A stretch of DNA of 60,467 nt, the filler included. It is 5 parts of 5 records of this genome, joined end to end, with 100 filler letters (N's around TTAATTAATTAA, not from the genome) between each part and the next. Parts side by side here need not be neighbours in the genome. Positions count along the whole stretch, not along the records: positions 6,036 to 14,718 come from SRR22947727_3164; 4 more parts are not named here. The stretch is one strand, 5' to 3'. Of the stretch, positions 1 to 60,467 are shown piece by piece (positions within the stretch are counted from its first letter, which is position 1; each line of letters starts with the position of its first letter). Position numbers and translations under genes: made by a program. The notes under the pieces were generated by a model. That model saw only the letters and a list, made by a program, of their open reading frames with translations. It ran no database searches and was not told the origin of the DNA.

Positions 1-1257
1 TATCGCATGGACCGCATTCAAATGTGCCCCTGTTTGGGTGAGAAACTCAGATGCAGACAAGCCCAACAACCCTGCGACACGTCCAATCCCCTCATCTGAT
101 GTGGGCACGCTTTGCGTTTGCGCGTCGCGGATCATTTGGATGGCGTGCTCGGTATGCCGCAAAACCCTATAACTGCGCTGCAACTGGTTCCTGATCGCCT
201 CGGAGATCCAGTCTTTGACCGCCAGTTGATCCAATGCCGCCACAGTTTGGCATGATCGCAAATCCGCATCGCGCCCGCCTGATATGAGCTGTCGTGTTTG
301 GGTGAAAAATTCGATCTCACGAATGCCGCCCCGGCCCAGTTTCACGTCATGGCCGGGCACGCTGATTGCACCTCTTGCGCCGGTCTTGGTGCGAATTTTC
401 AAGCGCAGCGCATGGGCTTCCTCAATCGCGGCGAAATCAAGATAGCGGCGCCATACAAAGGGCACCATCTGATCCAGGAACGCCGCGCCAGCCTCGCGGT
501 CACCAGCACAGACCCGTGCTTTAATAAAAGCCGCCCGCTCCCATGTGCGGCCCAGACTCTCATAATAGTCCAGCGCCGAGCTCATTGCGACGCAAATCGG
601 CGTCACTGATGGATCAGGTCTCAGGCGGAGATCGGTGCGAAAAACATAGCCATGCTCGGTAATGTCATTGAGCAGTTTGGTTGCCGCGCGGGTGACCCGC
701 ACCAAAACTTGGCGCCGCGTTGCGGCTTCAAAATGATCCATTTCGCGGTCATCAAACATCACCACGAGATCAATATCTGAAGAATAATTGAGCTCTCCCG
801 CCCCCATTTTTCCCATAGCAATAACAAATAAGCCGGTTTCTTTCGGCAGTTTGCCCGAGGCTTGATAGGGCGCCAGAGCCGCCTCAAAGGCCAAGGCCAC
901 GGCCTGGTCGGCAAACTCCGTCAGGGCCTGGGTCGATTGCGCCAATGAGTAGGCGCCAGTGACTTCCGCCATGGCCAAGAAGCCCGCGACCCGCCGCTTG
1001 GCCCGCCGCAGCTCTGGGCCGATATGGCTTGTGATGTCTGCGGGCAAAACATTTTGGAGCGGTGCCGCCAATGTCACGGCCTCAGCCAGCCAGTCTTGCT
1101 CTTGGCGCAGCAGGTCGCAAAGGTAAGGGCTACACCCGCCGATACCCGTCAAAACCTCCGCCAAGGCACCACTTGCGCCCCAGTCGGCCGCAAGAGCTTG
1201 GCCGCGGGCCGTTTCGAATGCCATGGGACTGCGCTGGATTGACTCGATAAGTGTCAT
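1..1257 (-). CDS. glnE: Glutamine synthetase adenylyltransferase/adenylyl-removing enzyme; 5' part only, runs off the window edge
   Basis: Absent from the ORF track because no stop lies in the window. Manual translation from ATG at 1257 gives MTLIESIQRSP...IAMGKMGAGELNYSSDIDL...GYVFRTDLRLRPDP...LGRTWERAAFIKAR, the GlnE nucleotidyltransferase motifs. Confidence 0.95.
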   Translation of the reverse strand, partial: MTLIESIQRSPMAFETARGQALAADWGASGALAEVLTGIGGCSPYLCDLLRQEQDWLAEAVTLAAPLQNVLPADITSHIGPELRRAKRRVAGFLAMAEVTGAYSLAQSTQALTEFADQAVALAFEAALAPYQASGKLPKETGLFVIAMGKMGAGELNYSSDIDLVVMFDDREMDHFEAATRRQVLVRVTRAATKLLNDITEHGYVFRTDLRLRPDPSVTPICVAMSSALDYYESLGRTWERAAFIKARVCAGDREAGAAFLDQMVPFVWRRYLDFAAIEEAHALRLKIRTKTGARGAISVPGHDVKLGRGGIREIEFFTQTRQLISGGRDADLRSCQTVAALDQLAVKDWISEAIRNQLQRSYRVLRHTEHAIQMIRDAQTQSVPTSDEGIGRVAGLLGLSASEFLTQTGAHLNAVHAI

Positions 1258-1302
1258 AACGTCAAACTGCTGAGCAAGTGAGACAAGGTCAATGGGGTCA
1301 CT

Positions 1303-1776
1303 ATGAGTAAAAGCCTGAAACGGGTAAAATCTGCACTCTTTACCGCCGATCCGACCCTAGAGGTTATCGAAACAGGTCAGGCCACCACCGCCAAAGCCGC
1401 CGCAGAGAGCCTGGGCTGTGCGGTGGATCAGATTGCGAAATCTATCCTCTTTGAAGGAACGGTGAGCGGCCAGCTTTATCTGTTTGTAACGGCCGGAGCG
1501 CGGCGCGTAGATCTGGAACGGGCGGCGCTTTTGGCCGGTGAGCCATTGGGCAAGGCTGATGCTGTGCGAATCCGCGCCACGACCGGATTTGCCATCGGCG
1601 GGGTGAGCCCTGTCGGGCATCTAACCGAGATATCAACATTTTTTGATGAAACGCTGCTCACCTATCAAATAATCTATGCGGCCGCGGGCACGCCCATCCA
1701 TGTGTTTGGCTGCGCCCCCCAGCAGATGGCCAGACTGTGTCAGGGGCGGATTTCCGCCTTTAACCAAAAAATGTAA
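1303..1776 (+). CDS. YbaK/EbsC family aminoacyl-tRNA deacylase
   Basis: QIAKSILF, TGFAIGGVSPVGH and YAAAGTP motifs; 157 aa. Confidence 0.9.
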   Translation: MSKSLKRVKSALFTADPTLEVIETGQATTAKAAAESLGCAVDQIAKSILFEGTVSGQLYLFVTAGARRVDLERAALLAGEPLGKADAVRIRATTGFAIGGVSPVGHLTEISTFFDETLLTYQIIYAAAGTPIHVFGCAPQQMARLCQGRISAFNQKM

Positions 1777-1847
1777 AAAAGATTTACATACCCTCTTGCA
1801 AAACAATAAAACCTTTCCCACATTGCAAATGTAAACATTATTTACAT
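1771..1847 (+). promoter_or_regulatory. Two palindromic boxes ATGTAAA-N5-TTTACAT (1771-1789, 1829-1847) flanking a sigma70-like promoter (TTGCAA 1796-1801, 17-nt spacer, CACATT 1819-1824) of the DUF2852 gene
   Basis: Both palindromes read directly from the sequence. The promoter assignment is inferred from spacing. AAGGAG RBS precedes ATG 1865. Confidence 0.7.
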
Positions 1848-1864
1848 CAACAAAGGAGACCACA

Positions 1865-2287
1865 ATGACCACCCTCGCCCCAGAAGCCACGCACCCCTCG
1901 TCAAAAGACGGATGGTTTTCGGCTTGTGAAAACTGGATGGACCGCAGAGGCAAAGGCGCCTGGATCGCCGCTATGATCCTTGGGTTCATCTTCTTTTGGC
2001 CCCTGGGTCTCGCCCTTCTGTTTTATATGATCTGGAGCGATCGCATGTTTTCAAAATCTCACTCTTGTTCACGCTCAAAATCATTTTACCGACGCGATGC
2101 CTCGAGCGGCAACGCGGCATTTGATGCCTATAAGGCTGACACGCTGCGCCGGCTTGAGGAAGAGCAACAGCAATTTGAAGCCTTCATGGACCGTCTACGT
2201 GCGGCAAAGGACCAATCAGAATTTGACGAATTTATGAAAGACCGGAGCCGCAAGACAGAAGACGGCCCTGCACAGGCTGAGGCCTAA
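1865..2287 (+). CDS. DUF2852 domain membrane protein
   Basis: WIAAMILGFIFFWPLGLA TM segment and SGNAAFDAYKADTLRRLEEEQ...RLRAAKDQSEFDEFM signature. Confidence 0.9.
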   Translation: MTTLAPEATHPSSKDGWFSACENWMDRRGKGAWIAAMILGFIFFWPLGLALLFYMIWSDRMFSKSHSCSRSKSFYRRDASSGNAAFDAYKADTLRRLEEEQQQFEAFMDRLRAAKDQSEFDEFMKDRSRKTEDGPAQAEA

Positions 2288-2297
2288 CCCACGACAA

Positions 2298-2328
2298 CGC
2301 TCCGCCCCTCCCGGGTGGAGCGCCTTTT
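2298..2328 (+). terminator. Probable intrinsic terminator/stem-loop after DUF2852
   Basis: CGCTCCGCCC-CTCCC-GGGTGGAGCG followed by CCTTTT. Confidence 0.55.
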
Positions 2329-2345
2329 CGAAAGATTGATTGATT

Positions 2346-2789
2346 ATGACCGACTTACCTGACCCTATTGACCAGGCCGCCTATTACCATGATGTGAACC
2401 TCAAGCGTCTGATCGCCTGGTTTATTGATGGGATGGCCATTACTTTCATCACCTTCCTCATCAGCCTCTTGACCCTGGGCATTGGCTTTTTCGTTTTTGC
2501 GGGTCTCTGGCTCATTGTCGGATTTTTCTATCGCTTCCTTGGCCTGACTATTCATTCGTCAACCATGGGCATGCGGATAACTGGCATCGAATTTCGTCAA
2601 CGCCACGATCGCCCCCTCGATGGGCTTTATGCGCTGCTGCATACCGCGGGCACAATGATCGCCTATGCCACCAGCTTGCAAATCGTTTCGGTGATCTTAA
2701 TGCTCATCACCTCCCGCAAACAGGGTTTGGTGGATTTCATTTTGGCCACGGTGGTCGTTAATCGTGCGGCGCGCCGGGCGTCAAACTAG
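2346..2789 (+). CDS. RDD family membrane protein
   Basis: KRLIAWFID (R..A..ID), TMGMR..G and GLVD motifs; hydrophobic helices; ATG at 2346. Confidence 0.85.
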   Translation: MTDLPDPIDQAAYYHDVNLKRLIAWFIDGMAITFITFLISLLTLGIGFFVFAGLWLIVGFFYRFLGLTIHSSTMGMRITGIEFRQRHDRPLDGLYALLHTAGTMIAYATSLQIVSVILMLITSRKQGLVDFILATVVVNRAARRASN

Positions 2790-2846
2790 GCTTCAGGCCA
2801 TTTAGGAACGACACGACCAAATTGCACCGCCCACTCGGCGGCCCAC

Positions 2847-3068
2847 TCACTCCCGCCCGTAGACCACAAGCCGGGCGCGAAGCTGGGCTTGGCTTGCATG
2901 GTCAAGCTCTAGGGCAAAGATATGCGCATAAGTTAAAAAGAAGCATTCCGCATCCACATCCTTAGCCAGATCCGCCGCCTGCGTATAAAGCGTCACGAGC
3001 GCGGCGCGATCATCTCGGGCATGGGCTTTGAGGATCAAAGCATCCAGCGTGTTATCTCTCTCAGCCAC
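2847..3068 (-). CDS. Small hypothetical protein (~73 aa) coupled to the Rieske gene
   Basis: C-terminal part of ORF 2847..3506. GTG at 3068 overlaps the Rieske stop. Helical sequence LDALILKAH...CFFLTYAHIFALE. Confidence 0.6.
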   Translation of the reverse strand: MAERDNTLDALILKAHARDDRAALVTLYTQAADLAKDVDAECFFLTYAHIFALELDHASQAQLRARLVVYGRE

Positions 3069-4212
3069 GATGGGAAGCGATTTTGCCCGCCACCCAATCG
3101 TGATAGCAATGGGTCGGCTCATCCATGACCGGGCTAAAACGTCCGCCGTCAAAGGTCGGCGCGTGCCGGCCCGATTGCATGCCTTCAACAACGAAAATAT
3201 CTTCTTCAAAGACCTCTTTCCATTGCCGGGTATTAACCGCGCGGTTTGCCGCCTTAGTCTCTTCGGACGCATAGTACAGATGGATATGTTCAACAGTTTT
3301 ATCATGGGCTTTCGGTTCAAGTACGATGGCAAAGGCGTGATCACGCTGCACCCCCAAAAGCACATTGGGGTAAACGGTAATATATTCCGCGCCCTCATTC
3401 CATTTCTCGGATAAATTTGGAAAATCAGGGAAGGCCGCAGAGCCATCTTCCGCCTTGAATTGCCGGTAAACGAGCGTTCCCTGGCCAGAGAATTTCCCAT
3501 ATTCAACGATGTTGTAGTGATCCTCTAGTCGCGAGTAGCTGTTGAGCCCAGGATGGACCCAGGGCAGATGATAGCTTTCGCAATAGTTTTCCACCGCAAG
3601 TTTGTAATTGGCTGTAATTTCCAGCTCAAAGCGGCTGTCTGCGCCGCCGTGGTACAGCGTGCAGTCAAATTCAGACCAACGCGCGATGAGATCGGCATGC
3701 ACCTCGGTGAAGTCAGGCGCATCGCCTGAGATGTTGATGAAGACCACATCCCGCCAGACATAGCTGCGCACCTCATTCAGACCGAGATTGCCTTTGACGA
3801 TGCTTGGGTGGGTATTATGGCCCGCACCGCCCACATGCGGGGTGGAGACCAGCTTACCCTTGGTCGAATAGCACCAAGAATGATAGGGGCAGCGGATTGC
3901 CCCTTCGATGGTTTTCGCCTCATGCACCAATTGCATGCCCCGGTGGCGGCAGATATTTTCAAACACCCGCAAATCGCCGTCCTTGTCACGAATGAGCAGT
4001 AGGGGCATGCCGAGAAATTGGATCGGTTTTGCATCACCCGGATTTGGCACATCCGCACCAACCGCAAGCCCAGCCCAGCTGGCTTTGAGCACCGCTTCGC
4101 TTTCTTCGGCAAACACAGCTGGATCGATATAATGGGCATTGGCCAAGCCGTTCGCCTGCTCCACCGATTGCTGAACTGAGGTGATATCGGTTTGAATGTA
4201 ATCTTTAGCCAT
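3061..4212 (-). CDS. Rieske non-heme iron oxygenase alpha subunit (choline monooxygenase/GbcA-like group)
   Basis: Rieske CRH...CPYH and mononuclear iron ENYCESYHLPWVH...EED motifs. GGAG RBS before ATG 4212. Confidence 0.85.
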   Translation of the reverse strand: MAKDYIQTDITSVQQSVEQANGLANAHYIDPAVFAEESEAVLKASWAGLAVGADVPNPGDAKPIQFLGMPLLLIRDKDGDLRVFENICRHRGMQLVHEAKTIEGAIRCPYHSWCYSTKGKLVSTPHVGGAGHNTHPSIVKGNLGLNEVRSYVWRDVVFINISGDAPDFTEVHADLIARWSEFDCTLYHGGADSRFELEITANYKLAVENYCESYHLPWVHPGLNSYSRLEDHYNIVEYGKFSGQGTLVYRQFKAEDGSAAFPDFPNLSEKWNEGAEYITVYPNVLLGVQRDHAFAIVLEPKAHDKTVEHIHLYYASEETKAANRAVNTRQWKEVFEEDIFVVEGMQSGRHAPTFDGGRFSPVMDEPTHCYHDWVAGKIASHRG

Positions 4213-4319
4213 AGCGATCTCCATTTACCTTGGAGCTACGCCGAAAATCTGCGGGAAACTTTTCCCGGCGCGACCAAAACCCCGCCTCTGCGACGTTTTG
4301 ATGTCGATTTTTGACAATC

Positions 4320-4373
4320 GTTGACTGGCCAACCACAGTTGACCGGCCAAACGCAACTGACCAGACAGACCGC
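4320..4373. repeat. Three degenerate 18-nt tandem units between ilvH and the Rieske gene
   Basis: GTTGACTGGCCAACCACA / GTTGACCGGCCAAACGCA / ACTGACCAGACAGACCGC. Confidence 0.6.
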
Positions 4374-4381
4374 CGGCAGTT

Positions 4382-4939
4382 TTAGCCGCGCGAGAGCGCC
4401 GCCACGCCCGTGCGGGCCATTTCTGACAATCCAAGGGGGCGCATGAGATCCGCAAAAGCATCAATTTTCTCTGGGCTTCCAACAACTTCAAAGGTGAAGC
4501 TGTCTAAAGTGCTGTCCACCACATTGGCGCGGAAAACATCAGCAAGGCGGAGGGCCTCTACACGTTTTTCACCCTTGCCACTGACCTTAAACAAAGACAA
4601 TTCACGCTCCACTGAGGGGCCCTCAACGGTCAGGTCATGCACGTCATATACTGGGATGATCCGCCCCAACTGCGCTTTGATCTGCTCGATGATTTGTGGT
4701 GTGCCGCTGGTGACAATGGTAATTCGGCTGGTGTGCCCCTCGTGATCCACTTCCGCAACAGTCAGGCTCTCTATATTATAACCCCGTCCCGAAAAAAGGC
4801 CGATGACGCGCGCCAAGACGCCCGGTTCATTGGCCACAAGCACAGCCAGAGTGTGACGCTCGTTGAGATCAGCATGACCAGAGCGCAGGTTATAGGCGGA
4901 TTTCGACGACGTGCCTTTGGTGATGTTCAATGCGTTCAT
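4382..4939 (-). CDS. ilvH: Acetolactate synthase small (regulatory) subunit
   Basis: ACT domain NEPGVLARVIGLFSGRGYNIESL; C-terminal EMARTG; follows the large subunit. Confidence 0.95.
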   Translation of the reverse strand: MNALNITKGTSSKSAYNLRSGHADLNERHTLAVLVANEPGVLARVIGLFSGRGYNIESLTVAEVDHEGHTSRITIVTSGTPQIIEQIKAQLGRIIPVYDVHDLTVEGPSVERELSLFKVSGKGEKRVEALRLADVFRANVVDSTLDSFTFEVVGSPEKIDAFADLMRPLGLSEMARTGVAALSRG

Positions 4940-4950
4940 GTGATCTCTCC

Positions 4951-5935
4951 TTAAACCAAAACCGAGCCAGAGGCGTCGATGGCGCCTTTCATGGCAGCGT
5001 CGCCCAAAAGCATTTCATTATGCGCTTTGCCTGATGGGATCATCGGGAAACAATTTTCATGTTTTTCCACCAAACAGTCAAAGATCACGGGGCCATCATA
5101 GGCCAGCATCTCCATAATAGCCTCATCGAGATCAGCCGGGTCTGAACATAGGATGCCTTTGGCACCAAAGGCCTCCGCCAATTTCACGAAGTCGGGCAAG
5201 GATTCGGACCAGCTTTGCGAATAGCGTTCGCCATGCAGCAGCTCTTGCCACTGGCGCACCATGCCAAGACGTTCATTGTTCAAAATAAATTGCTTCACTG
5301 GCAAGCCATATTGCATGGCCGTCCCCATTTCTTGCATATTCATCAACCAGCTGGCCTCACCGGCCACGTTGATCACCAGGCTGCCGGGATGAGCCACTTG
5401 CGCCCCAATGGAGGCGGGAACCCCATAGCCCATGGTGCCAAGCCCACCAGAGGTCATCCAACGATTGGGATCATTAAATGTCATATATTGTGCTGCCCAC
5501 ATCTGATGCTGGCCAACTTCCGTTGTAATATATCGATCATAATCTTTCGTCAGCGCTTCAAGCCGCTCCAGCGCATATTGCGGTTTGATCACCTTGCTAT
5601 CTGCGGCATAATCAAGGCAGCGAATTTTGCGCCATCCATCAATTTCCGCCCACCAGGTTTTCAGGGCTTTGGAATTTGTTTTGCGCCCGCGCGCCTTCCA
5701 AACTTTGAGCATATCCTCCAAAACATGCGCCACATCCCCAAGGATCGGGATATCGACATGGATCACCTTGTTGATCGAGGAGGCATCAATATCAATATGC
5801 GCTTTTGTCGACCCGGGGCTAAAGGCATCAAGCCGGCCAGTGATCCGGTCATCAAATCTTGCGCCAATATTGATCATCAGATCGCAATCATGCATCACCA
5901 TATTCGCTTCATACAGACCATGCATGCCCAACATG
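4951..5935 (-). CDS. ilvI: Acetolactate synthase large subunit; 3' part, truncated by the contig end
   Basis: MLGMHG, GARFDDR, TEVGQHQMWAAQ, SGGLGTMGYG and ThDP motif GEAS...NN. Confidence 0.95.
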
Positions 5936-6035
5936 NNNNNNNNNNNNNNNNNNNNNNNNNNNNNNNNNNNNNNNNNNNNTTAATTAATTAANNNNNNNNN
6001 NNNNNNNNNNNNNNNNNNNNNNNNNNNNNNNNNNN
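5936..6035. other. Artificial contig spacer
   Basis: N44-TTAATTAATTAA-N44, a six-frame stop linker. Confidence 0.99.
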
Positions 6036-6075
6036 CCAGAAAAATCCCTGGTCCTTTGATCTGCGTGCCCGTCAT
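6036..6075 (-). CDS. First 13 codons of a probable sugar phosphate isomerase/epimerase (xylose-isomerase-like TIM barrel), truncated by the contig end
   Basis: ATG at 6075 overlaps the upstream TGA (TGATG). Translation MTGTQIKGPGIFL matches the recalled IKGP(A/G)IFLAQF N-terminus of this family. Confidence 0.6.
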
Positions 6076-6377
6076 CATACGATCTCGCTGATCATGTTCA
6101 GGTGACGAATATTAACCGCGCAAGCGAGTAACCGATCAAGTTGGCTAAAGAGTGGCTGCAAGTGAGGCATCCCAAAGTGCGCATCCAAATCAGCCTGCGA
6201 TCGCCAATTTTCATAAAATACAAATACGCAATGATCTTGAGCATCAACATGGAAATCATAATTAATGCAGCCCGTTTCTCGGCGAGTTGGAGCAACCTGT
6301 TTACTTAGAAGGGCAAGCAATTCCTCACGGGTTTCAGGTTTAGCCGTGACCGTTCCTATAATTGTGACATGAGACAT
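6075..6377 (-). CDS. ABM family (antibiotic biosynthesis/quinol monooxygenase-like) dimeric alpha-beta barrel protein
   Basis: 100 aa with TR.E.GCINYDFH...FVFYENW...LDAH pattern. Confidence 0.85.
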   Translation of the reverse strand: MSHVTIIGTVTAKPETREELLALLSKQVAPTRRETGCINYDFHVDAQDHCVFVFYENWRSQADLDAHFGMPHLQPLFSQLDRLLACAVNIRHLNMISEIV

Positions 6378-6380
6378 AGC

Positions 6381-7349
6381 TCAAAACCTTTTTTGGCTGA
6401 GGGCAACTGCAAGGATAATGATGCCACCGCGAGCGATCAGTTGCTGGCTAAACTCAAGGCCCATCAAGATCAGACCATTATTGATGAGCCCTATCATCAA
6501 CGCACCAACAATTGTTCCAATCACGGTGCCCTTTCCACCAAAAAGAGAGGTGCCACCCAAAACTGCGGCAGCAATTACCGAAAGCTCATCACCCTCGCCC
6601 AGCTGAAAGCGACCCGACTGCAGTCGGCCTGCATACAACATACCCGCGATAGCAGCTGCGCTAGAGGATAGAACTAGGACGCGAAACTTTACTTGTGCAG
6701 TGTTGATCCCAGAGTAACTGGCCGCCTGTTCTCCGCCCCCGGTTGCTAATACCCGGCGACCAAAACTGGTGCGGCGCAGCAGGAGGTGCCCAATGATACC
6801 AAATAACAGCATCCAAAACAGCAGAACCGGAATAGCACCAATTGAACCCCCTCCGAACCACCAAGCATACCCTTGCGAAAGTATCGGAACCGCTGCAGTA
6901 TCGGACATCCACATTGCGATACCCTTAGCGACACCCATCATTGCAAGTGTTGTCAGGAATGATGGAATGCCGACCTTGGTTGTCAACAAACCGTTGAAAA
7001 TACCTATGGCTATCCCTGTTGCCAACCCTGCTACTATCCCAGCAAAAGGCCCTGCCACAGATATTGCCATTGCAACAGTCACACTCGCAAGCCCAGCAAC
7101 AGCACCAACTGAAAGGTCTATTTCACCTGCCGACAAAACGAATGTCATAGCGACCGCCATCACCGCAATCATTGTTGTCTGGCGGACAATATTAAGTAGA
7201 TTATTTGGGTTCAAAAATCCTCTATCGTTCAGAGTGACCGCAAAAACAACAAAGATTACGACAAAGCCAATATAGATTATATTTTGGCGCCAATTTGCGA
7301 GGAACCACTTGAAAAACGTCGTCACAAGGGTTGTATCAGTGGCTGACAT
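6381..7349 (-). CDS. Sugar ABC transporter permease (RbsC type)
   Basis: GEIDLSVG, IPSFLTTL, FGRRVLATGG..AA..SGI and ELSVIAAAVLGGTSLFGG motifs. AGGAGG RBS before ATG 7349. Confidence 0.92.
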   Translation of the reverse strand: MSATDTTLVTTFFKWFLANWRQNIIYIGFVVIFVVFAVTLNDRGFLNPNNLLNIVRQTTMIAVMAVAMTFVLSAGEIDLSVGAVAGLASVTVAMAISVAGPFAGIVAGLATGIAIGIFNGLLTTKVGIPSFLTTLAMMGVAKGIAMWMSDTAAVPILSQGYAWWFGGGSIGAIPVLLFWMLLFGIIGHLLLRRTSFGRRVLATGGGEQAASYSGINTAQVKFRVLVLSSSAAAIAGMLYAGRLQSGRFQLGEGDELSVIAAAVLGGTSLFGGKGTVIGTIVGALMIGLINNGLILMGLEFSQQLIARGGIIILAVALSQKRF

Positions 7350-8910
7350 GGGAAACCTCCTGCCCTTCAATCAGAGCGTCTTGAATTGCTATCTGCAACC
7401 TTTGTTCTGCGACTTGCAAACGTTGGGTAGCATTTGAATTAATCTCACCTGGATCATCCAAAGCGGTACGTTGGATATCGGAGACGGCACGCCCATCCGC
7501 CATGACGATGATGCGGTCGCATGCACTCAGTAGTTCAGATAGTTCAGACGAAATCATCAAGATAGCCTTTCCCAATGACGCCAAGTCGCGGACCATCTGA
7601 ATTATCTCAGATTTTGATCCAATATCGATGCCTGCCGTGGGCTCATCGAGAACGAAAACATCGGGATTAGCGGCTAACCACTTACCTATAACTACCTTTT
7701 GTTGGTTGCCACCGGACAAGGTGTTGACAGCATGATCACGGCTACCGGTTTTAATTGATAGGTTCCCAATCTGAGCATCAGCCTGGTGACAGATTTCCTT
7801 CAGGTTGACAAAACCAGCACTAGACAATTTATCCAGAACCGCGAGGGTAATGTTATCGGCTACCGAATGATCTGGGATAACTCCTTGGGTCGCGCGTGCT
7901 TCAGGCACCAATGCCACACCAGCGGCAATTGCATCACTTGGACGCCGGATATTAACAGCCTGTTTATTGATTAGAATTTCACCTGAAGTAATCGGTTCTA
8001 TACCTGCTATAAGTTTTGCAAGCGATGTCCGTCCGGAGCCCAATAGACCTGCCAACCCAACAACTTCACCTTTATGGATGCTTAGTGAAATATCACGTGG
8101 CTTATCCCGTCCACAAATACCTCGTAGTTCTAATGCAATATCACCACGAGCAACACTTTTACGTTCAACGTCGGCTAACCCAAGAGAACGTTTGCCAACG
8201 ATATGCTCGATCATCGTGCCAATCGGTAAGTTTTCTATTGGCGCTGTTGTGACATGTTTGCCGTCGCGCAAAATCGTGGCACGATCAGCAATACGGGCAA
8301 TCTCATCCATACGGTGGCTGACGTAAATAACAGCAACTCCGTCAGCTTTCAACTTACGTAAAAGCGTAAACAAACGCTCGACATCCGACACTGCGAGTGC
8401 AGTCGAAGGCTCGTCCAGAATTAATACTCTAGCGTCCTGAGAAATTGCTTTAACAATCTCAGTTAGTTGCTTTTGTCCGGCTCCAAGATTAGCAACAATC
8501 GCAGCCGGATCAATTTCCACTTCAAGTATCTTGAACAAATCAGCCGTTTTACGTTCAGCATCAGTGTCATTTATTAGGCCGTTCGATACTGTTTCTCGGG
8601 TTAAGAATACATTTTGAGCAACGCTCAAAGTCGGGACCAAACTCATTTCCTGATAATTCATAGCAATACCTGCGGCGCGAGACGCCGCGGGCGTATGAAT
8701 TGTAAGCGGGATACCCGCCACCTCGATGGCTCCAGAGTTAGGGACGTGGACTCCGTTTAGAACCTTCAAGATCGTTGATTTACCAGCACCGTTGCCGCCC
8801 AATAGAGCATGAATTTCTCCAGAGAGCACTTCAAAATCAACGTTATCCAATGCTTTAACACCGCCGAAGTGCTTTGAAATACCTTTCATCCGGACGGCAA
8901 CAGTTGACAT
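7336..8910 (-). CDS. Sugar ABC transporter ATP-binding protein (RbsA type, two ABC domains)
   Basis: GGNGAGKST, LILDEP, LSGGNQQK and LDEPTAGID. ATG 8910 overlaps the upstream TGA. Confidence 0.95.
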   Translation of the reverse strand: MSTVAVRMKGISKHFGGVKALDNVDFEVLSGEIHALLGGNGAGKSTILKVLNGVHVPNSGAIEVAGIPLTIHTPAASRAAGIAMNYQEMSLVPTLSVAQNVFLTRETVSNGLINDTDAERKTADLFKILEVEIDPAAIVANLGAGQKQLTEIVKAISQDARVLILDEPSTALAVSDVERLFTLLRKLKADGVAVIYVSHRMDEIARIADRATILRDGKHVTTAPIENLPIGTMIEHIVGKRSLGLADVERKSVARGDIALELRGICGRDKPRDISLSIHKGEVVGLAGLLGSGRTSLAKLIAGIEPITSGEILINKQAVNIRRPSDAIAAGVALVPEARATQGVIPDHSVADNITLAVLDKLSSAGFVNLKEICHQADAQIGNLSIKTGSRDHAVNTLSGGNQQKVVIGKWLAANPDVFVLDEPTAGIDIGSKSEIIQMVRDLASLGKAILMISSELSELLSACDRIIVMADGRAVSDIQRTALDDPGEINSNATQRLQVAEQRLQIAIQDALIEGQEVSHVSH

Positions 8911-10073
8911 CAGATCTGTTCCCACTTGCCAGTTTCACCCGACCGGAGTAATGCGTCCGCGACTTTTTCCGTTAAAAGAGCTTCTTCAAAATTGGGCGAA
9001 GGCTGAGAACCTTCAACGATGGCTTTACAGAAATCGTAGCATTCGATGATCTTGGTTTCGCCATAGCCAATTCCAAGTGCTGGAATAGGCCAAAGCCCCT
9101 CGCCGTAGGGATGCGCAGGACCAGTATAGACCGTACGAAAGCCACGCGCGTCACCTGGATCATCAGCAAACATAACCTGCAACTCATCACGGCGCTCGTA
9201 ATTAAATAGAATTGAACCCTTGGTTCCATGAATTTCCAGAGTAATAAAGTTGTTACGGCCCCAAGCATTTCGGGTGGCCTCAATGCTGCCAATGGCTCCC
9301 GATTTAAAGCGAACCATCGACATAACTTCATCGTCAACATCAACCTCTGAGCGTTCGGCATCAGAGGATTTATTCGACGCGCCTAGCTTGTCAATATTTC
9401 CCTGTTGGATGGGTCGAGTTTTGACGTAAGTGGAGGTTATTGCCTGAACAGTGTCAATTGGACCAACAAGATAGTGAGCCATATCAACAACATGAGTGCC
9501 AATATCGCCAACAGCGCCCGAGCCTGCGATTTCTTTCTGAAAACGCCACGATAACGGACCGTTTGGATCAGCAGACCAATCTTGCAAATAGGTGCCACGG
9601 AAATTGATCACATCGCCGATCTTGCCTTCATCAATGAACTTTTTTGCCAAAGCGACAGCTGGCGTACGGCGATAGTTAAAAGCTACCATTGTTGTGCAGT
9701 TCGAGGCGCGCGCTGCCTCAACCATGGCAACGCTTTCTTTAAGCGTTGAAGCTAAGGGTTTTTCACAAATAACATGCTTTCCCGCCTTTAGCGCTTCTAT
9801 AGCGATCTCTGCATGAGCATTGTTAGGCGTACAGATATCAACAATATCGATATCGGGGCGATTGATGGTAGCTTGCCAATCGCTTGATGCTTCCTCAAAT
9901 CCAAAGCGGTTTCGGGCTTCCTCGGCGGTCTCATCAGTCAGATCGACTACTACTTTTCGATGGGGAACTGCCGGGGCGGGCCAGAAGAACATCGGCATTG
10001 CGGCATAGGCCATGGCATGTGCCTTTCCCATAAAACCGCCGCCAATCATAGCCACGTTCAAAGTCTTGATCAT
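8910..10073 (-). CDS. lgdA: Gfo/Idh/MocA oxidoreductase closely resembling levoglucosan dehydrogenase
   Basis: GGGFMGKAH.MAYAAMPMFFWPAP, CEKPLA, FRGTYLQDWSADP..PLSWRFQK..AGSG..GDI.TH, NYERRDELQV and GFRTVYTGPAHPYGEGLWPIPALGIGYGETKIIE are segments recalled from the characterised Pseudarthrobacter LGDH. Family is certain; substrate is inferred. Confidence 0.8.
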   Translation of the reverse strand: MIKTLNVAMIGGGFMGKAHAMAYAAMPMFFWPAPAVPHRKVVVDLTDETAEEARNRFGFEEASSDWQATINRPDIDIVDICTPNNAHAEIAIEALKAGKHVICEKPLASTLKESVAMVEAARASNCTTMVAFNYRRTPAVALAKKFIDEGKIGDVINFRGTYLQDWSADPNGPLSWRFQKEIAGSGAVGDIGTHVVDMAHYLVGPIDTVQAITSTYVKTRPIQQGNIDKLGASNKSSDAERSEVDVDDEVMSMVRFKSGAIGSIEATRNAWGRNNFITLEIHGTKGSILFNYERRDELQVMFADDPGDARGFRTVYTGPAHPYGEGLWPIPALGIGYGETKIIECYDFCKAIVEGSQPSPNFEEALLTEKVADALLRSGETGKWEQI

Positions 10074-10105
10074 CGGAACACTCCGTAAAAAATTGGAAAG
10101 GGTGA

Positions 10106-10132
10106 CCCTGCGGCAAGCTAGTGCACGCAGGG
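10106..10132 (-). other. Intercistronic stem-loop downstream of the binding-protein gene
   Basis: CCCTGCG...CGCAGGG arms at the position typical of mRNA-stabilising hairpins in ABC operons. Confidence 0.5.
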
Positions 10133-10143
10133 CCTTTTCTAGT

Positions 10144-11262
10144 TTAGTTCATGCTGCTCTGAATATTTTTAGTCGCGTCAGTGCGGTAAACCGTTTTCCA
10201 AGCTTCAAGCAGGTTGTCTTTACTAACCGGTAACGCTGGCAGGGCGACGAAAGCTGGAGCTGTTTTTTCCAAAAGGCCATAACCCGCCAGCATCGCTTCG
10301 GCGACGCCCTGATCAAATGGTCGCTGCGCCCCCAGACCTTTGACGAAGCCACCTTGAGCCATATTAATGGCAACGTTTTCACCTAAGTCGATGGTCGTAA
10401 TTATAAGATCATTACGGCCCGCAACCCGTGCGGCTGAAATAACACCTTCGGCAGGAACGTCCCAAACTGCCCAAATACCATCTATATCAGAACGCGAAGT
10501 AAGCATAGCTGACGCTGCTTTTTCCGCATCTCCAGTGAAATCTGGACCGCCGATGCCCTGCTCAGCAACAATTTCAATATTAGGATAGTTTTCTTCAACA
10601 GTAACTTTGAACGCTTCATATCGCTGACGAGTGACGAAGAAATCTGCTGCATGGAAAACCAAACCGATCTGACCACCTTCTTCACCAAGAGCCTGTGCCA
10701 TCAAATGGGCTGCAGCAACACCATTGCCATAGTTGTCAGCTGAAACAACTGAGATATAATCTACGCCCGCAGTCATACCTGGGGGTGTGTTTTCCATAAA
10801 TACGATCTTCACACCAGCGGCGGCGGCGGCCTTATACGCAGCTGCTGTTGCGGCTGGGTCGGTCGGGACAGACACAATGATGTCAGGTTGGCGTGCCATA
10901 ACTGTTTCGATATCAGCAACCTGCTTTTCAGGTTTAAAACCCGCATCAGTGACAGCAATCACTTCGACACCCATTTCTGCAAACTGAAATTTCAGTCCTT
11001 CGATTTGCGCGCGCGACCAGTCATTACCTCCATAATGCATAACAATCGCTGCAGTGGCATTCATCGCTTTGATTTTCGCAATCTCTGCCGCATTCAAAGA
11101 TAGGTCAGCAGCAGGGCTGGGGTCTTCCCCATTTGGACCTTTGGACAACACGCCTTGTTGAAGCAATGCCAAAGATGCAGCAGGATCTGCAACTGCTGTC
11201 ATACTGCTAAATGCAATTGCCAATGCGGCAATCGAGCCCGTAAGTGCTCTATTTATAAACAT
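10144..11262 (-). CDS. Periplasmic sugar-binding protein (RbsB-like, class I)
   Basis: Signal peptide MFINRALTGSIAALAIAFSSMTAVA; VSADNYGNG and AQRPFDQG motifs; lies in the ABC operon. Confidence 0.92.
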   Translation of the reverse strand: MFINRALTGSIAALAIAFSSMTAVADPAASLALLQQGVLSKGPNGEDPSPAADLSLNAAEIAKIKAMNATAAIVMHYGGNDWSRAQIEGLKFQFAEMGVEVIAVTDAGFKPEKQVADIETVMARQPDIIVSVPTDPAATAAAYKAAAAAGVKIVFMENTPPGMTAGVDYISVVSADNYGNGVAAAHLMAQALGEEGGQIGLVFHAADFFVTRQRYEAFKVTVEENYPNIEIVAEQGIGGPDFTGDAEKAASAMLTSRSDIDGIWAVWDVPAEGVISAARVAGRNDLIITTIDLGENVAINMAQGGFVKGLGAQRPFDQGVAEAMLAGYGLLEKTAPAFVALPALPVSKDNLLEAWKTVYRTDATKNIQSSMN

Positions 11263-11308
11263 TATTATTCTCCCAGAAAATGGGGCGTACCCCGTTAGAA
11301 TGAAGTGA

Positions 11309-12121
11309 TTAAGCTTGTTTAAGGTAGTCTATGCTGGCACGTGCCCCTTGGAGGGGTTCGTCCCAAGCATCCAGTTCCGTGCAGACCCAACCTGCGTAAT
11401 TTGTCTCTCGCATGGCGTTGATGATTACGTCGGTCGACACGTCACCGCGATCTAGCGGTGTGAAAGCAAAAGGATCACGTTGGAGTCCTTTTAAATGAAT
11501 GTAGGAAATACGGTCAGAAAGCTCACGAATGAGCTGTGCCGGATCTCCACCAGCAGCAGCCAAATGGGCTGTATCGGGGCAGAAATCGATGGCTGTTAAA
11601 TCAAAGATACGATGTACTTCTTGAGGTTTTTCGACAATCGTTGAAAGATGCGGATGGTAGTGAGCTGTAAGATTTCGATCATCAGCGATTATTTTCACGC
11701 GATCCAAAGCTGCTCCAAGTTTGTCGTAGTCAGTGTCTCGAACTCCGTCAAAGCGCTTGGCCCCGCCCCCCACTACGAGATGCGGCGCATCCAATTCAGC
11801 AGCCCGATCGGCAGCGCGTGTAATTCGCGCCAGTTCTTCGGGTAAAATTTCGTCAAAAATAAAATTGGCGCCGGAGTACGTCGCAACGAGCGTCAATCCG
11901 TTATTGGCCAGCAGAGCTCGAAAATCAGCAGATTTGTAATCGAGTAAATTGCCATCAAACAATTCAACACCTACATACCCGGCCTCTGCTATCTCGGCGC
12001 AGGCGCGATCGATATCCCCGAAAGTACGATAGCTAAGCTGCGTGATTGAAGTCACACCCTCCGCATTTCCACCGAGGCTCCCCCAGCAATTCGCCTGATA
12101 GGCCAATTTCCATTCGGTCAT
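11309..12121 (-). CDS. Xylose-isomerase-like TIM barrel (sugar phosphate isomerase/epimerase family), candidate LgdB-type 3-keto-sugar eliminase
   Basis: GYVGVELFDGNL, YHPH, FCPDTAHL, YIHLK and GWVCTELD metal motifs; first gene of the lgdA operon. Confidence 0.8.
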   Translation of the reverse strand: MTEWKLAYQANCWGSLGGNAEGVTSITQLSYRTFGDIDRACAEIAEAGYVGVELFDGNLLDYKSADFRALLANNGLTLVATYSGANFIFDEILPEELARITRAADRAAELDAPHLVVGGGAKRFDGVRDTDYDKLGAALDRVKIIADDRNLTAHYHPHLSTIVEKPQEVHRIFDLTAIDFCPDTAHLAAAGGDPAQLIRELSDRISYIHLKGLQRDPFAFTPLDRGDVSTDVIINAMRETNYAGWVCTELDAWDEPLQGARASIDYLKQA

Positions 12122-12144
12122 TTTCTTTTCCTCCAGTCAGCCAA

Positions 12145-12238
12145 TTATGCTGTTGCAATAATGCATAAGTTTTAAAATAAACATTTGTCAATTGTTAAAA
12201 TGCATAAGTATATTATCTTTTGCATTTTATATGCAAAA
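12145..12238. promoter_or_regulatory. Divergent promoter region with candidate operators
   Basis: Direct repeat AATGCATAAGT (12160-12170, 12199-12209) and inverted repeat TTTTGCAT-N5-ATGCAAAA (12218-12238). Confidence 0.55.
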
Positions 12239-12307
12239 CTATAGGCTTGCCATGCAAATTTAACCCCACTATTGTCTTGAAATAAAATAAATGAGAGTGA
12301 TAATTTC

Positions 12308-13675
12308 GTGGAAACAGACAAAGAAAACGCGAATCACGGCAAAACTAAAGGGCGACCACGTAACAGTGAGACTGCCACTTCAAGCCTTGTGGAAGTTCTA
12401 AACCTCGTACGTTTGGGCCATGCCACAACCCGTCAAGAACTCGAACGAGTCGGTGAATATGGCCGCGCAATTATTGCTGATAGACTGTTAACACTGAAAG
12501 ACTTGGGCTTAGTTGACGAAAGCGAAACCGGCGTTGCAACAGGAGGTCGAGCACCACGCCTTGTCCGGTTGATGCAAGACAAAGGACGCTTAGCAGTCGT
12601 CACTTTAGATCAATCGGCAGTGGGTGTGGGCTTTGCTGACCTCAGCGGAAAATTAATATCTGAACATCATGAAATAATCGATATAACAAACCAAACAGTT
12701 ACTGTTGAAAGGGTCTGTGCGCTTATAAATTGGATGCTGTCACGCCAAACGGTCCAAGCAGATTTTTGGGGAATTTCAATTTCAGTTCCTGGCCCGGTGA
12801 TTGCAAACCCCAGCTCTTCATTCTTAACACAAACGCCGGATTTTTTACCTAACTGGGATAAGTCGAAACTTATTGAAGAACTTACGTCACGTTTTAAAGC
12901 GCCAGTTTGGATGCATTCCAATGTTGAAACAATGACAATGGGGGAATTGCACGGCGGCGCGGGCATTGACCAGCAATCAATGCTGTTTGTCAAAGTGGGG
13001 CAGCGTATTGCCGCCAGCTTGGTCAATGAGGGCGAAGCTTATCATGGCGCCGCTGGTGCTGTCGGTCTGATCGGGCACTTACCTGTCACGTACAATGGTA
13101 ATACCGGCACCTTAGACGCGATGGCCGGTGCGGAAATGATTAAAACACGTGGAATTGCAGCTGCGGAATCTGGTGAGAGTGATCAATTGTCTTCAATTCT
13201 CTCACGTGAAGGCGGGTTGACTGAGATTGATGTATGTCAGGCAGCTCAAATGGGTGATAAAATAAGTACAGATATTATAGTTCAAAGTGGACGTTTAATT
13301 GGTGGGGTACTTGCTACCTTGACCAATATGCTCAATCCACAGCTGATCGTACTCGCAGGATCGATTGCTCAAACAAACGACATTCTGTTAGCAAGTGTCC
13401 GAGAGGCAGTATACGGCGCGTCACACCCTTTAGTTACTCGTGATCTGCGTATTCTAAGATCTCAAATGAGCGGCTCTGCTGCCCTTTTAGGTGCAGCAAC
13501 TATCGGCGTGGAAGCACTTTTTGCACCATCTTTTCTAAAAGACTGGATAATATTAGGGACCCCAACAGAACATCCAGATTTCAAGTCAGAATTGGAAGTT
13601 CATGACAACAAAGTAACGCACTCTGTCGATGTGCCACCGCCACCACCAAAAAATGTTGGAAGGAGACACGTATGA
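12308..13675 (+). CDS. ROK family transcriptional regulator (NagC/XylR-like)
   Basis: N-terminal wHTH with TGGRAP, ISVPGPV, G.AG.IGH and NMLNPQLIVLAG; divergent from the catabolic operon. Confidence 0.9.
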   Translation: METDKENANHGKTKGRPRNSETATSSLVEVLNLVRLGHATTRQELERVGEYGRAIIADRLLTLKDLGLVDESETGVATGGRAPRLVRLMQDKGRLAVVTLDQSAVGVGFADLSGKLISEHHEIIDITNQTVTVERVCALINWMLSRQTVQADFWGISISVPGPVIANPSSSFLTQTPDFLPNWDKSKLIEELTSRFKAPVWMHSNVETMTMGELHGGAGIDQQSMLFVKVGQRIAASLVNEGEAYHGAAGAVGLIGHLPVTYNGNTGTLDAMAGAEMIKTRGIAAAESGESDQLSSILSREGGLTEIDVCQAAQMGDKISTDIIVQSGRLIGGVLATLTNMLNPQLIVLAGSIAQTNDILLASVREAVYGASHPLVTRDLRILRSQMSGSAALLGAATIGVEALFAPSFLKDWIILGTPTEHPDFKSELEVHDNKVTHSVDVPPPPPKNVGRRHV

Positions 13676-14682
13676 CAATTGTCGGACTTGGACCCCATGG
13701 CGAAAGAGCATCGCCCCCAGAACGAGTGACCCTGTTGCCTCAAGATATTGAAACAGCACGTACAAAAAAATTGCGTGTGGCAATTGTTATGCACACGGTT
13801 ACCAGCGACTGGGCTAATCATCTTGTACAGGGAATTGTTGGCTTGCTGGGAGAATGCGGCGCGATTGTCATTGAGGTAGTAGATTGCGCTTTTTCATCAG
13901 ACGTACAAATTGCCGCTCTCAATCGCCTTCGCGAAGAAGCTCCAGATGCTATCATTTCACTTCCCGTGGACAACACCACGGTGGCCGATGCCCACCGTGC
14001 AATTTCTCGCGCTGGCATTAAACTGGTCTTAATCGACAACGTCCCGACCGGAATGCTTCCGGGAAAAGACTATGTTTCCCTCGTTTCTGCCGATAATTAC
14101 GGCTTGGGAAAAATCGCCGCAGAACTTTTGTCGTCTCATTTACCACAAAACTCGACCGCAGGATTGCTCGGCTATGATGCAGATTTCTTCGCAGCGAATG
14201 AACGCGAAATAGCTTTTATTCACTGGATGGAAATAAACCGGCCAGACGTCACTATCAAAACTGCAAGGTTTGCTTCTATTGAGCATGCTGGAAATGACGC
14301 GGAACGGCTGATTGATGACACATCAGGCATTTCAGGACTGTTTGTAGTTTGGGATACACCATGTGTTGATGTGATCAGAAAGCTATCAAAACGTAATCTC
14401 ACATTACCAATATCAACGGTCGACCTCGGTCAGGAAGTAACAATAAATCTTGCACAAGGGGGCAATATAATTGGAATTTCCAGCCAACGCCCGTTTCAGC
14501 AAGGCGAGACTGCAGCAAAAACTATAATCACATCTCTTCTGGATCGGGGATGCCCAGATTGGGTTGCACTTCCAGGATTAAAAGTTTCAAGTTCAAATGT
14601 TATTGAAAGTTACCAGTTTATTTGGCGCAAACCTGCTCCAATGGATATATTGAGTGAATTAAACATCACAAAAACAAAATGA
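13672..14682 (+). CDS. Sugar-binding-protein paralogue lacking a signal peptide (probably cytoplasmic)
   Basis: Collinear with the mature part of 10144..11262; ATGA overlap with the ROK stop; AGGAG RBS at 13661. Confidence 0.85.
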   Translation: MTIVGLGPHGERASPPERVTLLPQDIETARTKKLRVAIVMHTVTSDWANHLVQGIVGLLGECGAIVIEVVDCAFSSDVQIAALNRLREEAPDAIISLPVDNTTVADAHRAISRAGIKLVLIDNVPTGMLPGKDYVSLVSADNYGLGKIAAELLSSHLPQNSTAGLLGYDADFFAANEREIAFIHWMEINRPDVTIKTARFASIEHAGNDAERLIDDTSGISGLFVVWDTPCVDVIRKLSKRNLTLPISTVDLGQEVTINLAQGGNIIGISSQRPFQQGETAAKTIITSLLDRGCPDWVALPGLKVSSSNVIESYQFIWRKPAPMDILSELNITKTK

Positions 14683-14684
14683 CT

Positions 14685-14718
14685 GGTGCTGTCAAACGAA
14701 TGAGAACTCGCATCAGAT
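14685..14718 (-). mobile_element. Possible right end of an IS6-family element, cut by the contig end
   Basis: GGTGCTGTCAAACGAATGAGAACTCG resembles recalled alphaproteobacterial IS6 termini (GGYRCTGTCA...). The minus strand reads L-M-R-V-L-I-R-L-T-A-P. Only 34 nt are visible. Confidence 0.45.
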
Positions 14719-14818
14719 NNNNNNNNNNNNNNNNNNNNNNNNNNNNNNNNNNNNNNNNNNNNTTAATTAATTAANNNNNNNNNNNNNNNNNNNNNNNNNN
14801 NNNNNNNNNNNNNNNNNN
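14719..14818. other. Artificial contig spacer
   Basis: N44-TTAATTAATTAA-N44. Confidence 0.99.
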
Positions 14819-14819
14819 A

Positions 14820-14881
14820 TGCGCCCGCCCAGGCAGGCACTGCCCTCATTTCGTGTTGAGATGGTGTTATGCAGATGTCTT
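14820..14881 (-). mobile_element. Partial second copy of the MITE-like element at 33847-33968
   Basis: Reverse complement matches 33847-33908 at 54 of 62 positions without gaps (manual alignment); lies at the contig start. Confidence 0.8.
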
Positions 14882-15030
14882 TTAGAGGTTCTGACCGCCC
14901 CCCATGGCGCCCAGCCTATGGCACCGAAGCGCCATGGCTATAAAATTACAGATTTGTTCCAAAACCTTATTGCCTAATGGCAAAGAGCCATGCACATTCA
15001 CCATCTCAAAATACAAGACAGGAGGTCCAA

Positions 15031-15771
15031 ATGGGACGACTTTCAGGAAAACGCGCTTTGGTAACCGCCGCAGGACAAGGCATTGGCAGAGCCACCGCTT
15101 TGGCCATGGCCGCTGAAGGCGCCAAAGTCTTTGCCACAGACATTAATCCTGAGACTTTGGCTGAGGTGCAAAGTGCCTGCACGGGGCAAATGGAAACCTA
15201 TGTGCTCGACGTGCTTGACGCGACCTCAACCCGTGAGGGCATCGACCGCGCGCAGCCAGATATTTTGTTTAATGGCGCGGGCTTTGTGCATCACGGGACC
15301 ATAATCGATGCCACGGAAGATGAATGGGATTTTGCATTCAACCTCAATGTCCGCTCGATGATGCGCACCATCCAAGCCGCGCTACCGGGTATGCTGGAAC
15401 GTGGGGGCGGCTCGATTATCAATATGTCCTCCGCCTGTTCCTCTATTATTGGCGCTCCCAATCGCTTTATCTACGGCACAACCAAAGCGGCCGTGATCGG
15501 CCTGACCAAATCCGTGGCCATGGATTACATCAAACAGGGGATTCGCTGTAATGCAATTTGTCCCGGCACTGTTGAAAGCCCCTCTCTACATGACCGTCTG
15601 CGGGCCACTGGAGATGAGGTGCAAGCCATGAAAGACTTTGTTGCCCGCCAACCCATGGGCCGCATTGGCACAGCCGAAGAAATCGCAGCCCTTGCAGTTT
15701 ACCTAGGATCGGATGAAAGTGCCTTCACGACCGCCACAACACAGGTCATTGATGGCGGATGGTCAAACTAA
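15031..15771 (+). CDS. SDR oxidoreductase, 2-keto-3-deoxy-L-fuconate dehydrogenase/BDH2-like
   Basis: [22 protein letters not shown] and [18 protein letters not shown] before ATG 15031. Confidence 0.85.
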
Positions 15772-15812
15772 TCACTGGCGACCAAAATTTTAACTTAACG
15801 AGGACGATCCGC

Positions 15813-17600
15813 GTGTCAGATATCAAACCGAAATTGCGATCCCAACAGTGGTTCAACAATCCCGACAATCAAGAGATGACAGCGCTCTATCTCGAACGCT
15901 ATCTCAACTACGGTCTGACACGCCACGAGCTGCAATCGGGCAAGCCTATCATTGGCATTGCCCAGACCGGCAGCGACCTTAGCCCCTGCAATCGCCACCA
16001 TATTGAACTGTCCAAACGGGTGCGCGATGGGGTCATTGCCGCCGGCGGCACGGTGATTGAAATTCCGGTGCATCCCATTCAGGAAACCGGCAAACGCCCA
16101 ACGGCCATGTTGGACAGAAACCTGGCCTATCTGTCTTTGGTGGAAACCCTATTTGGCTATCCGATTGATGGGGTTGTGCTGAATATCGGCTGTGACAAAA
16201 CCACGCCGGCTTTGTTGATGGCGGCCGCGACCGTCAATATCCCTGCCATTGCCCTATCCGTTGGCCCAATGCTCAACGGGTGGTTCGGCGGCAAGCGCAC
16301 GGGCTCTGGCACGATCGTTTGGAAGGCCCGCGAGATGCAGGCCGCAGGTGAAATCGATGATGACGGCTTTATGGATATGGTGGCCTCCTCAACGCCTTCT
16401 GTTGGCTACTGCAACTCCATGGGCACCGCCACGACGATGAACTCCCTAGCCGAGGGGCTTGGTATGCAATTGCCCGGCTCCGCCGCCATCCCAGCCCCCT
16501 ATCGCGAGCGCGGGCAGATCAGCTATGAAACCGGGCTGCGGATTGTCGATATGGTGCATGAGGATTTGCGACCTGACCGCATCATGAGCCGCGAAGCCTT
16601 TGAGAACGCCATTGTCATCAATTCAGCCATCGGCGGCTCGACCAATGCGCCAATTCACCTGAACGGCATCGCCAAACATCTCGGCGTGGCCTTGAACAAT
16701 GATGATTGGCAAAAACTCGGCCATAAGGTGCCGCTCTTGGTCAACCTGCAACCGGCGGGCGAATATCTTGGCGAAGATTACCACCGGGCCGGTGGCGTGC
16801 CGGCGGTGGTCGGCGAATTGCTCGCCGCAGGGCTGCTGCCGCATCCGGATGTCCTAACTGCCAATGGCAAAACCATTGCTGAGAATTGCCAAGATTGCCG
16901 CAGCACCAATACCGATGTGATCAAGCAAGTCACAGCGCCACTGGTTGATGCTGCCGGCTTTATCAACTTGAAAGGCAATCTGTTCGACAGCGCGATCATG
17001 AAAACTTCGGTGATCTCACAAGAGTTTCGCAGGCGCTACCTGTCTGATCCGGCCAACCCAAATTGCTTTGAAGGGCGCGCCATCGTCTTCGACGGGCCGG
17101 AGCACTTCCACCGTGGCATTGATGATCCAAGTCTGAACATCGATGAGAACTGCGTCCTAATCATGCGCGGCGCCGGACCAATTGGCTATCCCGGCGGGGC
17201 GGAGGTCGTAAATATGCGCCCGCCGTCCTATCTTTTGACCAAGGGCATCACCTCTCTGCCCTGTTTGGGCGATGGGCGGCAATCGGGCACCTCTGGATCA
17301 CCTTCAATCCTAAACGCCTCACCGGAAGCGGCAGATGGTGGCGGCTTGGGTCTGGTGCAAACTGGCGATATCATCCGGATTGATCTGAATGCCTGCACTG
17401 CCGATATGCTGGTTGAACCGGCCGAGCTTGAGCGCCGCAGGGCCGCTCTTGGCACGCGTCCCTTCACCCCTGACAGCCAAACCCCTTGGCAAGAATTGTT
17501 CCGCGAAAAAGTCAGACCCTTCTCAGAAGGCATGACTCTAGACGGGGCGCATGAATATCAAGACATCGCGCGCAAACATATGCCGCGTGACAACCACTAG
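15813..17600 (+). CDS. IlvD/Edd family sugar-acid dehydratase (XylD-like)
   Basis: [41 protein letters not shown] and [12 protein letters not shown] start at 15813. Confidence 0.9.
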
Positions 17601-17610
17601 GAGTTTTTTT

Positions 17611-18459
17611 ATGAAATTAGTCCGCTATGGCGATATTGGCGCAGAGCGCCCCGGTTTGATTGATCCCGAAGGCGTGCTGCGCGACCTTTCAGATCATGTG
17701 ACAGATATCAACGCAAGCGTGCTCGGCGATGCGGCCTTGGCCCGCCTGCGGGCGCTGGACCCAAGCGCCTTGCCTGCGGTCAACGGGTCACCGCGCCTAG
17801 GCCCAGTTGTGGGCGATATCGGCAAGTTTCTCTGCATCGGCTTGAATTATTCCGACCACGCCGCAGAAACCGGAGCCGCCATCCCTGAACATCCCATTTT
17901 GTTTTTCAAAGCCAATTCCGCCATCGTGGGCGCCAATGATGATGTGGTAATGCCGCGCGGCTCGACCCATACGGATTGGGAAGTGGAACTTGGCGTGGTG
18001 ATCGGCACGGCGGCAAAATATGTCAGCGAAGATGAGGCTTTGAGCCATGTCGCCGGCTATTGCATCGTGAACGATGTGTCAGAGCGGCACTTTCAAACGC
18101 AGCTGACCGGGCAATGGACCAAGGGCAAAAGCTGTGACACCTTCGGCCCCACCGGCCCCTATCTCGTCACACGCGATGAAATTGCCAATCCGCAGGCTCT
18201 CGACATGTCACTGGATGTGAACGGCAAACGCATGCAAACCGGCAATACGGCGACCATGATCTTCACAGTCGCGCAAATTATCAGCCATCTGTCTCAGCTC
18301 ATGACGCTCCACGCCGGAGATGTCATCACCACCGGAACCCCTCCGGGCGTCGGGATGGGCATGAAACCGGAGCCGGTCTACCTCAAGCCCGGCGATGTGA
18401 TGGAGCTTGAAATCTCTGGCCTGGGCAAGCAGCGCCAAACCGTGCGCCAAGACGCATAA
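17611..18459 (+). CDS. Fumarylacetoacetate hydrolase family protein (2,4-diketo-acid hydrolase-like)
   Basis: CIGLNYSDH, DWEVELG, NDVSER, KGKSCDTFGP and TGTPPGVG. GGAG RBS. Confidence 0.9.
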   Translation: MKLVRYGDIGAERPGLIDPEGVLRDLSDHVTDINASVLGDAALARLRALDPSALPAVNGSPRLGPVVGDIGKFLCIGLNYSDHAAETGAAIPEHPILFFKANSAIVGANDDVVMPRGSTHTDWEVELGVVIGTAAKYVSEDEALSHVAGYCIVNDVSERHFQTQLTGQWTKGKSCDTFGPTGPYLVTRDEIANPQALDMSLDVNGKRMQTGNTATMIFTVAQIISHLSQLMTLHAGDVITTGTPPGVGMGMKPEPVYLKPGDVMELEISGLGKQRQTVRQDA

Positions 18460-18472
18460 CCAACAAGGCACG

Positions 18473-18502
18473 CCCCACCTGTGAGGCCGCTCATGGGTGG
18501 GG
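18473..18502. terminator. Stem-loop after the FAH gene
   Basis: CCCCACCTGTGAG-GCCG-CTCATGGGTGGGG; no clear U tract. Confidence 0.45.
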
Positions 18503-18531
18503 AGATCCAAATGTGACCCCTCTGCCCTCGC

Positions 18532-18858
18532 ATGACTGCCATTTCCACCATACGCAATCTTGGACCGGCCATGGAAGCCGAGTTAAATGCGGCCGGCATC
18601 GCGACCGCGGAGGCCCTGCGGGCCTGCGGCGCAGATGAGGCCTACCGCCGATTGCTTCGCTCCGGCGCGCGGCCGCATTTCATCGCCTATTATGTACTGC
18701 ACATGGCGCTGCAAGGCCGCCCATGGAACGAATGCAAAGGCGCGGAGAAAGCGGCCCTGCGCGGGGATTTCGACGCGCTGGTCGCCGAGCACCGGGGGCT
18801 CAACGATCACGGCATTGAAAAAATCCTAGATTGCATTGGCACAGGCCTGCGGCGATAA
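18532..18858 (+). CDS. TfoX/Sxy C-terminal domain protein
   Basis: HhH-like IRNLGP...L..AGI and ALQGRPW; 108 aa. Confidence 0.8.
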   Translation: MTAISTIRNLGPAMEAELNAAGIATAEALRACGADEAYRRLLRSGARPHFIAYYVLHMALQGRPWNECKGAEKAALRGDFDALVAEHRGLNDHGIEKILDCIGTGLRR

Positions 18859-18905
18859 AAAAGGCCACACCCCGAAGGGTGCAGCCCAAAAACCCGATGG
18901 GTTTT
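18857..18905. terminator. Probable bidirectional terminator region between the convergent tfoX-like gene and ndk
   Basis: Two hairpins (CACCC..GGGTG and AAAACCC-GAT-GGGTTTT) flanked by A/T runs. Confidence 0.55.
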
Positions 18906-18907
18906 AT

Positions 18908-19330
18908 TTAGCCAACCAGTTCGAGACCGGAAAAGAAATAGGCAATCTCTTGTGCGGCAGTCTCTGGCGCATCTGAGCCATGCACAGAGTTTTCACCAAC
19001 AGATTCGGCAAATTCTGCGCGGATGGTGCCGGCGGCGGCATCTGCGGGATTGGTTGCGCCCATGACTTCACGGTTCTTGGCAATGGCGCCTTCGCCTTCC
19101 AAAACCTGCGCCACAATGGGAGCGGAGGCCATGAATTCGCACAGCTCACCGTAAAACGGGCGCTCTTTATGCACCGCATAGAATTCACCGGCCTGAGCCA
19201 TGGTCAAATGAATGCGTTTTTGCGCCACGATGCGCAGGCCAGCCTCTTCGAATTTGGCATTGATCTTGCCAGTCAGGTTGCGGCGGGTTGCATCAGGTTT
19301 GATGATTGAGAATGTGCGTTCCAGAGCCAT
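18908..19330 (-). CDS. ndk: Nucleoside diphosphate kinase
   Basis: [14 protein letters not shown]...NSVHGSD; 140 aa from ATG 19330. Confidence 0.98.
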
Positions 19331-19490
19331 GTTCAAGGGCCTTTCTATTGCGGATTGATATTGTCCGGCGCGGTAGCATGCGGCGGGCGGATTGGAAAGC
19401 CTTGATTGCACCGGCGCGGCGGCGGCGGGCCAGATTGCGCGGGCCGGCGCAATCGGCTAACCTGCGCCATATGCAGACAAATTGATTTCC

Positions 19491-21029
19491 ATGCAGATAG
19501 AAGATTACGATAAACCCGCTGAACTGAGATTGATCGAAGCCTGCCGCAACGGGTACGATACAATATTCGGTATGGAACGGCCCGAAAAGGGCAGTGCCGA
19601 CAACACCATCCGCGCCGGGCTGATCCGGGCGCTCTTGCTCGGCACCGGCGATTGCACCCTCCCGGCCCGCGGGCTGGGGATTGAAGGTGCATGGATCACC
19701 GGCAAGCTGGATCTTGCGGACGAGGCCCTGCCGGTGCCGCTGGGGCTGATACATTGCACCCTTGAAGAGGATATCGTGCTGCGCGATTGCACCCTTCCCG
19801 CGCTCTACATGCCCGGCACTCATTTGCCCAAACTGAATGCGCAACGCCTGCAGTGCAACGGGTCGCTGCATCTGTCAGATGGATTTCAAGCGACCGGTCT
19901 GGTCGATCTGGTCGGAGCAGAGATTGACGGGCAGCTGTCCTGCAACGGCGGCAAGTTTTTGGCAGAGCGTAAGGCGCTGAACTGCAGTGCCGTAACAGTT
20001 GGGTCGGATGTGGTTTTATCGGGCGAATTTGACGCCCGGAGGAGGATCTTTCTGAACCGGTTTGAAGCCCGGGGCAGGATAGATCTGAACCGGGCGGAGA
20101 TTGCCGGAAATTTGCAGATATCCGGTGCCACCCTTAACACGGGTTTAGATGCTCAAGGGATGCGGGTGCGGGCCGGGTTTTTCTGGCGGAATGTAACGGG
20201 TGACGGGATCGAGGTTGATTTAATCGACGCCCATGTTGGCACCCTGGTTGATGGTCCCGGCTCTTGGCAGTCTGTGAAGATGCTGCGCCTGTCCTCCTTT
20301 CGCTATGACCGGATCGAAAGCGACGTGGATGTGCAGGAACGCTTGGACTGGCTGGCCAAACATGACGCTTCTGTGCGCCCGTTCACCCCGCAACCCTTTG
20401 TGCAACTGTCCAATGTCTTGCGCCGACAGGGGATGATTTCTGCGGTCAATACTGTGATGATCAAGCGCGAAGATCTTCAGCGCGACGCAGATATGGAACA
20501 AGCCGTTCAAGGAAATGAATGGTGGGGGTTGTTTGCGCTGGTCATGTTGCTTCGCCCGTTCCTAAGCCTGCCTTTCAAATGGATGTTCGGATATGGTCAC
20601 CGGCCCGCGTGGGTGTTGCTTTGGATCGCCGGTATCTTGATAATCACCGCCGCTTTTGCCCAGAAAATCCACATCCACGGGCAGTTTGCGCCGACCTCCT
20701 CGGTTGTCTTGACCTCGCAGGACTGGCTGGACAGTTTCCCAACGGAGCCCCTCCACCCCGACTCGCCGCTCTGGCGCGCGCAGATGGACGCTTGGGCTCA
20801 GACCACATCCGGGCGCGACTACACAAGCTTTAGCGCCTTTCTCTATGCGCTCGATTTATTTATCCCGCTGGATGCTTTGGGGCAGGAAAAAAATTGGGCG
20901 CCCTCAGCCGAACGGGGCTGGTGGGGCGAATGGGGCCACCGGCTGCGCTGGCTTGTGCAAATGGCCGGCTGGGTGATTACAGCCATAGGCGCGGCGGTGG
21001 TCACCGGGTTGATCGGTCGGCGGGATTGA
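19491..21029 (+). CDS. Hypothetical membrane protein: N-terminal beta-solenoid-like repeats and a C-terminal TM/pore-helix-like domain
   Basis: Repeated G.(V/I/L)DL..A(E)I.G.L pattern; C-terminal FGYGHRP..., YALDLFIPL..LGQ...W and GW...A..TGL. Confidence 0.75.
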   Translation: MQIEDYDKPAELRLIEACRNGYDTIFGMERPEKGSADNTIRAGLIRALLLGTGDCTLPARGLGIEGAWITGKLDLADEALPVPLGLIHCTLEEDIVLRDCTLPALYMPGTHLPKLNAQRLQCNGSLHLSDGFQATGLVDLVGAEIDGQLSCNGGKFLAERKALNCSAVTVGSDVVLSGEFDARRRIFLNRFEARGRIDLNRAEIAGNLQISGATLNTGLDAQGMRVRAGFFWRNVTGDGIEVDLIDAHVGTLVDGPGSWQSVKMLRLSSFRYDRIESDVDVQERLDWLAKHDASVRPFTPQPFVQLSNVLRRQGMISAVNTVMIKREDLQRDADMEQAVQGNEWWGLFALVMLLRPFLSLPFKWMFGYGHRPAWVLLWIAGILIITAAFAQKIHIHGQFAPTSSVVLTSQDWLDSFPTEPLHPDSPLWRAQMDAWAQTTSGRDYTSFSAFLYALDLFIPLDALGQEKNWAPSAERGWWGEWGHRLRWLVQMAGWVITAIGAAVVTGLIGRRD

Positions 21030-21060
21030 CCTTTCCTGCGCTTCGCGTCATGGGAGAGCC

Positions 21061-22902
21061 ATGCTGAAAATCCAAGATATCACCTATGCCGTCGATGGCC
21101 GCCGCTTGTTTGAGGGCGCCAGTGCAACCATTCCCACCGGCCATAAAGTGGGCTTTGTCGGCCCCAATGGCACGGGAAAAACCACGCTTTTTCGCATTAT
21201 ACGCGGGGAATTGGCGCTGGAAAGTGGCGCGATTGAACTGCCCCGTCGGGCCAAGATTGGCGGCGTGGCGCAGGAGGCCCCGGCCAATGATCTGTCGCTG
21301 CTCGACACGGTTTTGGCCGCAGATGTCGAGCGGGCGGCGCTCTTGGCCGATACCAGCGAAGATCCCAACAGAATCGCCGAGGTGCAAACCCGTCTGGCCG
21401 ATATTGATGCCTGGTCCGCCGAAGGGCGCGCCTCTGCCATTCTCAAAGGTCTGGGCTTTGACGAGGCGGCGCAAAAGCGCCCCTGCTCTGACTTCTCAGG
21501 CGGCTGGCGGATGCGGGTGGCCTTGGCGGCGGTGTTGTTTTCCGCGCCAGATCTTTTGCTGCTGGATGAGCCGACCAACTATCTCGATCTTGAGGGCACC
21601 ATCTGGCTCGAAGCCTTTTTGGCGCGCTATCCGCATACGGTGGTGGTGATCAGCCACGACCGCGACTTGCTCAACCGCGCCGTGGGCGGGATCTTGCATC
21701 TTGAGAACAAGCAATTGACCTTCTACCAAGGCAATTACGATACATTCGCCAAAACCCGCGCTGCAAAACGCGCGGTGCAAGCGGCCGCGGCGAAAAAGCA
21801 ATCAGCGCAGCGCGAGCATTTGCAAAGTTTTGTCGATCGCTTCAAGGCCAAGGCCTCCAAGGCCAAACAAGCGCAATCGCGCGTCAAGGCGCTGGAGCGC
21901 ATGGAGCTGATCACCCCGCCGGAGGAGGTGGCAAAGCGGGTCTTTACCTTCCCGCAGCCCGAAGAGCTGTCACCGCCCATTGTTGCGATTGAAAACGGCG
22001 CCGTCGGCTATGGCGGGCCGGATATCCTATCTCAGCTGGAGTTGCGGATTGATCAGGACGACCGCATTGCGCTTCTGGGCAAGAACGGTGAAGGAAAATC
22101 AACCCTGTCGAAGTTGATCTCTGGCCGACTCAAAACCTCTGCCGGGCGGCTTTTGACCCATAACAAATTGCGCATTGGCTATTTTGCCCAGCATCAGGTC
22201 GATGAGCTGATCCTCGACGAAACACCGCTGCAACATCTGCAGTCCGAACGCCCCGATCACAGCCCGGCCCGCCTGCGCGCCATGCTCTCGGGCTTTGGTC
22301 TGGGGCCCGATCAGGTCGATACAGTGGTTGCGCGTCTCTCAGGCGGGCAAAAGGCGCGGCTATCGCTCTTGCTGGCCACGTTGGATGCGCCGCATATGCT
22401 GATTTTGGATGAGCCGACAAACCACCTGGATATCGAAAGCCGCGAGGCCTTGGTGCAAGCGCTGACAACCTATTCTGGCGCGGTGATTTTGGTGAGCCAT
22501 GACATGCATCTTTTATCGCTCGTGGCCGACCGTTTGTGGTTGGTCTCGGGCGGTCGGGTCACACCGTTTGACCAAGATCTCGCGGCCTATCGCGATTTTC
22601 TTCTCGGCGGCGCTGCGCCCAAGAAATCCTCTGAAAAGCCCAAGATCAAAAAGCCCGGACGCGAGTTGCGGATTGCGGCCCGCAGCGAGCTGAAACGCGC
22701 AGAAGAGCGTATCGAAAAAATCACCGTGATGCATGAAAAATTGCAAGAAAAGCTCGCGGATCCAAAGCTCTATGAGGATCATAATGCCGCCGACCTTGCG
22801 GTCTGGCAAAAAAAGTTTCATGAAGTGGAGACCGCCCTGTTGCGGGCCGAAAAGCTATGGCTCAACGCCAGTGAAACTGTAGAGAAATTGGAAAATGTCT
22901 GA
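21061..22902 (+). CDS. ABC-F family ATPase (YheS/Uup-like translation factor)
   Basis: Two ABC domains (GPNGTGKT/FSGGW/LDEPTN and GKNGEGKS/LSGGQ/LDEPTN), no TM segments, C-terminal coiled coil. Confidence 0.93.
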   Translation: MLKIQDITYAVDGRRLFEGASATIPTGHKVGFVGPNGTGKTTLFRIIRGELALESGAIELPRRAKIGGVAQEAPANDLSLLDTVLAADVERAALLADTSEDPNRIAEVQTRLADIDAWSAEGRASAILKGLGFDEAAQKRPCSDFSGGWRMRVALAAVLFSAPDLLLLDEPTNYLDLEGTIWLEAFLARYPHTVVVISHDRDLLNRAVGGILHLENKQLTFYQGNYDTFAKTRAAKRAVQAAAAKKQSAQREHLQSFVDRFKAKASKAKQAQSRVKALERMELITPPEEVAKRVFTFPQPEELSPPIVAIENGAVGYGGPDILSQLELRIDQDDRIALLGKNGEGKSTLSKLISGRLKTSAGRLLTHNKLRIGYFAQHQVDELILDETPLQHLQSERPDHSPARLRAMLSGFGLGPDQVDTVVARLSGGQKARLSLLLATLDAPHMLILDEPTNHLDIESREALVQALTTYSGAVILVSHDMHLLSLVADRLWLVSGGRVTPFDQDLAAYRDFLLGGAAPKKSSEKPKIKKPGRELRIAARSELKRAEERIEKITVMHEKLQEKLADPKLYEDHNAADLAVWQKKFHEVETALLRAEKLWLNASETVEKLENV

Positions 22903-23536
22903 GTTGATTGATACGCTGCCGCTGATTTGGGCTTTTGCGACCTTATTCGTGGTGATTGATCCGATCGGTCTGGCGCCGATTTTTGTGGCTTTGACCCAGG
23001 GAATCGAGCCCAAAAAGCGCAAGGCCATTGGGATGCGCGCCTGTATGATCGCCTTTGTTATTCTGGCGCTCTTTGGATTCTTCGGCGAGTCTGTTTTAGG
23101 GTTTGCGGGAATCTCGATGCCGGCCTTTCAAATTGCCGGTGGGGTATTATTGTTCTTAACCGCCCTAGAAATGCTATTTGAGCTGCGCGCCAAACGGCGC
23201 AGCACCAAGGGCGATGACGTTGAGGATGATGACAACGATCCATCGGTCTTCCCTCTGGCCACACCCCTGATTGCCGGACCCGGGGCGATTGCGACGGTCA
23301 TATTGTTGACCAATGAGGCTCAGGGCAATCTTTTGCAGCAAATCAGTGTGATTGTGGTGATGGGCGCGGTGGTTCTCACAGCCTTTATTCTATTCATGCT
23401 CGCAGGTGTGATGGAGCGCGCCTTAGGGCAAACCGGAATTTTGGTGGTCAGCCGGGTCTTGGGCATGTTATTGGCGGCCTTAGCGGTGCAATTTATATTA
23501 AACGGATTGCTGGGCTTTAGCGCGACCTTTGGCTAA
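22895..23536 (+). CDS. MarC family membrane protein
   Basis: VIDPIG, F.IAGG.LLF and FPLATPLIAGPGAI. Confidence 0.92.
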   Translation: MSELIDTLPLIWAFATLFVVIDPIGLAPIFVALTQGIEPKKRKAIGMRACMIAFVILALFGFFGESVLGFAGISMPAFQIAGGVLLFLTALEMLFELRAKRRSTKGDDVEDDDNDPSVFPLATPLIAGPGAIATVILLTNEAQGNLLQQISVIVVMGAVVLTAFILFMLAGVMERALGQTGILVVSRVLGMLLAALAVQFILNGLLGFSATFG

Positions 23537-23569
23537 AGTGGCCCTCTCGCGCATATTAGGAAGGCTGAC

Positions 23570-24154
23570 ATGAGCGGCGACTTACTTGCAAGTCTTGGTT
23601 ATTTGGCCCTGCTGCTCTTGGCTTTAGGCGGCGCCTATTTGGCGAGCCATCGCCAATCGGTCGGCAAATCGCTGCAAATGGCTCTGGTCTGGGGCATGAT
23701 CTTCATGGGCTGCATGGCCATTTATGGCCTCTGGGGCGATATCAGTCGCGATTATGGCCGCAAAAGCTTGCCCATCACCCGGCAAGACGGCGCAATTGCC
23801 CTGCCCCGCGCTCCCGATGGGCATTACTATGTGACAGCTGAGGTGAATGGCACCGAAATTGATTTTCTGGTCGACACCGGGGCCAGTGATATCGTTTTGT
23901 CGCGAACAGATGCCGCGCGCATTGGCTTTGACTTAGACGAACTGGCGTTTTTGGGCAGCGCGCGCACTGCGAATGGCGTTGTGCCCATTGCCTATAGCCG
24001 CCTCAAAACCATTCGCCTTGGCCCCTATTTGGACCAAGGCATCTCCGTATCAATCAATGGCGGTGAGATGGACAAGAGCCTGTTGGGTATGAGCTACCTC
24101 GGGCGTTTTGGACGGATTGAAATTGCCCAAGATCAACTGATCCTGCGGCGCTGA
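23570..24154 (+). CDS. Clan AA (retropepsin-like) aspartic protease, TIGR02281 type
   Basis: DGHY, FLVDTGAS, TANG and SLLGMSYL; N-terminal TM helices. Confidence 0.9.
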   Translation: MSGDLLASLGYLALLLLALGGAYLASHRQSVGKSLQMALVWGMIFMGCMAIYGLWGDISRDYGRKSLPITRQDGAIALPRAPDGHYYVTAEVNGTEIDFLVDTGASDIVLSRTDAARIGFDLDELAFLGSARTANGVVPIAYSRLKTIRLGPYLDQGISVSINGGEMDKSLLGMSYLGRFGRIEIAQDQLILRR

Positions 24155-24191
24155 ACCCGTTTGAAAACCTATTGGCCTTTAGGGCGTAGAC

Positions 24192-24662
24192 CTAGGCATT
24201 GCTGGCTTCTTTCTCAGCCTGAAGCGCCCAATTGCCTTGGGCCTGGCTCCAATATTTCGCCGCAATCCCCGCCTCTGTCAGAGATTTCCATTGCGCCCGC
24301 GCGTTTTGCATATGCTGGCCATTGTCATCTTGAAATAGGATGCACACGCGCTTGCTGGATAAGACCTCATCGGCGGTGACGGCGCTGCCGCCGATGCACA
24401 TCAAACAATCATGCGGCGCCTCATGACCCTCCAGCGCCAACAATACAGGCTGATCGGCCTCCTGAGCTGTGCCGGCAAGCCCATGGGGCAGGAACTCTTC
24501 GGCCGGTCCCTGCCACAAGGCATCATCGAGCTGATGTATCTCCGCCGCCTCACGGCCTCGGATCACCACCCTCCAGCCATTGGCCAGGCATTTGCTCAAA
24601 AGTGGGCGCAGGGCCTGATCCACCCTCTGGCGCGTCAGGTGGTAAAAATAGACCTCACTCAC
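24192..24662 (-). CDS. holC: DNA polymerase III chi subunit
   Basis: V.FYHL, LDDALW....FLPHG and AR.QWK; downstream of pepA. Confidence 0.92.
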   Translation of the reverse strand: MSEVYFYHLTRQRVDQALRPLLSKCLANGWRVVIRGREAAEIHQLDDALWQGPAEEFLPHGLAGTAQEADQPVLLALEGHEAPHDCLMCIGGSAVTADEVLSSKRVCILFQDDNGQHMQNARAQWKSLTEAGIAAKYWSQAQGNWALQAEKEASNA

Positions 24663-26145
24663 CCGGCGCATCCTCGCCCTTTGCCTCGTAATGATCTGCG
24701 ATCAGACGGTTCAAGGCCCGCACGCCCCATCCTGTGGCGCCTTTAGGCGCAAAGGCGCTTTCCGAGGCAATGGAGGCCACGCCAGCGATATCCAAATGCG
24801 CCCAAGGCATATCATCTTTCACAAACCGCTGCAGAAACTGCCCAGCCGTGATCGAGCCCGCCGCCCGCGTGCCCACATTTTTCATATCAGCAATGCGCGA
24901 TTTGAGCATTTTGTCATAGGCCGGCGCCAAGGGCATACGCCAAGCGCCTTCGCCTTCGGCCGTGGCCGCCGTGATGAAATCCTTTGACAATTTGTCGTCA
25001 TTGGAAAACACACCGGCCATTTCATGGCCCAGCCCGATGATGATGGCTCCGGTCAAAGTCGCCAGATTGATCATGCTGCTGGGTGCGAAACGTTCTTGCG
25101 TGTACCAAAGAATATCCGCCAAAACCAAACGGCCCTCGGCATCCGTGTTGATGACTTCGACCGTATCGCCTTTCATGGATTTGATGACGTCTCCAGGGCG
25201 CACGGCATTGCCGGAGGGCATATTTTCCACCAGTCCCACGACGCCGACCACATTGGCCTTGGCATCGCGCTGCGCCAAGGCTTTCATCACCCCGGCGACA
25301 ACACCTGCGCCGCCCATATCCATGGTCATATCTTCCATGCCAGCTGCCGGTTTCAAGGAAATGCCGCCCGTGTCAAAGACAACCCCTTTGCCGACCAGAG
25401 CGAATGGCGCCTCCTCGCCGCCGCCGGTCCAGCGCATGACAACAACCTTCGAGGGGCTATCAGAGCCCTGGCCGACGCAAAGCAAGGTGCGCATACCGAG
25501 TTTCTCCAACTCCGCCTCTTCGAGAACTTCGACCTCGAGCCCCAAATCGCTCAAAGCCACAAGCTGCTCGGCGAAATGGCTTGTTGTCAGCACATTGGCC
25601 GGCGCATTGGTCAGATCTCGGGTGAAAAACACCCCGTCCAATACGGCCAATTTCGTCTCAATCTCCGCCTGCTGTTCCAGCGCATCTGGCCCCATCACCT
25701 CCACATCAAAGGGTTTTGGTGCCGCGTCGCTTTTTTGATCCAAATACTCATAATTGCGCAGCGCCATGCCTTCGATTAAATCGCTGATCCGCTTGAATTT
25801 ACTGCACGCAATGACGAAGCGCTCACTGACGCTGGCTTTGGCGATCTCCACGCCACAGCTGCGCGCCGCGCCTTGCGTACAATTGCGGTCAATTTTCGCC
25901 AGGCTCACCGCACGGGCCATCAAGCCGGTGGGATAAGAGAGGGTCATGACTTTACCGGCCTCCAAATCTTCAAAGCCTTTGGAGGCCAAAAATCTGGCCA
26001 GGGCCCCCTTGGTTGCCTTGTTGATCCGACGCCCCACCACATCCATGCGGCCATCCTCTTGCACCAAAAGCACGATTTGCCCCTCATAGTCCTGCAAGCG
26101 ATCTAATTCCAACTCAGAGATGGTAAACTTTGGCAGCGGTGTCAT
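24655..26145 (-). CDS. pepA: Leucyl aminopeptidase (M17)
   Basis: VGKGVVFDTGGISLK, DMGGAG and NTDAEGRL. Confidence 0.96.
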   Translation of the reverse strand: MTPLPKFTISELELDRLQDYEGQIVLLVQEDGRMDVVGRRINKATKGALARFLASKGFEDLEAGKVMTLSYPTGLMARAVSLAKIDRNCTQGAARSCGVEIAKASVSERFVIACSKFKRISDLIEGMALRNYEYLDQKSDAAPKPFDVEVMGPDALEQQAEIETKLAVLDGVFFTRDLTNAPANVLTTSHFAEQLVALSDLGLEVEVLEEAELEKLGMRTLLCVGQGSDSPSKVVVMRWTGGGEEAPFALVGKGVVFDTGGISLKPAAGMEDMTMDMGGAGVVAGVMKALAQRDAKANVVGVVGLVENMPSGNAVRPGDVIKSMKGDTVEVINTDAEGRLVLADILWYTQERFAPSSMINLATLTGAIIIGLGHEMAGVFSNDDKLSKDFITAATAEGEGAWRMPLAPAYDKMLKSRIADMKNVGTRAAGSITAGQFLQRFVKDDMPWAHLDIAGVASIASESAFAPKGATGWGVRALNRLIADHYEAKGEDAPGE

Positions 26146-26266
26146 GGGTGTTCCTTTTCAAAAATATGGGCAAAGCCTAGCCTGTCGCATTGATTTTGAC
26201 CAGATTCATGTTTCTGTTCTGTGCAATTTCCTTTAGCAGTACACATAAGATCACTGCGGGGGCCAT

Positions 26267-27385
26267 ATGGGGCGGATCAACACATATATTCTGAAGCAAT
26301 TGCTCAAAATGTTTGGGTTTTTTGCATTGGTATTGGTGTTGATCTATTGGATCAACCGCGCGGTGAGCCTGTTTGATCGGCTGATTGCCGATGGTCAATC
26401 GGCATTGGTTTTCTTGGAGTTCACCTCTTTGACCCTTCCCTGGATGATTTTTGTAATCGCCCCAATCGCCGGATTTGCCGCGGTCATCTATGTGATCCAT
26501 CGTCTCGCGACAGACCGAGAGTTGGTGGTTGTGCAAAGCGCGGGCCTGTCGGTGGCTCAGATTGCCAAGCCCGTTTGGGGCTTTGCCATCAGCCTGGCTG
26601 TCTTAACCTTGGTGCTCAGCAGCATCTTAGTGCCAATTAGCCAAGCGCAATTACATCAAAGGCAGATGGAAGTTGCGGAAAACCTGACCGCAAGGCTGCT
26701 CACCGAAGGCAAGTTCTTAACCCCGAGCGATACCATCACCTTTTATTTGCGCCATATCACCGCCGAGGGTCAGCTCGAAGGCGTTTTTCTCAATGATGCT
26801 TCAGACCCGGGTAAAAATATCACCTATTCAGCAGCCAAGGCCTTTTTGGTGCGTTCAGAGGTTGGGCCACGCTTGGTTTTGATTGATGGTGTCATTCAAA
26901 ACCTCGATCTGACCACCGATAAACTGGCCGTCACGCGGTTCAATGATTTCGTCATAAATATTGGTCAGATTGTCAGCCCAGGCGGCACCGCAGCCAAGCG
27001 CTCAGAACATTTCACCAGCCTACAGCTGATCGCGCAACTCATAAGCGTGCCAGATATGCGTGAAAGCGCCCGTTTTGACATGCTCTATACGCTGCATCAG
27101 CGACTGGCGGGACCATTATTGTCCATGTGTCTGGTGCTGATTGGCTTTGCCGTGATGGTCACGGCCCGATACAGCCGTTTCGGCCTATGGCGCCCAATCC
27201 TGGTGGCGGTAATTTGTCTGATTTTGGTTAAATTTATCGAAGGCCTATGCATGGATTACAGCCGCCAAAATCATGATGCGCTTTGGGTTCTCTACCTGCC
27301 CCTCCTATGCGGCGCTGTGCTGTCTTACGGCATCATCTTCACGGCCGATCAAATCTGGAACTCGGATAAGGCGGCTGGCATATGA
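26267..27385 (+). CDS. lptF: LPS export ABC permease LptF
   Basis: YjgP/Q pattern DRELVV.QSAGLS; divergent from pepA in the conserved alphaproteobacterial cluster. Confidence 0.9.
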   Translation: MGRINTYILKQLLKMFGFFALVLVLIYWINRAVSLFDRLIADGQSALVFLEFTSLTLPWMIFVIAPIAGFAAVIYVIHRLATDRELVVVQSAGLSVAQIAKPVWGFAISLAVLTLVLSSILVPISQAQLHQRQMEVAENLTARLLTEGKFLTPSDTITFYLRHITAEGQLEGVFLNDASDPGKNITYSAAKAFLVRSEVGPRLVLIDGVIQNLDLTTDKLAVTRFNDFVINIGQIVSPGGTAAKRSEHFTSLQLIAQLISVPDMRESARFDMLYTLHQRLAGPLLSMCLVLIGFAVMVTARYSRFGLWRPILVAVICLILVKFIEGLCMDYSRQNHDALWVLYLPLLCGAVLSYGIIFTADQIWNSDKAAGI

Positions 27386-28479
27386 TTTTGCATTTGTATT
27401 TTGCCCGACGTTTTGCCTTGGCTTTTACCTATGTTTTGGGCGGGTTCTTGATTTTGTTCGTCTTGTTGGATTTCATCGAGCAAATGCGCCGGTTTCGAGG
27501 CTTGGATGTCACGCTCAGCCAGAAAGCGCATTTGGTGGCGCTCTATGTACCAAGCGCACTCTACCAGCTGCTCCCGTTGATCACAGTGCTCTGCTCAATC
27601 ATGTTGTTTTTGAGCCTGGCGCGCAGCAGTGAATTGGTCGTGACCCGGGCCGCTGGCCGCTCAGCTCTGCGCGCCCTCTATGGGCCGATCCTCACCTCAC
27701 TGGTGATCGGACTTTTGGCGGTCACCATCGTCAACCCAATCGTGGCGGGCACGCAGAAAAAACATGAGCTGCTTTCGTCCAGTTTTTTCACATCACGGGT
27801 CAGCACCGTCTCTGTTTCAAGCACAGGGCTTTGGTTGCGCCAAGGCGATGACCAGGCGCAAACGGTGATACATGCCAAGCGGAGCAATTTGGATGGGACG
27901 CGCTTGTTTGACGTGGCGCTTTACGAATTCGATCTCAGCGGCAAGGCCACCCGGCGCATTGCGGCCACAACGGCGACGTTAGAGGACGGCTTTTGGCATC
28001 TTATCAATGCGAAGGAATGGCAGCTGGAAATCGGCGGCAATCCGGAAGCCGAGGCCGATACGAAAAGGCAGTATAAAATTCCAACCGAATTGACCAAAGA
28101 TCATATTCACGACAGCTTTGGCAGCCCGTCCTCCATTCCGATCTGGCAATTGCCCGCCTTTATCAGCCAGTTGGAAAAAGCCGGCTTTTCCGCAAGGCGC
28201 CATCGGGTTTGGTTTCATATGGAGTTGGCACTGCCCTTATTTCTGGCCTCTGTCGTCATGATCGGTGCGGGATTCACGATGCGACATGGTCGGCAAAATC
28301 GTACAGGTCTGCGCGTGCTCATGACCTTATTATTTGGCTTCGGCCTTTATTTTCTGCGCAATTTTGCCCAAATACTCGGTGAAAATGGCCAATTACCAGA
28401 AATTTGGGCCGCATGGATCCCGCCCGTCGCAGCCATTGGCCTCTCACTGGCGTTTCTTTTGCACACAGAGGACGGCTAG
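27382..28479 (+). CDS. lptG: LPS export ABC permease LptG
   Basis: LARSSELVVTRAAGRS, WLRQ and AAWIP. Confidence 0.9.
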   Translation: MILHLYFARRFALAFTYVLGGFLILFVLLDFIEQMRRFRGLDVTLSQKAHLVALYVPSALYQLLPLITVLCSIMLFLSLARSSELVVTRAAGRSALRALYGPILTSLVIGLLAVTIVNPIVAGTQKKHELLSSSFFTSRVSTVSVSSTGLWLRQGDDQAQTVIHAKRSNLDGTRLFDVALYEFDLSGKATRRIAATTATLEDGFWHLINAKEWQLEIGGNPEAEADTKRQYKIPTELTKDHIHDSFGSPSSIPIWQLPAFISQLEKAGFSARRHRVWFHMELALPLFLASVVMIGAGFTMRHGRQNRTGLRVLMTLLFGFGLYFLRNFAQILGENGQLPEIWAAWIPPVAAIGLSLAFLLHTEDG

Positions 28480-30615
28480 ATGAGACTGCTCCTTCTCACG
28501 CTCCTATGGGTGACCGGGGCCCAGGCGCTTTGGGCACAGGACGCGGCCCATTTGATTGCCGACCGTATTGAAATTTTGCCCAATGGCACCCTGCGGGCCA
28601 GTGGTTCCGTGGTGGTCTGGCATAGCGGCGTTCGGATCACCGCCCAAGACATCACCTATGCCAGCGGCGACGGGCAATTGTCGCTGACCGGGCCCATCAA
28701 GCTGCAAGACGCCAGCGGTACAGTCATTTTGGCAGATCAAGCCGATCTGTCACCCGATCTTTCAGCCGGGATCATCACAAGTGCGCGGATCATTTTGAGC
28801 CAGCAAGTGCAAATTGCAGCAGCCCAAATTTCCCGCGTGAATGCGACCTATAGCCAGGCCTCAAATGTCTCGGCCACCTCCTGTTTTATCTGCACAGGTC
28901 AGACACCGCTTTGGCAAATCCGGGCCAAACGGATCGTGCATGACAGCGGCGAAAAGCAAATTTATTTTGAACAAGCACAGCTGCGTGTCATGGATGTGCC
29001 CGTGTTTTTCTTTCCCTATTTGCGGCTGCCCGATCCCAGCTTGAAACGCGCCACAGGGTTTTTGGTTCCCGAGCTGACCACCTCAACGACATTAGGAACC
29101 GCGATCCGCACGCCCTATTTCATAAAACTAAGTGATCATCACGATATCACCCTGTCGCCGATGGTCTCGTCACGCACCAAGACCCTTGGCCTGAGATATC
29201 GCCATGCCTATCACACCGGCACCATTGAGCTTGATGGCGCCTATTCCCGCGACACGCTTCTTGCCGGCCAAGATCGCGGCTATCTCTTTGGCACAGCCGA
29301 TTTTGCCTTAGACAGTGGCTACGCGCTTCGCGGTCAGCTGCAAAGCACCAGCGATCCGGCCTATTTGTTTGAATATGATGTCAAAGAAATTGATAGGCTG
29401 GAAAACAAAATCACCCTTGAGCGCAGCCGAAGAAACCGCAATCTTGAGCTGCGGTTCTCCAATTATCATTCCTTGCGCGACAGCGAGAACAACGCCACCC
29501 AGCCAACCCTGGTCACCGAAGCCATTGCACAAAAGCGCAGCTATCCCAAGGGTTTGGGCGGCGTTTTCGATCTGGAAGCAAGCCTATTGACCAGCTACCG
29601 CTCCTCCACATCGCCCATCGACGGACCCGACAGCGGTGATGAGGTTGACGGCTATGACACGCTGCGCCTCTCTTCGCTGGCCAAATATCACCGTGACTGG
29701 GTGCTGCCCAAAGGAGTCGTTGTAGATTTTGCCACAGAGCTGGAAGCGTCCCATTACATTGTGCGCCAGCACCAAGATATCGCGCCTGTCATCACCCGGA
29801 TCACCGGCGGCGGCGGCCTTGGTCTGCGCTGGCCCCTCGCCCGGCGGCTTGCCGGAGGAGCCGTGCAGCGGCTCGAACCGCGCATCCAATTGGCTGGGGT
29901 GATGGCGAATTCAGACACCATTCCGAATCAAGACAGTACCCAGGTCGAGTTTGACGAGGGCAATCTGTTCCGCTTCAATCGCGCGCCAGGATTTGATCTC
30001 ATCGAAACTGGTATGCGGCTGAATATCGGGCTGGCCGGCGGTATTGATTATCCAAATCAAACTAAAATTGGATGGGAGATTGGCCGAATTTATCGAACTG
30101 ATAACGCCAATAGCTTCACTAAGACCTCGGGTCTCCAAGGCCATGTGAGCGATTGGCTCCTCGCCGCCCATGTGCAAACCCCTTTGGGCATAGAATTGGT
30201 CGCACGCAGCCTTCTTCAGAATGTCGGTTTGCTCAAAAAATCCGAGCTCCGCGCCAGCTGGCACACAAGCAAACATCAGCTGGATGCAACCTATGTTGGG
30301 CTAGCCGCCGATGAGGCGGAAAATCGTGACGTGCCGTTGAGCTCGCTTGCATTAAAATGGAACTATCAGTTTTTGCCCGATTGGCGCTCCACTTCAGAAT
30401 TTCAATTTGACACCTCCATCGGTGAGGCGTCCAAATTCGAGTTTGGGTTCGAGTATGCAAATGAATGCGTTATCGTGGATTTTTCAGCCTCGCGTCGCTT
30501 CGCAACATCCGCTACATTGACAGACAAAACTGAATTTGGTCTGAGTGTAGCACTGGCTGGATTTTCTACAGGCGTCAGAAACATAAAGAAAAGCCGTCAA
30601 TGCGGCGCATCATAA
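28480..30615 (+). CDS. lptD: LPS assembly outer-membrane protein LptD
   Basis: Signal peptide, TSC..C....PLWQI.A, R.TGFL.P and Y.NEC. Confidence 0.92.
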   Translation: MRLLLLTLLWVTGAQALWAQDAAHLIADRIEILPNGTLRASGSVVVWHSGVRITAQDITYASGDGQLSLTGPIKLQDASGTVILADQADLSPDLSAGIITSARIILSQQVQIAAAQISRVNATYSQASNVSATSCFICTGQTPLWQIRAKRIVHDSGEKQIYFEQAQLRVMDVPVFFFPYLRLPDPSLKRATGFLVPELTTSTTLGTAIRTPYFIKLSDHHDITLSPMVSSRTKTLGLRYRHAYHTGTIELDGAYSRDTLLAGQDRGYLFGTADFALDSGYALRGQLQSTSDPAYLFEYDVKEIDRLENKITLERSRRNRNLELRFSNYHSLRDSENNATQPTLVTEAIAQKRSYPKGLGGVFDLEASLLTSYRSSTSPIDGPDSGDEVDGYDTLRLSSLAKYHRDWVLPKGVVVDFATELEASHYIVRQHQDIAPVITRITGGGGLGLRWPLARRLAGGAVQRLEPRIQLAGVMANSDTIPNQDSTQVEFDEGNLFRFNRAPGFDLIETGMRLNIGLAGGIDYPNQTKIGWEIGRIYRTDNANSFTKTSGLQGHVSDWLLAAHVQTPLGIELVARSLLQNVGLLKKSELRASWHTSKHQLDATYVGLAADEAENRDVPLSSLALKWNYQFLPDWRSTSEFQFDTSIGEASKFEFGFEYANECVIVDFSASRRFATSATLTDKTEFGLSVALAGFSTGVRNIKKSRQCGAS

Positions 30616-30627
30616 ACGAGGTTTGAA

Positions 30628-31827
30628 ATGCTCAAGATCACCCTGCGCTTAGGTCTCGCAGCTCTTGGTTTGATCGGCGCGCTCCACAGCGCAGTTCAGG
30701 CGCAGGGGCCGTTTGATCCGGTGATTTCCGTGAACAGGGCCGCAATCACAGCCTATGAGCTGGAGCAACGCGAGCGGTTTTTGGAAATTTTGCAGCGCTC
30801 CTCCGGTATGGCGCAGCGCGCGCGCGACACCTTGATTGAAGATCGCTTGAAAATGGCAGCCGCTGACCGTGCCGGCATTAATTTGAGCGACGCGCAGGTG
30901 GTTGAAGCCATGGAAGAGTTTGCCGCCAACGCCAATCTTGATCTCGATCAATTGCTGGAAACTTTGGCCCAAAACGGCGTTGATGAGCAAACCTATCGCG
31001 ATTTCATCAAAGCTGGAGTGACCTGGCGCGAAGTTATCCGGGCCCGCTTCGCAGCCCGCAGCGCGCCGTCTGAGGCGGAAATTGACCGCGCGCTCGCCTC
31101 AGCGGGAGCCCAGGGCGGGGTCAAAGTGCTTTTGACTGAAATTGTACTACCAGCCGGATCTGCTGAAGAACTGGACAGCGCGCGTCAGACGGCGGAACGC
31201 TTGGGGCGCATCACGTCAGCCGCCGATTTCTCTGAACAAGCGCGCCGGCTTTCAGTGGCACAATCGCGGGTGAATGGTGGCCGGCTGGAATGGGCCAATC
31301 TGAGCGACCTGCCCGATGGTCTGCGTCCCATCATTTCCGGTTTGCGTCCAGGGCAGATCACCACGCCCCTTGAGGTGACGAATGCCATTGTCTTGTTTCA
31401 ACTGCGTGATGTGGCAGAGACCACGGCACAATCACCAGAGATATCGGCCATTGAATACGCGCGGGTGAGTGGACCGGCCGATGCTGTGACATCCGCCACG
31501 CGCATGGCCGATACCTGCGATGATTTTTACGACGCGGTCAAAGCGGATCCATCGCTCACTTTCACAATTCATTCCGAAAGCCCCGATCAAATTCCCAAAG
31601 CTTTATCTCTGCGGCTGATGGGCCTCGATAAAAATGAATTTGATAACATGCCGACCGCGGAGGGGGAGCAGGCTGAAATTGTCATGCTCTGCGCGCGGGT
31701 CTATGCGGCCCTAGAAGATGTCTCACGCGGACAAGTTGCAAATAATCTGCGCTCGGCACGGATCACGAGCCTGGCTGACGGGTTTCTCGCCGAGCTGCGC
31801 GCCAGTGCAGATATCGTCTATCATTAA
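30628..31827 (+). CDS. surA: SurA-like peptidylprolyl isomerase/chaperone
   Basis: VN...IT.YEL.QR and parvulin S......GG.LEW; position between lptD and pdxA. Confidence 0.85.
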   Translation: MLKITLRLGLAALGLIGALHSAVQAQGPFDPVISVNRAAITAYELEQRERFLEILQRSSGMAQRARDTLIEDRLKMAAADRAGINLSDAQVVEAMEEFAANANLDLDQLLETLAQNGVDEQTYRDFIKAGVTWREVIRARFAARSAPSEAEIDRALASAGAQGGVKVLLTEIVLPAGSAEELDSARQTAERLGRITSAADFSEQARRLSVAQSRVNGGRLEWANLSDLPDGLRPIISGLRPGQITTPLEVTNAIVLFQLRDVAETTAQSPEISAIEYARVSGPADAVTSATRMADTCDDFYDAVKADPSLTFTIHSESPDQIPKALSLRLMGLDKNEFDNMPTAEGEQAEIVMLCARVYAALEDVSRGQVANNLRSARITSLADGFLAELRASADIVYH

Positions 31828-31920
31828 CGCCGATTGCGGTGGTGGTTTCCAAAATTTCAAACCCAGAAGTCTTGGCACCTGGCGCTTTGAAATTTAATTT
31901 TTGATACAGGTGCTTTGTTG

Positions 31921-32907
31921 ATGACAAATAAGACCACACAGGCGCCCCTTGCCGTCACCTGCGGTGATCCTGCGGGCATCGGGATGGAAATATTTATAGC
32001 CGCGCAGACAGAAATTGGCGGTGACATCCCTATGGTTCTTTTTGCCGATCGGCGGCATCTTCCGCAGGGTGTTCCGGTCACGCTGTTTCAACCCGATACG
32101 GCGCCCCCGCCGCCAGATCACATTTGGCTGCATCAGATCGACTTCGCCCAGCCTGCGCATCCTGGCCAACCTGATCGGCGCAACGCGGCCGGGGTGATTT
32201 CTGCCATTGAGCAGGCGGTGCGGCTCACCCAGGCCGGACAGATGGCCGGTCTATGCACCGCGCCTATTCACAAGGCGATTTTGCAAGACGGCGCCGGGTT
32301 TCAGTTTCCAGGGCATACGGAGTTTCTGGCGCATCTCTGCGGCGTGCAGCAGGTTGTGATGATGCTGACCTGCCCGGCCCTCTCTGTGGTCCCGCTCACC
32401 ATTCATATTCCCATCAGCGATGTGCCAAAGGCGATCACCCGGGAGTTGTTTCGCACTACCGCGCACATCCTAAATGATGCTTTGCGCCGTTACTTTGGCA
32501 TAGAAGAACCGCGCATCAGCGTTGCCGGGCTCAATCCCCATGCCAGCGAAGGAGGTAAGATTGGCCGGGAGGACATAGACCAGATTACTCCCTGGGTTGC
32601 CGAGCTGCAAAGCGCCGGAGTGTCCATAACCGGGCCGCAGTCCGCAGATACGATGTTTCACGCACAGGCGCGCACCCGCTATGATGCGGCCCTGTGCATG
32701 TACCATGATCAGGCCCTGATCCCGATTAAGACTTTGGATTTTTCTGGTGGCGTGAATGTCACCTTGGGCCTGCCCATCGTGCGCACATCGCCCGACCATG
32801 GCACGGCCTTTGATATTGCCGGTCAAGGCCTTGCGGATGCATCCTCAATGGTTCAAGCCATAGTCTGTGCAGATCGCATGATAAAGGCGCGCCAGAATGC
32901 AAATTGA
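31921..32907 (+). CDS. pdxA: 4-hydroxythreonine-4-phosphate dehydrogenase
   Basis: GDPAGIG, GHTEFL, GLNPHA, MYHDQ and [14 protein letters not shown]. Confidence 0.97.
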
Positions 32908-33733
32908 CGACCTTCCCCCGCTGCGCGACGTGATCGCCACCCATGGATTAGATGCAAAAAAATCTTTGGGGCAAAACTTCCTACTGGATCTCAACCTCAC
33001 ATCAAAAATTGCCAGGCTGGCCGGAGATATCAGCGGCCATGACGTCTTAGAAGTTGGCCCCGGTCCGGGCGGTTTGACGCGCGGACTTTTGGCTGCCGGC
33101 GCGCGGCGGGTCGTGGCCTTGGAAAAAGATCCTCGGTGCATGGCTGCGCTGTCTGAGATTTCAGCCGCCTATCCCGGCCGTTTGGATGTGTTCAACGCCG
33201 ATGCTTTGGAGTTTGACATGCGCGGCCAACTCACCGGGCCTGTGCGCGTGGTGGCCAACCTGCCCTATAATGTGGGCACCGAGCTTTTGGTGCGCTGGCT
33301 TACACCAAAAGACTGGCCCCCATTTTGGAGCAGTTTAACTTTAATGTTCCAAAAAGAAGTGGCCGAGCGGATCATCGCCAAGCCGGGAACAAAGGCCTAT
33401 GGGCGCCTTGGTATTTTAGCCCAATGGAAAAGTACCCCCTCCGTGGTCATGGAACTGCCGCCCGAAGCCTTTACGCCGCCGCCGAAAGTCCATTCTGCCG
33501 TGGTCCATCTGGAAGCCTTGGCACAGCCACGCTTTCCAGCGCCGGCGGGGCTGTTATCTTCCACCGTTGCAATGGCGTTCAATCAACGCCGCAAAATGCT
33601 CCGCTCAAGCCTGAAATCTGCGGCACCTGACATTGAAACTGCGCTGCGGGATGCGGGCCTCGAACCCACTGCGCGGGCCGAAGAAATTTCGCTAGAGGGA
33701 TTCTGTGCCTTGGCCCGCCGATTGGCTAAATAA
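32897..33733 (+). CDS. rsmA: 16S rRNA m6(2)A1518/1519 dimethyltransferase
   Basis: [23 protein letters not shown] and FNQRRKML. Confidence 0.97.
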
Positions 33734-33846
33734 AATCTAGCACACGCGGCCTTCGCCTCATGACGGAGGATTTTGGAATTCTCATTTAGACTTGCCCAAC
33801 GACAACCCAGCCGCGCTTCGCGCGCGCAGGAGCGAGATGTGGTAAA

Positions 33847-33968
33847 AAGACCTCTGCATAACGCCAGTTCAACATGAAATGAGGGCAGCGCCGGCCTGGG
33901 CAGGCGCAGCCCGGTGTGGCCACCAGGCATAATGTTTTGGCTTGACGGCAAGGTTATGCGGAGGTCTT
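33847..33968. mobile_element. ~122-bp MITE-like element with 16-bp terminal inverted repeats
   Basis: AAGACCTCTGCATAAC (33847-33862) and GTTATGCGGAGGTCTT (33953-33968), one mismatch. No coding capacity. Partial second copy at 14820-14881. Confidence 0.75.
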
Positions 33969-33987
33969 AAAAGCCCAAAGGGGCCGA

Positions 33988-34590
33988 TTAATCCTCTGGA
34001 ACAGGCGCAGCCTTGGCGGCTTCATCAGCTGCAGGCGCCGGCTCACCAACCGGTTTTGCAGGCCGGCTACGCACGCGCGGTTTGGCCGGCTCCGCTTTTT
34101 TGCTGGGCTCAATGGGCGGCGTTTGCGCCAAATCAGCCGGGTTCAAAGGTGCCAAATCTGGTTGCGGAGCATCAGAAAAATCGGCGACATCCAAGGCGGA
34201 GGGCATTTTGACCTGTTCAACATCGCCGCGATCTCGCCGCGGTTCTGAACGATCATTGCGTTCGCCCCGTTCCTGATCCCTCTGGGCTTGTTTCTCACGA
34301 TTCTCGCGATCTTGCTGCTCACGGCGGGCTTCGATTTCACGTTGCGCTTCTGCCAAAAGCCGCATGTAATGTTCAGCGTGCTGCTGGAAGTTTTCGGCCG
34401 CCACGCGGTCACCTGACAATTGCGCATCACGGGTGAGCTGTTGGTATTTTTCAATAATTTGTTGAGGCGTGCCACGCACCTTGCCCTCAGGCCCTGAACT
34501 ATCGAACACGCGGTTCATGATGTTCACGCCGGAGCGATTGTTATTATTACGGTTATTCTTCGAGCGAGGGCGCGTTTTTGAAGATCTCAT
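33988..34590 (-). CDS. DUF4167 domain protein
   Basis: NRVFDSSGPEGKVRGTPQQIIEKY...ENFQQHAEHY.R followed by a low-complexity tail; downstream of prmC. Confidence 0.9.
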   Translation of the reverse strand: MRSSKTRPRSKNNRNNNNRSGVNIMNRVFDSSGPEGKVRGTPQQIIEKYQQLTRDAQLSGDRVAAENFQQHAEHYMRLLAEAQREIEARREQQDRENREKQAQRDQERGERNDRSEPRRDRGDVEQVKMPSALDVADFSDAPQPDLAPLNPADLAQTPPIEPSKKAEPAKPRVRSRPAKPVGEPAPAADEAAKAAPVPED

Positions 34591-34747
34591 GTTTTGAAAA
34601 AGCCTATTTGGCGACGGACCGATTAAGTACTAACTGCAATGGGTCATGATTGGGTTTCATGTCGTACATGCCTGCGCATGGTCTCGACGCCCTGTACAAA
34701 ACATGTTTGGGTCAAATCAGCAAGCAAAAAATCGTTATTTGTCCGGA

Positions 34748-35599
34748 TTATTCCGCTTTTTCCACCCGTACACGGCAGGAGACAACCCGCGGCCGATGGT
34801 CTAAATCTTCCAAAATGGCGATGTCGCGGTAGCCCTCTTTGCGCAGTATCTCTGCCACTTCTGCCCCTTGGTCATAGCCAATTTCAAACAACAACCGGCC
34901 CTCTGCCGCCAAAAACCCATGCGCTTGATGCGCGATGGTCGCGTAATGGCTCAACCCATCTTTACCGTCTGTCAGCGCCGATTTTGGCTCATGGTGCACT
35001 TCGGGCGACAAGCCCTTCCATACGGCTGGGTGGATATAGGGGGGATTGGAGACAATAAGGTCAAAGCGCTCGGATGGAATCTCTGCACACCAGTCAGATC
35101 GGCAAAATCGCACGCGATCCGTTAATTGCAATTTTTCCGCATTGCGCCGTGCCACATCCAGCGCCTTGGCCGAACAGTCCACCGCAAGTCCGCACGCCGA
35201 TGAATTTACAGCCAAAAGCGATAGAATAATACAGCCCGACCCGACCCCGAGATCCAAGACATTTTGAAACGGGGCCGATAGGGCGCGCGCCACCAGCTCT
35301 TCGGTTTCAGGCCGCGGATCCAATACATCGGGGGTGACGATAAAGCGGTGTTCATAAAACTCACGGTAGCCCAAAATATGCGACATCGGCACATGCGCCA
35401 TCCGCGATTTTAGAGCGGCTTCAAACGCCGCAGAGTGTTCCGCAGTTAGCGTCTCCTCGAGCCGCAAGGACACTTGCAGCGCGTCTATGCCCAAAACAAA
35501 GGCCAATAAAATCCGCGCCTCACGCCGAGAACCTTCTATACCGGCGCCCGAAAGCCTTTGCCCAGCATGGGTCAAGGCCGTCTGGAGAGTTTGGCTCAT
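34748..35599 (-). CDS. prmC: Release factor glutamine methyltransferase
   Basis: [19 protein letters not shown] and SNPPYI. Confidence 0.96.
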
Positions 35600-36645
35600 C
35601 CGTTCATTTCCGCCAGCAAGGCCGCTTGCGCCTCTGAGGTCAAAGCATCAATGATTTCGTCCAAATCACCCTGTAAGATTTGCTCAAGCCGGTAAAGCGT
35701 GAGACCGATGCGATGATCGGTCATTCGGCCTTGCGGGTAGTTATAGGTGCGGATTCGTTCTGAGCGGTCGCCAGAGCCCACCTGTGATTTGCGGTCGGCA
35801 GATCGCTCCCCATCCACCCGCGCCCGTTCCAGATCATACAGCCGGGTTTTGAGCACCTGCATGGCAATCTCACGGTTGCGGTGCTGCGATTTTTCCGCGC
35901 TGACCACGATCAGCCCGGTGGGTAAATGGGTGATGCGCACCGCTGAATCGGTGGTGTTCACATGCTGACCACCGGCCCCGCTGGCCCGCATTGTATCAAT
36001 GCGAATGTCGCTTGGATCAATGTGAATATCCACATCCTCCGCCTCGGGCAAGACCGCCACAGTGGCCGCTGAGGTGTGAATGCGCCCGCCGCTTTCCGTA
36101 CTGGGCACGCGCTGCACCCTATGCACACCGCTTTCATACTTCAGCTTGGCAAAAACTCCCTCGCCTTTGATATGGGCGACAAATTCCTTAACGCCGCCAA
36201 GTTCGGTGGTTTGATTTTCGATGACATCAAGGCCCCAGCCCTGCGCCTCCACATAGCGATGATACATGCGGATCAAATCGGCGGCAAAAAGCGCAGCCTC
36301 ATCGCCGCCCGTTCCGGGGCGAATTTCCAAAATGGCAGGGCGCGCATCCGCCTCATCTTTCGGCAAAAGCGTGAGCTGCAGATCATGTTCGGCCTTGGGC
36401 AATGCGGCGCGGAGCACAGGCAGCTCTTCGGCCGCAAGCTCACGCATATCCGGATCATCCATCATCGCTTCAGCATCAGAAATATCGCGAAGCAGGGTCT
36501 GATAGGCCCGCACTTCTTCGACCACCGGCCGCAGGTCAGAATATTCCTTAGCCAATCTGGCAATATCGCCCGCGCCCTCAGACATTTGAGCCTCGATGAA
36601 CTCAAACCTTTGGATGATCTGCTGTAATGTATCTTCTGCTATCAT
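35596..36645 (-). CDS. prfA: Peptide chain release factor 1
   Basis: [15 protein letters not shown] (PxT) and GAGGQHVN. Confidence 0.98.
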
Positions 36646-36705
36646 GCCTTCAGCTCGCCTATGTCGCCTGCGGGGTCAAGAGGGGCCAGGGCTTTGGACG
36701 CGATT

Positions 36706-37092
36706 TTAATCAGCAATCCAAGCCTCAATCCGTTTTTTATTGCTGCCCCAATCGGAGCCACCAACACTTGAATGGCCGCGCAGATGGGTGCCGCTCTCAT
36801 CTCGCCACAGCTCGATGATATCTTTAAAGCCCCAAAAACGTGATCTCAGGAGCACTTTGAGGCGGGTGTCTTGCATCAGGATTTCATGGCGTGGATCTGC
36901 CAAGATAGCTGCCCTGATCTGCGTAAAGGGCAGATCATCCCGGCGGATATAATAGCCACTGAGATGCGTTTGCGTGGCGTGTCCGGGCGCCATAGGCCCG
37001 CCCGGCCAGTCCGCATATACAAGCGGCCAGAAGCGCGCCACCAGTTGCAGGCCCGCAAAAAGCGCCAGCGCCACGACAAGAATTTTAATCAC
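36706..37092 (-). CDS. DUF1499-like exported protein
   Basis: N-terminal hydrophobic helix, RS.FWGF.D and S.VG.SDWG.N..R. Confidence 0.7.
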   Translation of the reverse strand: MIKILVVALALFAGLQLVARFWPLVYADWPGGPMAPGHATQTHLSGYYIRRDDLPFTQIRAAILADPRHEILMQDTRLKVLLRSRFWGFKDIIELWRDESGTHLRGHSSVGGSDWGSNKKRIEAWIAD

Positions 37093-37103
37093 AGGTTAGA
37101 CCC

Positions 37104-38045
37104 TCAACGATAAGCAACACCGGGCAGGATGCTCAAGATTTCGAACATCAAATTCGCCGCTGTTAGGGCGGTATTGCCCGAGGTGTCATACATAGGGCTC
37201 ACTTCAACCATATCAAACCCCACGATATTCAATCCGCGTAAAGCGCGGATCAGCTCCATGGCCTGCGGCGTGGTCAACCCGCCGATCTCTGGCGTACCGG
37301 TGCCGGGGGCATAGGCGGGATCTAGGCTGTCGATATCATAGGTCAGATAGCAGAGGTGATCTCCGATGGCTTGGCGAATCTCCTGACCCAGTGGGGTCAG
37401 CGATTTATGCCAAATCTCTGGCGCCGTGATCATGTTAAAGCCCCAACCGGCCGCCTCAGAAAAGTCTTCTGCGGTGTATCCCGTGCCGCGCAGGCCGATT
37501 TGATACACCAAATCGGGCACAAGCAGCCCTTCCTCATAGGCGCGGCGGAACACCGTCCCATGGGTTTCACGCTCTCCAAACATCTCATCGTTCACATCCG
37601 CATGCGCATCGACATGCACCAAGGCCACAGGCCCGTGCTTTTTCGCAATGGAGCGCAAGATTGGCAGGGTTAAAGAATGATCCCCGCCGAGCGTCGCCGG
37701 CACCACAGGGTAGTCGTGCAAACCGTCGTAGGCCGATTCAATAATGCGCAAACTCTCCGCAAGGCTGAAGGTGTTGATGGCAACATCGCCCATATCAGCC
37801 ACCTGCAGGCTGTCAAAAGGCGCAGCCCCAGTTTGCAAATTATACGGCCGGATCATCGCGCTTTCTTGGCGAATCTGCTTTGGACCAAACCGCGTGCCGG
37901 ACCGCCAAGAGGTGCCGATATCCATGGGGATGCCCATGATCACCACATCCAAGCCCGCGGGGCCTTGAGCCTCAGGCAGGCGCATGAAGGTTTGCGGCCC
38001 AGCAAAACGGGCCAGATCATTGCCGGAAATTGGTTGGTTGGGCAT
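37104..38045 (-). CDS. gbuA: Ureohydrolase, guanidinobutyrase (GbuA)-like subfamily
   Basis: QPISGN...RFAG, IRPYN..TGAAPFDSL.VAD, GGDH, DAHADVND.MFGE and DIDSLDP...PGTGTPE resemble recalled Pseudomonas GbuA. Confidence 0.75.
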   Translation of the reverse strand: MPNQPISGNDLARFAGPQTFMRLPEAQGPAGLDVVIMGIPMDIGTSWRSGTRFGPKQIRQESAMIRPYNLQTGAAPFDSLQVADMGDVAINTFSLAESLRIIESAYDGLHDYPVVPATLGGDHSLTLPILRSIAKKHGPVALVHVDAHADVNDEMFGERETHGTVFRRAYEEGLLVPDLVYQIGLRGTGYTAEDFSEAAGWGFNMITAPEIWHKSLTPLGQEIRQAIGDHLCYLTYDIDSLDPAYAPGTGTPEIGGLTTPQAMELIRALRGLNIVGFDMVEVSPMYDTSGNTALTAANLMFEILSILPGVAYR

Positions 38046-38234
38046 TCGCATATCCTTTGTCTTTGCGCCGAGTTTGCGGGCGATGCCGCTCTGTGGCAAT
38101 GGAAAACTTAAGCCACGCGCATGGGGTTTTGCCAAGCGCATCACATGCTCTTTTTGCCCTCTGTGCAGGTCAGGCCGGCGATTTTATCTTGATTTCAGCC
38201 GTTCTTTTTTCTAAAATCAATAGATTACAGTAGC

Positions 38235-38873
38235 TTGAAGCATTTGAAAAAACTATTGATCACACTCGCCGTCGTGACCGCAGGATTTGGCTGTCTGTAT
38301 TGGGCCTTCCCTATGTTCTTTTTCGCAATCTACAAAAATAACGTTTATACAACGGAGTTTCGCGTGGATGGAAACAAGTTGCATATGAGCGGGTTGATCA
38401 ACTCTTACACGCCAGAGCAGCTCAAAGATATCTTCGGCGCACATCCCCAAATTGATACAATCGTTCTGGGTCAGATGCCCGGATCCATTGATGATGAAGC
38501 CAATTTGGCCGGGGCGGCTTGGGTGGCGGCGCGCGGGGTTAACACATACCTGCCACAAGAGGGCAGCATTGCCTCTGGCGCGACGGATTTCTTTCTTGTC
38601 GGCAAGAGGCGTGTGGTGGAAGAAGGCGCAGAGGTGGGCGTGCATTCTTGGGCCGATGTGACAGGGGTCACAGCCCGCGATCTTCCCCGCGATGACCCTG
38701 CCCATGAACGCTATATTGGTTTTTATGAGGGCATTGGCTGGACGCGCGCGCAGGCGGAGGCCTTTTACTTTTTCACCATCGAAAAAGCACCTGCCGAGGA
38801 TATTTACCTAATGACCCCGCAAGAGATGCTGGCCACCGGTGTTGCCACTAAGATCGTGCCTGCCAACCATTGA
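38235..38873 (+). CDS. Exported hypothetical protein, ClpP/crotonase-like fold suspected
   Basis: N-terminal TM; PGS, IASGA and VGVHSW spaced like ClpP-family Ser/His motifs. Confidence 0.6.
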   Translation: MKHLKKLLITLAVVTAGFGCLYWAFPMFFFAIYKNNVYTTEFRVDGNKLHMSGLINSYTPEQLKDIFGAHPQIDTIVLGQMPGSIDDEANLAGAAWVAARGVNTYLPQEGSIASGATDFFLVGKRRVVEEGAEVGVHSWADVTGVTARDLPRDDPAHERYIGFYEGIGWTRAQAEAFYFFTIEKAPAEDIYLMTPQEMLATGVATKIVPANH

Positions 38874-38911
38874 TCAGCCAAAGGCGCCCCTGTATCGCCA
38901 ATGCCGACAGC

Positions 38912-39883
38912 TTAAGCCCGGCTTGCGCGCAGGTTCCAGCAGTATAGGCACATCAACTCCATACCCACATGCGCCCCCGCAATCGCTGTGGCGCCGGTGG
39001 TGTCAAAGGGCGGCGAGACTTCAACCACATCGCCGCCTTTCATATTGATCCCGCGCAACCCGCGTAAAATGGCAGCCGCTTGCGCTGACGACAGGCCGCC
39101 CCAAACCGGCGTGCCAGTGCCCGGTGCGAAAGCCGGATCAAGGCAATCAATATCAAACGTCAGATAAGTTGGGTGATTGCCGACAATCTCTTTAATTTGC
39201 GCCACAGTGGTCGCCCAGCCTTGTTCATGCACGCGGGGCGCATCGATGACATGCACACCGGCGTCATAATCATTCTGGGTGCGAATGCCGACCTGAACAG
39301 AGCGTTTTACATCCACAATCCCCTCTTTCACAGCCTTGTAAAACATAGTGCCATGATCCACACGCGCCAGATCATCATCCGGCCAAGTGTCGGAATGGGC
39401 GTCAAATTGGATCAGAGCCAAGGGGCCAAATTTCTCCGCATAGGCCCGCAAAATTGGGAAGGTGATGTAATGATCTCCGCCAAGGGTCAAAACCCCTGGC
39501 CCCTGAGCCAGAATACCAGAAATATGCGCCTTAAGAGCTGCGGGAAAGGCAGGGATATTGGCGTAGTCAAAGGCCAAATCCCCATAGTCACATATATTAA
39601 AATCCGCCAAAGGATTGATGTCCCAGCCATAGGGCGGATCACAGGGTTGCAGGGTGCTCGCTTCACGGATGGCGCGCGGGCCCAGCCTTGTGCCTGGCCG
39701 ATTGGTCACCGCCTGATCAAACGGAACACCCGTGACCGCAAGATCCACGCCCTCCAGATCTTTTGAATAGCGACGACGCATGAAAGACAAAGCGCCGCCG
39801 AAAGCATTTTCAAAGGACATGCCTTTATAGCCCACGCGCGTGATGGCATTATCCACGTCATTTGCTGCATCTTTCAAGGCCAT
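38912..39883 (-). CDS. speB: Agmatinase
   Basis: RPG.R.GP.AIR.AS, GGDHYIT, FDAHSD, DHGTMFY and FDIDCLDP.FAPGTGTP. Confidence 0.88.
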   Translation of the reverse strand: MALKDAANDVDNAITRVGYKGMSFENAFGGALSFMRRRYSKDLEGVDLAVTGVPFDQAVTNRPGTRLGPRAIREASTLQPCDPPYGWDINPLADFNICDYGDLAFDYANIPAFPAALKAHISGILAQGPGVLTLGGDHYITFPILRAYAEKFGPLALIQFDAHSDTWPDDDLARVDHGTMFYKAVKEGIVDVKRSVQVGIRTQNDYDAGVHVIDAPRVHEQGWATTVAQIKEIVGNHPTYLTFDIDCLDPAFAPGTGTPVWGGLSSAQAAAILRGLRGINMKGGDVVEVSPPFDTTGATAIAGAHVGMELMCLYCWNLRASRA

Positions 39884-41050
39884 TTACTGCTCCAAAGGTT
39901 GCGCGCGCTCTACCAAACGCGCAAAAAATGAGGCCCCAACCGGGGACACCTCGTCATTAAAATCAAACGCTGCATTGTGCCAAGCGGCCCCCTTGCCCTG
40001 CCCTAAAAACAAATAGCAGCCGGGCCGTTTCTCCAGAAGGTAGGAAAAATCTTCTGCGCCCATCTCGCGGGTCCGGTCTGTCTCTAGCAAAGCCGTCCCG
40101 CAGACCTCCTCGGCCACCTGGCAGGCAAAGGCAGATTGGTCAGGAGAATTGATCGTGGCGGGATAGCCGCGGGTATAGGTGCATGTCACATCCACCCCAA
40201 AGGCCGCCGCATGCCCGGCACAAATCTCTCCCATCCGCCGCTCCACCATATCCTGCACCGGACGGGCAAAACTGCGCACCGTGCCCCCAACAAAGGCGCT
40301 GTCATTGATCACATTGTCGATGGTGCCGGCGTGAATTTGCGTCACGCTCACCACCAAATCCTCGACCGCATTATGATTGCGGCTGACGATGGTTTGAAAG
40401 GCCTGGGTGATCGACACAGCGGCGGGAATGGCATCCACTGCCAAATGCGGCATGGCCCCATGCCCCCCCTGCCCGGTGATATGCACTTCAAATGTGTCCA
40501 CCGCGGCCATGATCGGACCTGGCGTTGTGCTCAACTGCCCGGCTGGCGCGCCCGGCTCGCAGTGCAGCGCATAGACAGTTTCTATTCCAAAACGCTCAAT
40601 AATCCCCTCTTGCACCATAACCTCACCCCCGCCCCCATTCTCCTCGGCAGGCTGAAAGATTAAGGCCACAGTGCCGGCAAAATTACGCGTTTCCGCCAAA
40701 TAGCGCGCGGCCCCGAGCAACATTGTGGTATGGCCATCATGGCCACAGGCGTGCATCTTACCTGGAACTTGACTGGCATAGGCGGCCCCGGTGGCCTCCT
40801 CAATTGGCAGCGCGTCCATATCGGCGCGCAGACCAATCACCGGACCGGGCGCACTGCCATGTATCAAAGCCACCAGCCCCGATTGCGCGATGCCGCTGTG
40901 AATTTCACTGATGCCAAACTCTTGCAAACGCTCCATCACAAAAGCGGCAGTTTCATGGCACTCGAACCCAAGCTCTGGATTTTGATGCAAATGACGGCGC
41001 CAGGCTTTCATATCCTCGGCAAATTCAGCGATACGGTTGACGATTGGCAT
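39884..41050 (-). CDS. M20D family amidohydrolase (hippurate hydrolase-like)
   Basis: LRADMDALP, MHACGHDGH, FQPAEE and GAEDF. ATG 41050. Confidence 0.92.
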   Translation of the reverse strand: MPIVNRIAEFAEDMKAWRRHLHQNPELGFECHETAAFVMERLQEFGISEIHSGIAQSGLVALIHGSAPGPVIGLRADMDALPIEEATGAAYASQVPGKMHACGHDGHTTMLLGAARYLAETRNFAGTVALIFQPAEENGGGGEVMVQEGIIERFGIETVYALHCEPGAPAGQLSTTPGPIMAAVDTFEVHITGQGGHGAMPHLAVDAIPAAVSITQAFQTIVSRNHNAVEDLVVSVTQIHAGTIDNVINDSAFVGGTVRSFARPVQDMVERRMGEICAGHAAAFGVDVTCTYTRGYPATINSPDQSAFACQVAEEVCGTALLETDRTREMGAEDFSYLLEKRPGCYLFLGQGKGAAWHNAAFDFNDEVSPVGASFFARLVERAQPLEQ

Positions 41051-41099
41051 GGGCTGGCTCCTTATGGGCCAAGAAAAGCGGAATTGAGGGAGCAAAGCA

Positions 41100-41255
41100 A
41101 TGGAGAATGATGATCTGCTACATGCAAAAGATGGGGGCATTGAACGGTTGCTTTATATCATGCGCCGCCTGCGTGATCCTGACACGGGCTGCCCTTGGGA
41201 CATTGAGCAAAGTTTCAGCTCCATTGCCCCCTATACGATCGAAGAAGCCTATGAG
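41100..41255 (+). CDS. mazG: Nucleoside triphosphate pyrophosphohydrolase; 5' fragment
   Basis: IM.RLRDP..GCPWD..Q....IAPYTIEEAYE. Confidence 0.93.
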
Positions 41256-41355
41256 NNNNNNNNNNNNNNNNNNNNNNNNNNNNNNNNNNNNNNNNNNNNT
41301 TAATTAATTAANNNNNNNNNNNNNNNNNNNNNNNNNNNNNNNNNNNNNNNNNNNN
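41256..41355. other. Artificial contig spacer; also the boundary between alphaproteobacterial and cyanobacterial DNA
   Basis: N44-TTAATTAATTAA-N44. Confidence 0.99.
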
Positions 41356-42147
41356 GGTCCATTGAAGGGGGCGATGACGACGAATCAGTGCCAACAATGC
41401 TGGTGGGCCATCCAATGCAAGAAGTTCGGTGAGTCCCACCGTTTCTTCTGAATCGGTTTCTTCTGGATCTGTTTCTGCTGGATCTGAGTCGCTGGAATCG
41501 AGAGGCAAGCGACCACGCTCTTCCATGACACCTTCCCGGTCCAAATGCGCTAACCGAACGCCATCCCTATCGCCGGCAGCGAGATCCTGAAGCAACGGAG
41601 ACTCCGCTGCGATCAAGAGTCCACCATCAATGGAGCGCGTCAAAGACTCTGGCCCTTGATTCACCGCGAGTCCCTGACCCGGAAGAGCCATCCATGCAGG
41701 TGGCAGAGCCATGGTCTCCAATAACCAGCCATTGCGAAGCGAGAAACGCTGAAGACGCGCCTGATGCCCTGCTTGGCGACGCCCCTCGCTCACAATCCAA
41801 GCCCCGTGATTGCCCGTCAGCACCAAACCCTCTGCGTCAAAAGAGGGAGGAAGAGGAGTTCCACTTTGGTCACGCAAAACCAAGCGGGGACCAACCTGCA
41901 GTTGACCTCCTGTTCGTAAGGCTTTTGCAAGCGGGCCCACCGGGAGCAAATATCCCCGTGACGCATCACTCAGCAACCAAAGTCGATCATCCGATGCTTG
42001 GTAAGCCGCAGCGGAAAACCCTCCAAGGGACAGCCCGTTATCGGCTCGTTTTGGGAGTTCCCAAAGACGGATCAAAGCCCAACCAGCATCAAGCGGACAG
42101 GGCAACGCCTCCCAGCGAATCGGCAATTCAGGGAGAGGCCACACCAT
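41356..42147 (-). CDS. Esterase-like activity of phytase family protein; 3' truncated
   Basis: LGGFSA...LSD, DAEG, SEG, N.GPESL and E.PL.QD beta-propeller motifs. Confidence 0.8.
41441..41485. repeat. Three 15-nt in-frame tandem units
   Basis: GTTTCTTCTGAATCG / GTTTCTTCTGGATCT / GTTTCTGCTGGATCT encode DPAET-DPEET-DSEET on the minus strand. Confidence 0.85.
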
Positions 42148-42159
42148 CAGAACAGCCGA

Positions 42160-43095
42160 TTAAACGCGAACCTTTGCCGTAATCCAGGCATCACCCTTCA
42201 CAGCAGCGGCAGCGATCAGATCCGCCAAGGTGACGAGCAATCGGTAACTAAGGGCCACGGCAAGCAGGGGAGCCTCCGGCACCATCGTGCCCATACGAAA
42301 TAACAGAACCACCTCAAACACGCCCAACCCTCCTGGAGCAGCAGGAACAACCAGGCCAGCCGTCCAAGCGAGGGCAAAGGCCGCAAGCCAAAGGCCTAGA
42401 GGCTGCCCAGCCAGGAGTCCGAACGTCTGCAGGCAGCACCAAAACCCCGCAAATCGACAGAGCACGAACAACAGTTCAGAGACCAGGGGCCACCAGGGGT
42501 AAGACGTTCTGCCGCTGCCCAATTCCTCATCCTCAATGGAGGTCGTACTCCCAGGGTCCACGCGATTGAGCTGGCGCAACTTGCTGGTCTCCAGCCGACG
42601 CAACAAAGGCTCACGCCAACGCGGCAACAGCAGCGCGGAAGGAAGAACACAGAGCAACGCCAACCCGTTTTGAAACCCACCAAATGGCACCCACAGCAAG
42701 GCAGCAACCGCCATCACCATCGGCTCCATCAACACCGACACCAAAGCTTTGCCGCCACCAAGTTGAGGCCTGAGAGCACGAAAACGATCGAGGAAATGCC
42801 AAATGCCACCAGGCAGATATTTGAGCAAGTTGCTGCGGAGATAAAGCGGCACCAAGGCCAAGCGTCCAGGCTGATGTCCGAGCCAAACCACCAAGACCTT
42901 CCAAGCCAGGGCATTGACCACCAAACTGAGCCAACTCAAGCCAAGCCCCAACAACAACCACCACCATCCCTGTCGACTAATCGTGAGGGCGCGCAATCCT
43001 GTGGCATGGCTTGCCAATGCCACTCCTACAAAGGCGAGGGTGAGCAGGGTGATCCAAAGCCGTAAACCACCAGGCAAAGAAAGCCGTTTCAGCAC
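42160..43095 (-). CDS. Lysylphosphatidylglycerol synthase TM (UPF0104) domain membrane protein
   Basis: KYLPG..W, APGGLGVFE and YR motifs; multiple TM segments. Confidence 0.8.
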   Translation of the reverse strand: MLKRLSLPGGLRLWITLLTLAFVGVALASHATGLRALTISRQGWWWLLLGLGLSWLSLVVNALAWKVLVVWLGHQPGRLALVPLYLRSNLLKYLPGGIWHFLDRFRALRPQLGGGKALVSVLMEPMVMAVAALLWVPFGGFQNGLALLCVLPSALLLPRWREPLLRRLETSKLRQLNRVDPGSTTSIEDEELGSGRTSYPWWPLVSELLFVLCRFAGFWCCLQTFGLLAGQPLGLWLAAFALAWTAGLVVPAAPGGLGVFEVVLLFRMGTMVPEAPLLAVALSYRLLVTLADLIAAAAVKGDAWITAKVRV

Positions 43096-44300
43096 TGCCA
43101 GTCCTCCTCGGGCTCAAAAGCATGGGCCTCGAGAGCGAGGCGATCACGAAGCTCCATCACGGTGAGACCAGCCTCAGCAGACACACGCTGGAGCTCATCT
43201 TGCTCCCACTTCAGAGTGAGAGTCCCATCCGGTCGGCGCGTCTGCTTGGCGCGAATCATGCCCCAAGGGGTTGCACTTGCCCCACATCGACGGGGCAGCA
43301 CCCAGCGACCCTGTTCTCTCTCCCTTAAGCCGATGGTTGGACTATGGCGCCACCACACCTCCCGCAAGGCAGCAGCCTGATCTGGCGTTGTAAGGGCGAT
43401 CACCGAAGTACCGGGCCTTTGCTTTTTCATCAACACGGCTCCCTGAACCACATCCAACGCGCCAGCCAAACGCAAGTGCTGAGCCAGGCTTGCCAACTCT
43501 TCGGCAGTGGCATCGTCAATCCAAGCCTCCTGCACCACAAGCTCCTGCCAACCAGGCTGTGTTCTGCTCGCAGCACGAATGCGGATCAAGCGCAGGAGGT
43601 TGGGACGATCCAAACAGCGATGGCCGAGACCAACTCCGACGGCTTCAACCTCCATTCTTGATGGGCGTTGAAAGTGATCCGCCAACACAGCCACCAAGGC
43701 CAACCCGGTGGGTGTGGTGAGCTCAGCAGCAGGAAGATCTTCCCCCGTGAGGAGCGGCAGCTGATGACGCTTCGCCAATTCGAGTACTGCTGGCACCGGA
43801 ACAGGAAGCACCCCATGGGCCGTTGTCACTCGACCATGGCCGGAGGGAGGGGCTGTGCAATAAATCGACTCAGGGGCAAGGTTCTCGATGCCAGCGCAGA
43901 CGCCGATCACATCCACCAAGCTGTCGATCGCCCCAATCTCATGGAAGTGAACTTGATCAGGGGCACAACCGTGCACCGTGGCTTCCGCATCCGCCAGGGC
44001 CTGGAACACCTGCAACACCTTTGTCTTTAGGGAAGGTGACAGCGAAGCCTCCGAGATCAACGCGCGCAGATCTAACCAGCGACGATGGGGAGGGTTCGCT
44101 TCCTCGCTGCTCACCGAGAGCCGAAGCCCACGCAATCCTCCACTCTGAGATTCCTCAACGTTGAGCCCGTAGGCCTTGGCGAGACCAAGAGCATGCAGGG
44201 GCTCATGAACAACCGACTCCGGCACTCCTAAATCCAGGACTGCCGACAACAACATGTCCCCGGCAAGACCGGTTGGACAATCAATCACCAGGGCGCTCAT
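43089..44300 (-). CDS. larC: Nickel pincer cofactor Ni-insertion protein
   Basis: G.AGDML, VHFHEIGA.DS.VD, HG.LPVP.PA, ELTTPTG, IDD and MKK.RPG. Confidence 0.92.
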   Translation of the reverse strand: MSALVIDCPTGLAGDMLLSAVLDLGVPESVVHEPLHALGLAKAYGLNVEESQSGGLRGLRLSVSSEEANPPHRRWLDLRALISEASLSPSLKTKVLQVFQALADAEATVHGCAPDQVHFHEIGAIDSLVDVIGVCAGIENLAPESIYCTAPPSGHGRVTTAHGVLPVPVPAVLELAKRHQLPLLTGEDLPAAELTTPTGLALVAVLADHFQRPSRMEVEAVGVGLGHRCLDRPNLLRLIRIRAASRTQPGWQELVVQEAWIDDATAEELASLAQHLRLAGALDVVQGAVLMKKQRPGTSVIALTTPDQAAALREVWWRHSPTIGLREREQGRWVLPRRCGASATPWGMIRAKQTRRPDGTLTLKWEQDELQRVSAEAGLTVMELRDRLALEAHAFEPEEDWQC

Positions 44301-44935
44301 GCTGGCTCTGGAGGCATGCCGTCCAGCAACCTGTTGGCGATCGATTCGAGCTCAGTGCGTCGCAAACGCAACAGCTGCTCCACCTCCCGACGTGCCCGGC
44401 GTTGCTCTCGCTGAGCCGTATCAACATCTTGTCCAGACACCCCCCAGATCCGTCCCAACAGAGCCTTGTCATCTTCCCCACCTTGAGGGGGCCCCTCAAG
44501 CAGCGTCTCCGCAGCCATTCCGGCCTGAAGAACCCGGCTCCAGCGACGCAAGTCTTCTAGAGACAAACGGGCCCGATCGGGTAGAGCAAATTCGGTGACA
44601 CCATTGCAACGCAACCCTGCCTGAAGACAACCACGGGTTCCAACAAGAACCCGTTTGACCTCGAGATTTTCCTCTTGAGCAACCAACCAGTGACCAGCCT
44701 CGTGAAACGCAACTCTGCGCAATCTGTTGCGTCCTCCGGGCAGTGATTCCGCCAAAAGGTGACCTCCCATCCCGTTGAACTGAGCAGCGTCAACGGTGAG
44801 GCCCAAAAGGGCACCTCCCAACCCGAGGGCAATCCATGCCGTCGACAGTCCGATCAATGGTCCAAACACTGCCAAACCAGTAGCGCTAGCCACCGCGACA
44901 CCGGCAGTGGTGTTGAAGGTGGGGGAAGAGGGCAT
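44297..44935 (-). CDS. Conserved cyanobacterial membrane protein with M41-like Zn motif
   Basis: Two TM helices, then RVAFHEAGH and AGMAAE...GG.DD. ATG at 44935. Confidence 0.75.
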   Translation of the reverse strand: MPSSPTFNTTAGVAVASATGLAVFGPLIGLSTAWIALGLGGALLGLTVDAAQFNGMGGHLLAESLPGGRNRLRRVAFHEAGHWLVAQEENLEVKRVLVGTRGCLQAGLRCNGVTEFALPDRARLSLEDLRRWSRVLQAGMAAETLLEGPPQGGEDDKALLGRIWGVSGQDVDTAQREQRRARREVEQLLRLRRTELESIANRLLDGMPPEPA

Positions 44936-44939
44936 CAGG

Positions 44940-45611
44940 TCAGGTTTTGGCAGGTCGAGGACGGGCGCCTCCCTTACGGGATCCCTCCCGACCTTTTCCG
45001 CCTCGCGTCGGCATCGGTGCAATCACTTCAACGGCCTCAACAGAGAGGAGCTGTCCTTGACGGCGCACATCCAAGCTGACGAAATGCCTTAGATGCTCGA
45101 GGGGCAGTTCTCCTGTGAGCTGAACTTTGAAGGGCAAAGGACGGAATCCATCAGCTCGAGGGAGCTGGCGCACCTTCACGACGAGCTCATTCGCTTCTGG
45201 CTTCGTAAAAATCAATTCGCCACGAATCGAGAAGAAGTCGTCACCTTCGGGCAGTTGATCCAAGGAACCCGGGGTCTCTGAGGCTTCGGCATCCACGCTC
45301 TCGGCATCCGAGGCCTCAGCTGTCGCCAGCGTGCTCGGCTCCCAAATTCCTGCAATTTGGAGATGCAGCTGATCTGACTCACGGCAGCGGGGATACACCA
45401 CCCACAGGTGAGGCGTTGACATATCGAGATGACGACGCATGAGGGTGAGCATCCTGCCAAGAACGACAGCCTCTAATTCATTGCCATCGGAATCAATCAA
45501 GACCCCCCGGGTCAGCTGATCGTCAGATTCCGGTCGATAGATCCCCCTAACAACACCGATCGCCCGGTACTGGAGGGGTTCTGTAACCGGGGAAATCGGA
45601 TGGTCGCGCAT
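44940..45611 (-). CDS. Conserved picocyanobacterial hypothetical protein
   Basis: PI.PVT.PLQYRAIG...HLWVVYPR...GIWEP pattern; co-oriented with the operon. Confidence 0.8.
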   Translation of the reverse strand: MRDHPISPVTEPLQYRAIGVVRGIYRPESDDQLTRGVLIDSDGNELEAVVLGRMLTLMRRHLDMSTPHLWVVYPRCRESDQLHLQIAGIWEPSTLATAEASDAESVDAEASETPGSLDQLPEGDDFFSIRGELIFTKPEANELVVKVRQLPRADGFRPLPFKVQLTGELPLEHLRHFVSLDVRRQGQLLSVEAVEVIAPMPTRGGKGREGSRKGGARPRPAKT

Positions 45612-45629
45612 TGATGTGAGTGGCTTCCA

Positions 45630-46520
45630 TTGGCCTTAAGTGACTCTAGCCAGCTCGGGGGATTCGAATCAGAGTGGGCTGAGCACTCCCCATGCAGATT
45701 GCCCGGCGCTAACCGATTACAGGCGGTTCGACATCGATGGATGATGGGGTTGGGACTTCCTTTGGCCCTGATCGCAGGCTGGCTTGTAGCCCAAGCACTG
45801 AATCAATATCCAAAGGACGATCAAAAGGCCGATCAAAAGACCAATCAACAGCCGCTGTCAGGCGTCAAGCCTGTCGAACATCCAGCCAAGAGAAAAGCTC
45901 CTCAAGCCATTGAGCCAGAGCAAAGGCTTGAGCAACTCGCCCTCTCCCATCTACGCGAGTGGCCGTGGCGCATCCTCCTGGCCAAAAGAAAGCTCCAACG
46001 CGGTGATCGCGATGGAGCAGGGCGTGAGCTCATCACTCTTCAAGCGCTATGGCCAAATCGCCCAGAAGTGCAGAACCTCCAACTGCTGTTGGATCTGGGA
46101 ACAAAGCGTCAGGCCACCGCTTTGGAACAGACAAACGATCGTTTCAAGAAAACACCCAAAGGTCAACGACTCACGCTTGGATTGCGCCTCGCTGATTTGC
46201 AACGCCTCTCCGGACAAGACAACGCAGCCATCGCCACCTACCGCCTCATTGCCGCAGAGTCTCCAAAGAACATGCAACCTCTGCTCGCCCTCGCCCTACT
46301 CCATCGAGACAAGGGACAGCGAGAGCTATCGCAAAAGGTATTGCTCAGGGTCATGAATCGTCTTTCTGTCAGTGAACAGAACAAGCAAGCCCTGGATCAG
46401 GTAGCGGTGCGCTGGCAACTTGACTCGTTCCGAAAGGGTGAGGACAGAACGGCAAATCGTCGCCCAAACGTGCTGCTCCCTCCTCCTAAGGCGCAGGCTG
46501 AGACGACTCCAAAGCCTTAA
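45630..46520 (+). CDS. Membrane-anchored helical-repeat (TPR-like) hypothetical protein; true start possibly downstream (~45741)
   Basis: One TM helix followed by Leu/Ala-rich helices. Confidence 0.65.
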   Translation: MALSDSSQLGGFESEWAEHSPCRLPGANRLQAVRHRWMMGLGLPLALIAGWLVAQALNQYPKDDQKADQKTNQQPLSGVKPVEHPAKRKAPQAIEPEQRLEQLALSHLREWPWRILLAKRKLQRGDRDGAGRELITLQALWPNRPEVQNLQLLLDLGTKRQATALEQTNDRFKKTPKGQRLTLGLRLADLQRLSGQDNAAIATYRLIAAESPKNMQPLLALALLHRDKGQRELSQKVLLRVMNRLSVSEQNKQALDQVAVRWQLDSFRKGEDRTANRRPNVLLPPPKAQAETTPKP

Positions 46521-46806
46521 GCGCCGCATCGATGGCGTCTGCGGGTGGTGTGGCGTCATTCATCGCATTGGCCCTGCGCAACCGATTCATCAAGTCCATG
46601 GGATTGGTGGCATCAAGCACCGACTCCTGGTCGTTCTGGCCTGGCACGGTCTGGAACACATCACGCTGCTGGGGAGACTGATAGCCGCTACCCATCGAGC
46701 TTTCCTGAGCCAACACATCGACGGAAATGAGCAGCGACATCGCGCTGATGAGGCCAAGAAGATGAGGTCTTAACGCGGTAAGCGATGGCACGTTCTCAGC
46801 TCCCAA
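46486..46806 (-). CDS. Exported conserved hypothetical protein
   Basis: Signal-like segment then LDATNPMDLMNRLRRA.AM.DAT.P.DAID.AL. Confidence 0.7.
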   Translation of the reverse strand: MGAENVPSLTALRPHLLGLISAMSLLISVDVLAQESSMGSGYQSPQQRDVFQTVPGQNDQESVLDATNPMDLMNRLRRANAMNDATPPADAIDAALKALESSQPAP

Positions 46807-46851
46807 ATAACGGCTCGATGCTAAGGGTCACCTTCAGAAGCCGCATCATCC

Positions 46852-47676
46852 GTGCAAATCGCCAGCTGGAATGTCAATTCAGTGCGAACCCGACTGAATC
46901 ATGTCCTGAATTGGCTTGAACACTCGCAAGCAGACCTGCTGGCGTTGCAAGAAACCAAGGTGGATGATCCTCAATTTCCGCTAGAGCACTTTCTCCAGAG
47001 GGGATATGAAGTTCAGTTTTACGGACAGAAGGCCTACAACGGCGTTGCACTGATCAGTCGCACACCTGTTGAAGACGTGCGGATGGGTTTCAGCGCTGAG
47101 CTCCCCGACGACGCAGAAGCCGAGGAGCTTAGTGCTCAAAAACGCGTCATCAGCGCACTCATCGATGGCGTTCGAGTGGTGAATTTGTACGTCCCCAACG
47201 GATCGAGTCTCAGCTCGGATAAATACAACTACAAACTCAAATGGCTGTCCTGCCTCGAGCGCTACCTCAGGGCCATCCAGACCAGAGACGAACCGCTCTG
47301 CGTGGTGGGGGATTTCAATATCGGGCTTGAAGCGCGAGACCTACCTGATCCGGATCGCTTGTCCGGGGGGATCATGGCCTCAGATCGCGAACGGGACGCG
47401 TTAAGAGCGGCCTTAGGTCCTGATCTTCAAGACGCCTTTCGTCTGTTTGAACCCAACAGCGGCCATTGGAGCTGGTGGGATTACCGCAGTGGTGCTTGGG
47501 ACCGAGATCGTGGCTGGCGAATCGATCACGTGTATCTCGATGAAACACTTCGGGGGGTGGCGCGGAGCTGTTCGATCGACAAGCAAGAACGAGGACGGAT
47601 CCAACCCAGCGACCACGCACCTGTGGTGGTTGACCTGGCCTGGGATTTAGAGGACGACGACGAGGTTGAAGACTGA
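46852..47676 (+). CDS. xth: Exodeoxyribonuclease III
   Basis: SWNVNS, LQETK, YNGVA, GDFN, WWDYR, RIDH and SDHAP. Confidence 0.96.
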   Translation: MQIASWNVNSVRTRLNHVLNWLEHSQADLLALQETKVDDPQFPLEHFLQRGYEVQFYGQKAYNGVALISRTPVEDVRMGFSAELPDDAEAEELSAQKRVISALIDGVRVVNLYVPNGSSLSSDKYNYKLKWLSCLERYLRAIQTRDEPLCVVGDFNIGLEARDLPDPDRLSGGIMASDRERDALRAALGPDLQDAFRLFEPNSGHWSWWDYRSGAWDRDRGWRIDHVYLDETLRGVARSCSIDKQERGRIQPSDHAPVVVDLAWDLEDDDEVED

Positions 47677-47678
47677 TT

Positions 47679-49151
47679 TCAATACACAATCGCTTCTTCG
47701 GGAAGCGTTTGCCCTTCAACCTGCAACTGCACGGAACGTCGCATTGACTCGCCACAGCTTTGTGGTGTTGGAAAAATTTTTCCGGGATTGGCACGGCCAA
47801 GCGGATCAAAAGCAAGCCGAACCCATTGCATGCTGACCAGATCATCAGCGCTGAACATTTGGTCGAGATAACAGCGCTTATCGCTGCCAACTCCGTGTTC
47901 TCCGCTAATGCTGCCGCCCACCTCAAGGCAAAGATGCATGATCGCGCCTCCGAGTGCCTTTACCCGTTCATTTACACCCGGCTCTGATGCGCGATACAGG
48001 ATTAGCGGATGCAGGTTGCCATCACCGGCATGAAACACATTGGCCACCACCAGACCATGGTCCGCACTGAGTTGATCGATCGCCTTAAGAACCCTGGGAA
48101 GAGCCGTACGTGGCACCACCCCATCCTGGAGGTAATAGCTGGGGTATTGCCTGCCAAGCGCTGAGATGGCACTTTTTCGTCCCTTCCAGAGACGGGCTCG
48201 ATCCTCTTCACTCCAGGCCTCACGGATATCGCCGGCCCCAGCCTCTCGACAAAGGGACGAGGTGACCGTGACGGCTTGCTGGACCTCCGGTTCCTGGCCA
48301 TCAAGCTCAATCAATAAAACAGCTCCAGCCTCCGGCGGATACTCCTCTTCTCCAAACGCTTCATTTACCGCTTTGATGCAGGTTTGATCCATGATTTCCA
48401 ACCCAGCCGGTAACACCCCAGCGCGAGTGATCAAGCGCACAGCCTCTCCAGCGGCCTGCATAGATGGGAAATCTGCCAGCAACACACCAACGGCATCGGG
48501 AGCACGCAGCAAGCGGAGCGTGATCGCCGTGGCGATTCCAAGCGTGCCCTCACTGCCAATAAACACGCCCCGCAGATCCAGCTCAGCCGCATCGCATAAC
48601 GAGGTTCCAAGGCGCGTGGGTGTGCCATCCGGCAGCACAACATCCAAGGCGAGCACATGGTTGCTGGTGACGCCGTACTTCAAGCAATGCACACCACCTG
48701 AATTTTCAGCGACATTGCCGCCGATGCTGCAGACCACCTGACTCGAAGGATCTGGGGCGTAATAAAAGCCATCTCCAACCACCGCACGGCTCACCCAACT
48801 ATTGATTACACCGGGCTCCACCGTGATCGTCTGATTCTCGAGATCAATCTGGAGAATTCGGCGCATACGACTGGTCACCACCAAAAGCGCTTCTTGCTCC
48901 ACCAACGCACCACCTGAAAGCCCAGTGCCACTCCCTCGAGCCACAAAAGGAATGCCCTGGCGGTGGCAACACGCCAAAATTTTGGCCACCTGATCGGCCG
49001 TTTCTGGCAACACCGCAAGCTTCGGCATGTGCCGATCCATGGTGAGACCATCACAGTCGTAAGTCAGCAATTCCTGCCGCCTCGCGACGACTGATTTGGA
49101 CGGAAGGAACCCTCTCAACTCCCGCTCAAGCGCTGGCCAGTCGTAGTTCAC
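47679..49151 (-). CDS. glcD: Glycolate dehydrogenase FAD subunit
   Basis: [44 protein letters not shown] and GEHGVG. GTG start at 49151. Confidence 0.9.
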
Positions 49152-49287
49152 TGATGACGTGCCGTACTGCCGCAACTTAGGCAGTTTTGTCATCAATTCT
49201 TTGGCTTCAAGTACAGAAAAAACACATCGGGCCGATCTTGGGTCAAGATGTTGCACGGTTTGCAACTGCCCTTTGGCTCCCGTCCCC

Positions 49288-49839
49288 GTGACTGCTTCCA
49301 CTCTGAACACCAGCCACTCCGAGGCCATCTTCAATGCGGCCAAGGCTCTGATGCCCGGCGGCGTGAGCTCTCCGGTGCGCGCCTTCAAGTCGGTCGGCGG
49401 ACAACCCATCGTGTTCGATCGGGTCAAAGGGCCTTATGCCTGGGATGTAGATGGCAATAAATATGTGGACTACATCGGCAGTTGGGGACCAGCCATCTGC
49501 GGTCATGCCCATCCAGAGGTCATTAGCGCTCTCCAAGAAGCCATCGAGAAAGGCACGAGCTTTGGTGCTCCTTGCGCTTTAGAAAACACCCTGGCGGAGA
49601 TGGTGATTGAAGCCGTCCCAAGCGTGGAGATGGTGCGCTTCGTGAACAGCGGCACAGAAGCCTGCATGTCGATGCTGCGCTTGATTCGAGCCTTCACGGG
49701 GCGCGACAAGATCATCAAGTTCGAAGGCTGCTACCACGGCCATGCGGACATGTTCCTTGTCAAAGCTGGCTCAGGAGTCGCCACACTCGGGCTACCGGAT
49801 TCACCCGGAGTGCCACGGAGCACGACAGCCAACACGTTG
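49288..49839 (+). CDS. hemL: Glutamate-1-semialdehyde 2,1-aminomutase; 5' part
   Basis: [26 protein letters not shown] and FEGCYHGH. Confidence 0.97.
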
Positions 49840-49939
49840 NNNNNNNNNNNNNNNNNNNNNNNNNNNNNNNNNNNNNNNNNNNNTTAATTAATTAANNNNN
49901 NNNNNNNNNNNNNNNNNNNNNNNNNNNNNNNNNNNNNNN
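49840..49939. other. Artificial contig spacer
   Basis: N44-TTAATTAATTAA-N44. Confidence 0.99.
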
Positions 49940-50419
49940 CGAGGGCCAAAACAAACCCACACCAACCCCTCTCAAACCCTGAACCAGTGCTGCATCTCCC
50001 CACAGAGGGGGCCAAAGCATGAGCGCAAGGCTGAGAAATTGGAGGATTGTTTTGGCTTTCCCTGCAGCGGATGCTGGTGCCCCATCACTGCTGCCACCAC
50101 GCCAGCCAGAGATCAGCAATTCACGGGCCAGCAACAGCCAGACAGCCCAAACAGGAAGGGTTCCCTCTGACGCCAACCAGATCAGAGGAGCACTGATCAA
50201 TAACTTGTCAGCGAGAGGGTCCAGCCGAGCGCCCCACGTGCTGCCACCACCGGCACGTCTCGCCAACCAGCCATCCGCTGCATCGCTCCAGCCTCCAATC
50301 AGCAATAACCACCAGGCCAACGCGTCGTAATGCGTCGCCAAGGCAAGCAGAAGCGGGAGCCCCATCAGGGCTCGAGCCAAGGTGAGTCGATCAGCCCAGA
50401 GGCGCCAGGGAGAGATCAA
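49940..50419 (-). CDS. CDP-alcohol phosphatidyltransferase (PgsA-like); 3' truncated
   Basis: D..DG.LAR......G..LDP.ADK signature. Confidence 0.9.
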
Positions 50420-50450
50420 GGCTCAGAATGCATTGAGATGCGTGGATTCC

Positions 50451-50921
50451 ATGGTGCTTCAGCAGACGGTCAAAGAGGTGATGTCATCGCCCGTATTGAC
50501 TGTGACACCAGAAACGGCATTAAAAGATGCCGTGAGTCTGCTGAGCGATCACCACATCAGTGGCCTGCCGGTGGTGGATCAGAACGGACTTCTGATCGGT
50601 GAGCTCACCGAGCAAGACCTCATGGTGCGTGAAAGCGGAGTTGATGCCGGCCCCTACGTGATGCTGTTGGACAGCGTGATTTATCTGAAGAATCCACTCA
50701 ACTGGGACAAGCAGGTTCATCAAGTGCTGGGAACCACGGTGGCCGATCTGATGGGACGTGACCTTCACAGCTGCTCAGAGAGTCTCCCTCTCCCCAAAGC
50801 TGCATCGTTGCTGCATGAACGCAGCACCCAGCGACTGATTGTGGTGGACGACAACAAACACCCCGTGGGAGTGTTAACGCGGGGTGACATCGTCCGAGCC
50901 TTGGCGTCAGGACAGTCTTAG
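50451..50921 (+). CDS. CBS domain pair protein
   Basis: ISGLPVVD...G.LT..D and RLIVVD....VG.LTRGD. ATG 50451. Confidence 0.92.
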   Translation: MVLQQTVKEVMSSPVLTVTPETALKDAVSLLSDHHISGLPVVDQNGLLIGELTEQDLMVRESGVDAGPYVMLLDSVIYLKNPLNWDKQVHQVLGTTVADLMGRDLHSCSESLPLPKAASLLHERSTQRLIVVDDNKHPVGVLTRGDIVRALASGQS

Positions 50922-50941
50922 CGAGAACAGTCTTAGCGAGA
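50912..50941. repeat. Perfect 15-nt tandem duplication
   Basis: ACAGTCTTAGCGAGA twice, spanning the stops of two convergent genes. Confidence 0.95.
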
Positions 50942-52117
50942 AGCGAGTGGCGTGATTCGAATCGCCACAGGCTTGATGAAACGGAACTCCACCAGATCCC
51001 CGAGAGCTAGCTCATCGAACACCGTTCCAGGCATTCGCTTGCTGACGTCAAGATTGTGAACCTTCCCGAATGGTCCGCGGAGACTCAAGGTGCGATCGGT
51101 TCGCGAGATCCTCACCACCTCGGCGCTGCCCGTAGCCATCGCCACACGAGTGCCCTTCGGCACAGGGCCAAAATCTCCAGCAATCTCAACATCCTGGCGC
51201 TCAAAACTGAGGGCTTTGCTCGTGGCAGGGCGAAGGTCAACCACCAAACCATCCAAAATATCCATTGAAATCTCTGTGCCTGGACTCAACTTCAAGCTGT
51301 TGAGATCCACGGCCGACGTCACAAGGATGTTGTGTCCCTCTGGGCCTTCAATTTCCAGCACCTTCTGATCTGGAAGCAGGCGGGTCACGATGGCGTGGAG
51401 ATGGGTGATCTCAAACGACTCCAGAAGTTCCGCCTTCAGGGTCATTCCAGACCGAAGCAGATCGCTCGCTAAGGGAGGCCTTAGGGCCGAAGGACGGCTC
51501 AGCGAACGAGACAGTTTGCGGACATCAACCGCGACGGGCTGCACCAAGCGGAAATCCACGAGGTCGCCAACGTTCAAATCCTCAAGAGGATCATTCTCTG
51601 GCGTCACTAACACGTCGAGATTATTGATGCCGCCAAAGGGACCCATCAGGCTCAGGCTTCCATCCTGACGATCGAGCTTGATCACCCTTCCCGTTCCTGA
51701 GGCAAGGGCGACGCGCATGCCTTTCTTCAACTTGCCCATATCACTGGGAAGGATGATGTCTTCACGACTAAAGCTCAGATCTTGATCGTCGCTTGGTTCA
51801 AGGTCGACCAACAATCCATCGAGAACGGAGAGGCTCACCTCATCTCCAGGTTCTAAGCCAAGCGGCGCTAGATCCAGGCCAACCGTATAAACCTCCGTAT
51901 GCCCCTCTGGATCCACAATTTCGATCACCTTTTCTTTGGCTAAAGCTTCGCTAACGGTTCCTTTCAGCTCCGTCACCTCAAAACCAGCCAGTTGCTCTTT
52001 ATCGAATCCAGCAAGAGCACGCTGAGGGCAGAGCACAGCTGAAGCCAGCAAGGTGCAGATCAGCAGCACTCGGCCATGGAGTTGTTGACGGGTCTTCTGG
52101 CGCGACGTGCGGATCAT
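50933..52117 (-). CDS. Exported hypothetical protein with two internal ~165-aa repeats (OB-fold-like units)
   Basis: Signal peptide ending RALA; the two halves share EI..PEGH, LDGL.VDL.P, LSF.R.D, KG.RVA.A.G, LSL.GPFG...NLDV and GDLV.FR...PVA. Confidence 0.8.
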   Translation of the reverse strand: MIRTSRQKTRQQLHGRVLLICTLLASAVLCPQRALAGFDKEQLAGFEVTELKGTVSEALAKEKVIEIVDPEGHTEVYTVGLDLAPLGLEPGDEVSLSVLDGLLVDLEPSDDQDLSFSREDIILPSDMGKLKKGMRVALASGTGRVIKLDRQDGSLSLMGPFGGINNLDVLVTPENDPLEDLNVGDLVDFRLVQPVAVDVRKLSRSLSRPSALRPPLASDLLRSGMTLKAELLESFEITHLHAIVTRLLPDQKVLEIEGPEGHNILVTSAVDLNSLKLSPGTEISMDILDGLVVDLRPATSKALSFERQDVEIAGDFGPVPKGTRVAMATGSAEVVRISRTDRTLSLRGPFGKVHNLDVSKRMPGTVFDELALGDLVEFRFIKPVAIRITPLASR

Positions 52118-52195
52118 TGGTTGGTGATTAAACGTGCAGAGACGGTAGCTCCCTATTCTGATGAGTCAAAATACGCACAGTTTTGCGTGCGGCGC

Positions 52196-52669
52196 ATGTC
52201 AAGTTCATGGATGCGCCAGGTGGCGCTTTGCATTGGTGTCGCTGTTGTTGCTTCAGCGACTCAGCTGCCAGCCCGCGCTGAGAAGACGATCGAAATCAGC
52301 TTGAAGGATCGCTATTTGAAGCTGCTGGATTCCGGGGTTGTTGTCGCTCGCTTTCCCGTTGCGATAGGCGCTCCTGAATCACCGACGCCCGCGGGGAACT
52401 ACGCAATCACCCGGATGGAAGATGCGCCGATCTATCACAAGAAAGGGAAGGTCATCGCGCCAGGTCCCAAGAATCCTGTTGGGGTGCGATACATGGCTTA
52501 CTTCCAGCTTGGGACTGGTGAATACGCCATTCACGGAACAGCCTGGCCCAACTGGGTCAATCTGAGAGCTGCTGTCAGCCTTGGCTGCATTCGCATGCTC
52601 AACAAAGATGTGATCAGCCTGTTCAATCAAGTCGACGTCGGGACGCCCGTCGTTGTGACATCCAAATAA
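52196..52669 (+). CDS. L,D-transpeptidase (YkuD) family protein
   Basis: PVAIG....PTP.G, NPVG and YAIHGT...SLGCIRM. Confidence 0.9.
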   Translation: MSSSWMRQVALCIGVAVVASATQLPARAEKTIEISLKDRYLKLLDSGVVVARFPVAIGAPESPTPAGNYAITRMEDAPIYHKKGKVIAPGPKNPVGVRYMAYFQLGTGEYAIHGTAWPNWVNLRAAVSLGCIRMLNKDVISLFNQVDVGTPVVVTSK

Positions 52670-52684
52670 CCACTCCATCAAGCC

Positions 52685-52963
52685 ATGCGTTTAAATCCAC
52701 TCCTTCTGGTTGCGATTTCAGCCTGCATCGCCGCCCCCCTTTCAGCTCAAGGCTCATCGATCCAAGAGATGCCGGAGCAAAAGTTTTTAGATCAGGTTGA
52801 AGCCCCTGGCCATGTGCTGATTACAGCCCGTGGTGCTGATGCGGTGAACGCTGAAGCCCGCCGCAAAGGCCTGAAATTTCCTGCCGTGGGCTATTGGTCT
52901 CCAGACAATGTGTGTTTCAGCAATCCCCCCAAAGGAGATTGCAATGGATTGTTCACCCGTTGA
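52685..52963 (+). CDS. Small exported hypothetical protein
   Basis: Signal peptide and C-terminal Cys pair; follows the L,D-transpeptidase. Confidence 0.7.
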   Translation: MRLNPLLLVAISACIAAPLSAQGSSIQEMPEQKFLDQVEAPGHVLITARGADAVNAEARRKGLKFPAVGYWSPDNVCFSNPPKGDCNGLFTR

Positions 52964-52981
52964 AGCGCATCAAGAGAACGA

Positions 52982-54532
52982 TCAGGGCAAAGGTGGAGGA
53001 GGGAGCACCGGCGGAGGTGGTGCTCCATAGATGATGCTCTTCTCGTCTTCAGCTGACGACACCGATTCCTCTTCGTTCAGTCCAGGGGTTGGAGGGATGG
53101 GCTCAGGCCAGGCTTCAGGATCCTCCGGAAGGATCTGATCCTCCTGAAGCAAAACCGGTGGCGGTAGATCCGGAGGTAAATCGAAATCCCATGGCTGAGT
53201 CTCAGCATCTGAGTTGGACAGGTCGTCCTGTTCGCTCTCAACATCGGACCGTTCTCGGAGCACGAGTGGGTCCGCGGTAATCGGAGGTTCCCGCAGCGGT
53301 TGCCTCGTCGGAACGATTTCGGTGAAAGGTGTGGTCTGGTTGTGATCGAGGCGTGGTGAGGGCTTAGGAGCCCAGATCATGCGCGCAATCGGCTCTACAC
53401 CCTGCTCCATCACACGGTTCAAACCAGCCAAAGCACGATCCATGAGTTGCCCCCCATAGAAAAACGCACAGTCCGACGCACCCTCGCAGCGCTGGCTGGT
53501 CTCGATGCGTCTGGTCAAATCAGCGATCAAGCCTCCTTCCAGTCGGACACGACGCTCACTCAATCGGAGTAAATAGGGAACGTGCACAAAGCTGGTGGCG
53601 CCACCACTAATCCAGTTGGCATCTTCTTCTGTGAAACCTTTCACTCCAGGAATGATGAGACGACTCTTCGAGGCGTGATCTGGCATGTAGGCAGCAACAA
53701 GACCCCGCCGACGTGCCAGATCCTTTGTTTGCTCGAGAGTGAGGCCGTCTTTGCTCATCAACATTTCGATGCGCCCGTCAGCCTTCAAGCCGTAGACCAT
53801 GCGAATGCGTGGCAGGTAATAACGAATCCGTTGGCCCATGCTGATGCTGTAAGCCCCCTTGTAGCTCTCAGGTGGCTCCTCCAGGTCGTTGTAGATGCTG
53901 TGCAGACCCCCAACAAACATGTCGTAGGCCTTGGCACGATCGGGGGTTAATTCTCCATATCCGAAATCAACGGTTCCATCCTTGAGGATGCCAATGAAGG
54001 CGCGTTGTCTAGAAGCAGTTCGATTGCGTCCGCGCCAAACTCTGCTGCCGAGTTTCAAATCACCGAGTGGAACAGTAATTTCCTGTCCAAACTCATCAAT
54101 ATGCCGCTCGTACATCGGTCCAGAGACGTAGGCGAGAGCGGCAGTGTCCTCAAAGGCATCCTGCTCACGATCCCAACCTTCAAGGAGGCCTAGCCGCACG
54201 TCGCGGGGGTCAAAATCGAGGGCATAGACCTCATCGTCGGGCTGGTAGGCAAAAGGCCCTGCCACAGAATTGGCCAGATCGATTGGCTTGGGCTCTGTCG
54301 AAATCTCACCTTTTTCGGGAGTTCTAGGCGCAAGCGCAATTAAACCCATGAAGACCGTTATCGGGATCACCACAATCAGCCAACGCTTGCGCCAGAGGCT
54401 GGAACGCTGGGGGACGGGCTTGGGCTTACGTCTCTTCTTTTGAGCCGGGATGTCTGCAGCAGAAGCTGAAGTCCGATTTCGAATCACCGGACCAGCCTTT
54501 TTTTTCGAACGCGGGATTCGGGGTTCTGCCAA
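52982..54532 (-). CDS. Membrane-anchored hypothetical protein with Pro/acidic tail; possibly a divergent phosphodiester glycosidase (NAGPA-like) domain
   Basis: Basic N-terminus and one TM helix; SGPMY, RAFIGI..DG, GG, PR....G...DG and AYMPD order. Confidence 0.65.
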   Translation of the reverse strand: MAEPRIPRSKKKAGPVIRNRTSASAADIPAQKKRRKPKPVPQRSSLWRKRWLIVVIPITVFMGLIALAPRTPEKGEISTEPKPIDLANSVAGPFAYQPDDEVYALDFDPRDVRLGLLEGWDREQDAFEDTAALAYVSGPMYERHIDEFGQEITVPLGDLKLGSRVWRGRNRTASRQRAFIGILKDGTVDFGYGELTPDRAKAYDMFVGGLHSIYNDLEEPPESYKGAYSISMGQRIRYYLPRIRMVYGLKADGRIEMLMSKDGLTLEQTKDLARRRGLVAAYMPDHASKSRLIIPGVKGFTEEDANWISGGATSFVHVPYLLRLSERRVRLEGGLIADLTRRIETSQRCEGASDCAFFYGGQLMDRALAGLNRVMEQGVEPIARMIWAPKPSPRLDHNQTTPFTEIVPTRQPLREPPITADPLVLRERSDVESEQDDLSNSDAETQPWDFDLPPDLPPPVLLQEDQILPEDPEAWPEPIPPTPGLNEEESVSSAEDEKSIIYGAPPPPVLPPPPLP

Positions 54533-55257
54533 GGAACGATGGTGCCCTCAGCCACCAACCATTTGCGGTAAAGCTGACTGCATTCATGCCCTCCCGTCAA
54601 CTCACCAAAGGCTGGAATCAACAATCTTTCCTCCATAGCGTCGTAGGCAAAACAGGGAAGACGAAGGCGATCACTACCAGAGCTGAGGCTCGCAACCGGG
54701 TGAATATGGCCGCAAACGTTAAGCAAATGAGCTTGTTGGCAGGAAAGATCGAATGAAGAATCCGCTGCATGCTCAGGTTCATGACTGAGCCAAAGTTGTC
54801 CGAGTCGATAACTCGGCTGCTGGGGCAGACCCAACGTGCGGCAGTGACGATCATGATTGCCACCCACCAGGGTGACGGGACAACCCGCAAGCTCAGGAAG
54901 TGCCTCCAGGGTCTCGCGAAGGGTCTCGGTCAAACCAAGGGGACCATGAACCAGATCACCAAGAATGATGAGAGTCTCGGGCTGAACGCGCGTGCAAAGC
55001 TCCAACAATGGATTCAACGTGCCGCGATCCCCATCACTCGGCAGAGGGATTCCATGGGCTTGAAACACCTCGGCTTTGCCCAAATGCAGATCGGCAATCA
55101 GGAGTTCACGGCCTTTAGGACGCCAGAGAGCCTTCTCCGGGAGAAATTCGAGTCGCTCCTGCCCCCAAGTCCAGGTCAGGCCATAACCAGTGCCCTGAAG
55201 ATCAGCGCTCGTTGAAGGGATCAACTCTGAACTCAAAAGGTGCTCCCCCAACAACAA
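54484..55257 (-). CDS. pdeM: Ligase-associated DNA damage response endonuclease (metallophosphoesterase); start uncertain
   Basis: ADLHLGKA..F...GIP.P, LGDL.H, GNHD, HEP, GHIHP and PAFG.LTGG. Confidence 0.88.
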   Translation of the reverse strand: MLLGEHLLSSELIPSTSADLQGTGYGLTWTWGQERLEFLPEKALWRPKGRELLIADLHLGKAEVFQAHGIPLPSDGDRGTLNPLLELCTRVQPETLIILGDLVHGPLGLTETLRETLEALPELAGCPVTLVGGNHDRHCRTLGLPQQPSYRLGQLWLSHEPEHAADSSFDLSCQQAHLLNVCGHIHPVASLSSGSDRLRLPCFAYDAMEERLLIPAFGELTGGHECSQLYRKWLVAEGTIVPWQNPESRVRKKRLVR

Positions 55258-55383
55258 CCAGACGTCATCAGACCCCTAAAGGACAAAGCAACCGTTTGAT
55301 TGCCGTTATCACACATACGTTGCTTCGAGAGTTCCTTCCAGACCGCCGTGATGAGAGTCTTTGACGTAAGACGCATTGGAACG

Positions 55384-55464
55384 ATGACCCTGGCATTGCT
55401 ACTTGCACTCCTTGGATCGCTGATGGCTATGGGTTTCATTATTCGCCGGCTAGAAAAGGGCTAA
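55384..55464 (+). CDS. 26-aa single-TM microprotein, below the ORF-track cutoff
   Basis: MTLALLLALLGSLMAMGFIIRRLEKG; ends 16 nt before the channel gene. Alternative in-frame ATG at 55351. Confidence 0.55.
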   Translation: MTLALLLALLGSLMAMGFIIRRLEKG

Positions 55465-55480
55465 ACAGGCGGGGATCGTC

Positions 55481-56557
55481 ATGATACGTACGCTTGTACT
55501 CACTGGAATCGTTCTGATTTCACTGCCGATTCAGACACTCGCAAAAGAAGTCGCAAACGAGTTGCAGATTGGGGTCAGTGGGTCACCACCATTTGTGATC
55601 GAAGAGGATGGTTTGCTGAGTGGGATCAGTGTCGAGATTTGGAAGGACGTCGCAGAGCGTCTCGAGCAGCCTTACAAATTTGTTGTTCAGCCGAACACCA
55701 ATGCAAATGTAGAAGCTGTCGCTGATGGCAGCGTTGATCTAGCCATCGGTCCAATCAGCATTACGCCAACCCGCCTAGCCAATCCGAAAATAGATTTTAC
55801 GCAACCTTATTATCACGGATACGAAGGTTTACTGATCCCTCAGAAACCACCTGGACTGATAACGCGGCTTCGCCCATTCATTGGTTGGGCTGCTTTATCG
55901 TCAGTGGGCATACTGATCACACTTCTGTTTATTTTTGGCAATCTCATTTGGTTGGCTGAGCGACGCAAAAACACCGAACAATTTCCTCGCCACTATTTTC
56001 ATGGCGTAGGAAATGGAATGTGGTTTGGGCTCGTTACACTCACAACCGTTGGTTACGGTGATCGAGCACCACTATCACGAAGTGGCCGCATCATCGCTGG
56101 CATTTGGATGGTGATCTCACTCGTAGCAGTCTCGTCAATCACCGCAGGGCTTGCATCGGCGTTTACATTATCCCTCGCTGAAATAGCACCTTCAGCTATT
56201 CGCGAAAAAGCCGATTTAAGAGGTAAAGAAATAGCCGTTGTAGAAGGAACAACGAGCCTAAGATGGGGAAAACTATATGAAATCAACGCCTTCCTCACCA
56301 AAGACTTAAACGAAGCAATCAAAATCCTTAATCAAGGAAAAGTAGAAGGCATTATTTTTGACGAAGCTCCGCTTCGACACTATCTCAAGCAAAACAAAAA
56401 GAGCAAGCTAAAACTTGCAAACTTTCCATTAGCGATACAAACCTATGGATTCGTACTACCGATGGGAAGTCCATTAAGAAACCAATTAAATATTGAGCTT
56501 CTAGATATGGAACGGAACGGAGTCACAGAAAGAATTAAAACAAAATTATTGGATTAA
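55481..56557 (+). CDS. GluR0-like ligand-gated potassium channel (split family-3 binding domain around a 2-TM K+ pore)
   Basis: SPPFV...GIS.EIW, ISIT..R...DFTQPY, TM1, WF..VT.TTVGYGD filter, TM2 and second binding lobe (GTTS, FDEAPL, YGF). Confidence 0.88.
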   Translation: MIRTLVLTGIVLISLPIQTLAKEVANELQIGVSGSPPFVIEEDGLLSGISVEIWKDVAERLEQPYKFVVQPNTNANVEAVADGSVDLAIGPISITPTRLANPKIDFTQPYYHGYEGLLIPQKPPGLITRLRPFIGWAALSSVGILITLLFIFGNLIWLAERRKNTEQFPRHYFHGVGNGMWFGLVTLTTVGYGDRAPLSRSGRIIAGIWMVISLVAVSSITAGLASAFTLSLAEIAPSAIREKADLRGKEIAVVEGTTSLRWGKLYEINAFLTKDLNEAIKILNQGKVEGIIFDEAPLRHYLKQNKKSKLKLANFPLAIQTYGFVLPMGSPLRNQLNIELLDMERNGVTERIKTKLLD

Positions 56558-56565
56558 GGGGATAT

Positions 56566-56802
56566 TTATTGAATCACAGTGTGACGTCGCAACCCATCTT
56601 CAATTAGAAATGTTGCCAAGCTGCTACAACTTCTACCTTCCTGAAGTGCTTGCTGCTTAAGCCGACTCATAATGCCAGCGGGAAGTGTCACATTAAGACG
56701 CTCCGACGTGGCAGCCTCGGCCACTTGGCCAGCACTAATCGAAGCATCTACAGGAACGAGCTGGTCCTGCAACTCATGCAAAAGACTTTCAAGAAAAGAC
56801 AC
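56566..56802 (-). CDS. CopG/ribbon-helix-helix DNA-binding protein
   Basis: RLNVTLP....RLK..A..EGRS.SSLA.FLIE.GL. Confidence 0.8.
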   Translation of the reverse strand: MSFLESLLHELQDQLVPVDASISAGQVAEAATSERLNVTLPAGIMSRLKQQALQEGRSCSSLATFLIEDGLRRHTVIQ

Positions 56803-56808
56803 GGTTAA

Positions 56809-56839
56809 GTTACGGTACCGTTACTAAGACGTATCTTAG
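56809..56839. promoter_or_regulatory. Two adjacent palindromes in the divergent intergenic region
   Basis: GTTACGGTACCGTTAC (56809-56824, perfect core ACGGTACCGT) and CTAAGA-CGTA-TCTTAG (56824-56839). Confidence 0.5.
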
Positions 56840-56896
56840 CAGGGGATCCAGCTCCGGTTAGTCTCTTACCTAATAAAGGGAAGACCAATTCGACGA

Positions 56897-57493
56897 ATGG
56901 ATACGCTGACGCTTCATCTTGAGCCAGAACAAGACCTACTGCTATCGCTTTCAGAGGTAGCCCAAGAGAAGCAGATCAGCGGATTCCTATTAGGAGTCGT
57001 GGGAAATTTGTCAAAAGCATCATTTCAATGTCCAGGACGCGATCAACCAACAGTTTTAGAGGGTGAGCTAGAAATCATCACCTTAAATGGAACCTTTGAT
57101 GCAGACGGAGTTCATCTCCACTTAAGTCTTTCAGATGGCGCATGTCAGGTTTGGGGAGGCCATCTAGAAAAAGGCTCACTGATACTGAAAGGGGCGGATC
57201 TTCTTCTGGGAATTCTCAAACAAGGTCAAGCAGCGCGAAGCAGAACCAAAACACGCTTAGAGATTGCGGTCCTTCCTGGATGTCCATGGTGCGCTAGTGC
57301 ACTCAGGCTCTTAGAGGCTTATAACATTCCTCACCTGGTCATCACTGTTGACAATGACGTCACCTTCCAACAGTGTCAGCAACGTAGTGGGATGAATACC
57401 TTTCCACAAGTCTTTATTGATGGAGCAACGATTGGCGGCTTCGATAGCCTTGAAAAACTACAACGTTCCGGCGAATTGCTCACACTGAAATGA
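56897..57493 (+). CDS. PPC/DUF296 domain fused to a glutaredoxin domain
   Basis: EII.LNGT.....HLH.S.SD....V.GGHL, then CPWC, TFPQVFI and IGGFD. Confidence 0.88.
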   Translation: MDTLTLHLEPEQDLLLSLSEVAQEKQISGFLLGVVGNLSKASFQCPGRDQPTVLEGELEIITLNGTFDADGVHLHLSLSDGACQVWGGHLEKGSLILKGADLLLGILKQGQAARSRTKTRLEIAVLPGCPWCASALRLLEAYNIPHLVITVDNDVTFQQCQQRSGMNTFPQVFIDGATIGGFDSLEKLQRSGELLTLK

Positions 57494-57532
57494 GCACAAC
57501 CATTCTCAAAAGCAATCTAACAAAAACGATTT

Positions 57533-57721
57533 TTACTTCTCTCTAAACTGCTGCTTCTCATCAAGTAGCTCAGTTTCTAGTTGATGAATCAACTTGGTAA
57601 CAAGCGCCTGAAATTCAGGCTGACAACCACGAAAAGCTGCTTTATGACGAATCGGCTCGTTTCGCGTTCTTAGATCCGTCAGCATCAGCTGCAAGGCATC
57701 AATTTTTGCTGAAAAATTCAT
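57533..57721 (-). CDS. Small conserved picocyanobacterial hypothetical protein (62 aa)
   Basis: KIDALQLMLTDLRTRNEPIRHKAAF.GCQPEFQ; ATG 57721. Confidence 0.7.
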   Translation of the reverse strand: MNFSAKIDALQLMLTDLRTRNEPIRHKAAFRGCQPEFQALVTKLIHQLETELLDEKQQFREK

Positions 57722-58023
57722 AGCTGAGTGGGTCTCATCAAATGAGGCTATGACACCGATGGGTCCTTGAGAAGCATTTGTAACCGAAGCATTGAAACTA
57801 GCTCTAGCAAAAGCAAAAAGCATGCAACAAACGATCAAAGAGCATTAAATCTCTAAAGCCAAGATCAATGAACGTAGTAAACGACCACAAGATCAGGAAT
57901 AAATGATCAAGACAATCAACAACCAACCGTTCTGTTAATCAGCAAATCAGGGATTCTAAATAGTATAATTACAAAGTTCAAGTCATACCCATCAGGGATA
58001 ATAATTTCAGGAGAAACCTGTCA

Positions 58024-58242
58024 ATGTCCATCAGAAGCTGCCCGCGCTGTGGATCAACCTCCATCAGAGCTGATCGCTCCCTTGGTGGACGCTTGGTCTG
58101 CATGAACTGCGGTGCATCAGTTGGGCAGGGACAAACCACGCGAACCAATCAAAATTCAATGCGTCAAGTCAATCGGCAATGGATTTGGTGGGCTATTGGA
58201 CTTGGCACACTGCTCATTGTGATCGCCATTCAATCAAGCTAA
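58024..58242 (+). CDS. Small Zn-ribbon protein with C-terminal TM helix
   Basis: CPRC...CMNC and hydrophobic C-terminus; AGGAG upstream. Confidence 0.7.
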   Translation: MSIRSCPRCGSTSIRADRSLGGRLVCMNCGASVGQGQTTRTNQNSMRQVNRQWIWWAIGLGTLLIVIAIQSS

Positions 58243-58444
58243 CTTTATTTATTAGGAACGAATCAGAGATTAAAGTTCTAACTATCAAGCAAAGCAAAAC
58301 CCAAGCTTCACAATACTCCTAAAATTACTACAAAAAGCGCAAGCAGATGTAAAGCTCAAACAAGACCATAAACATCAAGATGGGAAGCTATCTGTTCGAT
58401 GAATAAATTAACCCGAAGACGAGTTATAGGAGCACAAAAAATAG

Positions 58445-58957
58445 TCAAAGGGGAGTGAAATATCTCCATGGAATACCAAACGTCGCAAGTGCATGACCAT
58501 TATCGCCCAAATCTGCAGGAAAGACGGCTGCAATCGCTAACTCATCATCCTCAAAGCATGTACGAGATTTAACAACAAAACTAGCTAGATCGTCAGCACC
58601 CCACATCAAGGTCCCCGCTTTTTTTTCTTCTTGATAGTCCGCAAAAACATCTGCGAACTCATTTCCATGCTGACCATTGAGCATCTCATCAATAGCAGCA
58701 TCAGGCCCACGGTCTGGGTAAATATCAAACAATTGACGGATTAAGGGATGATCAATTTTAGTTGAAACACGCAAAACATTTCCCAAACTACCAACTGACG
58801 ATTGCATCAACACGGGTGGCTCAAGTCGAGCATCGATAACAGCAACTGGAAGGTTGAAATCCCATACCAGACGCTCTCTCACATCAGCAGCTATCACAGT
58901 CAGTGGTTGAGAAAACTGCTCCACCAATCGTTTAACGCGGTCTTCTGAAATAGTCAT
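58445..58957 (-). CDS. Hypothetical protein (170 aa)
   Basis: Long ATG-initiated ORF in AT-rich DNA with globular composition; no family recognised. Confidence 0.7.
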   Translation of the reverse strand: MTISEDRVKRLVEQFSQPLTVIAADVRERLVWDFNLPVAVIDARLEPPVLMQSSVGSLGNVLRVSTKIDHPLIRQLFDIYPDRGPDAAIDEMLNGQHGNEFADVFADYQEEKKAGTLMWGADDLASFVVKSRTCFEDDELAIAAVFPADLGDNGHALATFGIPWRYFTPL

Positions 58958-59233
58958 GCATACAAAATAACGCTTAAAAACGACTGCTGTTAAGGCCTAT
59001 CAATTGAGAACAACAGAAGTGCTAACGCCAACGAGCCATCGAATTGCTCAACAGCAACCAAAAGCACAAATCCAGTCTCAATACACTCAGATCCAAAAAT
59101 TGAGACGCAAAGATTAATTCTTCATCAATCAAACATCACAAAGTTGAGAGAATAAAGAGCAATTATTTACATGAAGATTCTAAATAAAATCCACAAGCAA
59201 CACAAGTATGCCCTGGCAGTTTGTTTTAAAAAA

Positions 59234-59350
59234 TCAAACGATTGAATCGGCATACATCCACATGGCTGTCATCACTCCTACAGCAATTGTGATCATCAGT
59301 ACGCTCATGCTGATGGTATTAAAACGAATTCGCCTTTGAATTTCTGCCAT
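59234..59350 (-). CDS. Possible small single-TM protein
   Basis: MAEIQRRIRFNTISMSVLMITIAVGVMTAMWMYADSIV; start uncertain. Confidence 0.4.
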   Translation of the reverse strand: MAEIQRRIRFNTISMSVLMITIAVGVMTAMWMYADSIV

Positions 59351-59762
59351 AATTTTTATGCCTAGAGCTTCCATGACAATACGACGAAAAAAAGATTGTG
59401 ACGAATTCTTATTATTCCTTCGTGAAAGAGTTAACTCAATGGATCCTATCCGAGCAAAAAACCAGTGAGGCCAACGGTTCTCAGCCATTACAAGCCAGGC
59501 CAGATGAGAGGAAACTTGAGCAAAGGCTAGATCCATTGAGCAGTGCGCTCAAAATAGATGGATCAGTGAAGACAGTAACCAGTAATGGATCAAAAAGTCA
59601 ATTCAAATTCAGAGCCATTGATCCAATGCCTCTGAATGCATGTTTTAACAGCTAAGTTTGACCGGCCTTCAAATGCTGAAATGAATTCTGACTCAAGGAC
59701 AAGACCAATTCCAAGAGTATGGAATCAATCATCTGTAGAATTTACCAAGAGACAGCCATGGG

Positions 59763-60149
59763 ATGCAGATTCTCAACCATAAAAATCAGGCCCTCATTAT
59801 CGCACTGCTGGCAGGATTAACGGTACTCAACCCTGTATCTGCAGACGATGAACAAAAGGGAGATCAAATTAACATAGGATTATCAGAAGAACTCAGCAAA
59901 ATCTCAATCAAGAAAATTCGAAAACTGGGAGGCAAAGAGTTTTCCTATCAAAATGCAGACAACAATATTATCCTTGTAAAATGTAATTTAGACATGATCT
60001 TGGTAAAATACTGGTATGTCAATAAGCTGGATAGTTCCACCCCGCAAGAAGCTACAAGCAAGATGCACTGGCATAGGGCAGCTCCCAAATCTCAAACACA
60101 ACGAGAGAGCGAATTATTATGCAGTTCCAACAACAATCAGAGGAATTGA
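59763..60149 (+). CDS. Exported hypothetical protein
   Basis: Signal-peptide-like ALIIALLAGLTVLNPVSA; two Cys residues. Confidence 0.55.
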   Translation: MQILNHKNQALIIALLAGLTVLNPVSADDEQKGDQINIGLSEELSKISIKKIRKLGGKEFSYQNADNNIILVKCNLDMILVKYWYVNKLDSSTPQEATSKMHWHRAAPKSQTQRESELLCSSNNNQRN

Positions 60150-60467
60150 ATCCCCCGCGCGCTAACAAATCAAGACAGATTTAGAATACCGAGCAAACAA
60201 AAAATATTGATAAAATAGCTTACGTTACAACGTAACGTCCGTATTTCATTCAGATTCAAGCACTTTTCTTGTATTTTAATCACACACAGCCAATCAAGCA
60301 AGTGGTCAACTCTTAGACACTTAAAGCTGTTATCACATAGTAGAAGCCTCCAATCATAATGACATTCAAAGAATATTGAATCAATCTCATCCAAAATCAA
60401 AAGCTATAGATATTATTCATTCAAAGCTCCTATCCAAACACATTGCCACCGCCCATATGCCATGCAG

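Follow-up and report, generated by a model that had tools for sequence, protein, structure and literature searches.

Is a marine bacterium equipped to take up and degrade levoglucosan, a sugar that is released from burning plants and serves as a biomass-burning tracer in aerosols, ice and sediments? This question is raised by a locus in the window, i.e. the whole stretch of DNA analyzed (60,467 nucleotides, five contigs joined by runs of N). The known degraders whose pathway has been studied were isolated from soil, compost and wastewater (Kaur et al. 2023; PMC7676230). An N-run scan delimited positions 6036-14718 (SRR22947727_3164) as a single contig of 8,683 bp. Judged from gene families and gene order, this contig probably represents an 8.6-kb cassette for levoglucosan uptake and catabolism, of an alphaproteobacterial type, in a Planktomarina strain.

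Genes were called with an ORF scan and assigned to families by Pfam and NCBIfam profile searches. An earlier note on this DNA had proposed one operon encoding a TIM-barrel enzyme, a binding protein, a Gfo/Idh/MocA enzyme, an ABC ATPase, a permease, an ABM protein and the start of a second TIM barrel, divergent from a ROK regulator. The ORFs and profile matches reproduced this order, including the divergence of the ROK gene, and all named genes were recovered; an eighth gene (13672-14682), within the interval that the note covered, had been left out. The ORFs of all eight complete genes of the cassette are intact.

The gene lgdA (8910..10073, minus strand) encodes a protein with GFO_IDH_MocA and C-terminal Pfam domains. 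Over residues 3-387 it matched NF052479 'levoglucosan dehydrogenase', an NCBI curated equivalog model with a whole-protein cut-off of 650 bits, at 711.5 bits (NCBIfam), while the runner-up family, inositol 2-dehydrogenase, scored 140.5 and thus fell below its cut-off of 355. Furthermore, the solved levoglucosan dehydrogenase (LGDH) of Pseudarthrobacter phenanthrenivorans (PDB 6a3f) was matched at E 1.1e-174, and identity to LgdA of P. phenanthrenivorans H3 was 65.8%. These results are in agreement with the earlier note, which had recognized two peptide segments of characterized LGDH; both are present in the oxidoreductase and identical in PDB chain 6a3f. In a tree of 24 rows selected by the analyst, LgdA grouped with its counterparts from the complete genome G001 and a Yoonia MAG in a starred three-row clade (support 100/100), enclosed by a starred eight-row alphaproteobacterial clade (100/99). 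The Gfo/Idh/MocA tree that had been proposed as a check places the oxidoreductase inside a 19-row LgdA group that contains the P. phenanthrenivorans enzyme and encloses the alphaproteobacterial clade, with support of 85/91, below the star threshold. Outside this group are rows of 43-46% identity and a paralogue from G001, and one sequence of 61% identity was placed weakly with an outgroup. The catalytic Glu and His are numbered E103 and H193 by Kaur et al. (2023); E104, K105 and H194 of the window protein are invariant across the 16 rows of alignment A1, outgroups included, and so do not discriminate. The curated model identifies the oxidoreductase as LgdA, and by homology it would oxidize levoglucosan at C3 with NAD+. 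Gut Lachnospiraceae and freshwater MAGs of Rhodoluna and Planktophila carry the LgdA motif as well.

The second step would be carried out by the product of the lgdB1-like gene (11309..12121, minus strand), a TIM barrel of 270 aa (PF01261, E 2.9e-30) that neither a curated model nor a closely related solved structure covers, the best PDB match being IolE (1.5e-10). Its best match adjoins lgdA in five of the five named lgdA-bearing genomes searched, at 47-74% identity, and it is 51% identical to its counterpart in the P. phenanthrenivorans locus. According to Kaur et al. (2023), the LgdB1 cluster has proteins of about 275 aa, and a PF01261 TIM barrel lies beside lgdA in 253 of 265 neighbourhoods. 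Family, length and context support the 270-aa protein as a putative LgdB1 orthologue, which would open the 1,6-anhydro ring by beta-elimination.

At its 6036 edge the contig ends within a hydratase-like TIM-barrel gene (6036..6078, minus strand), of which the first 14 codons are present. Read on the minus strand from 6078 to 6036, these are MMTGTQIKGPGIFL, with an ATGA overlap with the ABM stop codon. The earlier note's second TIM-barrel gene was thereby upheld, as MMTGTQIKGPGIFL matches the N-termini of a 352-aa post-ABM TIM barrel in G001, of the corresponding gene in the Yoonia MAG (L031) and of three homologues in the genus. The 352-aa protein matches PDB 8ro4, '2-hydroxy-3-keto-glucal hydratase' (E 2.6e-169), and the next gene in G001 encodes a Gfo/Idh/MocA protein that matches PDB 3v5n (E 2.2e-169). 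Hydratase and reductase genes are both found downstream in G001, the Yoonia MAG and Amaricoccus. The edge hydratase and the Gfo-type reductase expected behind it would convert 2-hydroxy-3-keto-glucal to 3-keto-glucose and then to glucose. Neither gene had a match in the other four contigs of the window (tblastn), and completeness of the pathway in the window strain is therefore inferred from its relatives. The Gfo protein of G001 shares no more than 30-31% identity with the genes found at the LgdC position in actinobacterial loci, and its role as final reductase therefore rests on the Agrobacterium-type neighbourhood.

The truncation of the operon 14 codons into the hydratase gene, together with the two final steps missing from the window, could indicate that the window strain retains an inactive remnant. 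This is very improbable, as all eight complete ORFs are intact, RNA-library contigs of three studies cover the operon, and the break falls at an assembly branch seen in independent metagenome contigs rather than at a stop codon or deletion. Position 6036 is also where a metagenome DNA contig stops, and a second upstream context is indicated by a loose end at 6065. Moreover, LgdB1 is the sole LgdB-type gene in 126 of the 265 lgdA neighbourhoods, according to Kaur et al. (2023).

The candidate pathway was compared with known systems. The P. phenanthrenivorans locus, whose LGDH is solved (PDB 6a3f-6a3j), shares the LgdA family, the LgdB1-like TIM barrel (51%) and the binding protein (65%). Its gene order is different, and its LgdC-position reductase has no more than 30-31% identity with the Gfo protein encoded in the G001 locus. 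Extra components of the alphaproteobacterial type are an ABM protein and a ROK regulator together with a binding-protein paralogue in the cytoplasm; furthermore, P. phenanthrenivorans is a soil isolate while the host here is a pelagic marine bacterium. Bacillus smithii S-2701M is described as using lgdA-lgdB1-lgdB2-lgdC to oxidize the sugar, eliminate across the ring, hydrate the product and reduce it to glucose (Kuritani et al. 2020, PMC7676230); the same four-step logic would apply here, a likeness drawn from the described pathway and not from sequence. The hydration step would fall to an Agrobacterium-type hydratase, which may correspond to LgdB2 or to the LgdB3 of Kaur et al. (2023). The Agrobacterium tumefaciens operon encodes a glycoside 3-dehydrogenase, an O-glycoside beta-eliminase, a hydratase and a Gfo protein (PMC10628242). 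The edge gene belongs in G001 to the hydratase family of 8ro4 and is followed there by a Gfo/Idh/MocA gene, a comparison for which the window itself holds just 14 codons of the hydratase gene. The first two steps differ, with LgdA and LgdB1 here and an FAD-type glycoside dehydrogenase and O-glycoside eliminase in A. tumefaciens.

The enzymes may be as assigned and yet act in seawater on another biological anhydro-sugar or a 3-keto-glycoside, through the same chemistry, instead of on pyrogenic levoglucosan. The nearest relative of the downstream hydratase is the Agrobacterium enzyme, which belongs to a general glycoside 3-dehydrogenase pathway, and the hydratase occurs in four of 23 genomes of the genus, three of which have no LgdA match; the gut and freshwater habitats of other carriers of the LgdA motif have no obvious tie to fire. 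This reading is nevertheless rather unlikely, given that LgdA clears an equivalog-level curated model and that LgdA, LgdB1 and the binding protein have been kept together across phyla (66%, 51% and 65% identity to the P. phenanthrenivorans H3 locus). In addition, species of such genera are reported by Kaur et al. (2023) to degrade levoglucosan. Levoglucosan is retained as the probable substrate, with fires as its candidate source in the sea on ecological grounds.

A ribose/arabinose-type importer set is complete within the operon. It comprises a periplasmic solute-binding protein (10144..11262, minus strand; Peripla_BP_4, E 3.5e-41) with a signal peptide, recognized as a hydrophobic N-terminus read off the sequence, a fused double ABC ATPase (7336..8925, minus strand; ABC_tran in two stretches, E 5.1e-52) and a sugar-type permease (6381..7370, minus strand; BPD_transp_2, E 7.4e-37). 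The ATPase is AraG- and XylG-like, below the cut-offs of both, and the best NCBIfam matches of the permease, which is 87% identical to its G001 counterpart, are AraH, GguB and RbsC, each below cut-off. Because all equivalog models score below their cut-offs, the substrate is probably not one of the modelled sugars. In the lgd loci of Paenarthrobacter and P. phenanthrenivorans, the binding proteins share 64-65% identity with that of the window operon, and binding proteins of this lgd-locus kind are reported by Kaur et al. (2023) to be induced on levoglucosan. The binding protein of the window operon is presumed to be the levoglucosan receptor, which would capture the sugar in the periplasm for import through the ABC transporter. 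The adjacent gene (6075..6377, minus strand) encodes a presumed accessory ABM-fold protein of 100 aa (Pfam ABM, E 5e-17) with a weak LsrG match (6.3e-05, far below cut-off) and uncharacterized ABM proteins as PDB relatives; it follows the permease gene in seven of eight alphaproteobacterial loci of the window type.

The earlier note had left the host unproven while favouring a marine alphaproteobacterium, which is now supported by several lines of evidence. The neighbouring contigs share 97-99% identity with the near-conspecific genome G001, which is complete in a single contig (contig 3 compared), and LptD, encoded by a core gene, shows 86-96% identity to its counterparts in named Planktomarina MAGs and a Rhodobacteraceae isolate. 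A syntenic lgd locus is present in G001. The contig ends in a 34-nt dispersed repeat (14685..14718), present once in the window. G001 contains 38 further matches to it, including one that follows the same gene at the syntenic position, and metagenome depth is about 2,000 in the bin of this repeat versus about 46 elsewhere. The GC content of the cassette contig (0.476) is below the 0.54-0.57 of three of the other four contigs, the last being at 0.494, and with spacers on both sides the contig could in principle be a contaminant or a mis-binned non-marine piece. This is hardly credible, as the locus in G001 likewise lies in a low-GC stretch, the contig-end repeat recurs in that genome, and runs with seawater, marine or salt-marsh labels contain near-identical copies. 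These comparisons support assignment to a Planktomarina strain of the Roseobacter RCA cluster, and the host question is regarded as settled. This cluster is described as one of the main Roseobacter lineages in oceans from temperate to polar latitudes.

Within the genus the cassette is strain-variable, occurring in one of 23 genomes. It shares 71% nucleotide identity with the G001 copy, against 97-99% for the core, and was therefore horizontally exchanged, providing a clear example of gene exchange among roseobacter genera.

The cassette is present in marine DNA and RNA libraries. Thirteen DNA runs from four studies contained 0.94-0.95 of the sampled words, and six RNA runs from five studies contained 0.58-0.83. 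One seawater contig of 8,747 nt spans 6036-14684 with 11 differences. The RNA-library contigs that cover the operon allow for DNA carry-over and do not by themselves prove transcription. A near-identical complete cassette in seawater metagenomes and RNA libraries offers a concrete gene marker, and the culturable genus Planktomarina is indicated for testing marine levoglucosan use. No paper linking levoglucosan with roseobacters or bacterioplankton was found in the literature searched. If the proposed function is correct, an anhydro-sugar, fire-derived or otherwise produced, would be a real substrate of open-water bacterioplankton, and the fate of levoglucosan in seawater bears on the interpretation of the tracer and on the turnover of fire-derived carbon.

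Two proteins encoded on the plus strand would together control expression of the cassette from the divergent region. The ROK-family regulator (12308..13675; 455 aa; Pfam ROK, E 1.9e-30, residues 111-399) is NagC- and Mlc-like, aligned from residue 41-62 on and far below the cut-offs, in line with a ROK domain preceded by an N-terminal DNA-binding part, and its gene adjoins lgdB1 in eight of eight alphaproteobacterial loci. The ROK family carries a cysteine-rich zinc motif after a GH motif; the window protein contains only two cysteines, and neither of them follows the conserved G-H (residues 256-257), a lead that it may lack the motif. The second gene (13672..14682), whose start overlaps the ROK stop codon, encodes a cytoplasmic binding-protein paralogue of 336 aa (Peripla_BP_4, E 3e-24) without a signal peptide, 34-36% identical to the binding protein of the transporter. 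Its N-terminal motif is invariant in eight of eight orthologues. Among 401 genomes sampled, the paralogue was present in all 14 that were LgdA-positive versus one of the 387 others.

Complex prediction, run without the analyst's own alignments, gave the ROK-paralogue pair a score of 0.78 (median of three runs, one of which scored 0.01), with 0.00 for the best of three controls. Of 78 solved complexes, 51 attained this mark, as did two of 108 mismatched pairs; in the tool's own test, seven of 44 blindly drawn neighbouring genes passed as well. The runs share at least 17% of contacts, and partner pLDDT is at least 85. The predicted interface involves partner residues 4-18 and ROK residues 116-123 and includes columns invariant in the eight orthologues. 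The paralogue is accordingly proposed, on this model, as a ligand sensor that may act as partner of the ROK regulator. Mlc is a ROK repressor held by the glucose transporter, i.e. controlled by a protein partner. In the predicted pair, ROK activity would likewise depend on binding a sugar-sensing protein, but in this case on a soluble copy of the transporter's own binding protein located in the cytoplasm, a new regulatory arrangement that is open to testing. The levoglucosan pathway is already known from soil bacteria; what is added here is its ecological reach and the predicted ROK-sensor protein pair. The full proposal, that some Planktomarina strains carry and express an exchanged 8.6-kb levoglucosan cassette switched by an undescribed ROK/binding-protein-copy type of regulator, is put forward tentatively, at a little under even chances.

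The divergent control region (12122..12307) contains a palindrome (12218-12238), with 8-nt arms that are 100% complementary and spaced by 5 nt, and a TTGAC box. Positions 12142-12295 are unbridged by the RNA-library contigs among those listed, while a DNA contig spans them. Both the palindrome and the TTGAC box lie within conserved blocks of a seven-locus alignment of different genera.

The lgd locus fills exactly one of the five N-separated contigs of the window (6036-14718, 8,683 bp), whose GC content of 0.476 compares with 0.54-0.57 in three other contigs and 0.494 in the last. Open reading frames with Pfam and NCBIfam matches gave eight complete genes and the beginning of a ninth. In transcription order, the minus strand encodes a xylose-isomerase-like TIM barrel of 270 amino acids resembling the beta-eliminase LgdB1 (11309-12121), a binding protein of the Peripla_BP_4 family that starts with a hydrophobic signal sequence (10144-11262), an oxidoreductase of the Gfo/Idh/MocA family (8910-10073), an ATPase with two ABC domains (7336-8925), an ABC permease (6381-7370), and an ABM-fold protein (6075-6377). 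The ABM stop codon is overlapped through an ATGA by 14 codons of the ninth gene (6078-6036, minus strand), which match hydratase-family N-termini in G001 (the nearest compared genome), a Yoonia MAG and three more genomes of the genus, bearing out an earlier reading of this edge as the start of a second TIM-barrel gene. Divergent from this operon, the plus strand encodes a ROK regulator of 455 amino acids (12308-13675) and, overlapping its stop codon, a Peripla_BP_4 protein of 336 amino acids without a signal peptide (13672-14682). The operon and the divergent ROK gene were present as listed in the earlier note, which had missed the 336-residue gene, a cytoplasmic paralogue of the transporter binding protein.

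The oxidoreductase scored 711.5 bits against NCBIfam NF052479, an equivalog model for levoglucosan dehydrogenase (LgdA) with a cut-off of 650; the second-best NCBIfam family, at 140.5 bits, stayed below its own cut-off of 355. An ordinary annotation run that includes the NCBI model would give the gene this name. It matched the solved Pseudarthrobacter phenanthrenivorans enzyme 6a3f (E 1.1e-174), and both peptide segments linked to levoglucosan dehydrogenase in the earlier note are identical in that chain. With LgdA of P. phenanthrenivorans strain H3 it shared 65.8% identity; its closest relatives outside LgdA were 43-46% identical. A maximum-likelihood tree of 24 rows, hand-chosen from more than 100 loci and omitting most low-identity loci as well as L070 (Paenibacillus cisolokensis; three stop codons at the tblastn coordinates, also left out of the LgdA alignment), placed the window protein in a three-row clade with G001 and the Yoonia MAG (support 100/100), nested in an eight-row alphaproteobacterial clade (100/99). 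It also fell in a wider group of 19 rows that includes the Pseudarthrobacter and Paenarthrobacter enzymes; support for this group was 85/91, under the threshold for a starred node. Glu104, Lys105 and His194 were invariant in the LgdA alignment and also in the outgroups, and the window counterparts of the catalytic Glu and His named by Kaur et al. 2023 are among these residues. The likeness noted earlier is confirmed and its interpretation supported, with levoglucosan activity predicted from homology. The loci of two gut Lachnospiraceae (Blautia hominis, L026, and Robinsoniella peoriensis, L028) have a pair of LgdA-like genes each, at 58-63% identity to the window gene, and the copies split into two separate starred clades of the 24-row tree.

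The 270-residue TIM barrel had its best match in the gene directly adjoining lgdA, at 47-74% identity, in all five named genomes with the LgdA motif: P. phenanthrenivorans H3, a Paenarthrobacter, a Shinella MAG, a Bacillus, and Pseudoroseicyclus. No close relative of this protein was found among solved structures; its size is in line with the LgdB1 cluster of about 275 residues, which is present in 253 of 265 lgdA neighbourhoods according to Kaur et al. 2023. The transporter binding protein was 64-65% identical to its counterpart in actinobacterial loci. G001 has two more operon genes 3' of the ABM gene, the first encoding a 352-residue TIM barrel that matches PDB 8ro4, '2-hydroxy-3-keto-glucal hydratase' (E 2.6e-169), and the second a 383-residue Gfo/Idh/MocA protein that matches 3v5n (E 2.2e-169). 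This hydratase-reductase pair is the one of the glycoside pathway in Agrobacterium, and the authors of that work (PMC10628242) drew a comparison with the levoglucosan operon. With hydratase and reductase genes in loci of the G001 type, the four chemical steps of the levoglucosan route, as described for Bacillus smithii (PMC7676230), would be encoded in relatives of the window strain. The G001 Gfo protein was only 30-31% identical to the gene at the position of LgdC, the final reductase, in actinobacterial loci, which makes it an analogue and not an orthologue. Neither the G001 hydratase nor the reductase, used as tblastn queries, had a match in the other window contigs; in the window strain the predicted pathway is encoded as far as the contig extends.

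G001 is a complete, single-contig genome of 3.3 Mb that has 48% of the window's sampled words in common. Contig 3 of the window was 97-99% identical to it. For the LptD encoded there, five loci were returned: four MAGs at 86-89% identity, of which three bear the name Planktomarina, and a Rhodobacteraceae isolate at 96%. These identities place the host in Planktomarina of the Roseobacter RCA cluster and, together with the syntenic lgd locus in G001, agree with the marine alphaproteobacterium suggested earlier. The G001 locus is entire, with the same gene order (1,309,132-1,317,693), and lies in a stretch of GC 0.44-0.54 following a flank of GC 0.56-0.65. The contig ends in a dispersed repeat of 34 nt (14685-14718) that matches G001 at 38 further positions, including the syntenic one. 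That the contig might be a mis-binned contaminant was rejected, since G001 carries the same low-GC locus and the repeat matches, and runs labelled as marine hold near-identical copies.

Past position 14684, contigs of three runs (one DNA and two RNA libraries) continue into different, AT-rich sequence, so the repeat junction may differ from strain to strain or may be a join made in assembly. Another repeat family, with units of about 63-125 nt, was found at the start of contig 3 (14819-14881) and inside it (approximately 33845-33970), with dozens of copies on both strands of G001; contig ends of the assembly fall on such repeats. Within contig 3, about 530 bases (19900-20430) were only 83% identical to G001, compared with 97-99% for the rest. 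Contig order in the window differs from that of the chromosome: on G001, the lgd contig maps to 1.309-1.318 Mb, ahead of contig 3 at 1.896-1.916 Mb. In the terminal part of the last contig (56000-60467), GC falls to 0.39-0.45 compared with about 0.55 elsewhere, and this segment may be another island.

The unit from the paralogue to the ABM gene, coextensive with the lgd contig, was 71.2% identical at the DNA level between the window and G001 and 71.7% between the window and the Yoonia MAG; between G001 and the Yoonia MAG, identity was 91.4% over 8.6 kb. The latter similarity stops past the ABM gene, where protein identity is only 60% for the hydratase and only 53% for the reductase. The LgdA tree paired G001 with the Yoonia MAG (99/94), excluding the window protein. 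LgdA exceeded the cut-off in one of 23 genomes of the G001 genus (one of 13 when the count is limited to genomes at least 90% complete) and in 13 of 401 family-sample genomes; with a threshold of E 1e-150, the family count was 14. The hydratase was present in 4 of the 23 genus genomes, three of these without an LgdA match. By these comparisons the unit behaves as a cassette moving between roseobacter lineages that can adjoin a hydratase-reductase module. The other edge of the contig, 6036, is also where a seawater DNA contig stops. Contigs from two runs share the first 30 bases with the window and carry another sequence upstream of them, so the assembly break reflects a population branch and not a gene end.

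The ROK-paralogue pair was found in all eight alphaproteobacterial loci of the window type, with the genes overlapping by 4 bases or lying about 10 bases apart in each. At a threshold of E 1e-141, 15 of 401 family-sample genomes had a close orthologue of the paralogue, including all 14 LgdA-positive ones, and in 12 of those 14 the orthologue was on the lgdA contig, 2.5-3.8 kb away. The paralogue, which received only generic names from the protein atlas, is 34-36% identical to the transporter binding protein, and its N-terminal motif is invariant in 8/8 orthologues. Complex prediction, made without the ortholog alignments built here, gave a ROK-paralogue score of 0.78 (median of 0.78, 0.01, and 0.78; best of three controls 0.00). 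Among solved complexes, 51 of 78 attained this mark, and among mismatched pairs 2 of 108; in the method's own test, 7 of 44 neighbouring genes taken blind passed as well. The runs shared at least 17% of contacts, with a partner pLDDT of at least 85. The predicted interface joins paralogue residues 4-18, the invariant N-terminal motif, to ROK residues 116-123 and 386-390, and several of its residues are invariant columns. The prediction thus favours binding between the two proteins. The ROK family is expected to carry a zinc motif with cysteines after a conserved G-H; the window protein has only two cysteines, none past the G-H, and seems to lack the motif, which fits a regulator sensing sugar via a partner. 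The divergent region contains a perfect 8-nt inverted repeat (12218-12238) within a block aligning across seven loci of different genera, beside a conserved TTGAC box. This reading of the control region relies on cross-locus conservation only, as scans for sigma-70 promoters (13 found, 12.2 expected) and terminators (9 found, 10.0 expected) were at chance level. In the proposed mechanism, ROK would bind the 12218-12238 palindrome and the cytoplasmic paralogue would report imported levoglucosan to it. To our knowledge, no pair of a ROK protein and a cytoplasmic binding-protein paralogue has been described.

Of the sampled words of the lgd contig, 0.94-0.95 were present in thirteen DNA runs from four studies and 0.58-0.83 in six RNA runs from five studies. 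One of the DNA runs may be the source sample; the runs were labelled seawater, marine, salt marsh or plain 'metagenome'. Four further runs held next to none of the words, which is no statement on absence. Among the four runs aligned to the lgd contig, one of seawater DNA has a contig of 8,747 nt that spans 6036-14684 with 11 differences, and three RNA libraries have contigs over most of the operon. The divergent region (12142-12295) was bridged by no RNA-library contig among those listed, and in one library depth was 15-33 on operon contigs versus 1-5 on the regulator side; because RNA libraries can contain DNA and contig depth is unfit for ranking genes, uncovered stretches and this depth contrast are hints only. 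The pattern fits an operon that is transcribed in nature, without proving it. At 13648, near the proline-rich ROK C-terminus, three bases were absent from contigs in three of four runs aligned.

The pathway, the LgdA family, its ABC transporters and ROK-type regulators in its neighbourhoods are already published, with the family spread over Firmicutes, Actinobacteria and Proteobacteria (Kaur et al. 2023). Literature searches, with most subscription journals outside their scope, returned nothing joining levoglucosan with Roseobacter or bacterioplankton, nothing on its degradation by marine bacteria (judged mostly by listings), and only soil, horse gut and software for levoglucosan with 'metagenome-assembled'. 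The value of the finding is ecological, as a marker and test organism for marine levoglucosan turnover; two side results are the predicted ROK-sensor pair and what is, by sequence comparison, cassette exchange between roseobacter genera. A motif scan of genome contigs, a sample and not a census, found LgdA in at least 120 stretches, with 80 loci among the matches listed. These included the Rhodobacterales Amaricoccus, Pseudoroseicyclus, Histidinibacterium, Rubellimicrobium and Boseongicola, gut Lachnospiraceae, and freshwater Rhodoluna and Candidatus Planktophila MAGs (L108, L114, L139, L171, L161, and L176), which shows the gene to be widespread but sporadic. One Rhodoluna locus (L023) has a full lgd-type operon, and abundant lake bacterioplankton may share the levoglucosan trait.
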